The position numbers and the translations under genes are program-made. Positions 1-64,000 of a stretch of DNA of 64,000 bases are shown here, piece by piece; the stretch's first letter is position 1, and each line of letters begins with the position of its first letter. The notes under the pieces were generated by a model. The model did no database searches and had not been told where the DNA came from. It saw only the letters and a program-made list of their open reading frames with translations. The stretch comes from Armatimonadota bacterium (GTDB taxonomy: Bacteria > Armatimonadota > HRBIN16): NCBI GenBank assembly GCA_963677485.1, contig OY781964.1, forward strand, positions 2,752,001-2,816,000. Direction: 5' to 3'.

Positions 1-449
1 AAGTTCAGATCGTCGACCTTAAGGCGGTGCTCAGCGACGGCACTTCAATGCCTGTCAGCATCGCCCGCAAGGACAGCGACTGGCGTTTAGCATGGTTGAA
101 GCCAACCTCAGCCCCTGCAAACCCGCTGCCTTTCATGCGAGAACCTGCAGCCGGGCCACTAAAGCTTAGTGAGGATCTGTGGTCTGTTTTCCGTGCTCCT
201 GAAGGGATGCAGTATGCAGTTGGTGTGCAAAAGATGTGTTACATTGGCTCGATCGACAACCCAGTTCGGATGCCCCTTGGCATGGGCGATGGTGAGCTCA
301 ACAGTCCTGTGTTTACCTCTGACGGCAAATGGGTAGGATTGGTGGTGAATCCGCCAGGTGAGAGCGAGTTTGGCATAGACGAGATCACCATTCTGCCGGT
401 AAAGAACCTGATGAAAGCCAGTGGATTACCGTATGTGGAGGCCAGATAA
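1..449 (+). CDS. Trypsin-like peptidase-domain protein, 5'-truncated by the window edge, probably catalytically degenerate
   Basis: ORF 27..449 has 'PVSIARKDSDWRLAWLK' and 'SPVFTSDGKWVGLVV', typical of HtrA-like folds, but no GNSGG motif. The frame appears to be open from the window start. Confidence 0.55.
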   Translation, partial: VQIVDLKAVLSDGTSMPVSIARKDSDWRLAWLKPTSAPANPLPFMREPAAGPLKLSEDLWSVFRAPEGMQYAVGVQKMCYIGSIDNPVRMPLGMGDGELNSPVFTSDGKWVGLVVNPPGESEFGIDEITILPVKNLMKASGLPYVEAR

Positions 450-450
450 C

Positions 451-1242
451 ATGAAACCCATACTAGCTATTGTCATCGGCGTGATGGCGTTAAGTGGAGC
501 GGGGATGGCCCAGAAGCTTACTGTGCCGGAGCAAGCCCGCGACCAATTTTCACCGGTGCTGTTACGAATGGAAGCCAACACACAGGTTGGGCCGGATGCT
601 GAGCCTACCGATTCGGGACAAAACACCGCCACTGCTGTGGTGATGAGCAGTGACGGGCTGCTGATAACCACACTGAGTGCCGTAGACCCTCTGTCTATGC
701 TGGGTGACAAGGCCACAGGCGATCAGTTTAGGCTGAAAGTGAGCGGACTGAAAGTGGTTCTGCCAGACGCCACAGAGATGCCGGCGCAAGTGGTGCTGCG
801 TGATAAACAGACAGGTTTTGCTGTCATCAAATTGAACGACAAGCCGAAGCAACCGCTAGCCGCCTTGCCGTTAGCGAATGTCAAACCGCTTGAGGTGGGT
901 GATGATATCTACCTGGTCGACAGATTAGGCCCAGATATGGAGAATATCTGCGTGGTGAGCTCCCAGATGGTTATGGCCAGGCTGAGTTATCCCATCAACA
1001 AAGCGGTGGTCACAGGTGGTAATGTGGTGGGAGCCATAGCCATAAATCAAGCTGGCGAGGTCTGCGGACTGGTGTCGATGTACCGTCCTGATGCCAAACG
1101 AACCTACGCGGTCTACACAGTGATCGGCCCCGATGAGTTGAAGGCACTGCTTGAGAAGGCTCGACGTGCCGGTCCTGATGTGGCCAACAGCAACGATGCT
1201 GCGCAACCGACTGTCAGCCAATTACCCGCAAAGACTGATTAA
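451..1242 (+). CDS. Secreted trypsin-like peptidase-domain protein (degenerate active site)
   Basis: Signal peptide MKPILAIVIGVMALSGAGMA from ATG 451. Motifs 'AVVMSSDGLLIT', 'VLRDKQTGFAVIKL' and 'AINQAGEVCGLVS' follow the S1C fold. Confidence 0.65.
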   Translation: MKPILAIVIGVMALSGAGMAQKLTVPEQARDQFSPVLLRMEANTQVGPDAEPTDSGQNTATAVVMSSDGLLITTLSAVDPLSMLGDKATGDQFRLKVSGLKVVLPDATEMPAQVVLRDKQTGFAVIKLNDKPKQPLAALPLANVKPLEVGDDIYLVDRLGPDMENICVVSSQMVMARLSYPINKAVVTGGNVVGAIAINQAGEVCGLVSMYRPDAKRTYAVYTVIGPDELKALLEKARRAGPDVANSNDAAQPTVSQLPAKTD

Positions 1243-1475
1243 GGTTCAGTGGGCGGGTGAATGCGATACCCGCCAGAGCCCATCATCTTGTTGTGAGCCA
1301 TGGGCCCATATTCATCGCCATTTGGCATATCCTGAGAGCCGGCTTCTAGCCGGCTTTTCGGTTAATAAGCCGTGTCCTTTAGGGCGCGGGGACGAAGTCA
1401 CGTTTGGCGGCCAATTGCAGACTGGGCTGCCGTGCCGGCCCGGGCGGTTGCTTGTTCCTGACACAAATCTTTCAT

Positions 1476-1549
1476 GGCTATCCGCCAGACCGGCGCGGTC
1501 TTGAGCCTTCTGCAGCCATTAGCCTACGGTCAGACCGCCCCGGACATAG
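1476..1549. repeat. CCGGCGCGGTC...GACCGCCCCGGACAT hairpin repeat, copy 1
   Basis: The same motif recurs at 40847-40913 and 41080-41132, and partially (reversed) near 29356. Confidence 0.7.
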
Positions 1550-1576
1550 GCAACGCTTGACTGCAAGCACCATAAT

Positions 1577-1606
1577 CAAAAAGGGCGGGCAAATGCCCGC
1601 CCTTTG
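1577..1606 (-). terminator. Intrinsic terminator downstream of the citrate synthase-like gene
   Basis: Perfect stem AAAGGGCGGGC-AAAT-GCCCGCCCTTT with a U-tract on the minus strand, about 17 bp after the stop codon. Confidence 0.8.
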
Positions 1607-1622
1607 AGTTAGGTGACTGAGG

Positions 1623-3446
1623 CTAATGCAGAGACTCGTGTGTGCGAACTAAGGCTTCAAACCGAAGGTCGGTGCCCAGCACGCCCAGCACGTTCTCGTC
1701 ATCATCGGTGATCGTGCATGACAAGGTCACGCACAATACGCCGGTGATGCGGGATTTATAGAACTCCGTAATGTACACCTGACCTGGACCCGCATCCAAC
1801 GCGCCTACAAACCAGTCGCGGTCAGCGAAGTCATGATCAAGGCCATATGTTCCAAAGGTTTCTCGGAACTGTGGCTGGGTGACATTGTTGGTAATCTTCT
1901 TGCCCTTCGTATCCACCACATATGCGAACTGGATGAACGCATGTTTATGTACCGCATCTTCTAGAACTTTTTCGATCCTGCTATTGTCCATGCTGATGAT
2001 TTCTGGGTTCTGAACCAGCTCCGCAACGATCTTTTCCACCAGGTTAAGTGCATGATCACGCAGCTTATCGAAGTCGCTCTTGAAGTATTCGGGCAGATGC
2101 ATCCGCGACTGCATCAGCATCTCGTTATCCGATATGGAGGTGACGCGGCCTTGCGCATACTGCTGTCTGATCCACTCCAGCATTCCTGCTAGTCCTGCGT
2201 GCCGCTTATCCAAGGCTACCTCTGGACGAAGCCCCAGGTAGTTGTTGACCCAATGGGCCACTCCGGCCACGCCGGATTTATCGGTGATGTTGACTCGGGC
2301 CGGACGGTCCAGGATCTTGTCGGTATCGAAGATGTTATATATCTCCGCATCTTTCAACATGCCGTCTGCATGAATTCCAGCACTGGTGGCATTGAAGTGT
2401 GAGCCCACGAAGGGATAAGAGGGTGATATATCGACGCCCATCTCTTTTTGGAAGTAGTCAGCGATCTCCGTGATGATGCGCGTATCCACGCCGTTGGTGT
2501 CGCCCTTCAGGGAGATGTAGTCCATGATGGCTCCCTCAAGCGGCGGGTTGCCGGTGCGCTCACCAAAGCCTAGAAGCGCGCAGTTGGCGTTAGAGCACCC
2601 ATACAGCCAGGCGGTGGTGGAGTTGACCAGCACCTTATGGAAGTCGTTATGTCCGTGCCACTCAAGCCACTCACTAGGAACCCCGCATTCGTGGATCATC
2701 GTGTGGATCATCTTGGGCACGCTGCGCGGTAGGGTGGCCTCCGTGTAGGGCACGCCAAATCCCATGGTGTCGCACAACCGGATTTTGACCGCCTTTTTAC
2801 TTTCGCGAGCGACTTCCATCAGCCTTTGTACGAAGGGGATGATGAAGCCGTCGAAGTCCGCGCGGGTGACGTCCTCGAGGTGGCATCGCACCGCGTCAAG
2901 ACCAGACTCCAGGGCCGTGGTGACCAGGTCGACATACATCTCCAGTGCCTGAGAACGCGATTTATTCATTTTGCGGAAGATGTGGTAGTCCGATGCGGAG
3001 GTCAGAATGCCGGTTTCGCGCAGGCCCATCTCCTTCACCAGTTTGAAATCCGCTTTAGTGGCGCGGATCCATCCGGTGACCTCAGGGAACTTGTGGCCCA
3101 GCTCCAGGCATTTATATACGGCCTCTTTATCCTTGTCGCTATACAGGAAGAACTCCGTGGCGCGGATGACACCGTTGGGCCCGCCCAACTGGTTCAGCAG
3201 ATCATACAGGCGCACGATATGCTCAACTTTATATGGCGGCCTGGACTGCTGTCCGTCGCGGAACGTCGTGTCCGTGATATACATTTCTCGTGCGGGTTCC
3301 ATGGGCACAGAGTGACCGTCGAAGACAAGACGCGGCACCTCTGAGTATGGGAACTGCTCCCGCAGCATGTTCGGTTCCGGTACATCAACGACTTCTCGTT
3401 TGGAGGTGGTGTGTAGTAAACCCCATCGCGGGTTTTTTGATATCAT
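1623..3446 (-). CDS. Re-citrate synthase-like DRE-TIM metallolyase (IPMS/homocitrate synthase superfamily) with C-terminal Cache/PDC-like domain
   Basis: Motifs ITDTTFRDGQQ, WHGHNDF, GERTGN and TSAGIHADG. The C-terminal 'DFADRDWF...ITEFYKSRITGVLCVTLS...GVLGTD' is Cache-like. Confidence 0.8.
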   Translation of the reverse strand: MISKNPRWGLLHTTSKREVVDVPEPNMLREQFPYSEVPRLVFDGHSVPMEPAREMYITDTTFRDGQQSRPPYKVEHIVRLYDLLNQLGGPNGVIRATEFFLYSDKDKEAVYKCLELGHKFPEVTGWIRATKADFKLVKEMGLRETGILTSASDYHIFRKMNKSRSQALEMYVDLVTTALESGLDAVRCHLEDVTRADFDGFIIPFVQRLMEVARESKKAVKIRLCDTMGFGVPYTEATLPRSVPKMIHTMIHECGVPSEWLEWHGHNDFHKVLVNSTTAWLYGCSNANCALLGFGERTGNPPLEGAIMDYISLKGDTNGVDTRIITEIADYFQKEMGVDISPSYPFVGSHFNATSAGIHADGMLKDAEIYNIFDTDKILDRPARVNITDKSGVAGVAHWVNNYLGLRPEVALDKRHAGLAGMLEWIRQQYAQGRVTSISDNEMLMQSRMHLPEYFKSDFDKLRDHALNLVEKIVAELVQNPEIISMDNSRIEKVLEDAVHKHAFIQFAYVVDTKGKKITNNVTQPQFRETFGTYGLDHDFADRDWFVGALDAGPGQVYITEFYKSRITGVLCVTLSCTITDDDENVLGVLGTDLRFEALVRTHESLH

Positions 3447-3511
3447 AGTCTATATCTCCTGTCGCTCAAGTATTAATGTGTACCAAATATAGTGTACCCT
3501 CAGCAAAAAGA

Positions 3512-3529
3512 TTGTGCCAAATTTCACAA
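3512..3529. promoter_or_regulatory. Putative Rex operator
   Basis: TTGTGCCAAATTTCACAA matches the Rex consensus TTGTGAA-N4-TTCACAA at 12 of 14 positions. It lies about 65 bp upstream of the citrate synthase-like gene, and rex is in the window. Confidence 0.6.
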
Positions 3530-3736
3530 TGTCTATTAACATGATTAGTGGACTCGAATGGCTTGGTTGATGAAAGTGAAGAACCCAAGATTAGTGAGTC
3601 GGAGTAAAATGCCGTAGCAAACTGGTTATGGACCATGATGTGTCTCATGGACATCCTACACATTCTGCGACTATACAATCTTACGACACTCTACTAAATA
3701 TAAGTAACTGATGGTGATCAGGATCGCATCATCCGC

Positions 3737-3946
3737 TCACATCCTGGTCGTCGGATACCGGTCCTTGATATTAGCGAAGAAGTACATGCCATGAGAAGCG
3801 GCACTCATCAGAGCATCGTACTCCGATGCGGGGACACCACTGTATTGGTATACAATGCCACGCATGAACTCTATCTCAAGAATTACTGTGTCTGGGTCGT
3901 ATCCGATCGATACTAAATTACTAGATGATACTTGAATGCGTTCCAT
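3737..3946 (-). CDS. KTSC domain protein (69 aa)
   Basis: MERIQVSSSNLVSIGYDPDTVILEIEF...YQYSGVPASEYDALMSAASHGMYF is a canonical KTSC pattern. ATG 3946 has an AGGAG RBS and lies 5 bp after the herA stop. Confidence 0.9.
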   Translation of the reverse strand: MERIQVSSSNLVSIGYDPDTVILEIEFMRGIVYQYSGVPASEYDALMSAASHGMYFFANIKDRYPTTRM

Positions 3947-5555
3947 TCTTATTACTCCTTTTCTTGCTCGCTGTTCGATTCCGAAGGCGCTGCATTTACC
4001 CCGGCACTTGGATTCTGATACCGCCAAGCCTCAACAAGAGGCTTGTAGTCTTCGGCTTTGGGTGGCTCTGTCCAACCACCTTCCCGTATGCGCTTTCCGT
4101 CCTCCCCTTTAGGGACAACGACCAACGGGTCGTCGCTATCAGGGCGACAGCCAACTGGCGGTCGATCAATCACTGTTCGGATCGGCATGTTGACGGCTTC
4201 CCCAACGATCAGAGCCTCGCCTGTGCGCAGTATGGGAAGCATCGAAAACAGACCTTTTAAATTGTCAGCAACACATCTGGTAACCTGACCTTGATCTTGT
4301 TCATTGGTCAGTCGCATTGCGACAATAGTTCCACATTGAGAGAGAATCGTTTGGTCGATTTCCGAAGGGCGTTGACTCACCAGCATAAGGCCAACGCCGT
4401 ACTTACGTCCCTCTTTGGCGATACGGCGCGTTGCTGCTGCGGCGCGACCTTTGGATTGTGCGCCTAAATAGTTATGTGCTTCCTCCAATACCAGCAATAA
4501 CGGTCGTTGGCGACCTCCTTCTGGCTTTAATCTTCCCCAGAACATAGCGTCATACAGAATTCGCAGCATTGCTCCCACAATGTCATCGATAATGGCTGAG
4601 GGAACACCAGATAAATCGAACACGGAAATCGGGGTATCCGAGCCAACCCAGTCAGAGAGCAGTTTGTCCAAATCGAGCTCTGTCTTGCCATCCGGCGAAA
4701 CCGCCCACTTACCAGGACGGAATAGGAACTGCATCCTAGGATCGCGAAGCTTCATCTCTAGCATGTCGATGTGGTTGTGAGGTTGATTCGAGTACTGACT
4801 GAGGTATATTTTCGGGGTGCTCGATTTATCCTCTGGCATGAACTTTGGACGCACAAGTCCGTTGACATCTCCTTTAGCTTCAATGGGTGGTGTGCCATCC
4901 TTTGCCCATGCTCTTGTAGCTTCTGTCGGGTTCTGATTAGAGCTGACCGTATGGGTAGCGAAGTGTAAACAATACAAATCATACCAAAGCTTGTGCACTG
5001 AAAATGGTAGCGGTGTGTCTACTGTGATGTCGGTATCAGGCATGATATCAACAATTCCGCCAGAGGCCGAAGCTCTTCGTGCTGTCAGCACATGTTCTTG
5101 GACAAGTGCGAACGGGGTTCCGGTGATATTTCCCATCGAAAAAGAAAGGAACTCGTCGAATGCCAGTGCCCAGTAGGGAATGTACAGTTCGCTTTCGTTA
5201 GCGTCAGTATCTGCTCCAATTCTAAATACCCTCGCCCTTGTCCCGAATGCCTTTGCGTATTCACCATGAAGATCGAGCAGGACAACGCGGGCTGACCCAA
5301 ATCTGCTTGCATCAGAAACCGCTCCCAACAAACTCGCTACTGCCGTAGACTTCCCGGCTCCTGTACTACCAACAACAGCAGAGTGGCGGCTCACAAGACG
5401 GTTCATGTCGAGATAGGCTTTGATGGATTCGGCGCTGGAGACCTTACCTATGTGAGCGGCACCCGAATTTTTACAGACAGAATATTAAGGTAAACTGAGT
5501 TCATGAGGACACATCATTTGAATGATCCGGATCCGATGTCTGTTCCGACGTCCGG

Positions 5556-5930
5556 GTGGAAAGAGCCCCGGAAGGAGCGCGGAGCGCGACTGAAGGGGCG
5601 AGTTCCACCCCGGACGTAAATTTTTTACCGGAGAGCCGACGGTGGTCCTGCCGACGCAAACTTGAGGTGGTTCAACGCTTGATTGGCGGCGAATCCTTGG
5701 AGATCGTATCAAGGCAAATAGGTGTACCGATATATCAGATTGAGGAGTGGCGTGATAGAGCCCTGGCTGGCATGGAATCCGCTCTGAAGATACGTGTTCA
5801 AGATCCCTTAGAGCATCAGCTCAAAGAGGCCCAGCGACGTATCGGTGAGCAATCTATGGAGATTGAACTCCTATACGAGCGATGTCACCGGAGAGAAGCC
5901 CCTTTTACGCGGGGGAAATTACGGAAATGA
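5556..5930 (+). CDS. IS transposase OrfA (HTH)
   Basis: HTH-like 'RWSCRRKLEVVQRLIGGESLEIVSRQIGVPIYQIEEWR' followed by a coiled coil. C CCT TTT slippery heptamer at 5900-5906. Start codon uncertain. Confidence 0.8.
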   Translation: MERAPEGARSATEGASSTPDVNFLPESRRWSCRRKLEVVQRLIGGESLEIVSRQIGVPIYQIEEWRDRALAGMESALKIRVQDPLEHQLKEAQRRIGEQSMEIELLYERCHRREAPFTRGKLRK

Positions 5931-6841
5931 GCACTGCCATTTCCCCCGCCACATGCGCTCACTATGGTGTAGAAAGGGTATGCCGAGTTTGGGAACAACC
6001 TCGCTCTACCTACTATATGCAAATCACAGAGGCTGTTCATCCTGCTTTAAGCACACCCAGGCTAAAGCGTGGACCCAAGACCTCCGTTTCCGATGATGAA
6101 CTATTGGAAGCGATCAAGCTTGTAATCAATGGCTCTCCATTTCAAGGTGAAGGCTATAAGAAAATCCACGCGTCACTGCACTTTGGAGCACAGAAGTTGC
6201 GAGTGGGCAGGAACTGTGTGCTTCGGCTAATGCGTAACAATGAGCTTCTATCGCCTTATCGCAGACCTAAGGCAGATACTAATCAACACAATGGAACGAT
6301 CATTACTGATGCTCCCAATATCATGTGGGGTACTGACGGCACACAGGTGCGGACGGTTGATGATGGAAATATCTGGATATTCAGTGCGGTAGAACACTGG
6401 AACGGTGAGTGCGTAGGCATATATGTCTGCAAACTCGGTACCCGGTTCAACGCCGTTCAACCTGTGCTTGAAGGGGTTCAGGCTATATATGGCAGCGTAG
6501 AGCGTGCTGTCGCCAACGGGCTTACTCTGAGACTCGACAACGGATCCGCAAATTGCTCCGATCACTTCCAGTATGAAATCAAGCGGCTGGGGATCACACC
6601 CAGCTTCAGCTATGTGCAACAGCCCCAGACAAATGGTGTGGTTGAGCGATTCAACCGGACACTAAAGGAACAGGTCATTTACGCACATGTATTTCAGAAT
6701 GTCGACGAAGTGAGGGAAGCAGTGCTACAATTCAAACAGGAGTACAATCGTTCGTGGCGATTGGAGAAGATGGGATTCAAAACGCCGCTTGAAACCCGCC
6801 AGTGCTTTGTAGAAGAGCACTCCATTACAACTGCGGCTTAA
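5927..6841 (+). CDS. IS transposase OrfB (rve integrase/DDE domain)
   Basis: DDE triad WGTDGT / RLDNGS / NGVVERFNRTLKE. In the -1 frame relative to OrfA, with an ATGA overlap at the OrfA stop. Confidence 0.9.
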   Translation: MSTAISPATCAHYGVERVCRVWEQPRSTYYMQITEAVHPALSTPRLKRGPKTSVSDDELLEAIKLVINGSPFQGEGYKKIHASLHFGAQKLRVGRNCVLRLMRNNELLSPYRRPKADTNQHNGTIITDAPNIMWGTDGTQVRTVDDGNIWIFSAVEHWNGECVGIYVCKLGTRFNAVQPVLEGVQAIYGSVERAVANGLTLRLDNGSANCSDHFQYEIKRLGITPSFSYVQQPQTNGVVERFNRTLKEQVIYAHVFQNVDEVREAVLQFKQEYNRSWRLEKMGFKTPLETRQCFVEEHSITTAA

Positions 6842-7492
6842 CACTAACCCGTGTCTGTGTAACTGGGTGCGATACAGACCTTACCTATGGTAACATAAGC
6901 ATCCTCATCGCCTGGCGCGTACACCGTCTCCAGGTCGGACTCGGTAACAACATGCACAGAATCGCCGATGGATGGATACTGCGAAATGCCTCGTTCAAAT
7001 GGCTTGCCTCTGCGTCCCTCACCAACCATCTCTACACGTAACCAGCGATTCCCTAATAGAGGCACTGTATCTGGTCCACCCGGAGCTGCGCCTGCACCAA
7101 CTTGCGAGATGATTCCATATAGGTCCACATATCCTGCCGGGATACGAACAAATCCGCCTACCTGTCCCGCTCGGTAACCTTCTCCGTTTACGAACAGGAG
7201 GCCAGTGGGTGTATTCTCTGGCAACTTCACACTGATACTTGAGCCGTTTACATCTTCGACAGTTCCAAGGCGCGAGGGATCAGGATTGAGTTGTTTGTTC
7301 GTCATTGTGTTTCATCCCACCGCAGAGTTGTTCAAGAAATAGCCCAAAGTAATGGAAGTCACCCAGCCTCGACATTGTTTGCTTCTGTCGTGTCAATAGT
7401 CACCTTATTACTACCACCCATGTTCGGCATATGTATACCACTTGACTAGTTCGTGTTCATTGCCCAATGTAAGTGTTGGATGCGTCGGTATC

Positions 7493-8260
7493 TCACTCTA
7501 CGGATGCATTATCCGGCTTGCTTACCTCCCCTCTGCGCTGCCTTTGGCGATAGCTCTCACCGGTGACAACAGTCACCCGGGCATGGTGAGTCAATCTGTC
7601 CATAGCAGCTGAAGCGAGAAGAGAGTCGCCAAACATCTCCGGCCATTCGGAGGGAGCCCGATTAGATGTCAATACAATACTGCCCTTCTCGTATCTCTGG
7701 TGGATGATCTCGTAGAGGTCTTCCGCTCCCTGAATTGTGATGGGGCGAAGACCAAAGTCGTCGAGTATCAGGAGGTCAACGTTGACCAATTTCTTAATCA
7801 ACCGCGTATAAGCATCGTCTGCCCTGGCCGCAAACATCTCCTGTTGCAACTTGTGGACAGAACTGTTATAAACACTGTAGCTTCGCTTAATGGCCTCATA
7901 ACCTATGGCGGTGGCTAGATGTGTCTTGCCCACACCAGTGGGACCACACACCAGCCAGTTGGCATGTTGAGCGATTAACTGGCAGGTCGCCATCTCCCTT
8001 ACCAGCGAACGATCAAGGGTAGGTACAGCGTTGAAGTCGAAGTGGGACAGCAGTTTCGTGTTCTCGAAACAGGCCGCCTTCTCCATCTTTACCTGTTTAG
8101 TTTGGCTGCGTCGCTCAAGCTCATCATCTACTAATAACGCAAGGAACTCCGTTGGTGAGAGCTTTTGCTCACGGGCTAGCTCCGCTCTCTCTTCGAGGCT
8201 ATCAACCATGCCAGACCATCTGAGTTGCCTGAGCTTGGGTAGCAGTGTGTGAGTTAACAC
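7493..8260 (-). CDS. istB: IS21 helper ATPase IstB
   Basis: Walker A GPTGVGKT, Walker B LLILDDFG, plus LTSNR and AMDRLTHH. Confidence 0.95.
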   Translation of the reverse strand: MLTHTLLPKLRQLRWSGMVDSLEERAELAREQKLSPTEFLALLVDDELERRSQTKQVKMEKAACFENTKLLSHFDFNAVPTLDRSLVREMATCQLIAQHANWLVCGPTGVGKTHLATAIGYEAIKRSYSVYNSSVHKLQQEMFAARADDAYTRLIKKLVNVDLLILDDFGLRPITIQGAEDLYEIIHQRYEKGSIVLTSNRAPSEWPEMFGDSLLASAAMDRLTHHARVTVVTGESYRQRQRRGEVSKPDNASVE

Positions 8261-9813
8261 GCTTCTACCTCCATATTGGTGTCAGCATTACTGACCAAAA
8301 TGAATTCGTCGGCACTACGAGCGAAGAGGTAGTCTTTTTTAGGGGGAAGAGAAGATGTTATTCCCATTGGCTCGTGATCTGTACCGGCCCTCAGTATCTT
8401 AGCAATGCGTTGGTAACTACCATCTTGGTAATAGAGAGAGCGTGCGCAGGCCGCTTCCAGGCGACTACTGCTGTACGTTTGAACTAGCCGGACGATCCTC
8501 TTCACGGATTGTCTTCGGTCTACAGGCCTGTCAGCCAGCAAAGCATTAAGCACCGTAACACAACTGGGGCCGATGTCATGCCCTAATTCCAGGCAATTCT
8601 CGATTGAAAGAACCATATAGGCCACTTTATGTGTTGGGTAATCAGTCATGCGGGTAATGCGCTGCCCTTGTTGTGTCGCTCTTTGATGTGTTCCAACTAG
8701 TTTATGGTCGTTATCATATATCTGCACCACTCGTTCGTGCAGATGCACGTCCATTTGGCTGCCTATGTAGCTGTAGGGCACGGAATAGTAAGAACCATAC
8801 ACTGTAACATGACAGTCCCGATGGACTTTCGCACTACGAACTTCAATGAGATCAAATTCCGTGTCTGGTAATGACTTAAGCGTGCTCTTCTCTACCTGAT
8901 TGAACTGCGCCAATGGCTGTTTATGTGTGGTTCCATGGTTACGCAGACCTGCCTCTTGTGTGATCCAGGTCTTCACAAGCAGGTTCGCTTCGTCGATATC
9001 CATGAACTCCCGGCCTGCAATGAAGTTTCGCTGCACGTAATGAACCCCGTTTTCCACTTTTCCTTTATGCTCCGGGGTTCTCACTCTACACGGATGAATG
9101 AGGAAGTCGTAGTGCAAGGCCAGTTGCCGATACGGCTCCGAGATGACAGGGTCGTATATATCTGCTTTGAGAACCGCTGACTTTAGATTGTCTATCACAA
9201 GTTCCTCTGGAACGCCTCCGAAGAATTCAAAGGCGTTGATATGGCAGTTCACCCATGTGGGTATCCTTTGATTGAATACAAACTCCACATATTGATGTCG
9301 AGAGTGTGATAGCGTCATCAAGAAGGCATACGTTGAACGCATCTTGCCTGTTGCGGGGTCCTTCATTTGCCCCACAAATCCGAAGTCAACCTGGGCCTGT
9401 TTTCCTGGGTCTGTCTCTAGACGTATAATGGCCAACTGCTCTTTGGGGGTCAGTCCGTTAATGAAGCGAATAACCGAAGAGTAGCTACCGGTAAACCCGT
9501 ATAGTCGTTTGAGGTTGTTGTGGATGGTCACTGCCTCTATGTGAGTCTGGAGATAGGTCTCGATGATTTCGCGGTATGGTTCAGCACTAGACACATTACT
9601 GCGTCGTTTGCGCTGCGGTAAGGTGTCACGAAATGCCTCCATACTCGGCATATCTGAATCTGGAGCCAGGTATCCAAGTCGAGAAGCCCACTGTGCGTAT
9701 TGGCTGACGGTGTTACGAGCGCAGCCCGTGTCACGAGAAATCGCTCGTTGGGACTGCCCACGCCGCAGTCGGAATATGATCTCTTCTATGATCTGCATTC
9801 TTAGCCTTTCCAT
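8254..9813 (-). CDS. istA: IS21 transposase IstA
   Basis: N-terminal HTH, then QAQVDFG, VIDNLKSAV, KGKVENGV and YYSVPY. Overlaps the istB start. Confidence 0.95.
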   Translation of the reverse strand: MERLRMQIIEEIIFRLRRGQSQRAISRDTGCARNTVSQYAQWASRLGYLAPDSDMPSMEAFRDTLPQRKRRSNVSSAEPYREIIETYLQTHIEAVTIHNNLKRLYGFTGSYSSVIRFINGLTPKEQLAIIRLETDPGKQAQVDFGFVGQMKDPATGKMRSTYAFLMTLSHSRHQYVEFVFNQRIPTWVNCHINAFEFFGGVPEELVIDNLKSAVLKADIYDPVISEPYRQLALHYDFLIHPCRVRTPEHKGKVENGVHYVQRNFIAGREFMDIDEANLLVKTWITQEAGLRNHGTTHKQPLAQFNQVEKSTLKSLPDTEFDLIEVRSAKVHRDCHVTVYGSYYSVPYSYIGSQMDVHLHERVVQIYDNDHKLVGTHQRATQQGQRITRMTDYPTHKVAYMVLSIENCLELGHDIGPSCVTVLNALLADRPVDRRQSVKRIVRLVQTYSSSRLEAACARSLYYQDGSYQRIAKILRAGTDHEPMGITSSLPPKKDYLFARSADEFILVSNADTNMEVEAC

Positions 9814-11603
9814 GTATGCCCTCCTGATAAAACTGTGTCTATCATTTAGGCGGTCAGGGGCATCGAAACACGGCTAGAGTGGTATAGTCATGCCGAACAT
9901 GGGTGGCTCACACATGCCGAATGGGCTGGTATAGTGTAACCCGATTAGCGACATGTCGAAATGTTGTTTCATCGGTCGGGACCTCAACATCGTGTAACCA
10001 TGGCAGGTGTTCCCCATCGCCGCTCGTTCCCGCACGATACTGGCCAACGCGTGTTCCTACGACTGCTCCATCAGATGCAAGGACGGTCAGATTGGGTTGA
10101 GACTTGGCATATTCGACGGCACGTTCATGAGCATCCAGTGTTGAATACATCAAGGCAAAACACTGAGCCTTCAGGTTACCCCTTAAGCCGTCCAGTAGAA
10201 TCTCGTTGAAGTGATCATCAATAAAGGAATAGCCACATATAATTAGTCTTGGTGAACCGTGTGTACGCTGGTCTGAATGTCCTCGCCCAGATGATTCACC
10301 TCGGAAAAAAGCACGCAGCCTATCAAGCATGGCTAAATAAGGCATGCGGCGGCTCTGGTCATATTTCAAGTGTGATGGGTAGATCATCACTTTCTTCTGT
10401 GCTTCACGCGCCACACGCACAACACGTGTGGTAGTTTTACCATTTTTTATTTCCTCAATTTGTTCCCAGTTGATTGACCCATGGAGTTTCCAAAGCCGAG
10501 TCCATCGCAACGGTATGACGTCATGTTCTATGGAAGCGAGGTCAAACCACGGCTCTCGCGTTCCGACGAATCCATCGAAGTGCGGAAGCGACTGACGCTC
10601 AAACGCCTGCTCAAAGAGTAAATCGTAGTTCGGTGTGAATAATTCCACAGGGAAGCTACGCGCTACTCCGCCAATCCATGATGCAAAACGGGTATATGAG
10701 CAGCGATGACTCGGCAGTTCTTTTGACATCACGCCCTTGATTGAGGAGCATATTATATCATCCAAGCTGTTCAACGCATCCTTCGTCATATCCAGCACGT
10801 TGCTGTTTCTTTTTCTACTGGAAAGGATGCGGAGTTCAGTGAGTACATCCTCGACAGTAGGCACGGTAGCAATGGGGCAACTCTGGCCATGACATTCACC
10901 ACATGCTGGTGCTTCTCTACATCCTTTGCACTCCTTACAGATAGCATCCCAAGCTTTTCGATATTCTATCCCACTGCTGGCATTCGCATCTTCTTTATCG
11001 AGAGCTTCAATAACCTGCGTTGTGAGGTTCTTAATATCTGGTATCAGGTTAAGACTCTCAGTTCCATTATTGTCATACACACCAAGTGGACAACCAGCAC
11101 CCAAGAAGAATCCGATCTTCTGCTTGTTGTCCTCCAGTACTTGCCGGAGAGTGTCCACTTGCTGGCTGGCATTATGTATTTTTCCATACTTTTGATCTGT
11201 TTCGGTATTATTTTGCACTATGGACGGTACAACAGAAGAACCTGCCTGCGCTGAAATTTCGGTCATGGAATTACATCCCTCTTAGATACCAGCATTATAA
11301 GAAAAATCGCAACCATGTGTAAATTCTCACATAGAATAGCTTTGTATGAATTCCGCATTTTACTCGACTGGATGGTTATACATTCGATCATAGTCATCCT
11401 GATATCGACGCCACATACACATTACTCCTTTCCAAACACCGTTACAATCTGTCATCCAGATCGCCAATGAGGTCAACTCTCGGTCAAGGTCACCTGCAGC
11501 GACATATTCCCGTACGTGGTGTATCACTTGGACAACAAAGCAGGATTACCCGCCCAGCCTACTGAATATTAGACAGACCAAACCCCACCCAGGAGAAATA
11601 AGT

Positions 11604-13466
11604 ATGCTTAGCGATATTCAGTTTATCCCTCGCCCACGCGTCATCAACGACGTTCCTGAAAGCTTCATCGTGGCAGCGCATCACACCATAGGCAGTATGG
11701 ACGTCATCAACAACTACCCCAATCTGTTGAAACTGCAGCAGGTGATTAAAGAGGAGCTGGGCGTCACTGCCGAGATTGTGTGTGGCTGCGACTGCACATA
11801 CCAGCTCAGCATCGAGCCGACCCTTGGCAAGCAGGCCTATGAGCTGGCGATCAGCGCTGGGTGCGTCAGCATTGTAGGCGGATGTGAGGCGGGGCTGTAT
11901 TACGGCATCTGCACGCTGAAGCAGATCATCCGCGAGTCTGGCAATGAGCTCTGGTGCGGCAGCATCCAGGACCGCCCGGACTACCCAGTGCGCGGCCTGA
12001 TGCTGGACATCTCGCGCGACATGGTGCCCACCATGGACACGCTGAAGATGACAGTGGACATGCTGGCAGACCTCAAACTCAACCGTCTGGAGCTCTATGC
12101 GGAGCACACCTTCAAATACCGTAACCATCCGCAGGTTTGGAGCCTGGCCAGTCCGATCAGCGGAGAGCAGATCCTTGAGCTTCAAGCCTACTGCAAGCTG
12201 AGGCACATCGAGTTGGTGCCCAACCAGAACTGCTTCGGGCACATGCGCCGATGGTTGGATCATCCCGACTATCTGCACCTTGCAGAATCTCCTGAGGGCT
12301 TCGAGTGGCCCTGGGGAGGCAAAATGGAGGGTCCATTCTCGCTGAATTCGCAAGACCCTGAAGCCATCAAGCTGGTGGAGGGCATGTTCGACGAGATGCT
12401 GCCCTATTTTGAGAGCCCCAACGTGAATGTGGGCTGCGACGAGACCTTCGACCTTGGCGCCGGGGCCAGCAAAGAGGCTTGCGAGCGGCTGGGCAAGGGT
12501 CGGGTTTACCTGAATTTCCTTCTGGAAATTTACAAGGTCATGAAAAAGCATGGCAAGGTGATGAACTTCTGGGGTGACATCGTGCAAGAGCACCCCGAGC
12601 TGGTGCCGGAGCTGCCCAAGGACGTGATCGCGTTGGAATGGGGATATGACAAGGGCCATCCCTGGCAGGAGCGTCTGGCTAGGCTGCAGGAAGCTGGTCT
12701 GCCGATCTATGTCTGCCCGGGCACCTCAGCCTGGGGCACCATCGCCGGGCGCACCGATAACTGCATCGCCAACCTGAAGGAAGCCGCGGTTTATGGCCTG
12801 CAGTATGGCGCGATCGGGTATCTGAACACGGACTGGGGCGACTACGGTCATGTCAACAAAACGCCGGTATCCTACCTGGGATACGCCGTTGGCGCGGCTT
12901 ATAGCTGGACTGCGGAGCAGAGTGACCAGATCGACATCCCGGCCGCTCTCAGCAAGCAGGTGTTCAATGACCCCACCGGTCAGATGGGCACCGTGGCTTA
13001 TGAAATGGGCAACGCGCACCTGAAGCTAGGCAAAGTCGTGGGCAACTCCAGCGTGCTTTGGCAAGGCATCGTGCCCGGGCTCAGTGCGGAATCGTTGAAA
13101 GCAGATGACCGCGGCCCTGAGATCACGGTGGAGAAGATCGATGAGGCGATCGCAATGATTGAGGCGTTGCAGGCGCGCGTGCTGCGATCCGGCAGTAAGC
13201 GAGCGGATGCTCAGTTGCTGGTGGATGAGTGGTATAGCGTGGGCGAGATGCTGAAACACGGCTGTTACCGCTGGCGCGCTCTGGCTGAGGGTCGCTACGA
13301 AAACCAAGCCACGAAGAACAGGCTGTCGTCGCACCTTCGCACCGTGATCGGCGAGCACCAGCGGCTCTGGATGCAGCGTGCCGAGGTAGGCGGTCTGCGC
13401 GACAGCGTCAGCCGGCTGTGGAACCTGATGAACGAATACGGGATCAAAGAGCACCAGGGTATGTAG
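11604..13466 (+). CDS. Glycoside hydrolase family 20 (beta-N-acetylhexosaminidase-like)
   Basis: RGLMLDISRD, ELVPNQNCFGH, catalytic NVGCDET, and FWGDI. Confidence 0.9.
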   Translation: MLSDIQFIPRPRVINDVPESFIVAAHHTIGSMDVINNYPNLLKLQQVIKEELGVTAEIVCGCDCTYQLSIEPTLGKQAYELAISAGCVSIVGGCEAGLYYGICTLKQIIRESGNELWCGSIQDRPDYPVRGLMLDISRDMVPTMDTLKMTVDMLADLKLNRLELYAEHTFKYRNHPQVWSLASPISGEQILELQAYCKLRHIELVPNQNCFGHMRRWLDHPDYLHLAESPEGFEWPWGGKMEGPFSLNSQDPEAIKLVEGMFDEMLPYFESPNVNVGCDETFDLGAGASKEACERLGKGRVYLNFLLEIYKVMKKHGKVMNFWGDIVQEHPELVPELPKDVIALEWGYDKGHPWQERLARLQEAGLPIYVCPGTSAWGTIAGRTDNCIANLKEAAVYGLQYGAIGYLNTDWGDYGHVNKTPVSYLGYAVGAAYSWTAEQSDQIDIPAALSKQVFNDPTGQMGTVAYEMGNAHLKLGKVVGNSSVLWQGIVPGLSAESLKADDRGPEITVEKIDEAIAMIEALQARVLRSGSKRADAQLLVDEWYSVGEMLKHGCYRWRALAEGRYENQATKNRLSSHLRTVIGEHQRLWMQRAEVGGLRDSVSRLWNLMNEYGIKEHQGM

Positions 13467-13483
13467 CAGATCGGGTGTGGTTC

Positions 13484-13507
13484 GTAGGGGCGAACGGCCG
13501 TTCGCCC
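13484..13507 (+). repeat. GTAG-type REP hairpin
   Basis: GTAG-GGGCGAACGG-CCGTTCGCCC, between convergent genes. Confidence 0.65.
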
Positions 13508-13538
13508 TTAGATTCTAAAGCAACGAAGCCGAAAGCGG

Positions 13539-15161
13539 CTACGACTTGCTCTCGTGGTATTCCTTCTCCACATTCACATTCCACACATCATCGCGGTTTT
13601 GAATCTTGCCCGAAATGTAGTCCACCGCGACCATGGCGGTCAGCATAGAGTGGTCCTGGTTGTTATATCTGTGCTGCCCATTACGCCCCACCATGAAGAG
13701 GTTCTCAAACCGGCTAAGGTAACTCTTGACCTGGTCGAATTGCTCATAGCTGCCGAAATAGGCGGGATAGGCTTTCGGTACGCGGATCAGCACGGTCTTC
13801 AAGATATCATCAACATCAACCACGCCGATGGTCGCCAGCTCTTTGACGGCAAACGCGCAGAAGCTCTTATCATCCATCGACCAGAGCTCATCACCCTCGT
13901 TCGCAAAGTATTCCATACCAACCCAGGCTGTATTGCTATCCGCCACCATGTAGGGGCTCCAGTTGTTAAATATCTGAAGCCTGCCCACGCGCACATCGGG
14001 TTCCTGGATATATATCCAGTTGTCAGGCACAATATTGTTTACCGATGGGCGGTCGGTGTCATTGGTGAGCTTCAGCTTACGGGCCAGCACGCCCACGGTC
14101 ATGAAGTCGCGGTACTGCAGACCGGCGGCCACATCCGCTATCTCTTGCGGCACTTGAGTTTTGAGTGCTGGCAGCAGCTCCTTGATGGGCATACTGCTGA
14201 ATACGTAATCTCCCAATATCGTCTCAACCTCACCAGTTTCGGGGTTCAACACTTGAACTCCTGTGATGCGGTCGCCCTCTGTCGTCAGCCCTACTACCTT
14301 CGTGCCCATACGGATCTCGGCTCCTGCTTGAAGCAGATCAGCTGCCACCACTTCCCACAACTGCCCCGGGCCAAGTTTCGGGTACCAAAACCGCTCGATC
14401 AGACTGGTTTCGACCTTTGATTGGTCTGATTTGCTGGATTTTGGCAGGGCCGATTTGAGGGCGTGGAGAAGGGCTTTACTTAATGATAGCCCCTTAATAC
14501 GCTGCGCACCCCATGCCGCGGACAGCTTGTGGCAGGGGACACCCCAAACCTTCTCGGTGTAATCTCTGAAAAAAGTGCAGTAGAGCTCATACCCAAACTG
14601 GTTGACCAGGAAATCTTCCAACGATCGCACAGGCTTGCGCTTGGCAACTTTGGCCACAACATAACCCCAGCCTATCCGCATCACGCGAGTCAACCCCAGG
14701 TTCTTCAGGGTTTTGCCAGACAGGCTGATGGGGTAGTCAAAAAACTTGCGCAGGAACAGGATTCGCGAGAGGCGGCTCCTGTTGAGCATCACCCGATCCG
14801 TCGCTTCCGGGTCACGCTGTCTGCACTCGATGGCCTCAGACGAATCGAGGGGCAGCACGACGCACTTATCGACCAACTCGACATCACGATGTAGTATCTT
14901 GTCATCAGAGCTTGGTGCTGACTGCGGAGGCATGACGTTGAACCACCAGTCCATGACGCGCTGGGATTTTGAGAAAAACCGGTGCCCGCCGATGTCTATG
15001 CGGTTGCCTTCAAACTGATCGGTACGGGAAATCCCGCCGATTGACTGGCTGGCCTCGAATACTATAGGTTTCACATCAGTGTGGCGAAGCAGCTCGTATG
15101 CCGCCGTTAAGCCCGCAGGGCCAGCTCCTATGATCAATGCGGTTTTCTTCGATTCAGCCAC
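13539..15161 (-). CDS. NAD(P)/FAD-dependent oxidoreductase (protoporphyrinogen oxidase/Glf-like family often found near surface glycan genes)
   Basis: IIGAGPAGL Rossmann motif, [11 protein letters not shown], and [15 protein letters not shown]. Confidence 0.85.
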
Positions 15162-15465
15162 TTGTCTCTACCTCTTTACTACACATCAGGTCTTAACTCA
15201 CTCGATTTCACGATGGCAATACAACAACGTTTTACATGTTCTGCCATGCAGTAGGTTAGAATCGCCTACTACATTCTTGCATAAAAACCAGACATATGGG
15301 AGCCGTTTGGATAGTAACTATTACCGTCACTTGATGCCGACGTTTTTACGATATGCTATAATACCCATATGACGGCGAAACTGCAGAATGTGGGTACTAT
15401 GGAATTTGATCTATTTAATCGAAATGGAGCAGGCCTGCGCAGATGAAAGATGATGGAGTGGCACG

Positions 15466-16734
15466 GTGAGAAAAACCAAATCTGAAAACACGGTTCCATA
15501 CAGCGTTCCATACGGACGATGGTTTTGGATACTGATCTGCTGCGCGTTGGTCGCCTGTCTAGCGACAGTATACCTTCATCGGATGGATACCCCGGACCGG
15601 CTTGCCAATGATGCGCTTGACTACCATAACCTGGCACTGCAGTTGATAAAAGATCACTCATATGGCAGCACCTACCGCGTGCCGGCATATCCTGCCCTGC
15701 TTGCATTGGTGTATGCGGTCACAGGACCAAACCTGCCCGCTGTTTACCTGATGCAGTCGCTGCTATTCGTGGCCTCTTTGGTGTTAGTCTATACTATCGC
15801 TTCTATGCTGGTTCGGAACGAAACCACATCGCTGATTGCTTTGGCGGTTTGTCTACTATATCCACCTTTTTGGCGTTCTCTAACCGATGTGCTCACCGAG
15901 CCTCTGGCCATGTTCCTTGTGACAGCCACAGTATGGCAGTTAATTCTATGTATTGAGAAGGTCAGTGTCCGTCGGTGTTTCGCAGTAGGTGTGCTACTGG
16001 CGATGACTACACTGTGCAAGGCCGTGACGATCCCATACATAATCATAGCGGCATACCTGGTGCTGAAGCCAAATGGAGTGAAGAAACTGAACTGGGCAGG
16101 GGCTTGTGTGCTTCTTGTCGCCGCGTCGGTATGTCTAGGTGCCTGGACGGTGCGAAACTACAGAGTGACGGGTGAAATCATCCCAGTGGCGACGGGTGGC
16201 GGGTTCAATTTTTGGCTGGGAAACTGGTCACCGTATTACCACCACGTATGGAAGTGGCAAAATTATCCACCCGAATTGGCCCGTCAGCTAGCGGGGAAGA
16301 CCGAAGTGGAGCAGGACAAGATATTCACACGGGTGGCGATAAACCAAATGACGAGAGAACCGCTGGCGGCTGCAGGGATGTTTGTTCAGAAGTTCTCCGA
16401 CCTGTGGCTTGCGGGGATCGGTAGAGACCCCGCATCGGTACCCACTCCTGTCAAGGCGATTGGCCGGTTTACTATCCCAAAACTGTCGTTCGTGTGCATC
16501 CCGTTGCTAATATTGGCTGTTATGGGATATCGACGGCTGTCACGTGAGGAACGGCGGCGTGCCCTGCCCGTGACCACGCTGATGCTGTGGTGGACAGCGG
16601 CGTATGTGCTGACTACCGTGGCCCCCGTGCGTTATGTTCTGCCGGTGATGGCATTCGAAGTTGTGCTGGCATCCGTTGCGATATCGGCTGGGGTGACAAG
16701 GCTCGCGATGAAACGCAAACGTGCCACCGCCTGA
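15466..16734 (+). CDS. GT-C membrane glycosyltransferase (GT39/ArnT-like)
   Basis: Multiple TM helices, with 'NDALDYHNLA', 'YRVPAYPALLA', 'LTEPLA', 'WTVRNY' and 'RYVLP'. Confidence 0.8.
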   Translation: MRKTKSENTVPYSVPYGRWFWILICCALVACLATVYLHRMDTPDRLANDALDYHNLALQLIKDHSYGSTYRVPAYPALLALVYAVTGPNLPAVYLMQSLLFVASLVLVYTIASMLVRNETTSLIALAVCLLYPPFWRSLTDVLTEPLAMFLVTATVWQLILCIEKVSVRRCFAVGVLLAMTTLCKAVTIPYIIIAAYLVLKPNGVKKLNWAGACVLLVAASVCLGAWTVRNYRVTGEIIPVATGGGFNFWLGNWSPYYHHVWKWQNYPPELARQLAGKTEVEQDKIFTRVAINQMTREPLAAAGMFVQKFSDLWLAGIGRDPASVPTPVKAIGRFTIPKLSFVCIPLLILAVMGYRRLSREERRRALPVTTLMLWWTAAYVLTTVAPVRYVLPVMAFEVVLASVAISAGVTRLAMKRKRATA

Positions 16735-16737
16735 GAG

Positions 16738-16965
16738 CAGTCTATTACCCACAAGTATCGCATAGCCAGTAGGTCACCCATTCCGCGACATAAATGTCTC
16801 GGCTATTGAACACCAAGACTGCTGAAGCAGTCTTCATTAACGTTATCTTTGTCGGCAAGGAGCTCCGCAGCCCGGTTTAGCGGGCTTGTTGATCAGTAGC
16901 CGAGACATTTATGTCGCGGTACATGGTCGATACGATCCCAATCTGGACTTGTGGATAATTGGCTG
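16738..16965. mobile_element. 228-bp MITE-like element carrying a REP doublet, copy 1
   Basis: Imperfect 17-bp TIRs CAGTCTATTACCCACAA / TTGTGGATAATTGGCTG. Flanked by GCCTGAGA direct repeats (16729-16736 and 16966-16973). Internal IR CCGCGACATAAATGTCTCGGCTA. Inverted near-identical copy at 47831-48058. Confidence 0.75.
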
Positions 16966-17009
16966 GCCTGAGATTGCGCACTTTAACCGTAATACCCGCA
17001 CTGGCCCAT

Positions 17010-17080
17010 GTAGGGGCGAGGTGACCTCGCCCCAGACGTGGTTGCATTCGCCCCAGGGCACGGCACGCCATGCCCCTACT
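17010..17080. repeat. Inverted GTAG-REP doublet
   Basis: GTAGGGGCGAGGTGACCTCGCCCC ... GGGCACGGCACGCCATGCCCCTAC. Confidence 0.65.
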
Positions 17081-19130
17081 CTACCTCAATCACAACGCCT
17101 TCCGGCTTGTTCGCGAAGTGCAGCGTGAGGGTGCGCGTGGCCTCATCGTAAACCCATTCCGCTCCGCTAACCCGCGACGGCCGCTTCGGCACGCGCAGCA
17201 GAGCAGCCCCCTGCGATTCGACAGGCCCTTCCACCCTGAGCGTCATCTTCCCACCGGAGAACTCCACGCCCTCGCACTTCCCGGCGCAGGCGATGAGCCC
17301 CGGCGACTTACTCGCCGCATTGAGGTCGACCAACAGCTTACGGTCGCCTGGCTTCAGCGTGATGCCATCCAGTATGGGAAGGCGGGCGTCGAACAGGTCC
17401 ACAAACCGACCCTTCAGTTGCAGGGAGGCGGGCCGGTCGACGTCGTCCAGAGCCGCCGCGACCACATACGGACCTCGGCGCAGCACGAAGGCCGGTTCTG
17501 CAGTCCATTTGCGGCGCATGAGGGAGAAGCCCTTCTGTGCCAACGCGATCAGCTCTGCGGCCCCTTTCGGGTCGGCTGCCAGTGCAGTGGGGTTCTTACG
17601 GCTGATGATCACATGCCCCTTGCCCACCGTTTTGATTGTTTCTTCGCAGCCAGCGGGCAGCCCAAGAAGCTCCAGTAGGTGGTCCATCGGGGTTGCATAG
17701 CTGTGCTCGCCGGTGTTCCACCACTCACGAACCTTGTTGGCGGGGTCGTTGCCGGCATCCACTATCAGCAGCGTGCCTCCAGCTTTCACCCACTCAACCA
17801 CAGGCGCATGCAACTCGGCTGCCGGGGGTTTCTGACCTTCGTAGCTCAGGCAGAGCAGTTTGAAGGGCTTCAGATAGTCCTTCAGCAGCACATTTTCCAA
17901 CTGCACCGGCTGCGCCGCCACTCCCGCTTTGATGAACGGGATCGCCTGACCGAAGAAGCAGCTCAGATGCGGGTCTCCAGTGAAGGGCTCGAACCGCTGG
18001 AACATCAGCGTATCGCTGACCAGCACCCCAACGCCCTGCATGCCGCTCTCCCATTTGAATTTGGGCTGCTTCATGTATCCCAGCGCATGGAACACGGTAA
18101 GTAACTCGGTTTCGTACTCTTTCGAGATGCGGCTTTCCGGCTGTCCCGCTTTGGCTGGGTACTTGAAGGTGAACGGTCGCTCCGGCCAGGGGCAGACCTC
18201 ATAATGGAATACCTCCGGCCATAACAGCGAGGCGACCAGCGTGTTCTCCCAGTGCATCTTGAAGTCCACCCAATCGCGGGCCTGGTCTTCCACAGGGTCG
18301 TTCAGGTAGATCATCCGGCGGCCGGTGCCTTTCACCAGATTGCTCAGCACCCCATACTCCAGGAAGGCGGTTTCAAAGGTGCGTTCTTTCAGCACACCGC
18401 GGTAGAGGTTGGGGGTGCGGGCGGTGCCGGTCCACACTTGGCCGATGTAGCCGTCGCAGCCTTCCAGTTGGGCCAGACTGTGCTCAGGGCTGACGATGCC
18501 CCACTGCGCATAGTTGATCATGCTGTGGGTGGGCACAAAGCAGCGCACATTCATGCCTTTGGTCTTGCCGTATTTCTGTGCTTCGCTGAACACCTGTTGC
18601 AGGGCACGGCGATACAGAAAGTATTTCAGCTTGCTGGCGCGGTATTGTGCTTCAGGAGAACTATACGGGGCCTGCCATGGCTCCTTGTAGTAACTCTGCC
18701 ACTCGCGCTTGAAGCTTTCGCTGTAGCCGGCCCGTACCCAGAACTCAGGCTCCTCAAGGAAGATCGTGTCGATGCCTTGATCGATCGCACGCTTCACACC
18801 ATCGGCCAGATAGAGGCCGTAGGTGATGGAAGGGGCCATGTAGGGTACGTCGACACCATGCCCGATGATCTCACCATTCCGTTCTCTCTGCGCTTCATCC
18901 CAATGGTTCTTACCATCCCACTGGCCATACAGATAGTCTTTGTACTCTCCCCAAGCCACTCCCGTCATCAGTTGGATGGTGTAGCCGGCTTTACGCCAGC
19001 CTTCCACTTTTTTAGGCAGATCGTTGTTGATGCCATAAACCATCGCGACGTCTGCCGGGATGTGCATCCGCGAGTCATAGTTGGCGCCTGTCTGGAAGCT
19101 TGTGAATTCTCTCTTTTTATTATCGGGCAT
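17076..19130 (-). CDS. Hypothetical glycoside hydrolase-like protein (TIM barrel plus class I GATase-like trimerisation domain)
   Basis: 684 aa with host-like codon usage. 'IFLEEPEFW' resembles a catalytic motif, and 'LCLSYEGQKPP...VEWVKAGGTLL' resembles a beta-galactosidase trimerisation domain. Confidence 0.6.
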   Translation of the reverse strand: MPDNKKREFTSFQTGANYDSRMHIPADVAMVYGINNDLPKKVEGWRKAGYTIQLMTGVAWGEYKDYLYGQWDGKNHWDEAQRERNGEIIGHGVDVPYMAPSITYGLYLADGVKRAIDQGIDTIFLEEPEFWVRAGYSESFKREWQSYYKEPWQAPYSSPEAQYRASKLKYFLYRRALQQVFSEAQKYGKTKGMNVRCFVPTHSMINYAQWGIVSPEHSLAQLEGCDGYIGQVWTGTARTPNLYRGVLKERTFETAFLEYGVLSNLVKGTGRRMIYLNDPVEDQARDWVDFKMHWENTLVASLLWPEVFHYEVCPWPERPFTFKYPAKAGQPESRISKEYETELLTVFHALGYMKQPKFKWESGMQGVGVLVSDTLMFQRFEPFTGDPHLSCFFGQAIPFIKAGVAAQPVQLENVLLKDYLKPFKLLCLSYEGQKPPAAELHAPVVEWVKAGGTLLIVDAGNDPANKVREWWNTGEHSYATPMDHLLELLGLPAGCEETIKTVGKGHVIISRKNPTALAADPKGAAELIALAQKGFSLMRRKWTAEPAFVLRRGPYVVAAALDDVDRPASLQLKGRFVDLFDARLPILDGITLKPGDRKLLVDLNAASKSPGLIACAGKCEGVEFSGGKMTLRVEGPVESQGAALLRVPKRPSRVSGAEWVYDEATRTLTLHFANKPEGVVIEVE

Positions 19131-19144
19131 GGTGTGCTCCTGAA

Positions 19145-20482
19145 TTAGTCGTTGTCGCGGATGATGGCCCTATCACCGATCTGGTTCTTCACGATCAGTT
19201 TCTTTTCGGCGGTGTTGGCCAGGATTTTGGCTGACACCACGCCTCGTGTGAGTGTGACTGCCGTGGCATCTCGGTTGAACATACTGTTGATGACCGTCAA
19301 CTTGCCGGCCTCACAGAGAATCGCCGAGTCGTCCTTGCCTACGCGGCCCCAGTCACGCATACAGCATTGGCTGAGGCTGACGCTTCCCTTGCCCTGCAAA
19401 TACGCGATGTGCTGCGCGCTGCCCCAGAAGGTGCAGTTATTGAATTGAATGTAGTTGGAGCTCTTCTCTGTTGTGACGATCTGTGCGATTTCATGCTCTT
19501 TACTGCTGGCGAAGTCACCTTTCGCAGTCTCGTTGAACGCGGGATGCGCCACAAACTGGCCATTAGTGATGATAATGCCGAAGGGGTTAACGCTATCGGC
19601 CACGATGCACTGGATGGAACCATCGACTCCGCAGCCGCTCATCTGACCGTTGTAACTGCCGGCCTTTGTCTGCACAAAGTGAAAGCCGATTTTGGCTCCA
19701 TACACAAAGCAGTTGGTGAAGTAGCCCCAGTCGTTGCGTCCCACGATGAAGGCCTCCAGATTACGCCGCATCACATTCGCCACCGCCTGGTCGACGTTGG
19801 GTAGCGCGTCTATGGGGCGATTATCCATATCGCTGCGGGGCCAGTAGTGCGGGTTGAAATGCACGTTCTCTACACGGCTGATGTCGTAGCAGTTGTCGAT
19901 GAAGAGCCCCCGCCGAAGCACACATCCGTATATGTTGCGCACCACGCAGAGCGAACTGTCGCTGATACTGCCCAACGCGATGCCATTCCAGGCGTTGACC
20001 ATGGTGATATTCTCAATCTGGCAGTGCATCCCTTCGGCTTGAACCGCCCAGGGATAGGGCACAGGGTTGGGCCAGCTCTGTTCCGGCCAGGCGATGGTGA
20101 GGCCCATCAACCCGGTGCTGGTGTTCATGCGGATACCTGCCGGGGCGTCTTCTTTGCCGCGACCGCCCGTCAGCAGCAAGCAGGTTCCCACTTTAGTAAG
20201 GCCGTGGTGGGTGCTCTCCCATACGCCTTTCAGGGTCACCCCTGTGGGGATGTTCAGTGAACTTGCGATACGGAACTGGCCTGCGGGCAGCTCCAGGCTT
20301 CCACCTGTTTTGGCAGCCTGCCCCAGAAGTGACTGTATGGCCGCGGTGGCATCTGTTTTGCCGTCCGACATCGGTGCCAAGTCGGGTTCCACGGTGGTGC
20401 CGTTGATGCGTGCCGGTGCGGCGATGACCCCCAGCGGCAGCAGTAGCAGCGCGAGCAGCAGATACCGAAATGTGTGATTCAT
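19145..20482 (-). CDS. Secreted right-handed beta-helix protein (pectate lyase 3/GH28-related)
   Basis: Signal peptide, then 'DGKTDATAAIQSLL...GGSLELPAGQFRI...LNIPTGVTLKG'. Confidence 0.8.
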   Translation of the reverse strand: MNHTFRYLLLALLLLPLGVIAAPARINGTTVEPDLAPMSDGKTDATAAIQSLLGQAAKTGGSLELPAGQFRIASSLNIPTGVTLKGVWESTHHGLTKVGTCLLLTGGRGKEDAPAGIRMNTSTGLMGLTIAWPEQSWPNPVPYPWAVQAEGMHCQIENITMVNAWNGIALGSISDSSLCVVRNIYGCVLRRGLFIDNCYDISRVENVHFNPHYWPRSDMDNRPIDALPNVDQAVANVMRRNLEAFIVGRNDWGYFTNCFVYGAKIGFHFVQTKAGSYNGQMSGCGVDGSIQCIVADSVNPFGIIITNGQFVAHPAFNETAKGDFASSKEHEIAQIVTTEKSSNYIQFNNCTFWGSAQHIAYLQGKGSVSLSQCCMRDWGRVGKDDSAILCEAGKLTVINSMFNRDATAVTLTRGVVSAKILANTAEKKLIVKNQIGDRAIIRDND

Positions 20483-20589
20483 GGCGTCAGCTCCGTATGT
20501 GATTAGTTACTATCTGTACTACTATTCGCTAAGGCCAGCGGCATTCCCTGCGTGGCCTTGGACGTTCTGACCACGGTCATCCACCGTCG

Positions 20590-21372
20590 TTACACCACCG
20601 TCCGGTACATGCAGCCTTGTGGGATAAAATGCGTAGGAACCCCAGGGAACTGCTCCGATACATATTGTGCCAGGCTCTTCATGCCAGGCTCTTCGGCGGT
20701 GCAATGGTTGACTATCACCAAGGGTATACCGCGGTCAAGGCACCAGGCGCCATCAGCCCAGTAGTTCATGCCGTCGTCCGTGCCGATGATGGCATCTGCA
20801 CCCAGGCTGGTCATGGTTTCATAGCGGGTGATCGCCCCGCAGCCAATCGCCACACGGTTCACTGGGGCATCGGGTTCGCCCACCATCTGCACCGCGTTTT
20901 GGCCAATTTCACGGGTGTGTTCGGCCACATGTTTGGCGAGTTCTCCCAAGGTGGCGACGGGCGACTGGTAGACAGAATGGAACCGGTCAGAGTTCAGCTT
21001 CTCTGACAGCCCAAGCTGCGCTCCCCAGCGGTCGACTATCCCCACCACAGGCATCTGATCCCACACATCGTGGCAGCGGAAGATCACCAGCCGGTTTTGC
21101 TCGATATACAGCCCTTTTTCCTTGCAGTGAGGTTGGGCAAACAGCCGTTCGTCGTCATCCATGTGATTGTAGAACACCGGCTCGTGGGTGATGAACAGGT
21201 TGCAGCCCATCTCAACGGCTTGTTTCAGTGCAGAAGTGCGTGCCTGCCATGCCACCGCGATGCCTCGAACCTCCGTCTCTGGGTCGCCTGTGATGAAGCG
21301 GTCGCAGGTTTTGTCCCAGTTCACCCAGGTTCCGATGGTCTGCATGTGATTTTTGATATCGATAGCCTTCAT
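20590..21372 (-). CDS. Nif3-like dinuclear metal-centre protein
   Basis: True start MKAIDIK at 21372 with a GAGGTG RBS. Motifs GDPETEVRGIAV, LFITHEPVFY, RCHDVWD and NHCTAEEPGM. Confidence 0.88.
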   Translation of the reverse strand: MKAIDIKNHMQTIGTWVNWDKTCDRFITGDPETEVRGIAVAWQARTSALKQAVEMGCNLFITHEPVFYNHMDDDERLFAQPHCKEKGLYIEQNRLVIFRCHDVWDQMPVVGIVDRWGAQLGLSEKLNSDRFHSVYQSPVATLGELAKHVAEHTREIGQNAVQMVGEPDAPVNRVAIGCGAITRYETMTSLGADAIIGTDDGMNYWADGAWCLDRGIPLVIVNHCTAEEPGMKSLAQYVSEQFPGVPTHFIPQGCMYRTVV

Positions 21373-21487
21373 TGTGATCACCTCCGGTGCTGAGAGTGTA
21401 TCACCGCAGGCGGTTTGTTGCCAGTGTGCATATGGGACGCTGGGCGAGTTTTGGGTTCTTGACGCGAGCAGTGGTCTAGGTTCTTTT

Positions 21488-21592
21488 AACCACGGATGGA
21501 CGCGAATGAACGCGGATGGGAACGGCTGGTGTTGACGGCCCCAAATCGCCGGGGTTGTTTGAACCACGAATGGACACGAATGGACACGAATA
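21488..21592. repeat. Triplet-module repeats (AACCACGGATGGACGCGAATGAACGCGGAT; AACCACGAATGGACACGAATGGACACGAAT)
   Basis: 10-nt units repeated three times. The family recurs across the window. Confidence 0.75.
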
Positions 21593-21619
21593 GGGAACAA
21601 AACCGGATCCATTGGAGGT

Positions 21620-22063
21620 GAATCCGTAGGGATGGCCCTTGTGGCCATCCGCAGACGCAGGATGACTACAAAATGGTGTAACGGAAGGCAGGTAACATAC
21701 GGTAAAACCGTCTCTATCCATAAATCTGGCGGATGAGCACAAGGCTCATCCCTACGAATGCAGGTAATTAAAACAAGCCGACAACAAAAACACCAGCGTA
21801 GGACATGCCCGCACGGATAATGCCGAGGGAGGAATACTGCGCCGAATTTGTCGGAGGCGAATCCGTAGGGATGGCCCTTGTGGCCATCCGCAGACGCAGG
21901 ATGACTGTAATGTGGTGAGACAGAAGGTAGATAACATGCGGCACACCAGCCTGTATCCATAAATCTGGCGGATGAGCACAAGACTCATCCCTACGAATGC
22001 AGGTCATATAATGGTGATTTTCGAAGGGACACTAATCTATTACCTCATCCCTACGAATGCAGG
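21620..22063. repeat. Tandem REPINs (two full units with a 239-bp period, plus a partial third)
   Basis: GTAGGGATGGCCCTTGTGGCCATCCG ... CGGATGAGCACAAG(G/A)CTCATCCCTAC at 21626-21755 and 21865-21994. CTCATCCCTACGAATGCAGG occurs again at 22044. Confidence 0.85.
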
Positions 22064-22085
22064 CTATCCAAACAATATGCCATCC

Positions 22086-22120
22086 AAAAACACCGGCGCG
22101 GGATATGCCCGCGCCGGTGT
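22086..22120 (-). terminator. Intrinsic terminator of the VIT-VWA gene
   Basis: Minus strand ACACCGGCGCGGG-cata-TCCCGCGCCGGTGT followed by TTTT, just after the stop codon. Confidence 0.8.
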
Positions 22121-22128
22121 GGATGCGG

Positions 22129-24396
22129 CTACTTCGCCTGGACGGTCAGACTCTTCATCTCGGCGTCGCTCAGTGTCTCCTGACCTTTGGGGCCGATCTC
22201 CACAGCATTGTTGTTGGCCAGAATGGCACGCACATTGCCCAGTGTGGAGTACTGCGCCAGTTTGGGATAGGCCTTCAGCAGCTTGAAGTGCGCGTCGGAG
22301 AACTGCTTGATCTGCATCGCCTTCTGGTCGGGCATCAGACCCGCATCCTCCCAAAACTCACCGCGCTGGTAGAAGGTGCGTGAGGCCACGTTCTGCACAT
22401 TCGCCACAATCACGGTACGGTCGTAGGCGTCCTGGTAGGTTCCACCGATGCGCCGGTTGGCGGCCATCGTACCGAGCTGCTGTGCATTGGCCCGTCCGCC
22501 GGCGGGCATATTCAGCATTCCGGGTGCCTGAGCGGCGTTTTTGCTGCTGTTGGAGTTGGAACTCTGCGCCACACTGTATGCCCCGGTGGTGACATCGGCC
22601 GCTTCTCCAGACTGTTGGCGCATCTGCAACATATCCTTCTGTAACTCGGCCTCGGTCTTGCGTTCATCCGCCAGGAAGGAGGTGTATTCGGTGGGTATTC
22701 CATACTTCTTGGACAACCGCACCACCTCGTCTATCAGCTCCTGGTTGGAGTGCAGCCGGATTTCGTCCAGCAGATATCCGATTTTGCGCGAGGCCCAGAG
22801 CTGGGCGATGAACTGATGCTCTTCACCACTATCGGGCAGGCGGGTGGTCAGCACAAAGCTCTTCTTTTGGTCGCCAGCCGTGCCCCTCAGGATCACTTTG
22901 ACCTCACCCGATCCCTGATATCGTCCCAGCACGATGAGCTGGGTGCCGGTGAAGATGTCGGGCAGATCGGTGTTGGGGTACCTGTCGCTGGTCTTGAGCC
23001 CCTGGATTTCCAGGGTCACATCCGACAGCAGCGGGTCGCTGACTTTTGCGAAGAATCCGCTGATCTTGGCCTCGATGCTCTCCTTCGGACGCACATAATC
23101 GCTGGAGCCGCGGTTTTGCTCCGAGAGTTTGTCCAGAAGGTGGGTGTTCACATCGTAACCCACACCGAACACGAACATCCGAGCTTTGGGGTTCTTGGCA
23201 TTGGTCAGAATGACCTGCGGGTCGGTGTTTCCCGCCGTGGGCTGACCATCGGTGATGAAAATCACGTAGTTGTTCGAGGATTCGACCCCGGCAAACTGCT
23301 TGCGTGCGCTTATCAGGGCATCGTTGATATTGGTGCCGCCCGATGCATCGAGCTCATTGACCGTGTCCAGCGCCTTTTTGCGACTTTCGCTGCTGAGCTT
23401 CTGAAGCGTCTTGAACAACAGATCGGGGTTTTCGTTGAAGGTGATCACGTTGAAGCTGTCCTGCGGCTTCAAGGAGTTCAGACAGAAGCTGAGTGCCTGC
23501 TTCGCTTGGTCGATCTTTTCACCCGCCATGCTGCCGGTGCGGTCCAGCACAAAAGCCACGTTCTTGGGCTGCACTTTGGCCTTCGCCACTTCCACACGCG
23601 GACTGGCCAACAGCATGTAGTAGCCAGGTTCGCCGGGCTGTTTGTGCGCCACCATGTCGATGCCAACGTCGTCATTTGACACAGAATAGTAGAGCTCCAG
23701 GTCAGTATCCGGCACGCTGTTTTTAGCCGACCATGTCACGGTGGCCTCGCGGTCGGAGGTGCGGTCTACCACCACTTGATGGGTGGGCGAATAGACGCTG
23801 GTGATCGGCCGTGAGGCGCTGATCTTGATGGTGACGGAACAGTCCTCCAGCGGTCGGGCGGAGAACCGCTCCGTGCTGAGGGGGTAGACGTACCGGCAGA
23901 CATTGCCAGTTTTTTTCACCACCTCCGCGTAGCTTAAGCGGATCCGCTTGTCACCGTTCGCGGGGATGGGGTAAACCCGCGCGCGAAAGGTGTTGCGGCC
24001 GATATACTCCAGTATCGCCGGGTCTTTACGCTGCCTGACGATAGATTCGTATATATTTCTAGCTTCGTCTTTATCCAGGATATTGCCAAGTATCTCCTGC
24101 TCGCCGGCATACATGGAGAACTTGGTGATGGCGGAACCCTCCGGCATTGGGAATATATACATGCCCTCGCGGTCCACTCCGCTGTCGTTGTGGAATATCT
24201 GGTCGACCTTAGTAGTGCAAAGCTGGTCTTGGATGTTGACATTCACGTGATGGTATTTCACGGTGAACAGTTCCTTGGGCATCATGATGCTGGTATTGGG
24301 CCGTTCGATGGGGAAGATCATACCATCAGCCAATGCGCCGATGCTGAGCAGCATGGACAGCATCAGCATGGGGATTACGTGTGCTATAGCCTTCAT
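22129..24396 (-). CDS. Secreted VIT and VWA domain protein
   Basis: Signal peptide from ATG 24396. VIT 'TKVDQIFHN...EGMYIFPMP', MIDAS DRTGS, GGTNI and FITDGQPT. Confidence 0.9.
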   Translation of the reverse strand: MKAIAHVIPMLMLSMLLSIGALADGMIFPIERPNTSIMMPKELFTVKYHHVNVNIQDQLCTTKVDQIFHNDSGVDREGMYIFPMPEGSAITKFSMYAGEQEILGNILDKDEARNIYESIVRQRKDPAILEYIGRNTFRARVYPIPANGDKRIRLSYAEVVKKTGNVCRYVYPLSTERFSARPLEDCSVTIKISASRPITSVYSPTHQVVVDRTSDREATVTWSAKNSVPDTDLELYYSVSNDDVGIDMVAHKQPGEPGYYMLLASPRVEVAKAKVQPKNVAFVLDRTGSMAGEKIDQAKQALSFCLNSLKPQDSFNVITFNENPDLLFKTLQKLSSESRKKALDTVNELDASGGTNINDALISARKQFAGVESSNNYVIFITDGQPTAGNTDPQVILTNAKNPKARMFVFGVGYDVNTHLLDKLSEQNRGSSDYVRPKESIEAKISGFFAKVSDPLLSDVTLEIQGLKTSDRYPNTDLPDIFTGTQLIVLGRYQGSGEVKVILRGTAGDQKKSFVLTTRLPDSGEEHQFIAQLWASRKIGYLLDEIRLHSNQELIDEVVRLSKKYGIPTEYTSFLADERKTEAELQKDMLQMRQQSGEAADVTTGAYSVAQSSNSNSSKNAAQAPGMLNMPAGGRANAQQLGTMAANRRIGGTYQDAYDRTVIVANVQNVASRTFYQRGEFWEDAGLMPDQKAMQIKQFSDAHFKLLKAYPKLAQYSTLGNVRAILANNNAVEIGPKGQETLSDAEMKSLTVQAK

Positions 24397-24502
24397 AGGT
24401 TCCTCCGGTTCTCCTTCGGGTATCGCCCGTCTTGCTGGAAGTGCGATGAACAGAGAATAAGACGATACCACGCGGGAAAAGTTTCAGGTGGGTTTGGGGG
24501 AT

Positions 24503-24725
24503 TCCAACGCAAAGGCGCAAGGGACGCAGAGGACGCAAAGGGGGGATGGCCTCACGCGGAGACGCGGAGAGCGCGGAGGGGGCCTCCCCATCCGTGAAAT
24601 CCTCCCCATCCGTGTAATCCGTGGTTCAGACAAAAGGCTCGGAGGGAATGTCTCACTCAAAGACTGATTAACCCTTGCGTCCTTGCACCTTTGCGCCTTT
24701 GCGTTGGGATCCGTGGTTCAGACAA
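24503..24725. repeat. Triplet-module repeat array
   Basis: CAACGCAAAGGCGCAAGG..., CTCACGCGGAGACGCGGAGAGCGCGGAG, ATCCGTGTAATCCGTGGTTCAGACA, and inverted CCTTTGCGCCTTTGCGTTG. Confidence 0.8.
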
Positions 24726-24972
24726 GCCCCTGCCGTTCAATATGCCCCCGGCTACAAGCTCGCTTCCACCCATTTCAACAATCGACCCAAGTTAGTGCCC
24801 TTAAGCATTGACAACCTCCAATATAAAAGGTATACATAATCAGAGCAGCACTGTAAACCAAGCAATTGGATTAACTGAACAAGGACTAACAACAGATTTT
24901 GCGAGGGAGCTGGCGTTGAGCCATCTCAAGGCTGCCGCCGCAATGCTGGCTAATACCGGAGGAAAAGACCAA

Positions 24973-25977
24973 ATGCGCATCCCAACTATCGTTATGTGTA
25001 CCCTGTGTTTCGCGTCAATGGCTACCCAGACACTGTGCTCCACCAAGTTCACGATCAAAGAGCTAAGCGTTCCCAAAGGAGCAAAAAGTGCCATCGCAGT
25101 ATCCGTCAATGCTCGCGGGGACGTCGTAGGCTATAGCATTACACCGCAGAACTCAACTGCTGGTAGCATGAGTAACACACGGGCAGTGTTGTGGAAAGAT
25201 GGCAAGCTCATTGATCTTCATCCATCCAGTAGTGCGACCGGCTCAAGAGCCGTCGCTATCAATGACAAAGGGGATGTACTCGTAAGTAGCGGATATTACA
25301 ATGCGTACCTTTGGACTAATGGGAAGTTTCGGAACCTCGGGACGCTTCCGGGTTATCCGAAAACATTGGGATATGCCCTTAACAATAAAGGTCAAGTGGC
25401 AGGTGTGTGTTTCACTAGCAATGGATTGCAGAAGCCCTTCATCTGGACTAACGGACGGATGGTAATATTAAAGATGCCTCCTAAATGCGATAATGCAGAG
25501 ATAGTAGGAATAAGTGATCAGGGCGTAGTGATCGGTAGGACCGAAATATATGAAACACGTTCATATTGGGTTCTGTGGAAACGGCAAGAGATGAATATAC
25601 TTAAAATGCCCAAAGTGATGTGTCTGTTCGGGATGAACAATAAAGGTAATGCGACCGGATTCAACGAGCCGAACCGCAGTAAAAGAATTGCTGTGGTATG
25701 GAAAGACGGTAACCTCAAACAACTTAAAATCCCCAAGGGTATCAGGGAATCACAAGGAAAGGCAATAAACGACCGTGGATGGGTAGCCGGAGATGCGATT
25801 TCTGGCGCAATGAAATATGCCATAGTGTGGCTACCAAAAGAGGTTGTTGACCTGCGGATTCCAGGAAGGGACACGCGCGCATATGGGATAAACAATGCGG
25901 GCACCGTGGTTGGTTCTTTCGCAGACGCTAAGGGCAACCTGCGTCCAGTGGTTTGGACAATGCAGCCGGGTAAATAG
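24973..25977 (+). CDS. Secreted HAF-repeat (beta-propeller-like) protein
   Basis: Signal peptide from ATG 24973. Repeats 'AVAINDKGDV', 'GYALNNKGQVAG', 'AYGINNAGTVVG' and 'A.LW..G'. Confidence 0.8.
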   Translation: MRIPTIVMCTLCFASMATQTLCSTKFTIKELSVPKGAKSAIAVSVNARGDVVGYSITPQNSTAGSMSNTRAVLWKDGKLIDLHPSSSATGSRAVAINDKGDVLVSSGYYNAYLWTNGKFRNLGTLPGYPKTLGYALNNKGQVAGVCFTSNGLQKPFIWTNGRMVILKMPPKCDNAEIVGISDQGVVIGRTEIYETRSYWVLWKRQEMNILKMPKVMCLFGMNNKGNATGFNEPNRSKRIAVVWKDGNLKQLKIPKGIRESQGKAINDRGWVAGDAISGAMKYAIVWLPKEVVDLRIPGRDTRAYGINNAGTVVGSFADAKGNLRPVVWTMQPGK

Positions 25978-26121
25978 CTGCTATATCTACTGGCAGCGAC
26001 ATACACGTATGGTTCAGCAGCGGCATCGCCTGTGTGGGGCAGGCATATAGGCTTGCCCCACACCACGATGTAATACATATGCATTACATCGGTGGTACAA
26101 TGGGCATAGAGGTACCACAAC

Positions 26122-26424
26122 ATGCCAACAACACGCATCAAGTCGGACAGCCTGAGTTGCAGGGTGTCCCCTGAACACAAGCAGTTGATCGAACAGGCGG
26201 CGAAGCTCTCGGGGTATAGCCTGTCGGACTTCATCACTCATGCTTTAGTCTCTACCGCGGCCGAGATGGTGCGCGAAGCACCGGTCATACAACTGACAAA
26301 GAGCGAGTGGGACAGCTTCACATCATCCCTGGATCGACCTGTGCGAGTGCCAGGAGAAGCAACTCAGCACGCCGTCGAACTGTTCAACCAAGGGCATGAT
26401 GATGCCGATACGAAGGTATGGTAG
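26122..26424 (+). CDS. DUF1778-family (TacA/AtaR-like) RHH antitoxin
   Basis: 'RVSPEHKQLIEQAAKLSGYSLSDFI...IQLTKSEWDSFTSSLDRP'. Overlaps the GNAT gene. Confidence 0.88.
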   Translation: MPTTRIKSDSLSCRVSPEHKQLIEQAAKLSGYSLSDFITHALVSTAAEMVREAPVIQLTKSEWDSFTSSLDRPVRVPGEATQHAVELFNQGHDDADTKVW

Positions 26425-26939
26425 AGAGGCCGGTCAGCCCTTCGCCCCTGGTCATCGAACATCTCGACAAGGCTGTGCATAACAGGCGAGACTTCGACTG
26501 TGGCGAACCGGCTCTGAATGATTACCTGATGTTTACCGCGCGGCAGCATGTAGATAAGGGCTACGCCCAAGTATGGGTTGCCGTGCAGGAGCCAGGTGCC
26601 GCTCAGGTGATCGGCTACTATACTCTTTCCATGAGTGCTGTTGAGTCTGACGAGGTGCCTCATAAAACCGGCATCAAGAGGATACCCGCGGTTCTACTTG
26701 GCAGGCTGGCGGTAGATAGCCGCTACCAGGGCCAAAACATAGGCGTCCGGCTTCTCATCCACGCCCAGCGCAGTGCCTTACTGCTCTCCCGGAATGTGGG
26801 TGTTCATGCGCTCATCGTGGATGCTCTCAATGAGAAAGCCGCGGCATTCTACCGGAAATACGACTTTGAGGAGCTCACTACCGGACCTCTGCACCTGTAC
26901 AAGACCATCAAAGACATCGCCGCGATGGGCATCATATAA
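26418..26939 (+). CDS. GNAT acetyltransferase toxin (TacT/AtaT-like)
   Basis: FDCGEPALNDYL, GYYTLS, PAVLLGRLAVDSRYQGQNIG and VDALNEKAAAFYRKYDF. Confidence 0.92.
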   Translation: MVERPVSPSPLVIEHLDKAVHNRRDFDCGEPALNDYLMFTARQHVDKGYAQVWVAVQEPGAAQVIGYYTLSMSAVESDEVPHKTGIKRIPAVLLGRLAVDSRYQGQNIGVRLLIHAQRSALLLSRNVGVHALIVDALNEKAAAFYRKYDFEELTTGPLHLYKTIKDIAAMGII

Positions 26940-26946
26940 GGTGTAT

Positions 26947-27227
26947 CTCACGCAGAGACGCGGAGAGCGCGGAGGGGATATAAATACACAGATCACACAG
27001 ATGACGCAGATAAGGAACCGCGACTATCCCATCCGTGTCATCCGTGGTTCAGACAGGTCCGGCGCAGCCATGCCCTAATCTGCGTAATCTGCGTAATCTG
27101 TGGATCACCCTCCCCATTCGTGTTCATTCGTGGTGAACAAGCACCGATATGACCTGTAGGACGAGTAGGACGGGTCACACAACAAATGGCCTTTGCGTCA
27201 TGGCACCTTTGCGCCATTGCGTTGGGT
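26947..27227. repeat. Triplet-module repeat array
   Basis: Seven modules, including CTCACGCAGAGACGCGGAGAGCGCGGAG, ACACAGATCACACAGATGACGCAGAT, ATCTGCGTAATCTGCGTAATCTGTGG and GTAGGACGAGTAGGACG. Confidence 0.8.
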
Positions 27228-27247
27228 TTCGTCCTATCTCCTGCCGC

Positions 27248-28216
27248 CTACCACTCCAGCGTCACTTTGATCACCCCGCTGGATCGGTCGCGCATCAGGC
27301 GGTAGCCTTCTTCGAAATCGGAGGCGCGCAGCCTGTGCGTGATCAGCCGGTCAATCGGAAGCCGATCCTCAATCGCCAGTCGCACAGCGTCGGGCCAGGC
27401 ACCAGCGCTGGCGTTGCTGCCGATCAGCGTGACCTCACGCCACAGCATCTGGTTCCACGGGGTGGCAGGGCAGGTATCGCCGTAGTCGCCCACCTCCAAC
27501 ACCTTCCCCTGCTTGGCGGCGATCGCCAGAGAGGCGTCCATCGCCTTACCAGAGCCTGATGCCTCTATCACCACGGGGAACTCCAGACCAGTGCGCGACT
27601 TGATCTCGCCGACCATATCGCCATCGAACTCGTGATAGTTCAACGTGCTCGCAGCCCCGAATTCCGTGGCGATGTCGAGGCGGAGTGCACGTCCGCCCAC
27701 CGTGACCACATAATGGCCGCGTCGTGACATCAGCAGCGTCAGCATCAACCCGATGGGGCCGTCGCCGAATATCAGAACCGGCCCAGGAACCACCTCACCC
27801 AGCCGGTGGAGTGCGTGAACCGACACCGCCAGCGGCTCGATCAGTGCCAATGTGGGGAAGGCGATGTCTGAGGGCACCGTCAGCACGTTCGCGGCCTCGG
27901 TCAATAGATACTCCGCATATCCGCCCGGGTGCTCAAAGCCGACCTCAAGGCCGTCGGCCAGCACGTTCTCCGCCACGCATCGTTTGCCAACCAGTGAGGC
28001 ATCCACACCCTCACCCACAGCATCCACCGTGCCAGCCCATTCGTGCCCAGGTATGGCAGGGAAGCCGTTGCGCTCCCAGCCAGCCACCATGGCCAGGTCT
28101 GTGGCGCAGATGCCCACCGCACCGGTGTGGATACGAACCTGGCCCGCGCCTGGTACAGGCAGCGGCAGCTCCAGCATCTCCAGACGGCCAGGCCCCGTGT
28201 TGACTATCGCCCTCAT
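27248..28216 (-). CDS. Zn-dependent medium-chain alcohol/sugar dehydrogenase (lacks the structural-Zn lobe)
   Basis: Start MRAIVNTG overlaps the upstream stop. Motifs GICATD, PGHEWAG, LIEPLAV and GDGPIG. Confidence 0.88.
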   Translation of the reverse strand: MRAIVNTGPGRLEMLELPLPVPGAGQVRIHTGAVGICATDLAMVAGWERNGFPAIPGHEWAGTVDAVGEGVDASLVGKRCVAENVLADGLEVGFEHPGGYAEYLLTEAANVLTVPSDIAFPTLALIEPLAVSVHALHRLGEVVPGPVLIFGDGPIGLMLTLLMSRRGHYVVTVGGRALRLDIATEFGAASTLNYHEFDGDMVGEIKSRTGLEFPVVIEASGSGKAMDASLAIAAKQGKVLEVGDYGDTCPATPWNQMLWREVTLIGSNASAGAWPDAVRLAIEDRLPIDRLITHRLRASDFEEGYRLMRDRSSGVIKVTLEW

Positions 28217-29247
28217 GGGTTGATGACCACCTTGTTCCGCTCTGACGAACCCATCACTTCGACCGCCTTGTGGATTTCGGAGAGGGAGAAGCGGTGCGAG
28301 ATGATCTTCTCGATGTCGATCAATCCCGTCTCCATCAGCCGGATCGCTTTGCTCATGGCCAGTGGGGTGGTGCCGAAACTGGCGTCCATACGCCCCTCGA
28401 GGAAGTGGGTCAGACCGCCGTCCAGCTCGAACTTCTCGTGGGTGGTGATGCCAAACACATTCCAACGCGTGCCGCGGCGGCGCAGGTCAACCATTAGCCG
28501 GACGGCCTGGATTGGCCCTGCCGCTTCCACCACCAGATCGGGACCGTGGGGGATGATCTCGTAAACGCGTTTCTTGGCATCCTCTTTCGCCGGGTTGATC
28601 ACGTGCGTGGCTCCCAGCTTCATGGCGTGCTCCAGCGCGTATTCGCTGGTGTCGATGGCGATCAAACGGCCTGCACCTGCGGCTTTGGCCACCATCATGC
28701 ATAGCAGTCCGATGCTGCCCACACCGATGATCACCACATCGTCACCCACCTGCATCTCACTATACTGAATCACACCCTTCCAAGCGCCTGAGAGCGGTTC
28801 GGTGATGGCGGAGGCGTCAAATGACAGGCTGGCGGGTTTCGCAAACAGGGTGTTCTCTTTGGTCTTCATATACTCGGCGAACGCCCCAGGCCACACATCC
28901 ACGGGGCCGTCGCCGCCGGTGGTGAAGGCATGCTCGCAGTAGTGCGGGTTGTTCGTGCGGCAATGGCTGCAGTATCCGCAATAACCGGACGGCTGAACGA
29001 TCACCTCGTCACCCACCTTGAAATGCGTCATGCCTGGGCCGACCTCATGCACGATGCCGCTGGGCTCATGACCTACGATAGATGGGAACTGCACGTTTGT
29101 GCGGATACCCTTGATGGCTTTATAATCTGTCGCGCAGAACCCGCACGACTTAATCTTCACGACGACTTCGCCGAAGCCCGTGGCACGGGGCATCGGCACC
29201 TCTTCCAGTTCCAGTTTGTTGAAATCTTTGAGTACGGCTGCTAACAT
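28213..29247 (-). CDS. Zn-dependent medium-chain dehydrogenase (sorbitol/threonine DH-like)
   Basis: CGFCATD, VGHEPSG, CGYCSHC-x7-C and IGVGSIG. Confidence 0.92.
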   Translation of the reverse strand: MLAAVLKDFNKLELEEVPMPRATGFGEVVVKIKSCGFCATDYKAIKGIRTNVQFPSIVGHEPSGIVHEVGPGMTHFKVGDEVIVQPSGYCGYCSHCRTNNPHYCEHAFTTGGDGPVDVWPGAFAEYMKTKENTLFAKPASLSFDASAITEPLSGAWKGVIQYSEMQVGDDVVIIGVGSIGLLCMMVAKAAGAGRLIAIDTSEYALEHAMKLGATHVINPAKEDAKKRVYEIIPHGPDLVVEAAGPIQAVRLMVDLRRRGTRWNVFGITTHEKFELDGGLTHFLEGRMDASFGTTPLAMSKAIRLMETGLIDIEKIISHRFSLSEIHKAVEVMGSSERNKVVINP

Positions 29248-29399
29248 GGGATCATTCCTCCAGATCGGTCCGCTTCACACAGACCGTTTATGTTATACCG
29301 TGCTACCGGTCGGATGGCAAATGAGGGGGGGTGATCTAGGCGGAGGCCAATCGGCCAAGACCGCACCGGTCTATCGGCGATCGGTATGAAAGGAACGAA

Positions 29400-29489
29400 T
29401 ATCCACAGATGACGCAGATGACTAAGGTGAGGCCCCGCCACCTCCCCATCCGTAACATCCGCGTCATCCGTGAAATCCGTGGTTCAGAC
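29400..29489. repeat. Triplet-module repeat array
   Basis: ATCCACAGATGACGCAGATG and ATCCGCGTCATCCGTGAAATCCGTGGTTCAGAC. Confidence 0.75.
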
Positions 29490-29499
29490 GACTGGGCCC

Positions 29500-31398
29500 C
29501 TAGCGAATCGCCTCCAGCAGCTTGTCTTCCAGCCATCGGGCCGACTGGGCTTCCAGCGGTGTGTTGATCTGCCCACTTTTGTAAGCACCGATGCCCAGGT
29601 TGTCGCGATGAAGCCACACCACCTCACGTGCAAGCAGCGTGGGCATCAGTGTCAAGGACACAGCCAGGATGCTCCACACAAAAAACGGCTGCATATATCG
29701 CATGGCCGCGGCATAGTAGAGGCGGTAGCGTTGTTTGAGCACAAATGCCGAGATAAACCCAGCCAACGTGCATATGGCGATGACCGACACGGCCAGCCAC
29801 AGTGATGGCAACACGTGCGCCAGCAATAGTGCTGCTGTGACACCAGCAACAGGCAGCCAGTTGCACAGAATCTCAAAACCTCGTGCTGGTGTCTCGACGT
29901 CCTGCTTCTGGCACATCCTTTTGAAGCGGAAACGCCAGATGAACCAGGGAATTACCAGTGCCAGTAGAAGCACAACAGCCTTCTCGGTGGCGGTACCTTC
30001 ACTAATGTTGCCGCTGCGCCAGGGCATCCAGACCGCCTGTGTGAGAAGGGTATACACCGCCAACGGCACCAGCAGCCACCAGATGAGCAACTGACGCAGC
30101 TCCGGCTGCCAGTTCCAGACCGGCAGCGTATCGCCGCTCTTCCGGCAGGCTAAATGCCACACACCGGAGCATAGAATGCCGAACAGCAGCAAAACCAGCC
30201 ATGATATCAGTAAGACTGCCAGACTGGCCTCATCGGCGATGGTATACTCCAACATGCGTGGTGCTGCACGCTGAGCCGTAGTGATCGGCTCTGTGGCGAT
30301 CCATACGGAGGTGAATGTACCTAGATACCACCCAGCATTCCTCAATTCATGCCCAAACAGGCTCTTATTATCTATCTTGTGGATTCGATCAGAAAGAGAA
30401 TCAAACTTTTGCTGCTGGGCTGGCATCTTCAGCAGTCCCGCCAGCTCGGTGGAAGACTTCACGTTTATATTGAGCACGGCCTGCGCAACGAAAGCACGGA
30501 TGAGGTTGCCATCATGTGCCTTGACTAGTTGTTTACTGTAAGGAAGCTGCGCATCCAACAACTGGCGTGCTTCTGCCCGATATCCTAGCTTGATAAGCTG
30601 AGGCCCCGCCGCACCAAGCTGACTAGCCATGTTTCGAAGTTTTGCACTGTAGGGCATGTCAACAAATGGTCGAGCGGTTTCGCTGTTATTCAGATAGGTT
30701 TCGAGCAGTTTTGGATTACGGTCAATTTGGGTGAGATATATATCCTGGTCGTGGCGTCGTATCGGCAGCTTTGATGCCCTGCTATACGCTTGGATTCCGA
30801 GTATCGCCTGCTTGCGGTCGGTCATGGGGTACCGTTCCACAAGCGACTTTCTGCGGGTTTTGGGCTTCGGTGCATCGGCGGTAGGCATGTTCATGCTTAA
30901 CGGCATCTCGGTAGGAGCTATGCGCGGACCTTCAGGGGGTATCCATTTAAACCCCTCATCTAGTCGGATCATCGCTTCCATCAGCGGATAGAGACCATTA
31001 CCTGGGTCGAGGCGTTCACCAGCAGCGCACACAGCCAGTTGTTCGTCGAATGAAGGAAGCTTGCGACCGGTTGGGGCTATACCGAGTATCCCCACACTCT
31101 CCATATGGCTGGTTTGATAGGCCATCTGAGCCTTTTCAGTAGCTGAGAGCTTGTGCTTCTTGCTCAGCTCTGTCAGGTTTAACCCACCTGTCTTGATTCC
31201 TACACCAGATATCACCTGTTCAAGATCAGGTTTCTGAATTTGCGGCCATGGGTTCAGCGGCTTCATGCCAAGCGCCGGAATCTCAGGTACCGGTTGTCCC
31301 AGCCAGGATGCGTTGTTTAACCATCGCACGGACCACAGCCAGCCAATCACAATCGCGGCCAGAACAGAAATGAAACCAAACCAGTTTCGTTGCTTCAT
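29500..31398 (-). CDS. Hypothetical membrane protein, paralog 2 (N-terminal anchor, large extracytoplasmic helical domain, about 6 C-terminal TMs)
   Basis: 632-aa ORF with a GAGGTG RBS. Shares blocks such as RLDPGNGLYP and EAQSARWLE.KLLEAIR with 31736..33829. Confidence 0.8.
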   Translation of the reverse strand: MKQRNWFGFISVLAAIVIGWLWSVRWLNNASWLGQPVPEIPALGMKPLNPWPQIQKPDLEQVISGVGIKTGGLNLTELSKKHKLSATEKAQMAYQTSHMESVGILGIAPTGRKLPSFDEQLAVCAAGERLDPGNGLYPLMEAMIRLDEGFKWIPPEGPRIAPTEMPLSMNMPTADAPKPKTRRKSLVERYPMTDRKQAILGIQAYSRASKLPIRRHDQDIYLTQIDRNPKLLETYLNNSETARPFVDMPYSAKLRNMASQLGAAGPQLIKLGYRAEARQLLDAQLPYSKQLVKAHDGNLIRAFVAQAVLNINVKSSTELAGLLKMPAQQQKFDSLSDRIHKIDNKSLFGHELRNAGWYLGTFTSVWIATEPITTAQRAAPRMLEYTIADEASLAVLLISWLVLLLFGILCSGVWHLACRKSGDTLPVWNWQPELRQLLIWWLLVPLAVYTLLTQAVWMPWRSGNISEGTATEKAVVLLLALVIPWFIWRFRFKRMCQKQDVETPARGFEILCNWLPVAGVTAALLLAHVLPSLWLAVSVIAICTLAGFISAFVLKQRYRLYYAAAMRYMQPFFVWSILAVSLTLMPTLLAREVVWLHRDNLGIGAYKSGQINTPLEAQSARWLEDKLLEAIR

Positions 31399-31440
31399 CG
31401 AACAGCCACCTCATTTGACAATCGGTTTACCACGGTTTGT

Positions 31441-31469
31441 ATTATGCGCACCACCAGATCGTTTGTCAA
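31441..31469 (-). promoter_or_regulatory. Sigma70-type promoter
   Basis: TTGACA-17 bp-CATAAT on the minus strand, conserved upstream of the paralog. Confidence 0.7.
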
Positions 31470-31509
31470 GCGCCGTTGGTGTCTGCAGATAGACGCGAAG
31501 GGAACGAAT

Positions 31510-31727
31510 ATCCACCGATTACACAGATCACACAGATCACACAGATGAGGTGCGGTCACCTCCCCATCCGCGTTCATCCGTGTTCATCCGCGGTTCAGAC
31601 AACTATATGACAGGTAGGATGCGTAGGACGAATAGGACAGGTGACATGCCCTTCTCGCCTTCGCGGCTTCGCGTGAGCTGCTTCCCACCCATCCGCGTTC
31701 ATCAGCGTTCATCCGTGGTTCAGACAA
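31510..31727. repeat. Triplet-module repeat array
   Basis: ACACAGATCACACAGATCACACAGAT; ATCCGCGTTCATCCGTGTTCATCCGCGG; GTAGGATGCGTAGGACGAATAGGAC; CCTTCGCGGCTTCGCGTGAG. Confidence 0.8.
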
Positions 31728-31735
31728 TCAGGCCC

Positions 31736-33829
31736 CTAGCGAATCGCCTCCAGTAGCTTGCCCTCCAGCCATCGGGCCGACTGCGCCTCGACAGGCATGC
31801 TGAGCTGGACCTTCTTGCAGGAGCCGATGCCCAGGTTGTCGCGCTGAAGCCAAACCACCTCGCGGGCGAGCAGCGTGGGCATCAGCGTCAAGGAGACCAC
31901 CAAAATGCTCCACACAAACAGCGGCTGCATGTATCGTGCAGCGGCGGCGTAATAGACTCGGAATTTCTGCTTCAGCGCAAACACCGAGATGACGCTGGCC
32001 AGCCAGAGCGCAAGGAACACCGACACCAGCACGATTTGTGTGCTGCCCACAGGCATATCCGGTGTCTCATCCAGCATCTTTAGCCAGATATTCGTTATCA
32101 CCAGCAGAGGCACGAGGCCGATGACCGGTAACCAGTTCCATAGCACCTCCACACCCTTACTAGGCATGGGGATGGCCTGTTTGACACACATCTTTTTAAA
32201 GCGGTACCGCCAGATAACCCAGGGCACTATCAAGCTCAATGCCATCAACGCGTTCTTTTCGATACCAGTGGCTAACCCGATGTTGCTGCCGCGCCAGGGC
32301 ATCCAAGCCGCTTGCGTGAGCAGTGTATACACCGCCAGCGGCACCAGCAACCACCAGATGATCAGCTGCCGCAGCTCCAACTGCCAATCAAGCTCCGGCA
32401 CCGATGTCGCGGTCTTTCGGCAGATGAGCTGCCATAGGCCGGTGCGCACCAGGCCCACAACCAACAATACCAGCCAGGCAACAAGAAGCATCATGATAAC
32501 AGCTTCATCCACGAGGGTGTATTCCACCATCCGTGAGGCAGCGAGTTGGGACGCAGGGATTGGCGCAACGGAGCCCATACCATACATCATTTCTAGCACC
32601 ATCCCCCCGTTTGCTATTCGGCGGCTGAACACGGCTTTGATCTGCGGGCTTAGTGCGTCGATATTGTGGACAGACTGTTCAAGCAGTCGCTTCTGAGCAG
32701 GCAGTCCCAGCGAGGAGGCGATGGCTATTGCGGTCTTCTGGTTATACTTCAACAGCGCCTTCGCCAACAATGTGTCCATCACGCGACCATCATTGCTGCG
32801 GATCATCTGCGAACTGTAGGGCAACAAAGAGCCCATCAGTTGCAGGGCCTCCGCCTTGTAGCCCATCTGTGCCAACTTAGGACCGATTGACGATAGCCTT
32901 AAGGCCATTTCGCGCGACCTGGTGCTATACATGACATCCATGTCAGACATCATCATCAATTGGTTGGTTTTGTAGTGCTCTACCAGCACAGGATGGCTGA
33001 TCTTCAGTGGTATGACATCCAGTGTATGCCGCTGAATGGGCAGCTTCGATGCTCGGATATAAGCTTTAATCCCCAGAAGCATCTGGGCGCGGTCGACAAC
33101 AGTGTAGCTTGGTTCGGGTCTTACCTTCGGAGTTTTCGGTTTGACCGACGGCATCAGCATAGAGGGAGATGCCATCTTACCCGGTGCTGGGATATTTGGT
33201 TTGCCGCCAGGTGGCATGGTCATCGTGGGCATTTTGGGCTCAGACAGGCCAGGTTTTCCGACGGGTTTTTGCGACATCTGCACTCCAGGCATCGGCCCGG
33301 GGCGTCCAGGGATGGAAGGCATCGGCGCCCAGCCGATTTGCTGGAGGTCATCTGTCAGAGCGATCTGAAGTCGTACCATCGCCTCAAGCATCGGGTAGAG
33401 GCCATTGCCTGGGTCCAGCCGCTGTCCAGCAGCACAGATTTTAATACTGCTATCGAATTGTGACTTCACGTCGGAAGCGCTCCGTCCAGGACGTTTCTCC
33501 GACCAGCTTATGTTGAACATACGCGACGCCAGGAACGCCATCTGCGCCTTTTCGGTGCTGTTCAGACTGCTCTTCTTGGCCAGGTCACCCAACCGCGCCA
33601 TTTTATCGATGATCGGTTGTATGTCGTATACTGGGCTATCTTCATCAATGATCAGGTTCGGCCAGGGATTCAGGGGTAAAATCTTCGCCGTGACAGGCGG
33701 TGTCTCTTCATAGTCGTTCTGGCTCGCGTCCTGCGAATAGAGGAAGCCGATCAAGCGTACAGACCACAGCCAGCCGATCACAAGTGCAAGCAGAACCGAG
33801 AGGACACCAAACCAGCCAGATTTCTTCAT
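31736..33829 (-). CDS. Hypothetical membrane protein, paralog 1, with a Pro/Met/Lys-rich insert
   Basis: 697-aa ORF with the same architecture as 29500..31398. Confidence 0.8.
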   Translation of the reverse strand: MKKSGWFGVLSVLLALVIGWLWSVRLIGFLYSQDASQNDYEETPPVTAKILPLNPWPNLIIDEDSPVYDIQPIIDKMARLGDLAKKSSLNSTEKAQMAFLASRMFNISWSEKRPGRSASDVKSQFDSSIKICAAGQRLDPGNGLYPMLEAMVRLQIALTDDLQQIGWAPMPSIPGRPGPMPGVQMSQKPVGKPGLSEPKMPTMTMPPGGKPNIPAPGKMASPSMLMPSVKPKTPKVRPEPSYTVVDRAQMLLGIKAYIRASKLPIQRHTLDVIPLKISHPVLVEHYKTNQLMMMSDMDVMYSTRSREMALRLSSIGPKLAQMGYKAEALQLMGSLLPYSSQMIRSNDGRVMDTLLAKALLKYNQKTAIAIASSLGLPAQKRLLEQSVHNIDALSPQIKAVFSRRIANGGMVLEMMYGMGSVAPIPASQLAASRMVEYTLVDEAVIMMLLVAWLVLLVVGLVRTGLWQLICRKTATSVPELDWQLELRQLIIWWLLVPLAVYTLLTQAAWMPWRGSNIGLATGIEKNALMALSLIVPWVIWRYRFKKMCVKQAIPMPSKGVEVLWNWLPVIGLVPLLVITNIWLKMLDETPDMPVGSTQIVLVSVFLALWLASVISVFALKQKFRVYYAAAARYMQPLFVWSILVVSLTLMPTLLAREVVWLQRDNLGIGSCKKVQLSMPVEAQSARWLEGKLLEAIR

Positions 33830-33872
33830 CGAATAGACACCTCATGTGAAAAATCGGTTAATCACTGTTTGT

Positions 33873-33901
33873 ATCTTACGCACCGCAGGATCGTTTGTCA
33901 A
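33873..33901 (-). promoter_or_regulatory. Sigma70-type promoter
   Basis: TTGACA-17 bp-TAAGAT on the minus strand, homologous to 31441-31469. Confidence 0.7.
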
Positions 33902-34050
33902 GGACTGCCGGAAGGGTGATTCGCGAATCGCCCATAGACAGATTGTGAAGGCCGGCGACCATGTGCGACGAGTTCCCGCAACCCCCTAAAGTGGGCCTTG
34001 TCATCCGTCGCTGATCATTACCGGTCCGCTGAAGCGGACGGGGGCATCTC

Positions 34051-34449
34051 TTCGTGTTTATTCGTGTTTATCTGTGGTTAAAATCCCTCCGCGTTGTCTG
34101 CCCCGTAGTGGACATGTCAGATGAGTATGACGAGTAGGACGATGCGCCGTGATGCAATGCCTCCACAATTCGTGTCCATTCGTGTGCATTCGTGGTTAAC
34201 AATCCCTTCGCGCCTTCGCGGCTTCGCGTGAGATCATAACCTAATCTGTGTAATCTGCGTAATCTGTGGATAGATTCATCCGTGTTCATCCATGTTTATC
34301 TGTGGTTAAATCCCTCCGCGTTGTCTGCTCCGGAGTGGACATGTCAGATGAGTATGACGAGTAGGACGATGCGCCATGATGCAATGCCTCCACAATTCGT
34401 GTTCATTCGTGGTTGACTATCCCTTCGCGCCTTCGCGTCTTCGCGTGAA
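34051..34449. repeat. Triplet-module repeat array with an internal duplication (period about 230 bp)
   Basis: TGTTTATCTGTGGTTAAA...ATGAGTATGACGAGTAGGACGATGCGCC...CCTTCGCGCCTTCGCG.CTTCGCGTGA occurs at about 34064 and about 34293. Confidence 0.85.
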
Positions 34450-34505
34450 GCCATGTATTCACTGCGTGAGAACCCTATTCTGCTAATTGTTTGTATAATT
34501 GAAAC

Positions 34506-35891
34506 ATGAGTACATCGGCAATCAACACAACAACCTGTTCCGGCTGGGGACGCTACCCAAAAGCTCCCTGCGGGTTATACAGACCCGACAGCCTACGCGA
34601 GCTGGGCGATATCCCCACGGACTGTAAACAGCGCGGCTGGTCGGTGATACCTCGCGGACTAGGCCGCAGTTACGGCGACGCAGCCCTCAATGGCGGCTTC
34701 GGCGCGGCGTTGATGACCCACCTCGACCGTATCATCGAATTCAACACCTCCACGGGTCGGCTGCGCTGCGAGGCGGGTCTGAGCCTGCTGCAGATCATCC
34801 GGCGCCTGATGCCCCTGGGATGGTTCCCCATGGTCACCCCTGGCACGCAGTTCTGCACCGTGGGCGGGGCCATTGCGGCTGATGTCCACGGAAAAAACCA
34901 CCATGTGGACGGCTCCTTTGGCGACCACCTTTATCAGCTCACACTGATGCTGCCCTCAGGCGAGATGGTATCCTGCAGCCGAGAGCAGAATTCCGATCTG
35001 TTCTGGGCCACCGTGGGTGGGATGGGTCTGACCGGTGTGATCGTCGATGCCGAGTTTCAGCTTCGGGCCGTGCAGACGAGCCGGATTACCGAAAGCCGCG
35101 TGCGCACGCGCGATCTGGACGAGACGCTGTTCACCTTCCAGGAGCGCGACAGCCGGTATCCCTATTCCGTGGCTTGGATGGACTGCCTGAGCACAGGACG
35201 CCACTTTGGGCGCGGAGTTCTGCTGTTTGGCGACCATTCGGTAAGTACAGACCTGCCGCGGATGGAGCAGGACAAGCCGCTTTCATTACCCAAAGCGAAG
35301 TCGGTGACGGTTCCGATGGACGCTCCAGGATTTCTTTTGAACCGCCTCTCGCTGCTGGCATTTAACCAGGCCTATTACTCCTTTAATCCCACCAACGAGA
35401 GCCACATTGTCAGCACGCAGCGCTTCTTCCACCCGCTGGACGCCGTGGTGGACTGGAACCGGCTGTATGGTAAAGCCGGATTTACGCAGTGGCAGTGCAT
35501 CGTGCCTTTTGACGGCGGTGCCAAGCGGCTGCAGCAGATTTTAGAAAAAGTGCAGCATAGCGGTCAGTTGCCCTTCCTGTGCATTCTGAAGCGCATGGGT
35601 AAAGGAAGCGGCGGGCTGCTCTCCTTCCCGATGGAGGGCTACACCCTCGCGATGGACTTCCCTGTGCGGAAAGGACTGCTCCCGCTGCTGGATGCATTGG
35701 ATGAACTGGTGCTGCAAGCGGGTGGGCGGCTCTATCTGGCGAAGGATGCCCGGGCGTCGGTCAGCACCATCGCTGCGATGTATCCAAATCTGCACCTATT
35801 TAAAACTATGAAGATGAGTATCGACCCGAACATGCTGATGCAGAGCAACATGAGCCGTCGGCTGGAGCTTTCGGCTGAGGTGTCGGCATGA
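34506..35891 (+). CDS. DprE1-like FAD-binding oxidoreductase (polyprenylphosphoryl-ribose oxidase family)
   Basis: RGLGRSYGDAALN, VTPGTQFCTVGGAIAADVHGKNHH, TVGGMGLTG and GGRLYLAKD. Confidence 0.88.
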   Translation: MSTSAINTTTCSGWGRYPKAPCGLYRPDSLRELGDIPTDCKQRGWSVIPRGLGRSYGDAALNGGFGAALMTHLDRIIEFNTSTGRLRCEAGLSLLQIIRRLMPLGWFPMVTPGTQFCTVGGAIAADVHGKNHHVDGSFGDHLYQLTLMLPSGEMVSCSREQNSDLFWATVGGMGLTGVIVDAEFQLRAVQTSRITESRVRTRDLDETLFTFQERDSRYPYSVAWMDCLSTGRHFGRGVLLFGDHSVSTDLPRMEQDKPLSLPKAKSVTVPMDAPGFLLNRLSLLAFNQAYYSFNPTNESHIVSTQRFFHPLDAVVDWNRLYGKAGFTQWQCIVPFDGGAKRLQQILEKVQHSGQLPFLCILKRMGKGSGGLLSFPMEGYTLAMDFPVRKGLLPLLDALDELVLQAGGRLYLAKDARASVSTIAAMYPNLHLFKTMKMSIDPNMLMQSNMSRRLELSAEVSA

Positions 35892-36625
35892 AGAAAATAC
35901 TGATCGTCGGCGCCACCTCACGCATGGCTTTGGAACTGGCTCGGATGTATGCGGCGGAAGGCGCACATATGGTATTGGCCGGTGTCGAGGCGGACGAACA
36001 GCAGCGTGTGGCGGCGGATGTACGCGTGGGCAACGATGGCGAGGTATACACCGCCGATTTCGATATCACCCAACTGCAGCACCACCGCGACTTCCTGGAC
36101 CAGGTGATCGTGCAGTTGGGCGGCCTCGACGGCCTCGTGCTGTTTTGCGGCAGCATGGCGGGAGTGGAAGAGGCCAAGACCGACCCGCAGGCTCTGGACT
36201 GGCTGATGCGTGTGAACGCCATCGGCCCGATGGCATTGGCGGGTCTGGCGGCTGAGCATATGCAGCAGCAGAGATCGGGCTTCATCGTCGGCTTGAGCTC
36301 GGTGGCGGGTGACCGCGGCCGGCAAAGCAACTACCCATATGGCGTGGCCAAAGGGGCGTTTGCTCTCTATCTGCAGGGGTTGCGCAACCGGCTGCATAAA
36401 AGCGGGGTCAGGGTGATCACCATGAAACCCGGTTTCGTAGATACCCGTATGACCTGGGGTATGGGCAAGCTGCCGTTCATCGCCAGCGCCGAAGAGGTGG
36501 CCAGGGCCATCTACCGCGCCCCTCAGGGCGTTCAAGACATCGTGTATGTAAAACCCATCTGGGCGCTGATCATGTGGGTCATCAAGCACATCCCCGAGGC
36601 GATCTTCAAGCGCATGAAGCTGTAA
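35888..36625 (+). CDS. DprE2-like short-chain dehydrogenase
   Basis: VGATS, SSVAGDRGRQSNYPYGVAK (YxxxK) and KPGFVDTRMT. ATGA-coupled to the DprE1-like gene. Confidence 0.88.
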   Translation: MKKILIVGATSRMALELARMYAAEGAHMVLAGVEADEQQRVAADVRVGNDGEVYTADFDITQLQHHRDFLDQVIVQLGGLDGLVLFCGSMAGVEEAKTDPQALDWLMRVNAIGPMALAGLAAEHMQQQRSGFIVGLSSVAGDRGRQSNYPYGVAKGAFALYLQGLRNRLHKSGVRVITMKPGFVDTRMTWGMGKLPFIASAEEVARAIYRAPQGVQDIVYVKPIWALIMWVIKHIPEAIFKRMKL

Positions 36626-36721
36626 CTGGGGGGCGTGAACCACGGATTGGACGGATCGGGAATGTTTCGTGTTTAGCTTCAAAGCGCCAACAACCGGTTA
36701 AGATGACTCAGAGGTAGCAGA

Positions 36722-37177
36722 ATGACAACAATCAACCTCACACAACCTGAGGCCGATGCGCTACTCGCAATGGATAAATGCCGTATAGATGACCAATTGT
36801 GGACATTTCCGCAACATGGTGGATGCATTAGTATTCCGTTGACTTCTCGAGATCATAGAGAGCACTTCACACTCGATGTAAGCCGTAGTATGAATATCCT
36901 GTGTAAATGGAAATACCAAAACAGGGTTCGTCAGTCTATAATATTGGCAAGGTGTGATATCGGTGGTGCTCCACATCGGAACCCAGATGACATAGAGATT
37001 GGATGTCCTCACCTACACCTATACCGTGAGGGGTATGGGGACAAGTGGGCGTTCCCTCTCCCTCAAAAGTCTTTTCGCGATACGACTGACATGTGGATGT
37101 TGCTCATGGACTTCATGAGCTATTGCCATATCGTAGAACCTCCGAATATCCATAAGGGTGATACCCATGATAAGTGA
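36722..37177 (+). CDS. Uncharacterised protein (DUF6978-like)
   Basis: '[14 protein letters not shown]...FTLDV...[15 protein letters not shown]...[17 protein letters not shown]'. GAGG RBS. Family name assigned from memory. Confidence 0.7.
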
Positions 37178-37931
37178 ATTTCACGATCTGCTAGACAAAT
37201 ACCATCTCTGGCTTAAGGAAAAGACAACGCTTCGGCAGGTCAATGACTGGGTTGAGATCACCACTCCTTACCTGGACAGACACAACGACTACCTTCAGAT
37301 ATATGTTAAGCCTGATGAGGGTGGCTATGTATTGATGGATGACGGCTACATCCTAGAAGATTTGGAGACCTCCGGGTGCAAGTTAGATTCGCCTAAACGG
37401 CAGGAGCTGTTGCACACCGTACTAAACGGGTACGGCATCAAGATCGTCAACGGCACACTGCAGGTACGTGCAACAAACGAGAGCTTCGCCCTGCGGAAAC
37501 ACAATCTGTTGCAGGCGATGTTATCGGTCAATGATATGTTCTACCTCGCCCAACCTGCTGTGGCTAGTCTGTATTGCGAAGACGTGGCCAACTGGCTTGA
37601 CTATCACGAAATCCGATACACACCGAGGGTGAAGTTTACCGGCAAGACCAGTTTTGATTATATGTTTGATTTTGCAATACCAAAATCAAAAACACAACCC
37701 GAACGGTTGATCAAGGCCATCACCAATCCCAATCGCGATTCTGCCCAATCGGCAATCCTCTCATGGCACGACACCAGGGAGGTTCGTCCCCATGCATCCA
37801 GGTTCTATGCCGTTCTGAACGATGCCGCACGCGATATACCTTCGACGGTCATAGAGGCCTTGCGAAGCTACGACGTGGTGGTAGTTCCCTGGAGTAAACG
37901 CGATGATGTCTGGGAAGAACTCGCTGCGTAG
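37167..37931 (+). CDS. DUF1828/DUF1829 domain protein
   Basis: '[18 protein letters not shown]...YVLMDDGY' (DUF1828) and '[17 protein letters not shown]...ERLIKAI' (DUF1829, PD-(D/E)XK-like). Confidence 0.8.
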
Positions 37932-38017
37932 CTTCTATACCCAACATTGGCATTACATCCACCCAGTCTACCCCTCCCATTTGCCACGTTGGCCGGTGTG
38001 ATGATTAACTGTATCTA

Positions 38018-39340
38018 ATGAGAACACTCGCACATACACTCCTATACACCTTCCTTTGCCTGCTGGTGACCGTCACAGGCGCGAAGGCGCAGCCCGAAGT
38101 CAGCCTCACCGGACTGCCAAACGGTCTGCGGGTGATCGTATGCACGCGCACGGAGGCCCCGCTGGTCAGCATCCACCTGAGGGTTCACAGCGGCTCCGCG
38201 GCGGATGCGCCCACCGCGCTGGGTGCTGCACATGCCTGCGAACACATCATCTTCAGCGGCACTACCACCCGCGGTCCTGGCGAAATGGACAACGAGATCG
38301 AGGGCATGGGTGCCAGTCTTCAAGCCACTACCACCCGCGATACCATCCAGCTCTCCACGGTGGTCTCCAAGAGCTATTGGCAGGAGGTCGATGCACTCAT
38401 CGCCGATGCGGTGCAGAACCCCACAGTGCCGGACAAGGAGTTCGACCGCGAGCAGCTCATCATCCTGCAGGAGTTAGCCCGTCGCAGCAATGAGCCGCGC
38501 TTCCAGGCGGAGGAGGCGCTCTGGCCAATGCTGTTGCCTGAGAGCCCGTATGCGCACTCGATTGGCGGCACCAAGCAAAGCGTGCTGGGGCTGAAGCGTG
38601 AATCAATCCTGCAATTCATCCGAACCCACTTTGTGCCCAATAACTGCACGCTGGTGCTGACGGGTGACATCACGCCAGAAGAAGCGCTGCCGGTGGTTCG
38701 TAAGCACTACGGCAACTGGACGGCTGTCAGTCTGCCCCCGGTGCCCGCCCCGCAAAGGCCAGTATCGACCAGCATACGAGGTCAAAAACTGCTCTCTGTA
38801 TCGTCACAACGCACTGTAGCGTTCGGGTTTGTGGCCCCCGGCGTGGCTCAGTGGCGCGATGCCCTGGCGTGCGATGCCCTGCTCTATCTGCTCAGTGCCC
38901 CTGAGGCGAACCTCAAACAGCAGTTGCTGCATGACAAGCTGGCTAGCCAGGTAGATGGCCGCTATACCACCAGCCGATGGCCCACACTGCTCTACCTGAG
39001 TATCCCGCTGGGTAACCAGACGGATGCCCGCGATGTCGAACAGCGGGTTCTGGCTGAATGTTCACGACTAGCTGAGCAGGGGCCGACACCGATGGAGCTA
39101 AGCAAAGCGATCCGGCAGCTTGCCGGGCAGCAGTTATTCACCGAGGAAACCCTGGAAGGGCAATCCACTTTGCTCGGGTTGATGGATTCTATATCCGACT
39201 ACCGCAAGTCGCTGAGCTATATCACCGACCTTCAAAGCCTGAGCATTCAAGAGGTGCAGACGGCCGCCCGAAACTACCTGGTAAATGGCCCCAGGGCTAT
39301 CGTGACGGTAGAGCCGATGAACCTGGAGGCAGCGAAATGA
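38018..39340 (+). CDS. M16 (pitrilysin-family) zinc peptidase, catalytic subunit
   Basis: Signal peptide, LPNGLRV, HxxEH motif HACEH, and FVPNNCTLVLTGDI. Confidence 0.9.
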   Translation: MRTLAHTLLYTFLCLLVTVTGAKAQPEVSLTGLPNGLRVIVCTRTEAPLVSIHLRVHSGSAADAPTALGAAHACEHIIFSGTTTRGPGEMDNEIEGMGASLQATTTRDTIQLSTVVSKSYWQEVDALIADAVQNPTVPDKEFDREQLIILQELARRSNEPRFQAEEALWPMLLPESPYAHSIGGTKQSVLGLKRESILQFIRTHFVPNNCTLVLTGDITPEEALPVVRKHYGNWTAVSLPPVPAPQRPVSTSIRGQKLLSVSSQRTVAFGFVAPGVAQWRDALACDALLYLLSAPEANLKQQLLHDKLASQVDGRYTTSRWPTLLYLSIPLGNQTDARDVEQRVLAECSRLAEQGPTPMELSKAIRQLAGQQLFTEETLEGQSTLLGLMDSISDYRKSLSYITDLQSLSIQEVQTAARNYLVNGPRAIVTVEPMNLEAAK

Positions 39341-40665
39341 GCCGCTGGGCCGCCATATTTGTGTTGATCACACTCTGTCTGCCTGGCTGGTGCCTCATGC
39401 CGCCGGTGGAACGAATGGTGCTGTCCAACGGCGTCACCGTGGTGTCGGTCACGGAGCCTGGTGCGCGGATACTCTCCGTGCAGGCCTTTTTTAAAGTGGG
39501 CTTGTGGGCGGAGCCCTCTGGGCAGGCCGGAATCCGGCATCTGGTGGCCCGCAGTCTGTTCGGCAGCAGTGAGAACCAGAGTTCGGATGATCTGGCCCGC
39601 GAGATCGACCGGGTGGGGGGTGCTGTGTATGTCAACCCCGCCCCCGACATGATAGAGCTGGGTGTGAATACCGTGACCGATCAGTTTGCCAACGCCAGCT
39701 ATCTGCTCTGCGATGCCATCAAAAACCCTCAGTTTGAGCCCGTCGTGCTGGAAAGTGCGCGCACGGTCTGCCTGGCGGACCTGGAAGCGGAGCAGAACAG
39801 CCAATTTCGGGCCACATTCCGACTGCTGCGAAACCTCACCATGCCCGACTACAGCAGTTACAGCCGCAGCTTGATTGGTGACCGCAGCTTTCTGCAATCC
39901 GCCACAGCACAGCAGTGCCGCAGCTTCGCCGCCGGTCAGCTTACCGCCGACCGGCTGGTGGTTGTGGTGGTGGGGAACCTGCCCTCTGCTGCGGTGTTCA
40001 AGCGGTTGGACACTCTGCTGGGCGAGTGGCGTACGAAGCTCAGCACTCCGAGGCCTGATCCTCCGGCCCTGTCGCCAACCCGTGACGTGCTCAGCGATGT
40101 GCAGGACATGCCGACCGCCACCGCCTATCTGGGTGTGGGCGTCTCGGCACCTGGGATGCTGAGCCCGGATTATCCCGCCGCTCAGGTGCTGACCACACTG
40201 CTGGGCACCGGCAAAAGCAGCAGGGTATTCACCGAGCTGCGAACCCGCGCCGGCATGGGCTATGAGCTGGGCGGGTTCTACCCTGACCTGCGCGACGGCA
40301 GCCTGATCATGCTATACCTGCAGACCTTGACCAGCATGGATGACCCCAACACGGGCATGCCGGTGATGCTGGTGAACGAAGCCAAGCAGCAACTGGTGAA
40401 CCAACTTAAGCTGCTGGTGAGCAAGCCGCCCACGGATGCCGAGGTGTTGCGCGCCAAGCGGATGCTGATAGGCAACCACGCGTTGAAGCACCAGCGCCAG
40501 CGCGACCGCGCTTACTACCTCGGGTGGTACGAAGCGGTAGGCCTGGGGTGTGAATATGACCGGAAGTATGAGAGCATCATCAACGCCGTGACCGCTGAGC
40601 AGGTGCGCAGCCTCGCCAAGCGGCTCACCCCGGGTTACGCCGTGGCCGTGACTATGCCCAAATAG
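39337..40665 (+). CDS. M16 peptidase-like non-catalytic subunit
   Basis: LSNGVTV and SSRVFTELR, with HxxEH replaced by HLVAR. ATGA-coupled to the upstream gene. Confidence 0.88.
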   Translation: MSRWAAIFVLITLCLPGWCLMPPVERMVLSNGVTVVSVTEPGARILSVQAFFKVGLWAEPSGQAGIRHLVARSLFGSSENQSSDDLAREIDRVGGAVYVNPAPDMIELGVNTVTDQFANASYLLCDAIKNPQFEPVVLESARTVCLADLEAEQNSQFRATFRLLRNLTMPDYSSYSRSLIGDRSFLQSATAQQCRSFAAGQLTADRLVVVVVGNLPSAAVFKRLDTLLGEWRTKLSTPRPDPPALSPTRDVLSDVQDMPTATAYLGVGVSAPGMLSPDYPAAQVLTTLLGTGKSSRVFTELRTRAGMGYELGGFYPDLRDGSLIMLYLQTLTSMDDPNTGMPVMLVNEAKQQLVNQLKLLVSKPPTDAEVLRAKRMLIGNHALKHQRQRDRAYYLGWYEAVGLGCEYDRKYESIINAVTAEQVRSLAKRLTPGYAVAVTMPK

Positions 40666-40685
40666 CCGGAGTTTGGCGGGACCTT

Positions 40686-41261
40686 GTCTGAACCACGGAT
40701 TACGCGGATTATTTGGATTTCACGGATGGGGAGTAGACCCCGGTCCTACCTTTGCGTCCTTGCGTGTGACAGTTCCCATCCGCGTTCATTCGTGTTCATC
40801 CGTGGTTAAAAAATAACCTTCGTGCCGATCGCCGTCCGCCATGGAACCAGACCGGCGCGGTCTTGAGCCCTCTGTTACTTCCATAGTACCGTCAGACCGC
40901 CCCGGACATAGCCAATTGGGCTGCGGTGGGGGTTTCCCATCCGTGCCATCCGTGTAATCCGTGTAATCCGTGGTTCAGACAATCTGTGTCATCTGTGTCA
41001 TCTGTGGATGCGTTCCTCCCCTTCGTGTCCATTTGTGTCCATTCGTGGTTAAGAAATTCCCTCGTGTCAATAACCGTCCGGCTATCCGCCAGACCGGCGC
41101 GGTTAGGGGAAAACCGCCCCGGACATGGCCAACTAAGCGGTGACTTCCCCATCCGTTTCATCTGTGTAATCCGTAGTTCAGACAATCCGTGTAATCTGCG
41201 TAATCTGTGGATTTTCTTTCCCTTCGCGCCGTCACCTGCGGTGTCGCGTCTTCGCGTGAGA
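40686..41261. repeat. Largest triplet-module repeat array, with two CCGGCGCGG hairpin repeats interspersed
   Basis: About nine modules, for example ATCCGTGTAATCCGTGTAATCCGTGGTTCAGAC, ATCTGTGTCATCTGTGTCATCTGTGG and TTCGTGTCCATTTGTGTCCATTCGTGG. Confidence 0.85.
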
Positions 41262-41298
41262 CAATTACCTTGCACCGTCATCTGTCGATAACCCCCCC

Positions 41299-41327
41299 TT
41301 GACTGCATCCGCCATCTGGCGCACAAT
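41299..41327 (+). promoter_or_regulatory. Possible sigma70 promoter of the GH2 gene
   Basis: TTGACT-17 bp-CACAAT, upstream of a GGAGG RBS and TTG start at 41359. Confidence 0.4.
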
Positions 41328-41358
41328 ACATCAAGTATACAAATACGGAGGCACCACG

Positions 41359-43374
41359 TTGACAGAGCCCCTTCCCACAACGCACCTGCTGACCCCATGG
41401 TCAGACAAAATAGACAAACAGTGTCCCTGGCCGGAGTATCCCCGCCCGCAGATGGTGCGCGGCAACTGGCAGAACCTGAACGGAGCCTGGAACTACGCCA
41501 TTTTGCCCACAGAGGCATCGGCCCCTGAGCAGTTCGATGGCGAAATCCTGGTGCCGTATCCCGTGGAATCCGTGCTCTCCGGCGTGCAGAAGAGCGTTGG
41601 GCCAGAGAACAAGGTATGGTATCAGCGCAGTTTTACGGTGGCTAGCTTGACGCATGGCAACCGGCTCTGGCTGCACTTCGGGGCTGTGGACTGGCATACG
41701 CAGGTCTGGATCAACGGCCAGATGGTGGGCGAGCACAAAGGCGGATATCTGCCCTTCCAGTTCGACATCACCGATGCGCTGGTGGAGGGTGAGCAAACCA
41801 TCACCGTGGCGGTCTGGGACCCCACCGATACCAAGAGTTATCCGCGCGGTAAGCAGGTTCTCCATCCTGAGGGCATCTGGTATACTCCCGTGACGGGCAT
41901 CTGGCAGACCGTCTGGCTGGAAGTCGCGGCCGCCAACGGCATCAGCAGCGTCAAGGTAGAAGGCGACCTCGAGACCGAATCGGCGGTCATCACAGTGAAC
42001 AGCTATGCCGGCAGCCAGAAACTGCGTGTGGTGGTTCAGGCCGTGTTGGACGGCATGGTGGTGGGCACCGCCTCTGGCTGGCCCAACGAGCCCATGCAGA
42101 TGACGCTGGATGCCGTCAGGCCATGGTCACCCGAAAACCCGGCCTTGTATGACCTGCAAGTGAAGCTGATGCAGGATGAGAAGCTGATTGACGAGGTGCA
42201 GAGCTACTTCGCGCTGCGCACCGTAGAGCGCCGACGTGATGCCAACGGTGTGCTTCGCATGTATCTGAACGGCAACCCATGCTTCATGATCGGGCCCCTC
42301 GATCAGGGCTGGTGGCCTGATGGGCTATATATCCCTGCCACGGACGAAGCACTGCGGTTTGATGTGGCAGCCACCCTCGAGCTGGGTTACAACATGGCCC
42401 GCAAGCACATCAAGGTGGAGCCCGAGCGCTGGTACTACTGGTGCGACAAGCTGGGTCTGATGGTCTGGCAGGACATGCCCAGTGGATTCGTCGTCGGCCA
42501 GGCCATTCCGCCCGGTGCCGCAGAAGATGCCGTGCTGGATGAAGCCGCCAACGCCCATTTCCTGGTGGAGTTGGATGGCATGATCGAGGCCCTCAGGGCA
42601 CACCCCAGCATCGTCGTCTGGGTGCCGTTCAATGAAGGCTGGGGGCAGCATGACACCAATACTATTCTGGAACGCGTGAAGAATGCCGATACCACTCGGC
42701 TGGTGGATGGTCCTACCGGTTGGGAAGACCGCGGTTATGGCGACATGATCGACATGCACAACTACCCAGGGCCAGGAATGTTTGAGGTGATGGAGTCCCG
42801 AATCAGCGTGCTGGGCGAGTTCGGCGGGCTGGCCTACGCGGTGCCCGGACATCTGTGGTGGGACCACAACTTCGGCTATCGCAGCTTTGGCACCCGCGAG
42901 GAGCTGGTGCGCCAGTATATCCGGCTGATGAAGCGACTCTGCTGGCTGAAGAGCCAGGGGCTATCCGCGGCGGTGTATACGCAGACCACGGACGTTGAGG
43001 GTGAAATCAACGGCCTGCTGACTTACGACCGCGCCATCTGGAAGCTGCTGCCGGAGGAGATTGCCGTATGGCATCAGCGCGTCATCGAATGCGATGATAC
43101 GTTCAAGCGATGCTCCATGGAGATAAAATGGGACAGCTCCACCGGCTTGGTGGAGCTTGACCCCGACGCCTTCTTCTACCCTCATCTGGAGTGCGAAGGT
43201 GCCGGCAAGGTCATGCTGAACGGCCAAGTTTTTGCGGAGCTTAGCGAAGGCAAACACAGCATCGGCTTCAGTATCGACCAGCACAACATGCTGGTGAATG
43301 GTGCCAACACATGGCAGCTTGAAGGCGAGTTGCGGGGCGTGCAACTGGTGGACATCTGCCCGGAAGCCGAATAA
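41359..43374 (+). CDS. Glycoside hydrolase family 2
   Basis: PEYPRPQM, LHFGAVDW, GIWQTVWLE, LDQGWWPDG, WVPFNEGWG and LGEFGG. Confidence 0.92.
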   Translation: MTEPLPTTHLLTPWSDKIDKQCPWPEYPRPQMVRGNWQNLNGAWNYAILPTEASAPEQFDGEILVPYPVESVLSGVQKSVGPENKVWYQRSFTVASLTHGNRLWLHFGAVDWHTQVWINGQMVGEHKGGYLPFQFDITDALVEGEQTITVAVWDPTDTKSYPRGKQVLHPEGIWYTPVTGIWQTVWLEVAAANGISSVKVEGDLETESAVITVNSYAGSQKLRVVVQAVLDGMVVGTASGWPNEPMQMTLDAVRPWSPENPALYDLQVKLMQDEKLIDEVQSYFALRTVERRRDANGVLRMYLNGNPCFMIGPLDQGWWPDGLYIPATDEALRFDVAATLELGYNMARKHIKVEPERWYYWCDKLGLMVWQDMPSGFVVGQAIPPGAAEDAVLDEAANAHFLVELDGMIEALRAHPSIVVWVPFNEGWGQHDTNTILERVKNADTTRLVDGPTGWEDRGYGDMIDMHNYPGPGMFEVMESRISVLGEFGGLAYAVPGHLWWDHNFGYRSFGTREELVRQYIRLMKRLCWLKSQGLSAAVYTQTTDVEGEINGLLTYDRAIWKLLPEEIAVWHQRVIECDDTFKRCSMEIKWDSSTGLVELDPDAFFYPHLECEGAGKVMLNGQVFAELSEGKHSIGFSIDQHNMLVNGANTWQLEGELRGVQLVDICPEAE

Positions 43375-43767
43375 GCGAAATCCCTGGGGCACCGAATTCG
43401 GTGCCCCGGGCTGATTGCACCTTCTCTAGTTTTAAGCCCCACTCATAAAACTAACTAGTGATTCATATAGTAGCTTAGCTTAGTGTACGTACTATATACC
43501 TATAATATATCATCAAACATTTCGTTTTCATAAGAAATTTCGCCGAAACGAGGAAAACCTAATTGCAAACATCTCAAAGAAACCTCATGTCCAAAATGGC
43601 TAAAATTCATATGATAACGTATATATTGCCATAAATATGTCATTTAACATCACAATGGACTGGGGTCGATTTTTTGTTTTTTTGGCGTAGTTTACACCAA
43701 TCCAGCCGATGAGGCGGGCTTTTCATGTTGTTCCCCTTCGGGCGGGTGCCTGCATCAGGGAATCTCT

Positions 43768-44877
43768 TCAAAAAGTCCTTAGCACACGATAGCTGATGAA
43801 CTGCTCGCGTATGGGGAAGCTCTGTTCGCCGCCGTCGTACGGAATCACCAGAAAGACAAACCACACGGAATACACCCTACGTTCAGTCCCACCCCTGATG
43901 CTGAACGTGGACACGCGGTAATCATATCTGTTCACACTCCTTAAATAAGCTCCGTCCGCTAACGCCCCATTCGTCAGTATCGTCTGCAGGGTATTATATG
44001 GCTTCGCGCTTTTATCTTGGGGGTCGCGGTTCAATATCGCCCATTTTATGGCCGCCCGCAGCTCCTTTTCCGTGAGTGCAGGTTGAGATTTGCCCACAGC
44101 ATCGGCTTGAGCTTTCACATTGAACGCCTTCACCACATCGGGCAATTTGGTGGGGACGGGAAGGGCGCGACTCTCCTCGACTTGGTCTGGGGCCTGGGCA
44201 CCCACGATGATGGTGTTGCCGTTGTAGTCTCTGGTCACCATGCCAAGTCTCGTGGCAAATTCGGAGGCACCTGTGCCGACGGGATGTATATCTGCAGCTC
44301 GTGACGCTTGCAATGTCGGTTTTCCCTGTGCCTCCATTTCCAGAACGCGATGGCTTATGAACCGCTCGCGGATAGAGAACGAGCTGACGCCGCCATCACG
44401 TGGTATCACCAAGCGCACGGACCACACATTGAATTCGAATAGATCCGAACCGCCATTCTTGCTCTCGAGATAGGGTCCAAGGCGTCGGTATCGGTTCACA
44501 CTCTGAAGGTAAGCACCGTCCACTAACGCTTTGTTTGTGATGATCTTCCGTATTGTTGCATATTGCTGTTTCGTGGCCTGCTTTGGGTCGGGTGTGATTA
44601 TTTCCGAATTTAACGCCCCGATCAGCTCATTCACGGTGAGCGGCGGCTGAGTTTTGCCTACAGGGTCACTTTTTGCTTTGGTATTGAACTCCTTAACTAC
44701 ATCTAGTAGTTTGCTGGGTACCGGTAATGTGCGGCTATCCTCAACCTGGTCCTGGGCCTGGGCCCCGACTATGATACTGACGCCGGGCACAGCCTTTACT
44801 ATCTGAGACGCCATGGCGGTCGATGATATCACCGCGAGGAGTGATAGTGTGGTAACAGCGTTCTTATGGTATTTCAT
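43768..44877 (-). CDS. Secreted hypothetical protein made of two tandem copies of an approximately 145-aa domain
   Basis: Signal peptide. 'IIVGAQA.DQVE.SR.LPVP.KL.DVVK.FN.KA..D.VGK.QP.LT..EL...IRE.FIS.RVL' occurs twice. Confidence 0.8.
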   Translation of the reverse strand: MKYHKNAVTTLSLLAVISSTAMASQIVKAVPGVSIIVGAQAQDQVEDSRTLPVPSKLLDVVKEFNTKAKSDPVGKTQPPLTVNELIGALNSEIITPDPKQATKQQYATIRKIITNKALVDGAYLQSVNRYRRLGPYLESKNGGSDLFEFNVWSVRLVIPRDGGVSSFSIRERFISHRVLEMEAQGKPTLQASRAADIHPVGTGASEFATRLGMVTRDYNGNTIIVGAQAPDQVEESRALPVPTKLPDVVKAFNVKAQADAVGKSQPALTEKELRAAIKWAILNRDPQDKSAKPYNTLQTILTNGALADGAYLRSVNRYDYRVSTFSIRGGTERRVYSVWFVFLVIPYDGGEQSFPIREQFISYRVLRTF

Positions 44878-44904
44878 CGGACCCCTCTTATATTGCTAGT
44901 TGAG

Positions 44905-46284
44905 CTAGCGTTCTATCGTCGGTACAACGGTAGGCATTGGCGTCTGGTCACGCACAGCACCGTATAGATTCAACCACCTGCGGCCTACAGGACGGATCAG
45001 GGAGCCGTCATCCATCATTACCCACTCTTTGCTCCAGGGCGTATTGGGGCCCTGGGTGGTTTCATTCACCCGTTCTGACGTCTTGCCTGGCGACATCAGT
45101 ATCAGCCCACCCTCTGCGCCTGGCGATATGGTCAGGTGTGCTGCACTAGCGATCACTTCCAACACTGCGCCTAGCGGAATTCCGCGCGCCTCAGTCTTCA
45201 CGCTGATGTCGTTCGGCACCTTAGCATCGACGGTGATCTTTAGCGAGGTCACCTTTGAGAGTGCCTCCGCTGCCTGGCGTATTCTTGCGGACTTCAGCAC
45301 AATATCGACGGGTTTTGCGAGTGTAACCAACCGTCGTGCGGCCGCCAGAGCAGCCGTACACTCAGCTATCTGCTCGCGCAGTTGTTTCATGTCAGCATTT
45401 AGTTGTGGCAACACCTGTTGCTTGGGGGGCCGACTTTCTCTTCTCTTCGCTGTTTCCCTATATCTTAAGGACAGATGCTGCTGCGCCGTCAAGAATTTCA
45501 GCTCAGATTGTAATTCGTTGAGCTGAGACGACAGCAAGCGGATTTGGTTGTTGATAGCCCGCAAAGGTTCTTGAATCTCGGTATATGCACCGTCGGCGGC
45601 CTGGTCAGTGGGTGAGGCTGCAGTGGGATCTGACACATTCGGAGCAGGTGAAAGCATAGGGAGAGCCTCAATAGTGCCGCTTCTCCCATTCTCCCGTCGT
45701 TTTATCTCTTCTGGCGTTAACCAACGGCATCGAATGAACTGCTCGCGGATCGGGATTGCGTGGGTGCCGTGCTGATTTGGGATCACTAACCGCACAGACC
45801 ACACAGTAAATGTCATGCCGTTGTTTTCATATCCGGTCAGCACTTCAAGATAGGCGTCATCTGCGAGAGTTCGGGACATGGCAATCTTCTCAAGTGTGGC
45901 ATTTTCCGCGGGCGACATCATCTTTGGCACTGGGTTCTTGATCATCCATTGGATGAAGGCCAGTAACTCATCTTCGGTCAATTCGGGCTGGTCTTTGCCT
46001 ACAGGGTCTGCCGCAGCTTTCCTATTGAACTCTTGAATCGCTGCAGATAGCGTGGCGGGGTGAGGTATCTCGGTCTCAGCAGCTACCAGGAGAGATGGAG
46101 CGATATCGGTCGCAACGTAGGGCCCCATGGGCAGCCGGTCATCATGATTTGCACCAGTGGCCGCCGGGGTATTGTCGGCGGCGCGGCAGGGCATCATATT
46201 CGAAGCCGTTAACGCGAGTGCTGCCAGCACAACCATCGTGATCCGTGCATTTTTTGTCATTTCGCTCTCCATGTGTCTATTCAT
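44905..46284 (-). CDS. Secreted hypothetical protein: the same unknown domain, a coiled coil and an STN-like domain
   Basis: 'FNRKAAADPVGKDQPELTEDEL...VWSVRLVIP...IREQFI', then C-terminal 'PVDIVLKSARIRQAAEALSK...ITVDAKV...IPLGAVLEVIA'. Confidence 0.75.
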   Translation of the reverse strand: MNRHMESEMTKNARITMVVLAALALTASNMMPCRAADNTPAATGANHDDRLPMGPYVATDIAPSLLVAAETEIPHPATLSAAIQEFNRKAAADPVGKDQPELTEDELLAFIQWMIKNPVPKMMSPAENATLEKIAMSRTLADDAYLEVLTGYENNGMTFTVWSVRLVIPNQHGTHAIPIREQFIRCRWLTPEEIKRRENGRSGTIEALPMLSPAPNVSDPTAASPTDQAADGAYTEIQEPLRAINNQIRLLSSQLNELQSELKFLTAQQHLSLRYRETAKRRESRPPKQQVLPQLNADMKQLREQIAECTAALAAARRLVTLAKPVDIVLKSARIRQAAEALSKVTSLKITVDAKVPNDISVKTEARGIPLGAVLEVIASAAHLTISPGAEGGLILMSPGKTSERVNETTQGPNTPWSKEWVMMDDGSLIRPVGRRWLNLYGAVRDQTPMPTVVPTIER

Positions 46285-47146
46285 CGCGGCGCAGTGAGGT
46301 AACTACCGTAACCGTGAATGATGGTGTTGGGCGAGAACCCGAAATCGCCACCTCTTCTTGAGTGCGTTGGGTGTAAGGGTCATCGGTAATGGTCCACTCG
46401 GTTTTCGCGCGGTGACCGTCCTTGTCTGTGCTCCAGGCCGAGGCATATGCATATCCGATTTCATCGTCCGCGGCATAGCCGGTAGACACTTTGATCGATG
46501 GCATCGTGCGTGCGAGCACAAACTGGGTCGTTGCACTAACCCTGTTGTCATCAACTGTGCTCAGTGATCGAATGGAGTTTGGCTTCTCCAGTCGCTGCTC
46601 TCCAACATATTGGTCCGTACGGGCACTCTGGGTCGGAAAGGGCGTATACGGGGGTACACTGGCTATTTGCCTTAGCGCGACCACACGCTCAACTCGCTGC
46701 GGCTGTTGAGGAGATACCACAGGATATCGATGCGGCACAGCGACACTTTTCACGGTGCTCAACATGGCTTTTAGTTGGACAGCCGGTCCGACATGCTTGA
46801 CTTCGGGAATAACTGTGGGCTTCACCATGTGGGTTTCTGACCGGACACTGGCTGGCTTCGATGCAATTCTCGCTTGGTTATTGGCTTCGTCCCTGTGTGA
46901 GTTCACGCTCCAGACCACTCCTATCACAACCACCGCCAACACGATTGCCGGAACAGCCCACAGCAGATTTGGGCGTTTAACCTGGACATGGGACAGGCGT
47001 GAGGCTGCCGCCGCATCTGCCAGGAGACGCTGCTTCAACCCCTCCAACGGGGCGGGAAGAGGGGCATTGCGCATCGCCAGCTCCAATAGTCTGCGTTCTT
47101 GTCTGACCCTATAGCTTCGGCGTATGAATGATATCAACCTATTCAC
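46277..47146 (-). CDS. Putative single-pass membrane anti-sigma factor
   Basis: Overlaps the ECF sigma stop. Short cytoplasmic N-terminus 'PAPLEGLKQRLLA', then TM LLWAVPAIVLAVVVIGVVW and a Pro-rich linker. Confidence 0.6.
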   Translation of the reverse strand: MNRLISFIRRSYRVRQERRLLELAMRNAPLPAPLEGLKQRLLADAAAASRLSHVQVKRPNLLWAVPAIVLAVVVIGVVWSVNSHRDEANNQARIASKPASVRSETHMVKPTVIPEVKHVGPAVQLKAMLSTVKSVAVPHRYPVVSPQQPQRVERVVALRQIASVPPYTPFPTQSARTDQYVGEQRLEKPNSIRSLSTVDDNRVSATTQFVLARTMPSIKVSTGYAADDEIGYAYASAWSTDKDGHRAKTEWTITDDPYTQRTQEEVAISGSRPTPSFTVTVVTSLRRDE

Positions 47147-47699
47147 TATCTTCGATCTCCTCCCTCAGAGCGGTTCGCAGCTTCTCGAATGCGACGAAAA
47201 GACGTGTCTTCACCGTGCCTAACGGCAGGCCAAGAATGTCGGCCACTTCGCGGTATTTCAACCCCTGGGTGCATCGCAACACCACGACCTCTCGGTATAT
47301 CAGCGGCAACTCGGTCACAGCCTGCTGCACTTTTTGGTTCATCTCTTCCGCCCTCAGCCGTTCGATCAACTCAGGCATGGGGTCAGGAGAAACCAGGGTG
47401 TCTTCATCTATTGGTTCGGTCTGTGGATGGTCGCGCCGCATATACTCACGGCAGACGTTCAGGGCGATGGTATGCATCCAGGTCGCCAGTGACGCACGCC
47501 CCTCAAACTTGTCCAACGACCGCCAAGCCGTTGCGAAAGTGTCCTGTGTCAAATCTTCAGCCAGTGCCACGTCCCTGGTCATGCGGTAAAGGAACGCATA
47601 TATCCGTTCATAATGCGTTTCTACTACCTCGCTATATGCCTTCATCTGACCGTTGCTCAGTTCCCGCAATAGCTTGCGGTCGCGGTATGACATGGCCAC
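47139..47699 (-). CDS. ECF RNA polymerase sigma factor
   Basis: AEDLTQDTF, FEGRASLATWMHTIALN and YREVADILGLPLGTVKTRLF. Confidence 0.93.
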   Translation of the reverse strand: MAMSYRDRKLLRELSNGQMKAYSEVVETHYERIYAFLYRMTRDVALAEDLTQDTFATAWRSLDKFEGRASLATWMHTIALNVCREYMRRDHPQTEPIDEDTLVSPDPMPELIERLRAEEMNQKVQQAVTELPLIYREVVVLRCTQGLKYREVADILGLPLGTVKTRLFVAFEKLRTALREEIEDSE

Positions 47700-47830
47700 T
47701 CCAGTTTCGCTTATTTTGGCTTCCGTATATTTAGATGCAGTGAAGGCCTGTTTTGTTTGGTGAGGTGGTGGTGAGGAGGGACACGGTCTATTGACTACAG
47801 TTCATATGCCCACCCCCGCGCTCTAAAGGA

Positions 47831-48058
47831 CAGCCAAAAACCCACAAATCCAGATTGGGATCGTATCGACCATGTTCCGCGACATAAATGTCTCGGCTAT
47901 TGATCAATAAGCCCGCTAAACCGGGCTGCGGAGCTCCTTGCCGACAAAGATAACGTTAATGAAGACTGCTTCAGCAGCCTTGGTGTTCAATAGCCGAGAC
48001 ATTTATGTCGCGGAATCGGTGACCTACTGGCCATGCTATATTTGTGGGTAATAGACTG
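47831..48058. mobile_element. 228-bp MITE-like element, copy 2 (inverted)
   Basis: Reverse complement of 16738-16965 with a few substitutions. Ends CAGCCAAAAACCCACAA / TTGTGGGTAATAGACTG. Confidence 0.75.
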
Positions 48059-48265
48059 ACATTTATGTCGCGGAATCGGTGGCCGTAGACCTTCAATTCA
48101 TTTGTAGGTATTCGACCGGGTGACGAGACCCGCGGTAGCGTGTGCTGGTAGCCGGTGATGTGGTCGATCAGCCCGAGTCGACGGGTTCCATCGCCTCCTG
48201 CGGGCGCTGGCGGAGGCCACCCTGCGCCCTTGCGTTTGTAATCTTTTGCTCGCCTCAGCTGTCGT

Positions 48266-48910
48266 CTACAGATTCATCAGCTTGCGGCAGAGCACGGCCA
48301 GGCCGGTGGAGAGGTCCTCATTTTGCACGGCGATGCCTTTTGGCAGTTGCAGAGCCACGGAAGTGAAGTTCCAAATCCCCTTGATGCCTGCGGATACGAG
48401 CAATTGGGCCACCTCATGGGCGGCGGGTGAGGGCACGGTCAGGATGCCGATCTTGACCTCCAGCCTCCTCACGGTAGCGTCAAACGAGCTCATGGGAAGC
48501 ACTGGTATTCCGTGAATACTGCGGCCAACGATACTTTCATCACCATCAAATGCCGCCACTATACGCAGGCCATGCTTTTCAAAGGCGCGGTAGCCCAGCA
48601 GCGCAGTTCCCAGGTGGCCCACACCCACCAGCACCGCATCGCTGGTCATGTTCCAGCCCAGATACCTTTGGATACTTTCCACCAACTGCTGCACGGAATA
48701 GCCTATACGCGGCCGGCCTGTGACACCAGTCACCGACAGATCCTTACGTACCTGCACTTGATCCAGCTCCAACGCATTGGCGATGTGCGTGGTGCTGATG
48801 TTTTCCTGTCCGGTGCTTTGATACTCCAGCAAGACTTGAAGGTAGGCGGGCAGACGTCTGATGGTGGGTAGACTTCCGGTTTTGGCCGCAGGTTGTGTTG
48901 GCGTGGACAT
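48266..48910 (-). CDS. rex: Redox-sensing transcriptional repressor Rex
   Basis: PTIRRLPAYL, QVRKDLS, GRPRIGY, VGVGHLG, AAFD and GIWNF. Confidence 0.95.
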   Translation of the reverse strand: MSTPTQPAAKTGSLPTIRRLPAYLQVLLEYQSTGQENISTTHIANALELDQVQVRKDLSVTGVTGRPRIGYSVQQLVESIQRYLGWNMTSDAVLVGVGHLGTALLGYRAFEKHGLRIVAAFDGDESIVGRSIHGIPVLPMSSFDATVRRLEVKIGILTVPSPAAHEVAQLLVSAGIKGIWNFTSVALQLPKGIAVQNEDLSTGLAVLCRKLMNL

Positions 48911-48975
48911 GAGTGCTCTCTTTCGTTGGTGTGGGGCACCAAATCAGATGCCCCACTATTCAGTGTATCTGGTGA

Positions 48976-51603
48976 TTACCCGTGGTAGGCTTTGACCAGG
49001 ATATCTTTCAGCTCTGTGACCAGCGGGTATCGCGGGTTTGCGCCTGTGCACTGGTCGTCGAAGGCATTCAGTGCCACATGATCCAGCCGGGCCATGAAGG
49101 CGGTTTCGTCCACCGCGCACTCTTTGAAGCTGCCGGGCATGTTCAGTTTCTGTCTGAGCTCATTCACAGCGGCGATCAAGCTGGCTACGCCCTCTTCGTT
49201 CGTGCTGGCTGGCAGGCCTATCGCAGCCGCAATCTCCTTGTATTTCCGGTCGGCCACCGGGAACTCGTAGTTGGCATACGCGGTATACTTGCTGGGCGTG
49301 GATGCGTTGTAGGCAATCACATGCGGCAGCAGTATCGCATTGGCCCGGCCGTGCGGCACGTGGAACTCGCCGCCGATTTTATGCGCCAGGCTGTGGTTGA
49401 TGCCCAGGAAGGCGTTAGTGAAGGCCATTCCCGCCATGCAGCTTGCGTTATGCATCTTCTCACGCGCCAGCTCGTTACTGGGCTGATCGTAAGCGATTGG
49501 CAGATACTTCATCACCATCCGAGCGGCCTGGATGGCCAGAGCATCGGTGTAATCGCTGGCGAGCACAGACACGTAAGCCTCGATGGCATGGGAAAGCACA
49601 TCCATTCCCGTGTCGGCGGTGACCGACTTTGGCACGCTGTAGGTGAGCTCGGGGTCCAGGATGGCGATGTCCGGCGTCAGCGCATAATCGGCTAGAGGAT
49701 ACTTGATCCCTGCGTTCTTATCTGTGATGACCGCAAATGCGGTGACCTCCGAGCCGGTGCCCGAGGTGGTGGGAATCGCCACGAACACGGCTTTCTTGCC
49801 CAGCACCGGGAACTGCACGGCCCGCTTGCGGATGTCCACAAAGCGAAGCGCCATGTCCTCAAAGCGGGTGTTCGGCTGCTCATAGAACAACCACATGCCC
49901 TTCGCCGCGTCGATGGGCGAGCCGCCGCCGAAGGCTACGATCACATCGGGCTGGTAGTGGCGCATCGCCTCTACACCTTTATATACGGTGTCGGTGCTGG
50001 GATCAGGCTCGACGTCGCTGAAGACCAGCGTATCCAGGCCCGCTTTGTGCAGATACTCCTCCACACGGTGGACAAAGCCCAACTGCACCATGGTGGGGTC
50101 GGTCACGATGAAGGCGCGTTCGCCCTGGATGTTCAGCAGATACTCAAGGCAGCCTTTTTCAAAGTAGACTTTCGGCGGGATTTTGATCCACTTCATGTTG
50201 ACCTTCCGCTTGCTCTGTCGTTTGATGTTCAGCAGGTTTCGCACGCTCACGTTCTCGCTGGTGCTGTTTCCGCCGAACGCGCCGCATCCCAGTGTGAGCG
50301 AGGGGTCCATGCGGTTGTAGATGTCACCGATGGCTCCAAAGCTGGTGGGCACGTTCTCCAGGATTCGGCTGGCGCGGATGCGCTGGCTGTAGGCGTGCAA
50401 TATGACCGGGTTCCGGCTGAAGATTCCTGCACTGTGCCCCAGCCCACCGAAGCCGGTCAGGCGGTCGCAGATGTCCATCGCTTCGTCGGTGGTTTTTGCG
50501 ACGTAGTATCCCAGAATGGGCGAGAGCTTCTCGCGGCTCAGTGGCTCTTGTGGGCCGACTTCGTCCAGAAGGGCGATGAGGATTTTGGTCGCGGCCGGCA
50601 CCGTGAACCCGGCGGCCACAGCGATTTCATTCGCCGGTTGGCCGACGACCGCTGCACTCATGCTGCCGCGCTTTTCATCGATGGCCACCTTCTCCACCAG
50701 CTTCTTTTCCTCTGGGTTGAGCACGTAGGCACCCTGCTGCACGAACCGCTCGAGCACGACCTTGGCGATGACCTCATCGACGACGACAGACTGTTCGCTG
50801 GCGCAGATGGTGCCGTTGTCGAAGGTCTTGCTCAGAATGATGTCATTCACGGCCATGTTGATGTTGGCGCTCTGCTCAATATACACAGGCACGTTGCCAG
50901 GGCCTACGCCCAGCGCCGGCTTGCCGGAGCTGTAGGCGGCGCGAACCATGCCGGATCCGCCCGTGGCCAGGATCAACGAGACACCGCTGTGCTTCATCAG
51001 CTCGTTCGTCTTGTCCACGGTGGGCAGCGTGATCCACTGGATGCAGTGGGCAGGGGCACCAGCGGCCACGGCTGCGTCACGCATCACTCGGGCTGCCTCC
51101 GCGCTGCACGCCTGTGCTTTGGGATGGAACGAGAAGATGATGGGATTACGTGTCTTCATCGCGATCAGCGACTTGAACATCGTGGTGGAGGTGGGGTTGG
51201 TGACCGGCGTGATACCCGCGATGACGCCCACGGGGTCGGCGATCTCCACGATACCCTCTTTGTCGTCCACGGTGATCTCACCGACGGTCTTTTCGTTCTT
51301 GATGTCGTGATATATATACTCAGTGGAGAACAGGTTTTTGGTGACCTTGTCCTCGAATACGCCCATACCGGTCTCTTCCACCGCCATGCGGGCCAGGTCG
51401 AGGCGCTTGGCTACCCCGGCCAGGGCCATTGCGCGGACGATGGCGTCCACCTGCACCTGGTCTAGTTGCATGAACTGCTGCAGTGCCTCAGAACCGTTGG
51501 CTACGAGCTGTTGCACCTCATTGTCGATCATGGGTTCTACTGGTTCCGCGGCCGCTGTTTCTGGCGTAACGGCCTGCTTTTTATTCGTAGCTTGTGCGCT
51601 CAT
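48976..51603 (-). CDS. adhE: Bifunctional acetaldehyde-CoA/alcohol dehydrogenase
   Basis: TPVTNPTST, GVGPGN, FDNGTICASEQ, GGGSPIDAAK, PTTSGTGSE and HSLAHK. Confidence 0.97.
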   Translation of the reverse strand: MSAQATNKKQAVTPETAAAEPVEPMIDNEVQQLVANGSEALQQFMQLDQVQVDAIVRAMALAGVAKRLDLARMAVEETGMGVFEDKVTKNLFSTEYIYHDIKNEKTVGEITVDDKEGIVEIADPVGVIAGITPVTNPTSTTMFKSLIAMKTRNPIIFSFHPKAQACSAEAARVMRDAAVAAGAPAHCIQWITLPTVDKTNELMKHSGVSLILATGGSGMVRAAYSSGKPALGVGPGNVPVYIEQSANINMAVNDIILSKTFDNGTICASEQSVVVDEVIAKVVLERFVQQGAYVLNPEEKKLVEKVAIDEKRGSMSAAVVGQPANEIAVAAGFTVPAATKILIALLDEVGPQEPLSREKLSPILGYYVAKTTDEAMDICDRLTGFGGLGHSAGIFSRNPVILHAYSQRIRASRILENVPTSFGAIGDIYNRMDPSLTLGCGAFGGNSTSENVSVRNLLNIKRQSKRKVNMKWIKIPPKVYFEKGCLEYLLNIQGERAFIVTDPTMVQLGFVHRVEEYLHKAGLDTLVFSDVEPDPSTDTVYKGVEAMRHYQPDVIVAFGGGSPIDAAKGMWLFYEQPNTRFEDMALRFVDIRKRAVQFPVLGKKAVFVAIPTTSGTGSEVTAFAVITDKNAGIKYPLADYALTPDIAILDPELTYSVPKSVTADTGMDVLSHAIEAYVSVLASDYTDALAIQAARMVMKYLPIAYDQPSNELAREKMHNASCMAGMAFTNAFLGINHSLAHKIGGEFHVPHGRANAILLPHVIAYNASTPSKYTAYANYEFPVADRKYKEIAAAIGLPASTNEEGVASLIAAVNELRQKLNMPGSFKECAVDETAFMARLDHVALNAFDDQCTGANPRYPLVTELKDILVKAYHG

Positions 51604-51722
51604 TGCATTATCCTTTCGCTCATTTGACGATGAGACTGTGCGTATCCTTAGTATAGAAGTCTGGGTAACTGACTAATTGTCACCGCAGAATATATCGCTT
51701 AGTTTATATCGATACTTATTTA

Positions 51723-51740
51723 TCGATATCTATTTCACGA
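51723..51740. promoter_or_regulatory. Possible degenerate Rex operator upstream of adhE
   Basis: TCGATATCTATTTCACGA has one good half-site, in an AT-rich leader. adhE is a common Rex target. Confidence 0.35.
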
Positions 51741-52005
51741 TACCATGTAATGAACGGGTGATGCAACTGGCAGCAGCATTTCTGTTGGGCGAGTATGGGT
51801 AAAATAAGTGGGATTGTACCGATGATACGCAGAAATGATACGCTATGGTCGTTTTAACCGGCTGCTTGTGAGCCGATGCAGACTGGGTAGGTTGGCGTTT
51901 TGGGTGATTGGTTTGGAGCATATAGGCTGTAGCGAAACCCGACGCCGCGACATCAATGTCAGTCTATTACCCACAAATACATAACGCACGATAGAGGTCT
52001 TCCGG

Positions 52006-52214
52006 GCACCCACGAAGTGGGTAGGATTCTTATAGCCAGGGGTGAGCGAAGCGATACCCCTGGAAAAGGGCACACCATCCTTACCCCGAAGTGGGTCGAA
52101 CCTGATGTTTACGGCAACAGACCCACGTTCGTGGGTAGATGGTGTCAGGCAATCCCCCACGGGTTGCGCTTCGCTTCCCCGTGGCTACAAGAATCTTACC
52201 CACTTCGTGGGTGC
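52006..52214. repeat. REPIN-like long hairpin
   Basis: GCACCCACGAAGTGGGTAGGATTCTTATAGCCAGGGG pairs with CCCCGTGGCTACAAGAATCTTACCCACTTCGTGGGTGC. Internal hairpins GCGAAGCG / CGCTTCGC. Confidence 0.8.
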
Positions 52215-52301
52215 TGGACACCGCATTGACACAGATTTGGCCGGTCTAGATCATAACAGGTAATCCAATTTAGGTATGTAGATAATGCCGTGCAGTCCTC
52301 A

Positions 52302-52931
52302 TTATTCATACTGCTTCAGCATCAACGCCCCGAAGTTGTGTACCTTGGCGGCGATGATCAACAGCAGCAGTCCAAAAATGATGCCGTATGGGGCGATCAG
52401 CCAATCCATATGGAGAGTCGCGGCGTCATGTTTTACCAGCAGCATCGCGCCAAAGATGATGGAGGAGATCCCGAAGAGCACAAACACCCACTCTCCATAC
52501 ACCTCCGACTGGAGGCTGATCTTGTAAACATCCGAGCGCAGATAGAGCGTGGCGATCACTTCAAGAATACCTGTGGCGATGGCCCAGATTGCGACGTAGG
52601 ATAACAGCAGCATAGCCGTTTTGCCGGGGGCAATGAGTGTCAGTGCGCCGACGGCGAGGCTGATCACTCCCCAGACGAAGATGATCCACCAGTAGTGTTG
52701 GCCCTGCAATCCCGCCATGGCGGTGGCGATACCAAGAATTCCATCTACCAGGGTGTAGGCGCCGAACAGCAGCATCAGGGGGGTGATGGTATCATTTGGC
52801 AGGCACCACGCCATCACGCCGAACATGATGGCCAGCAGACCACGGGACAGCAAGACGGCCCATGATTTATACAGTGTGGCGATTAGGGGGTAATTCCTGG
52901 GATCCGTTCTGGGGTTAATTCTTCGCTTCAT
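52302..52931 (-). CDS. HdeD/DUF308-family membrane protein
   Basis: 'W.VLLSRGLLAIMFG...LLFGAYTLVDG...AIWAIATGILEV...GEW...GISSIIFG'. Confidence 0.85.
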   Translation of the reverse strand: MKRRINPRTDPRNYPLIATLYKSWAVLLSRGLLAIMFGVMAWCLPNDTITPLMLLFGAYTLVDGILGIATAMAGLQGQHYWWIIFVWGVISLAVGALTLIAPGKTAMLLLSYVAIWAIATGILEVIATLYLRSDVYKISLQSEVYGEWVFVLFGISSIIFGAMLLVKHDAATLHMDWLIAPYGIIFGLLLLIIAAKVHNFGALMLKQYE

Positions 52932-53052
52932 ATTACACTCCGTTTGGTTAAGTATCGTGAAGCCCAAGAGTCGTATTGCGGACCGAACTACAGCCTTACA
53001 TGGTCACAATTTGATGATAACACGTGTTAGCAGATTTGTACACAAGCACCCA

Positions 53053-53157
53053 TTCACGCGAAGACGCGAAGGGCTGACGCACAACGCGAATACGCAAGGG
53101 TGCAAGGACGCAAGGAGGAGTAAAGATGCCTGGATTATCCACGATTGGACACGAATG
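53053..53157. repeat. Triplet-module repeat array
   Basis: TCACGCGAAGACGCGAAGGG; CAACGCGAATACGCAAGGGTGCAAGGACGCAAGG; ATCCACGATTGGACACGAAT. Confidence 0.7.
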
Positions 53158-53292
53158 CAGAATGGTTCACGCTAGGTTGGCCACAATCCTGGCGCGCGTG
53201 CTCTGAAGAAGGTGCAGCGATTCGGTGTCCAGATAGACACCAAATTGAATACCCGAGTGGTGCAGAGCCTCTCGCTTCGGACTGGTTTTCGC

Positions 53293-54507
53293 CTACGGCG
53301 CCATTGTGAGCGTCCACTGCCAATCCCGGCGTGCGGTCGCATCGATGCGAGCTCGCTCCTTCTCTTGAATCGACTTGTCCATGTCCTTGAGCAGTGCCTG
53401 ACGCTCGGCTTCGCCCCCCTTGGGTACGTCCCATAGGCTCGTTCGCCAGCGCTTGAAGTAGAGCTCCTCCTGCTCACTGGAGATACGATTCACCTTTTCG
53501 CCGAGGATCTGCCACGGGCCGGGCATCGTGGCCAGATTCACACCCGCCTCAAGATCGTTCGCGGAGAACGTTCCGATGTCTATGCCTTGGACTACCAGCT
53601 TCCAGTTGCCCGTTTTGAGTCCAGCGATGCTAAGCGGGTAGTAATCCAGTTCTTGTATGATCGGGAAGAACGCGAATGTCGCCGACGCATCCGAGTCGAA
53701 GCTCGTGGGAAGCGCCGCATCGATGCGGGTGAAGCTCACGGTATTTGCCAGAATCTTCAGGCCGAAGATCTTACAGCGGTCGGCACGAATTCTTCCGTTT
53801 CGAGCATCGATCTTCAGTCCCGAAGGTTGCTCATCACATCCCATCGCCCTCAGCAGACCGTATGCCATTATCGCATGGCCGGAATCGTTGGGGTGAATTT
53901 GATCCGGGATCATCATGAACTTCGGATCCAACGCCAAGGCCCTATTCCGGATATCTAACATAAGGGAGTGGATGTCATAGACCGGCACGTGCTCGCTAGC
54001 CGCAAGGTTGGCTACCCCCTTGGCAAACAGACCAAGTGTAGCATTGTATCTGGAGGCCGGGTTGCGGGCTTGCACACAGCCGGGAGTAAGCAACACTACC
54101 TTCGCTCTAGCCTTCTTAAGCTCGGTAACCAGACCAGTCATGCCGGTCATGTATTCCTTGAAACCAGCCAGATCAAAATCCTTGTAGCCAGCATCGTTCA
54201 TGCCGAAGCAAATGCTGACCACGTTTGGTTTGAGTGCCAGAACATCCCGCTGCAACCGTCCAAGTCCGCCCGGCGCGGTGTCACCGCTCCACCCTGCGTT
54301 GCGGAACGTGATATCCGAACCCGGATACCGCAGTGTAAAGTAGTTCATCACGTAGCGCGAGTAGATGAGCTGCTGAGTGATACTGTCCCCGAGAAACACC
54401 ATCCGCTCACCCTGCCTAAGCAACGGCTTCGCATACAAACCAGCGTCACAAGCAAGCAAGGCCACCATCACGACCGCGCAGATCGCAGAACGTCTCATTA
54501 GGTTCAT
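53293..54507 (-). CDS. Secreted SGNH/GDSL hydrolase
   Basis: VFLGDSIT, NAGWSG, FGMND and DQIHPN, with a signal peptide. Confidence 0.9.
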   Translation of the reverse strand: MNLMRRSAICAVVMVALLACDAGLYAKPLLRQGERMVFLGDSITQQLIYSRYVMNYFTLRYPGSDITFRNAGWSGDTAPGGLGRLQRDVLALKPNVVSICFGMNDAGYKDFDLAGFKEYMTGMTGLVTELKKARAKVVLLTPGCVQARNPASRYNATLGLFAKGVANLAASEHVPVYDIHSLMLDIRNRALALDPKFMMIPDQIHPNDSGHAIMAYGLLRAMGCDEQPSGLKIDARNGRIRADRCKIFGLKILANTVSFTRIDAALPTSFDSDASATFAFFPIIQELDYYPLSIAGLKTGNWKLVVQGIDIGTFSANDLEAGVNLATMPGPWQILGEKVNRISSEQEELYFKRWRTSLWDVPKGGEAERQALLKDMDKSIQEKERARIDATARRDWQWTLTMAP

Positions 54508-55696
54508 TTCTTCCTCCTGAAGATCGTTTTTAATGCACGGTCGTAAGCAAAGGGTCGGCGCCAAAACCAGCCCCTACTCTGACCACACTTTCAACTTTTC
54601 ACTTTGGGTTACGACTGCCCCCTACTGAGGCTTCACAACCCGTTAGGCTTGAACCCGCGTAGGTTTATGTCAATCGTGTCGATCGCGAAGTAATAGCGAT
54701 TCCCCAGGTTGCGTTTTCCGCCAACGCCAACCGCAATGGTATGGTTACCGGGACCAGGATCAGTCGCGACCCCGGCAGGCTTGCAGTAACTATGGTGGCA
54801 ATCTGCTGCGCTCACGGATGTCCATCCGACCATAGCTTGTCGGCGATCTCTTGCTGGAGACGAACCCGCGACCCACAGCTCATAGCTCGAGTTCTGGGAA
54901 GCACGATAGGAAATCGATTAAGTCTTATAGTTATTTTTGATAGTTCAGGCCTTACATTTACGACGACGATCGCCTTCTTGAGGTTCCGGGAGCGTCTGTT
55001 CAGTTCTCCGGGAAAAATCTACTCCAGTAGCCCTGTGTAGCGAGGCACGAGCGTATCGAAGAGTAGCCAATCCTCGACCGTGCTTCATTCCCGCCGTCGC
55101 TGGTGATAAAACCATCTTCCTCATCCGCGCGAAGTTGCGAGCCTGATAGCTCGGATGGTCGGCACATCTCATTCGTTTGACCGGAGTTCAACTCATCTCG
55201 TCACAATATGCATTGATCAGTACTATGTACGGCGAAGCCTTTCCGACGGCATTCAGAACTGTAACAGTAGCCATGCAGCCTAATTCCGGCGCGGTCTGGC
55301 GGTTCGCCCCATCATCAATGCGCCAATTGGCTGCAGGTTTGGTCACCCACACCGTTACGAACCGCGGAGCTGAAGGTCCTGGGCAGCGCCGTTGCGGGTT
55401 CCTGCACCGCACGGCTGATTGATTGCGGCTGGTGTCGATTCGCTCGGTTTGCGCAGGGAATATAGTATGGCATTTCGGTCGACACGCATATTCATGACCT
55501 CAGTCAGCACGAGGGTGAACCGATATGATTTTGTCGACACATAGGGGTATTATGAAGATGCTCTTAACGGATTGGCGTAAGGCCAATTCGGAAGGGGATG
55601 CTGCTATGATGACCCAAAAAATACCATTATTAAGCTGTGGAGTTAACTCATGCTTGCTAGCTACCCGGCCTATAGAACGGAGCCGACATCAACGCC

Positions 55697-56188
55697 ATGG
55701 TAGATGCAAAGTGTTACAAAATAGTGAACAGTATCTCTGTTAAGATGGCGGTATATGCCAAGTGCATTGTGGGTATAGCACTTATGCTCTACTTGATGCT
55801 TGTGTTATCTCCATCGGCATTCAATCCCGTTCTATTGACCTTTTTGGTGTTTTGGATATTGATGGGAGGACCCCTGACACTTATTGCCCCCCTCACAACA
55901 TGTATATTTATCACTCACCGAGGTATCAGTCTGGTGACAGCGTCTACACGACAATACCAACCTACCATTAGTTGGGAGCAACTGATAGAGGTAGAAATAC
56001 ATCGTAGTCACGCATCTGGTATCAGCAAAGTTGTGGTATACGGACAATATGAGCCACAGAAAAATGGCCAGACTACTACATTACGGAAGAGGATCGTGAT
56101 CCCCGGGAACCATCCCGATATCCTGCGGATCGTGAATGATATACGCGAAATTGCACCGGATAAGTTCAGTGATATTAATGACAAATAA
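55697..56188 (+). CDS. Hypothetical membrane protein (2 TMs plus a bacterial PH-like domain)
   Basis: Two hydrophobic helices, then 'ITHRGISL...ISWEQLIEVEI'. Confidence 0.55.
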   Translation: MVDAKCYKIVNSISVKMAVYAKCIVGIALMLYLMLVLSPSAFNPVLLTFLVFWILMGGPLTLIAPLTTCIFITHRGISLVTASTRQYQPTISWEQLIEVEIHRSHASGISKVVVYGQYEPQKNGQTTTLRKRIVIPGNHPDILRIVNDIREIAPDKFSDINDK

Positions 56189-57278
56189 TACCATAGTGAC
56201 CGACAAAAATCCAAACATGGCGATCCGTGAAGCTTTACGCCGGATGATCCCACTGCTGTGTGTTCTGGCTGCGGTGTGGTGTGCCTTCAAACCAGGGTAT
56301 ATGGTCACCGTGCACCCGGTGCCTTTGGCTATGCTCATCCCCGTAAGGCCAGGGGATGCCGAACGCACGAAACTGATCACTGCTGCTAAAAATGGAGAGC
56401 TGAGTCCGGGGCAGTCATTGCAAGCGTGGACGTTAGTGTGGAAGCGAAACAAATTCGTTAAGGGGCATCCAAACGAATGGCAAGCCATCGTCAGCCAGAT
56501 CAACAGAGATGCTGATGGTCACATAGATATCCCGCTCAACACCATCCCTACTCCCAGATATAGTTTTACCAAGGTATCGGTTGACACCGCGATGATGGTG
56601 GATATGTCGTATCGGCTGAGGAAGCTGGTTCCGTTCTGGCTGCTTGGTGCGTTGTTAGTTTATGTTCTCATCCCCTGGCCTCCAAAGAATTCAGATATAG
56701 TATTCGGGCGTAAACGATGGGGCAGCATCATTTTGCCGGACTGGGTTGGTTTGATGCTCACTGGGTGCTTTATGGTTTTGGTCATCCCTGCTGTTACAGG
56801 ATATTCCATATACCCAGCTCCGATGCCTGGACTTCAATGGAGTTTGATGTATATATTGTCGGGGACGAGTTTCTTGGTAGTAGCTTGGTACAATGGCTGT
56901 ACTTATGTGAGGCTTACAAATCAGCAGCTTGAACTCCGATCACCAAGAGGTATGGAAGCTGTCGCTTATGACCAGATTGAAAGCATTGAATTATGCCAAA
57001 TTACCGCCCCAGGGTGGGTTCAGTGGATTGCTCTTGTCATGGTGCCCTTTACTTTATGTACGGTAATGTACACCCGTAAGCAGCTTCTTGAGACACGGTC
57101 CGGAGCGATAATCACCATGAGAAATGGCGATGCGAAACGCTGTGTGCTAGATAACATAGTTGCCTACGACGAACTGTTAAAGTTGCTACAGACCAAATCA
57201 AACTGTAAGCTTATTGGATTTGATCTGCAATGCCTGGCATTACTGCGAAGCAAAGGATTCACCATGGGGCCAATCTAG
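56178..57278 (+). CDS. Hypothetical membrane protein with a C-terminal PH-like domain
   Basis: Several TMs, then 'VRLTNQQLELRS...VAYDQIESIEL'. Overlaps the upstream stop. Confidence 0.6.
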   Translation: MTNNTIVTDKNPNMAIREALRRMIPLLCVLAAVWCAFKPGYMVTVHPVPLAMLIPVRPGDAERTKLITAAKNGELSPGQSLQAWTLVWKRNKFVKGHPNEWQAIVSQINRDADGHIDIPLNTIPTPRYSFTKVSVDTAMMVDMSYRLRKLVPFWLLGALLVYVLIPWPPKNSDIVFGRKRWGSIILPDWVGLMLTGCFMVLVIPAVTGYSIYPAPMPGLQWSLMYILSGTSFLVVAWYNGCTYVRLTNQQLELRSPRGMEAVAYDQIESIELCQITAPGWVQWIALVMVPFTLCTVMYTRKQLLETRSGAIITMRNGDAKRCVLDNIVAYDELLKLLQTKSNCKLIGFDLQCLALLRSKGFTMGPI

Positions 57279-57305
57279 CCGCTTGTTTTGGTTAAAGGGG
57301 GAGCT

Positions 57306-57434
57306 CAACGCAAAGACGCAGAGGTGCAAGGACGCAAGGGTATGTGACCGCGCCGGTTTTTCAGAGCACTTACAATCGCCATACGGCCCATCTCCAACGC
57401 GGTCTGGCTTGTAGGGGCGATTCGCGAATCGCCC
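57306..57434. repeat. Triplet module plus GTAG-REP
   Basis: CAACGCAAAGACGCAGAGGTGCAAGGACGCAAGG and GTAGGGGCGATTCGCGAATCGCCC (a variant of the latter is at 33914-33933). Confidence 0.7.
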
Positions 57435-57468
57435 TTCCTGCGCCGGAGGTTTTATCACCCACCCGCTC

Positions 57469-58764
57469 CTACTTCTTCAGATACAGCAGCATCCCCTGGC
57501 CAGGGGCGAGGAAGCGGTTCTCACCAGAGAACTCTATGTCGATGCCGCGGTAGGCGTTGACGCTCATCACGGTACCGGTATCGTTGAAGCTGGGGTTGAA
57601 GTATGTGCTGTTGGTCAGGTTCTTGTTCACCACCATGATGTAAGGGGTTCGATCCGGCCCCACAAACTCACCTACCAGCAGGTCTTTACCCTCAATCGCC
57701 TTGAGGTGATGGCTGCTATCTAGCCCTCTGCACCCGAGTGGAACGTTGGGGGTATGGAATACATTCACGCTCTTCAGCTTCAGGTATGAGGGTGCCAGCC
57801 GGTGAATCTGCAAGTTGGCCATGCGGATGTGTTCCCAGGTCAGGGTTCTACGGCCAAACTGGTCAATCGCCGCCAACCGATAACTACCGATGGGCGGGGT
57901 GTAGTAAGTGAAGTATGCCAGCCCCTTCACACCATACGCCAGGCTGGTATACATTTGCAGGTATATAGTGGCCTGACTGGGCTCAGCATATTCAAAGTGG
58001 GCTGTTCCTAACACGATATTCCAGAAGGGGAGTTGATACTGCAGTGCCTTAGCCCGCATCGCCTCCAGATTGGAGTAATAGCGGTCCGCATCCAGACCGC
58101 GGCCCTCGAACAATGAGTAGTTATCGTAACTTAGGAATGCGGGTCGGCACTGCTGCACGAATTGGTCGATGTAGTCGTCGTAACTATCAGCACCCAGTTG
58201 TTCATTTGTGGCATAGTTGGGCAGCAGATTGATGTATGGCAGTTTGCTATTATCCGCGGCTCGAATAGCTTTGGCGGCTTTAGCCAGCCGCGGGAAGGCA
58301 CTGGTATGGGGTTCATCTATGATGTAGATACCCAGCAATGCGGGGTCGTTCTTGTATGGTGTTAAAAACTTCGCAGCCGCTGTCAGTGCTTCTGCATCGC
58401 TCATCGTGTCGGTGATCGGGCTTCCGGTTGCGATGACGGATAGACCGTATTTACGGGCATACTTGACCGTATCTATACTGGCAAAGCCCGTGGTATTGAA
58501 GCCACATTCCCAGAGGTCCTTCATAGCAGCATCCAATTTCGGCACGCCGTCCCAAAAAGCGTTCGGCCAGAAACTGCCGGTCTTATTCAGTTCAGGCATT
58601 CCACCCCAGGGCATAATGACGAACTCCTGCGCACTCACCCGGCCTTTCGTATACATCGGGTTAGCCTCTTTAGCCGCTTGCGCGCCGACGGTCATACTCG
58701 CGAGCATCAAGCCGCACAGCAGCAGTGTTCGTAGATGCATGTTTTTCTCCTTCATCGTAATCAT
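57469..58764 (-). CDS. Secreted glycoside hydrolase-like TIM-barrel protein (clan GH-A-like)
   Basis: Signal peptide, 'PALLGIYIIDEP', 'PYINLLPNY', 'LSYDNY' and 'SLAYGVKGLAYFTY'. Confidence 0.65.
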   Translation of the reverse strand: MITMKEKNMHLRTLLLCGLMLASMTVGAQAAKEANPMYTKGRVSAQEFVIMPWGGMPELNKTGSFWPNAFWDGVPKLDAAMKDLWECGFNTTGFASIDTVKYARKYGLSVIATGSPITDTMSDAEALTAAAKFLTPYKNDPALLGIYIIDEPHTSAFPRLAKAAKAIRAADNSKLPYINLLPNYATNEQLGADSYDDYIDQFVQQCRPAFLSYDNYSLFEGRGLDADRYYSNLEAMRAKALQYQLPFWNIVLGTAHFEYAEPSQATIYLQMYTSLAYGVKGLAYFTYYTPPIGSYRLAAIDQFGRRTLTWEHIRMANLQIHRLAPSYLKLKSVNVFHTPNVPLGCRGLDSSHHLKAIEGKDLLVGEFVGPDRTPYIMVVNKNLTNSTYFNPSFNDTGTVMSVNAYRGIDIEFSGENRFLAPGQGMLLYLKK

Positions 58765-58796
58765 AACCCACCACTTTTTCAGCGGGACGTCGACAT

Positions 58797-61700
58797 CTAC
58801 TTGATGATGTATATCCCCGTATCATACTGCCCGATCTTCACCGTGAAGCGGGTGAGGTCCTCACCTATCACCGCCCCTGTGAAGGCATCGGTCACCTTCG
58901 CCGGCTTCGGCAACACCACTGTCCGCTCCGCCGTGCTGCTGCCGTGCAGGCCGATGGTGTTGGGTCCGATGTAGATCGGCTGGTCGTCCTCGCTATACAC
59001 CGGTATGCCGGCCAGTTTAGCGATCCCACGGATCATCGCAGGGTTCAGGTGCGGTGCCGCCGAATAAACCGAGTTCCAAGAGGGATACCTCTTTACAACG
59101 GCACCCGGCTGTCCTGCCAGTTCTACGGGCGAACTCAAGTTACCAATCACCTCTGCCTGCGCATCGGTGGGGAGTATGATTGGGCCGAAAGCACCCTCAC
59201 TACCGTAGGGATTACCTGAACCCGCCTCCGGTGTGACGGTCACGATACCGGATACTTTGCTGAGCGTCAGCTTGATGCCGGTCAACGAACTACTGTTCTT
59301 GACGTCCAATGTGTCGGTGGCGATGCCGGGAGCCCACACCCAGGCCAGCACACGCCCGTCAGATTTCAGGTTGGCCTCAATCCAGGCGCGTGTGCTCTGA
59401 GGAAGGTGCATCGAATCGAGGAACAGGTAGGCCTTGTACTTGGGCATTTTGGGGTTACCAAGGTCGCTGTCCAGGTAGACATCAAACTGAACTCCTGAGC
59501 GGTGCAGTGCCTCGCGTTGTAGGTAGACTGCAGAACGCAGCGGCTCAGTGAGCAGGCTGGTATAGGGGGCGGCACTGTCGCTGACGATCACCGCTAAGCG
59601 GTTGCCGTCCAAAGCGTTGGGGGTGTTCTGGGCATCGAAGGTCAGTGAGGCCATTTTCTGGATGTCCGGCATCAGTATTTTGCTGCCTTCATACCACGGC
59701 AGGCTGAAGCAGTACCAGTACACTGGTGATCCCGCTGCGGTATACATAGCCCATTCCCGCCGAAGCACACCAATCGTCTGCTGCTCGGTTTCGTTTCGTC
59801 CAAACCCGGCTCCGGCGGCTGACAAATGAGTGCGGATGTCGGCTTGATCGATCCATATTTTATTGTGCAGGCGCATCGATGCGATGGCACTCATATAGCC
59901 GCCGGTACCGCCAGCTTGCCGGTTTTGGTACGAGGTGGGTGACATTAGGTAATCCACATTTTTGCTGTTGAGGATGTTCGCCAAGCCGAAGTGACCCGTG
60001 TGCTGCGTACAGTAACCACTGTAGAACTGCTCTTGAACATAGCCATAGAACGCCCCTGCAAGCTTCTTGTGGTGTGTCTCCCGCTTCACGATGCTGCAGA
60101 AGTAGTCCACCGTGCCGGATGTCAGGTCGCTCATGAACTCGGTGTAATCAATCACCGGCTGCTCGCTCTTGGGGTCGCGGAGGCTGCCGTTCTCGGATTT
60201 GGCCCGCATCTCGGGAGTGGGGATCGCAACACTGGCGAGGGTGACAGTCTGGTCATTCCATGCCGATTTTAGCCGTGCATCGGTCTGGTATCGCCCCTTC
60301 AACCAGGCGCTGAATCGACGGCGGGTCGGTTTGCTGTAGTCCAGGAACAGGCTATCCTGACCGCCATGATACATCCACTCATAACTTCCGCCAGCGCAAG
60401 GCTGATATCCGACGATGCGGTCGGCATACGGCGAGTTTTCAAGGTGCCGTATGAACTTCGCCATCGCCTCTCCTGCCTCTTTACGCCACAACTCAGAGGA
60501 GAAGCTGACGGTCTGGTGACCGTAACGCTCAAACACCTTGCCGTTGATATCCTGGCAGAGCTCCTCAGGATGCTGCTTCTGCCACCAGTCACCCTCAGGT
60601 GAGGTCATCGGTGCCGCCAGATCGACGTAGAACCACGGGATGACGCGGGCCTGGGGGTCATCCTCAAAAAGCTCCGCCAGCATGGTGTTCGTCAGGGTGT
60701 AGTCATACTCGTTGTTACCTACCCAGCCCATCTGGCGGGTCTCAAGGTAGTACAGGTGGATGTTCGCGTTGCCAAACAGCCGCACCTGTGCACGGTTGTC
60801 GGATTCATACATATATCCCATCATGGGCAGCGGCTTATCACCCTCGAAAATCTGCGGGGTGCCGTTGTGTGTCCGCACGGTGTAGCTTTGCTGGATGGTC
60901 TGACGGGCTGTCACTTCGACACTTCCCATGATGTTTTTCGCACGACCTTTCAGTTGATACATGGGCATATACAGCACCACATCATGCTTGCCAGGCCAAA
61001 TACGCTCCGGCAGCTTCATCTTTACTGGCCCGATTGAGTTGATTTTCCCTTGAACCCATTTGGATGGATTGAGCTTCACCCTGGACACAACCGTGCCCTG
61101 CCTGACCAGCCGAAGTTCGCACGGCTGTGTGACCGCACTGTATGGTTTGATCTTCAAACTCACGCTGATCGACTGCCCGGGTTTGGCGGTCTTGGGCACC
61201 GATGCCGCTAATAACTCGACCGGCTTCAGATCTGGGGATACTACGCTGATGGTGTCGATCTTCACCGTCACCCGCTCGCCTACTGTGTAGTCGCTCAGCA
61301 CAGCGACGATCTGTGTGGTGGGGAAGTCGAGCACACCGTCGTCGTCTTTACTCCAGGGGGCCAGCACACATTTCTCCATCGGGAAGCTGACATAGTGCCA
61401 CTCGCCATCGGTCGCCAAGGGAATGGCGGGGATATTGTAGATGCTGCCGTCTGCCTCTACCAGGTTCAGCGACAAGGAGACCTTATTCCGGCCCACATTT
61501 TGAACCCAGACACCCAGTGATGCGACCGGTGCGTGGACGGCGGCGTCTGTCCATACGTCGGCGCCTCCCAATTTCGGCACGAAGTCCATCTTCATACAAC
61601 TGCCTGTATGCCCGCTGGGGTCCACACTCATTTTCCAGTCGGCATACTCCTCGGCCATACGGGGAGCATCGCGACTGGTTCCCCAGGCACGCAGCGTGTC

Positions 61701-61829
61701 GAAACTGTCGATGATGGTGGTTTCGGGGGCGGCACCCAAGGGTACCGCGGCGGATAACAGTGTCATTCCCAGAAGTGCTGATAGTATGCGGCAGCCGGTC
61801 TTTACGTGTGCGATCATTTTATGATCCAT
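58797..61829 (-). CDS. Secreted GH42/beta-galactosidase-like protein with an N-terminal carbohydrate-binding-like domain
   Basis: 'YADRIVGYQPCAGGSYEW', 'LKSAWN', 'DYLMSPTSY', 'QADIRTH' and a trimerisation-like C-terminal part. Confidence 0.75.
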   Translation of the reverse strand: MDHKMIAHVKTGCRILSALLGMTLLSAAVPLGAAPETTIIDSFDTLRAWGTSRDAPRMAEEYADWKMSVDPSGHTGSCMKMDFVPKLGGADVWTDAAVHAPVASLGVWVQNVGRNKVSLSLNLVEADGSIYNIPAIPLATDGEWHYVSFPMEKCVLAPWSKDDDGVLDFPTTQIVAVLSDYTVGERVTVKIDTISVVSPDLKPVELLAASVPKTAKPGQSISVSLKIKPYSAVTQPCELRLVRQGTVVSRVKLNPSKWVQGKINSIGPVKMKLPERIWPGKHDVVLYMPMYQLKGRAKNIMGSVEVTARQTIQQSYTVRTHNGTPQIFEGDKPLPMMGYMYESDNRAQVRLFGNANIHLYYLETRQMGWVGNNEYDYTLTNTMLAELFEDDPQARVIPWFYVDLAAPMTSPEGDWWQKQHPEELCQDINGKVFERYGHQTVSFSSELWRKEAGEAMAKFIRHLENSPYADRIVGYQPCAGGSYEWMYHGGQDSLFLDYSKPTRRRFSAWLKGRYQTDARLKSAWNDQTVTLASVAIPTPEMRAKSENGSLRDPKSEQPVIDYTEFMSDLTSGTVDYFCSIVKRETHHKKLAGAFYGYVQEQFYSGYCTQHTGHFGLANILNSKNVDYLMSPTSYQNRQAGGTGGYMSAIASMRLHNKIWIDQADIRTHLSAAGAGFGRNETEQQTIGVLRREWAMYTAAGSPVYWYCFSLPWYEGSKILMPDIQKMASLTFDAQNTPNALDGNRLAVIVSDSAAPYTSLLTEPLRSAVYLQREALHRSGVQFDVYLDSDLGNPKMPKYKAYLFLDSMHLPQSTRAWIEANLKSDGRVLAWVWAPGIATDTLDVKNSSSLTGIKLTLSKVSGIVTVTPEAGSGNPYGSEGAFGPIILPTDAQAEVIGNLSSPVELAGQPGAVVKRYPSWNSVYSAAPHLNPAMIRGIAKLAGIPVYSEDDQPIYIGPNTIGLHGSSTAERTVVLPKPAKVTDAFTGAVIGEDLTRFTVKIGQYDTGIYIIK

Positions 61830-61856
61830 CCGCGGATATGGTTCTGTGTTCGGATT

Positions 61857-64000
61857 TCATTGGTTGTGCCATTTCAGCCAGAAAAGTGCCGTGTCGTATT
61901 GCGGCAATTGAACCTTATAGCTGGTGATGCCGGTGCCGATGACGGCTCCGGTGTAAGCATCGGTCACGTCCGCCGGCCTTGGCAGCACCACCTCACGCAG
62001 TGCTGTGGCACCACCATGAAGCCCGATGTTGTTGCTGCCGATATAGATTGGCTGGTCGTCCGTTGAATAGATAGGCACACCAGCGAGTTTCGCGATACCG
62101 CGGATCATTGTGGGGATCAAATGCGGCGCGGCACTGTAAAGCGATGTCCAGGTGGGATACCTCTTGATGACCGCTCCTGGCTTACCAGCCAGACTGACCG
62201 GTGAGATCAGGTTGCCGATGACCTCTGCGGATGGCTCATCAGGCAACAGCACAGGCGAGAAGGCACCGATACTGCCGTAGGGCTCACCCCAGCCCGCCTC
62301 AGGCTGCATCGTGACCACTCCGGGCTGCGGACTGATGGTCAGGTTGATGCCCGTCAGCTCACTGCTGTTCTGCACGGCCAGGCGATCAGTCGCGATCCCC
62401 TGCGCCCAGACCCACGCCAGCACACGACCACCGCTTTTGAGGTTGGTCTGTATCCACTTCCGGCGTTCGGGCGACAGGTGGAGAGAATCCAAGAAGAGGT
62501 AGGCTTTATACTTCGGCATCTTGGGATTATCAAGGTCGCTGTCCAGGTAGACATCAAACGGCACTCCCGAACGGTGCAGCGCCTCCCGCTGGTAGTAGAC
62601 CGCTGAGATCAGCGGCTCCGTCACCAGCGTGGTGTAGGGGGCCGCGCTGTCGCTGACGATGACCGCCAGCCGGTTGGGATCTGTCGGCGAAGGCAGTTTT
62701 TGACCCTTTTCGGCGATCTGGGATATCTGGGCCATGCTCTGCATGATCTTCGCGCTGCCCATGGTCCATGGCTGGCTGAAAGAATACCAGGTCACAGGCA
62801 CATCGACGGAAAGGTCCATCGCGGCTTCGCGGCGAAGCACACCCACCGATTGCTGCTCGGTATCCACGCGCCCGAACCCCTGGTTGGTCGGCGAAAGATG
62901 GGTGCGGATATCGCCCTGGTTGATCCAGAGCTTATTATGAAGCCGTATCGAGGCCAGCGCACTCATGTAACCGCCGGACTCACCCGCACGACGGTGGTCA
63001 TACGATGTGGGGGCCATCAGATAGTCCACATTGGGGCTGCGCAGCACGCCGCCCAGGTCGAAGTGTCCCGTATGCTGAGTGCAGAAGTTGCCGTAGAACT
63101 GCTCCATCACATAACCGTAGAACACGCCGGCCAGCTTCTTTCGATTCGTTTCGCGTTTGACGATACCGCAGAAATAGTCGATGGTATCTGAAGTAAGCTG
63201 CGAGAGGAATTCGGTGTAGTCGATGACCGCCTGCTCTTTGGCCGGATCACGCAGACTGCCGCTCTCCATGCTCTTGCGCGCCTCAGGCGTTGGGATGACG
63301 GCACTACTCAGGCTCACGTCCGAACTATTCCATGCCTTTTGCAACGCGGCATCCGTGCGGTAACGCCTACGCAGCCACTGTCGGAACCGGCGCACGGTGG
63401 GCTGACTGTAGTCCAGAAATGCGAAGTCCTGCCCGCCGTGGTACATCCACTCATAGCTGCCGCCTGCCGATGGCTGGTAGCCCACCACCCGGTCGGCATA
63501 TGGTGATGCCTCAACATGCTGGATGAACCTCGACATCGCCGCACCGGCATCTTGACGCCAGATTTCAGACGCAAGGCTGACCGTCTGGTGCTGATACCGC
63601 TCAAACACCTTGCCGTTATTGTCCTGGCAGAGCTCCTCGGGGTGCTCATCCTGCCACCAGTCGCCGTCGGAATCCACCAGCCAGGGGGCGAGGTCGACGT
63701 AGTAGATCATGATCACGCGGGCTTCGGGGTCGACTTGAAACAGCTTGACCAGCATGTCATCGATCTTGCGGTAGTCGTATTTGTTGTTGCCGATCCAGCC
63801 CATCTGGCGGGCATCCAGCCAATAGAGGTGCACACCGGCCTGGCTGAGAGCACGCATCTGCGGGGCACTGTGGAACTCATACATATAACCCGTCATCGGC
63901 ATCAGCTTGCTGCCTTCAAAAACCTGCGGACGGCCAAGATGGTTGCGCAAGGTGTAGCTTTGCCTCTTTATGGCGGGGGCTGCGATGTGGATATGCCCCA
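61857..64000 (-). CDS. Tandem paralog of the GH42-like protein, 5'-truncated by the window edge
   Basis: Collinear high similarity with 58797..61829 (for example GYQPSAGGSYEWMYHGGQD and REALHRSGVPFDVYLDSDL). Confidence 0.8.
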   Translation of the reverse strand, partial: GHIHIAAPAIKRQSYTLRNHLGRPQVFEGSKLMPMTGYMYEFHSAPQMRALSQAGVHLYWLDARQMGWIGNNKYDYRKIDDMLVKLFQVDPEARVIMIYYVDLAPWLVDSDGDWWQDEHPEELCQDNNGKVFERYQHQTVSLASEIWRQDAGAAMSRFIQHVEASPYADRVVGYQPSAGGSYEWMYHGGQDFAFLDYSQPTVRRFRQWLRRRYRTDAALQKAWNSSDVSLSSAVIPTPEARKSMESGSLRDPAKEQAVIDYTEFLSQLTSDTIDYFCGIVKRETNRKKLAGVFYGYVMEQFYGNFCTQHTGHFDLGGVLRSPNVDYLMAPTSYDHRRAGESGGYMSALASIRLHNKLWINQGDIRTHLSPTNQGFGRVDTEQQSVGVLRREAAMDLSVDVPVTWYSFSQPWTMGSAKIMQSMAQISQIAEKGQKLPSPTDPNRLAVIVSDSAAPYTTLVTEPLISAVYYQREALHRSGVPFDVYLDSDLDNPKMPKYKAYLFLDSLHLSPERRKWIQTNLKSGGRVLAWVWAQGIATDRLAVQNSSELTGINLTISPQPGVVTMQPEAGWGEPYGSIGAFSPVLLPDEPSAEVIGNLISPVSLAGKPGAVIKRYPTWTSLYSAAPHLIPTMIRGIAKLAGVPIYSTDDQPIYIGSNNIGLHGGATALREVVLPRPADVTDAYTGAVIGTGITSYKVQLPQYDTALFWLKWHNQ

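Follow-up and report, generated by a model that had tools for sequence, protein, structure and literature searches.

The window (the whole 64,000-nucleotide stretch of DNA analysed here) very probably carries an anti-phage operon of the SIR2-HerA kind known from Paenibacillus sp. 453MF, in which the KTSC module of HerA is encoded by a separate, translationally coupled gene. As the KTSC domain is fused to HerA in the prototype, the locus would be a split-gene version of this known NAD-depleting system, put out of action here by insertion sequences (IS). Its features are the following:

11294..11323, minus strand: promoter-like site (TTTACA, 18-nt spacer, TATAAT), a consensus match only (11/12 matches), about 28 nt 5' of the sir2 ATG
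9959..11266, minus strand: 5' part of sir2, codons 1-436 (PADLOC PDLC04094; Pfam SIR2_2)
7391..9953, minus strand: IS21-family element in sir2 (istA 8254-9813, istB 7493-8260)
7280..7390, minus strand: 3' remainder of sir2, 36 codons and stop, with a conserved C-terminal motif common to the homologous loci L001 and L004
6888..7305, minus strand: 5' part of herA, N-terminal barrel region, about 139 codons (PADLOC PDLC04105)
5453..6876, plus strand: IS3-family element in herA (orfA 5556-5930, orfB 5882-6841)
3952..5452, minus strand: 3' part of herA, RecA-like ATPase onward (PDLC04105; Pfam DUF87 and HerA_C)
3737..3946, minus strand: KTSC gene, 69 aa and stop (Pfam PF13619)
3533..11537, no strand: accessory island, with both flanks present in the same-genus genome G001

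Removal of the two elements in silico, each with one copy of its target site, yields a SIR2 protein of 472 aa and a HerA protein of 638 aa, and the resulting order is sir2, herA and KTSC, all on the minus strand, with sir2 directly 5' of herA in one operon. The original prediction had described such a three-gene operon, and its layout was confirmed: 1) excision of 7391-9953 with one TGTCG restores the 472-aa sir2 frame. 2) On the excised sequence sir2 and herA overlap by 26 nt. 3) The KTSC ATG at 3946 lies 5 nt past the herA TAA (3954-3952) and is preceded by its own ribosome-binding site, an AAGGAG motif 8 nt upstream. Both excision junctions give back conserved sequence; the reading across the HerA junction agrees with the consensus of 16 homologs, and the LGDFHYFGLF motif just beyond the SIR2 junction recurs without change in L001 and L004. 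A convincing terminator was looked for 3' of the KTSC gene and none was found.

The IS21-family element, which cuts sir2 after codon 436, displays the features of its family, namely istA and istB, terminal repeats, a 4-8-nt target duplication and several copies, and scores 269.6 bits against NF033546 (cut-off 160). The 5-nt duplication TGTCG brackets it at 7386-7390 and 9954-9958, and target duplications of 5-8 nt are found at 7 of 9 genomic copies. Its ends are exact, since all nine matches in the genome span bases 1-2563 at 99-100% identity. The element that cuts herA after codon 139 has the overlapping orfA/orfB frames, DDE rve domain and TG...CA ends of the IS3 family, and its score against NF033516, 149.9 bits, is slightly below the cut-off of 160. 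Its earlier delimitation, with a start at 5451 and an 11-nt repeat, needed correction, although HerA comes out at 638 aa either way. In the four other full genomic copies the match to 5451-6876 starts at its third base, and the element is therefore 5453-6876 (1,424 bp), flanked by a direct repeat of 13 nt, GACCTTACCTATG, at 5440-5452 and 6877-6889. Target duplications in the IS3 family are typically short, 3-5 nt; the present element departs from this, with flanking repeats of 13-14 nt at three of its five full copies.

For either element, further genomic copies share 99-100% identity with the one in the window, and the insertions are therefore recent. With sir2 and herA each interrupted in this way, the SIR2-HerA system of this genome is predicted to be a non-functional, dead copy. 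The flanks of the locus in G001 match window positions 1600-3532 and 11538-13500 and enclose 1.16 kb of unrelated sequence, and HerA was not found in either of the two same-genus genomes in which it was sought; hence the locus occupies an accessory island that is not present in the same-genus genomes searched. A search for tRNA genes in window positions 1-16000 found none.

The identity of the two larger proteins as SIR2 and HerA is borne out by profile and structure searches. The 5' part of sir2 matches the PADLOC SIR2 model PDLC04094 (E 6e-104) and Pfam SIR2_2, and the closest solved chain is 8w9l_A of the Paenibacillus system (E 2.6e-71). Residues N213, D215 and H262 align to the identical N163, D165 and H212 of 8w9l, such that the catalytic Asn, Asp and His of a SIR2_2-type NADase are all retained. 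In HerA, the 5' part is 78% identical to L001 and matches the PADLOC model PDLC04105 for HerA over positions 8-132 (E 3.7e-17), whereas the designation of this region as a HAS-barrel did not hold as worded, there being no Pfam match to that family in the fragment at E <= 0.01. The 3' part matches the same PADLOC model at E 5e-132, as well as Pfam DUF87 and HerA_C, and encodes a Walker A motif (GSTGAGKS) and a helical bundle, after which come a conserved C-terminal tail and an acidic linker. The translation further contains an LVLEEAH motif, and thus displays the N-terminal barrel and the Walker A and B motifs of a HerA-family ATPase. Its closest solved chain is 8wiv_A, again of the Paenibacillus system (E 1.4e-140), and the window HerA is closer to proteobacterial homologs, at about 70% identity.

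The third protein belongs to the KTSC family: it scores 80.9 bits against PF13619 (cut-off 25), and its predicted structure (pLDDT 95) has the KTSC fold, retrieving 4rgi and 7x8c with Z 15.5 and 15.4, whereas the next unrelated match reaches only Z 4.0. Both 7X8C, from Methanolobus vulcani, and 4RGI (YPO2434) are stand-alone proteins, about 45-52% identical to the window KTSC over the whole protein (E 1e-18 and 3e-13, respectively). The same model superposes on residues 614-696 of 8wld_M (Z 12.7, rmsd 1.0, 67 aligned), and the window sequence aligns to residues 630-695 of 8wiv (E 7e-15). Hence, a KTSC domain, resolved in the cryo-EM models, forms part of what is called the "arm domain" in the prototype HerA; a conserved A-x-S-x-G motif is present in KTSC. 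According to the structural study (PMC11472057), which does not name the domain as KTSC, the C-terminal arm (aa 576-696) wraps around the adjacent catalytic domain and stabilises the HerA hexamer and its split spiral.

The SIR2 and HerA of Paenibacillus sp. 453MF (8WIV, 8WLD, 8W9L; PMC11472057) are the closest solved relatives of those in the window, with the same domain order of barrel, RecA, bundle, tail and KTSC and the same SIR2 catalytic residues. The differences are that the 696-aa Paenibacillus HerA continues into a fused KTSC at residues ~614-696, whereas the window HerA ends in the acidic linker and KTSC is a separate protein of 69 aa, and that two IS elements interrupt the copy in the window. 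A C-terminal arm with KTSC is thus represented in the window by the HerA tail together with the separate gene. Among the HerA chains of the structure bank only 8wiv and its sister entries match a KTSC query. The other solved HerA-effector systems, including E. coli SIR2-HerA/Nezha (8J4U, 8SU9), 8ZIQ, 9C1M and 8XAU, are likewise described as a HerA hexamer with an effector, with NAD+ depletion as the outcome in the SIR2 versions, but they are distant from the window (HerA E 3e-28 to 1e-49).

To place the KTSC gene in a wider context we surveyed 80 HerA loci, 29 of them in the clade of the window HerA and 51 outside it. In a quick version of the HerA tree, 28 of the KTSC-bearing loci group with the window in a single clade (SH-aLRT 100). 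A KTSC gene lies directly 3' of herA in all 29 clade loci, which span about ten phyla, and in none of the 51 others; the neighbourhoods of close homologs, which the original prediction had proposed to survey, therefore show no case of its absence. The separate KTSC frame begins between -11 and +42 nt from the herA stop, except in L004, where herA itself is broken. SIR2 is encoded upstream in 27 of the 29, the remaining two being truncated by a contig end, and six SIR2-HerA loci that have no KTSC gene sit outside the clade. KTSC also co-diverges with HerA (Mantel r 0.79, reached by 0 of 2000 permutations), the mean pairwise identity being 0.47 for either protein. Natural HerA-KTSC fusions came from the PDB and from a Pfam scan of 25 of 150 proteins of a profile search; the latter gave P0167 and P0203, which are colinear with the window HerA followed by KTSC, and alignment to P0167 places the split point in the linker of the fused proteins. 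Another candidate, P0137 (684 aa), was dropped, as hhalign gives its C-terminal tail only a weak match to the KTSC profile (E 0.0014, probability 18%), and a word-index search for longer proteins containing the window KTSC found none. PADLOC has no KTSC model, and the NCBIfam defence profiles likewise have none. The adjacency, co-divergence and fusions show KTSC to be a genuine, conserved part of the SIR2-HerA system.

It had been suggested at the outset that KTSC is a third subunit, and that a SIR2-HerA subtype with such a component was undescribed. Its membership of the system stands, whereas its novelty does not: the KTSC domain sits within the prototype HerA polypeptide and its solved structures, and therefore the component is not new. 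Further, Iyer et al. [quoted passage not shown] That form shares the HerA-KTSC gene coupling with the window but has the endoDNase in place of the sirtuin, and none of our 80 loci shows it. Three-gene loci are also present on RefSeq plasmids, namely E. coli C5 plasmid A (NZ_CP010123), Bradyrhizobium pB41S5 and Citrobacter pRHBSTW-00859_3; all three inspected are intact, are annotated as SIR2, ATP-binding or HerA-like, and KTSC domain-containing protein, and encode a HerA 36-48% identical to that of the window. The main text of a 2026 classification of E. coli Sir2-HerA into types I-III (PMC13434337) does not name a third gene.

We hence consider it unlikely that KTSC, as a distinct subunit with a sensing or regulatory role, defines an undescribed three-component subtype. 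Such a proposal would fit with the gene being separate in all 29 clade loci, with the lack of a PADLOC model for it, with our finding no description of a SIR2-HerA-KTSC operon in the literature searched, and with the phage trigger of the clade being not known, according to PMC11472057; against these stand the fused prototype and the coupling already recorded in PMC9503650, and fission or fusion at a linker need not alter function. The gene is small, closes the operon and is tightly coupled to herA, and the prototype arm, as described in PMC11472057, stabilises the resting split spiral; these features could suit an antitoxin-like role, with KTSC holding SIR2-HerA inactive until it is displaced or degraded upon infection. 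In the fused forms, however, KTSC is unable to leave HerA, which makes such a role very improbable. KTSC proteins 42-60% identical to that of the window also stand alone in many phage genomes; hence the domain can work without HerA. Stand-alone KTSC genes are common in viral contigs, SIR2 and HerA both being missing within 4 kb at 79 of the best 80 loci in IMG/VR, and the gene might on this account be taken for an unrelated neighbour, such as a phage-derived hitch-hiker. Its adjacency to herA in 29 of 29 clade loci across about ten phyla, its starts that overlap or abut the herA stop, its co-divergence with HerA and the natural fusions leave this with almost no probability. A tree of operon-linked, fused and viral KTSC copies (69 columns) gave no resolution, and thus no origin can be inferred. 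In comparison with the viral set, higher conservation in the operon copies is confined to positions 61, 64 and 66 at the C-terminus; columns 8-17 are biased in this comparison, as the viral set was picked by a motif over positions 8-17.

The best inference for KTSC in the split-gene form of the 453MF-type system is that it would be a HerA-bound arm module, possibly one that binds ssDNA. The free protein would occupy the site on the HerA hexamer that the fused domain takes up in the prototype, stable docking being an assumption since the split form has no tether to HerA. There it would contribute to the arm, which embraces the adjacent RecA-like domain and maintains the resting split spiral. 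A further possible role of KTSC is to catch ssDNA or DNA ends and so bring about the loading of HerA, a possibility raised because a euryarchaeal member of the family is reported to bind ssDNA, according to the titles of Tian et al. (2022) and PDB 7X8C. By analogy with the Paenibacillus system, loading of HerA would in turn switch on its ATPase and the SIR2 NADase, and the infected cell would lose NAD+.

Given that KTSC is a separate gene throughout the clade and is missing from defence profiles, "two-gene" SIR2-HerA constructs cloned from genomes with this layout may miss a needed part. The reported ssDNA-binding family member and the close phage homologs make KTSC a candidate for the recognition of the phage trigger in this clade. 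It is conceivable, if quite unlikely, that KTSC is the trigger-reading subunit of the clade, passing phage ssDNA intermediates to HerA, and that the phage KTSC proteins are mimics. If so, competition from these mimics, either for the docking site on HerA or for the DNA signal, would act as a counter-defence against the split form of SIR2-HerA.

The locus in the window consists of four operon pieces on the minus strand, which are separated by two IS elements:

Operon pieces and the IS21-family element (window coordinates)
9959-11266, minus strand, sir2 piece
7391-9953, IS21-family element with istA and istB (Pfam; NCBIfam NF033546, 269.6 bits against a cut-off of 160)
6888-7305, minus strand, herA N-terminal piece
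3952-5452, minus strand, herA C-terminal piece
3737-3946, minus strand, KTSC gene, 69 aa

Computational removal of each IS element together with one repeat copy recovered the frames of the original prediction, namely a SIR2 of 472 aa and a HerA of 638 aa whose genes overlap by 26 nt, with the KTSC ATG 5 nt past the herA stop and an AAGGAG 8 nt upstream of this ATG. A promoter-like site is present upstream of sir2. The HerA reading across its junction agrees with the consensus of 16 homologs, and past the SIR2 junction a motif is identical in two homologs; conserved sequence is restored at both junctions and the predicted disruption is confirmed. As both catalytic genes are interrupted, the system in the window is inactive. 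The sir2 piece matches the PADLOC SIR2 models (E 6e-104) and Pfam SIR2_2, the two herA parts match the PADLOC HerA model PDLC04105 (N-terminal, E 3.7e-17; C-terminal, E 5e-132), and the 69-aa protein is a clear Pfam KTSC domain (80.9 bits, cut-off 25), for which PADLOC and NCBIfam contain no model. The NCBIfam anti-phage equivalogs score 234 against a cut-off of 850 (HerA, window 3955-5448) and 44 against 500 (SIR2, window 9959-11266), which fits the generic RefSeq names "ATP-binding protein" and "SIR2 family protein". The nearest solved structures are 8wiv_A for HerA (E 1.4e-140) and 8w9l_A for SIR2 (E 2.6e-71), both from the Paenibacillus sp. 453MF system (PMC11472057), and three catalytic residues named in that report align with identical residues in the window SIR2.

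The original prediction had treated KTSC as a component not yet known from SIR2-HerA systems. This does not hold, as the domain is already fused to the solved Paenibacillus HerA: an alignment places the window KTSC at residues 630-695 of this 696-aa protein (E 7e-15). Its predicted model (pLDDT 95.0) matches the stand-alone KTSC structures 4rgi (Z 15.5, rmsd 0.8, 69 aligned) and 7x8c (Z 15.4, rmsd 0.5, 68 aligned), followed by HerA 614-696 in 8wld, 8wof, 8wj3 and 8wiv (Z 11.5-12.7, rmsd 1.0-1.2, 67 aligned), with the next match being unrelated (Z 4.0). Given this superposition, the KTSC domain is resolved in the cryo-EM models. In the available text of PMC11472057, from which the word KTSC is absent, residues 576-696 are termed the C-terminal arm domain, which is said to wrap around the adjoining catalytic domain and to stabilise the hexamer in its split-spiral form. 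We also scanned with Pfam 25 cluster representatives from among the 150 best matches to the HerA profile, and found a C-terminal KTSC in two fragments truncated at the N-terminus, P0167 and P0203. The former is colinear with the window HerA as far as the conserved tail and continues through a linker of ~23 residues into a KTSC 49% identical to that of the window; hence, the split position corresponds to the linker. By length, most tail-reaching representatives have no room for a KTSC domain, and judging from these sequences the split form seems commoner than the fused one. Thus, whereas KTSC forms the HerA C-terminus in Paenibacillus sp. 453MF, it is a separate gene in the window, and the window system represents a known and structurally solved system in split-gene form. 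One further representative, P0176 (562 aa), combines a SIR2_2 domain with a HerA_C segment in one polypeptide, reflecting either a SIR2-HerA fusion or an error in gene calling.

A survey of HerA relatives in one genome per species yielded 80 loci. By tblastn, a KTSC gene directly follows herA on the same strand in 29 of these, all in one HerA clade, and in none of the other 51, one of which (L063) has a KTSC-like match 3.2 kb upstream. All 29 encode it as an ORF of its own (~66-73 aa), the start of which lies -11 to +42 nt relative to the herA stop; L004, with a herA that is itself broken, is the one exception to this spacing. SIR2 lies upstream in 27, the remaining two ending at a contig end. 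In a quick tree of 78 HerA rows, from which the short-match loci L004, L061 and L066 were dropped, the window and the 28 remaining KTSC-linked loci form a single clade (SH-aLRT 100); hence, KTSC itself does not define this group. The clade spans Pseudomonadota, Planctomycetota, Chloroflexota, Actinomycetota, Bacteroidota, Chlorobiota, Verrucomicrobiota, Spirochaetota, Campylobacterota, Omnitrophota and Patescibacteria, a mixture which suggests that the cassette has spread horizontally as a whole. All three plasmid records inspected encode a SIR2 family protein, an ATP-binding or HerA-like protein and a KTSC domain-containing protein; the E. coli plasmid example is present in one of 5,426 complete E. 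coli genomes. For the other 51 loci, a Pfam scan covering 41 upstream ORFs recovered Alph_Pro_TM (16), SpoIIE (6) and a different SIR2_2 protein (6), and KTSC follows herA in no locus with any of these upstream genes. Across 25 systems (the window and 24 loci with long matches for the three genes, five of the 29 being omitted) mean pairwise identity is 0.47 for KTSC, 0.47 for HerA and 0.39 for SIR2. KTSC distances follow HerA distances (Mantel r 0.79, reached by none of 2000 permutations), which reflects co-inheritance rather than contact, because kin share history. The predicted membership of KTSC in the SIR2-HerA system is thus upheld by adjacency, by the single clade and by co-inheritance with HerA.

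Both disrupting elements are multicopy in the genome holding the window. The IS21-family element is flanked on either side by TGTCG; all nine of its matches span the full 2,563 bases at 99-100% identity, and seven show target duplications of 5-8 nt. The IS3-like insertion stands as predicted, but not its bounds (5451-6876) or 11-nt repeat: in the other four full copies similarity begins at base 3 of that interval, so the element occupies 5453-6876, with a 13-nt flanking repeat. Flanking repeats of 13-14 nt occur in three of five full copies, and are long for target duplications in the IS3 family, where 3-5 nt is typical. Copies concerned lie at window 5440-6889 and on contig C1 at 630683-632107 and 1690136-1691564. 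In the region C1:3427665-3431663, an IS21 copy (C1:3428188-3430750, flanks ATCAACCG) precisely fills the gap between two parts of an IS3-like copy; this is a nested insertion, which suggests a recent burst of both elements.

The genome has one HerA of this kind and a single KTSC gene, and the flanking genes fall into clusters whose other members are named Armatimonadota. A search of 20 relatives gave no HerA in 19, among them both same-genus genomes. In one of the latter (G001) the two flanks lie 1.16 kb apart with unrelated sequence between them, and therefore the island spans ~3533-11537; the chromosomal site is variable between close relatives. The G001 filler at this site (L085 3435-4594, G001:C1:2526515-2527674) has no convincing ORF. 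Within the island, an imperfect inverted repeat of ~17 nt (window 3597-3614 and 11352-11368, exact core GAGTAAAATGC) brackets the three-gene cassette. We estimate the chance expectation of an 11-mer match between the two regions at ~0.06, and the repeat may mark a cassette end or have arisen by chance.

Viruses commonly carry stand-alone KTSC genes that share 42-60% identity with that of the window, with 37 phage records (including H26-H50) and 264 confirmed IMG/VR stretches. Among the best 80 IMG/VR loci (L092-L171), SIR2 and HerA are both absent within 4 kb in 79, and one, L139, carries the whole three-gene cassette. PHROGs lists the KTSC family as of unknown function. By its title, a 2022 study by Tian et al. 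reportedly gives a biochemical and structural account of a KTSC-family ssDNA-binding protein from Euryarchaea; PDB 7X8C is a KTSC protein from Methanolobus vulcani. In the literature searched we found no paper describing a SIR2-HerA-KTSC operon. A classification of Sir2-HerA systems in E. coli published in 2026 (PMC13434337) names no third gene in its accessible part. Iyer et al. 2022 (PMC9503650) cite unpublished observations of a coupling between HerA-like ATPases, a KTSC gene and, instead of the sirtuin, an endoDNase.

The operon parts, their conservation and the HerA-KTSC fusion are directly supported. Beyond these, we propose that the free KTSC protein would bind HerA at the position of the fused domain and complete the arm, and that it may additionally bind ssDNA and aid HerA loading. 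By analogy with the discussion in PMC11472057, engagement of HerA would then unleash the SIR2 NADase.
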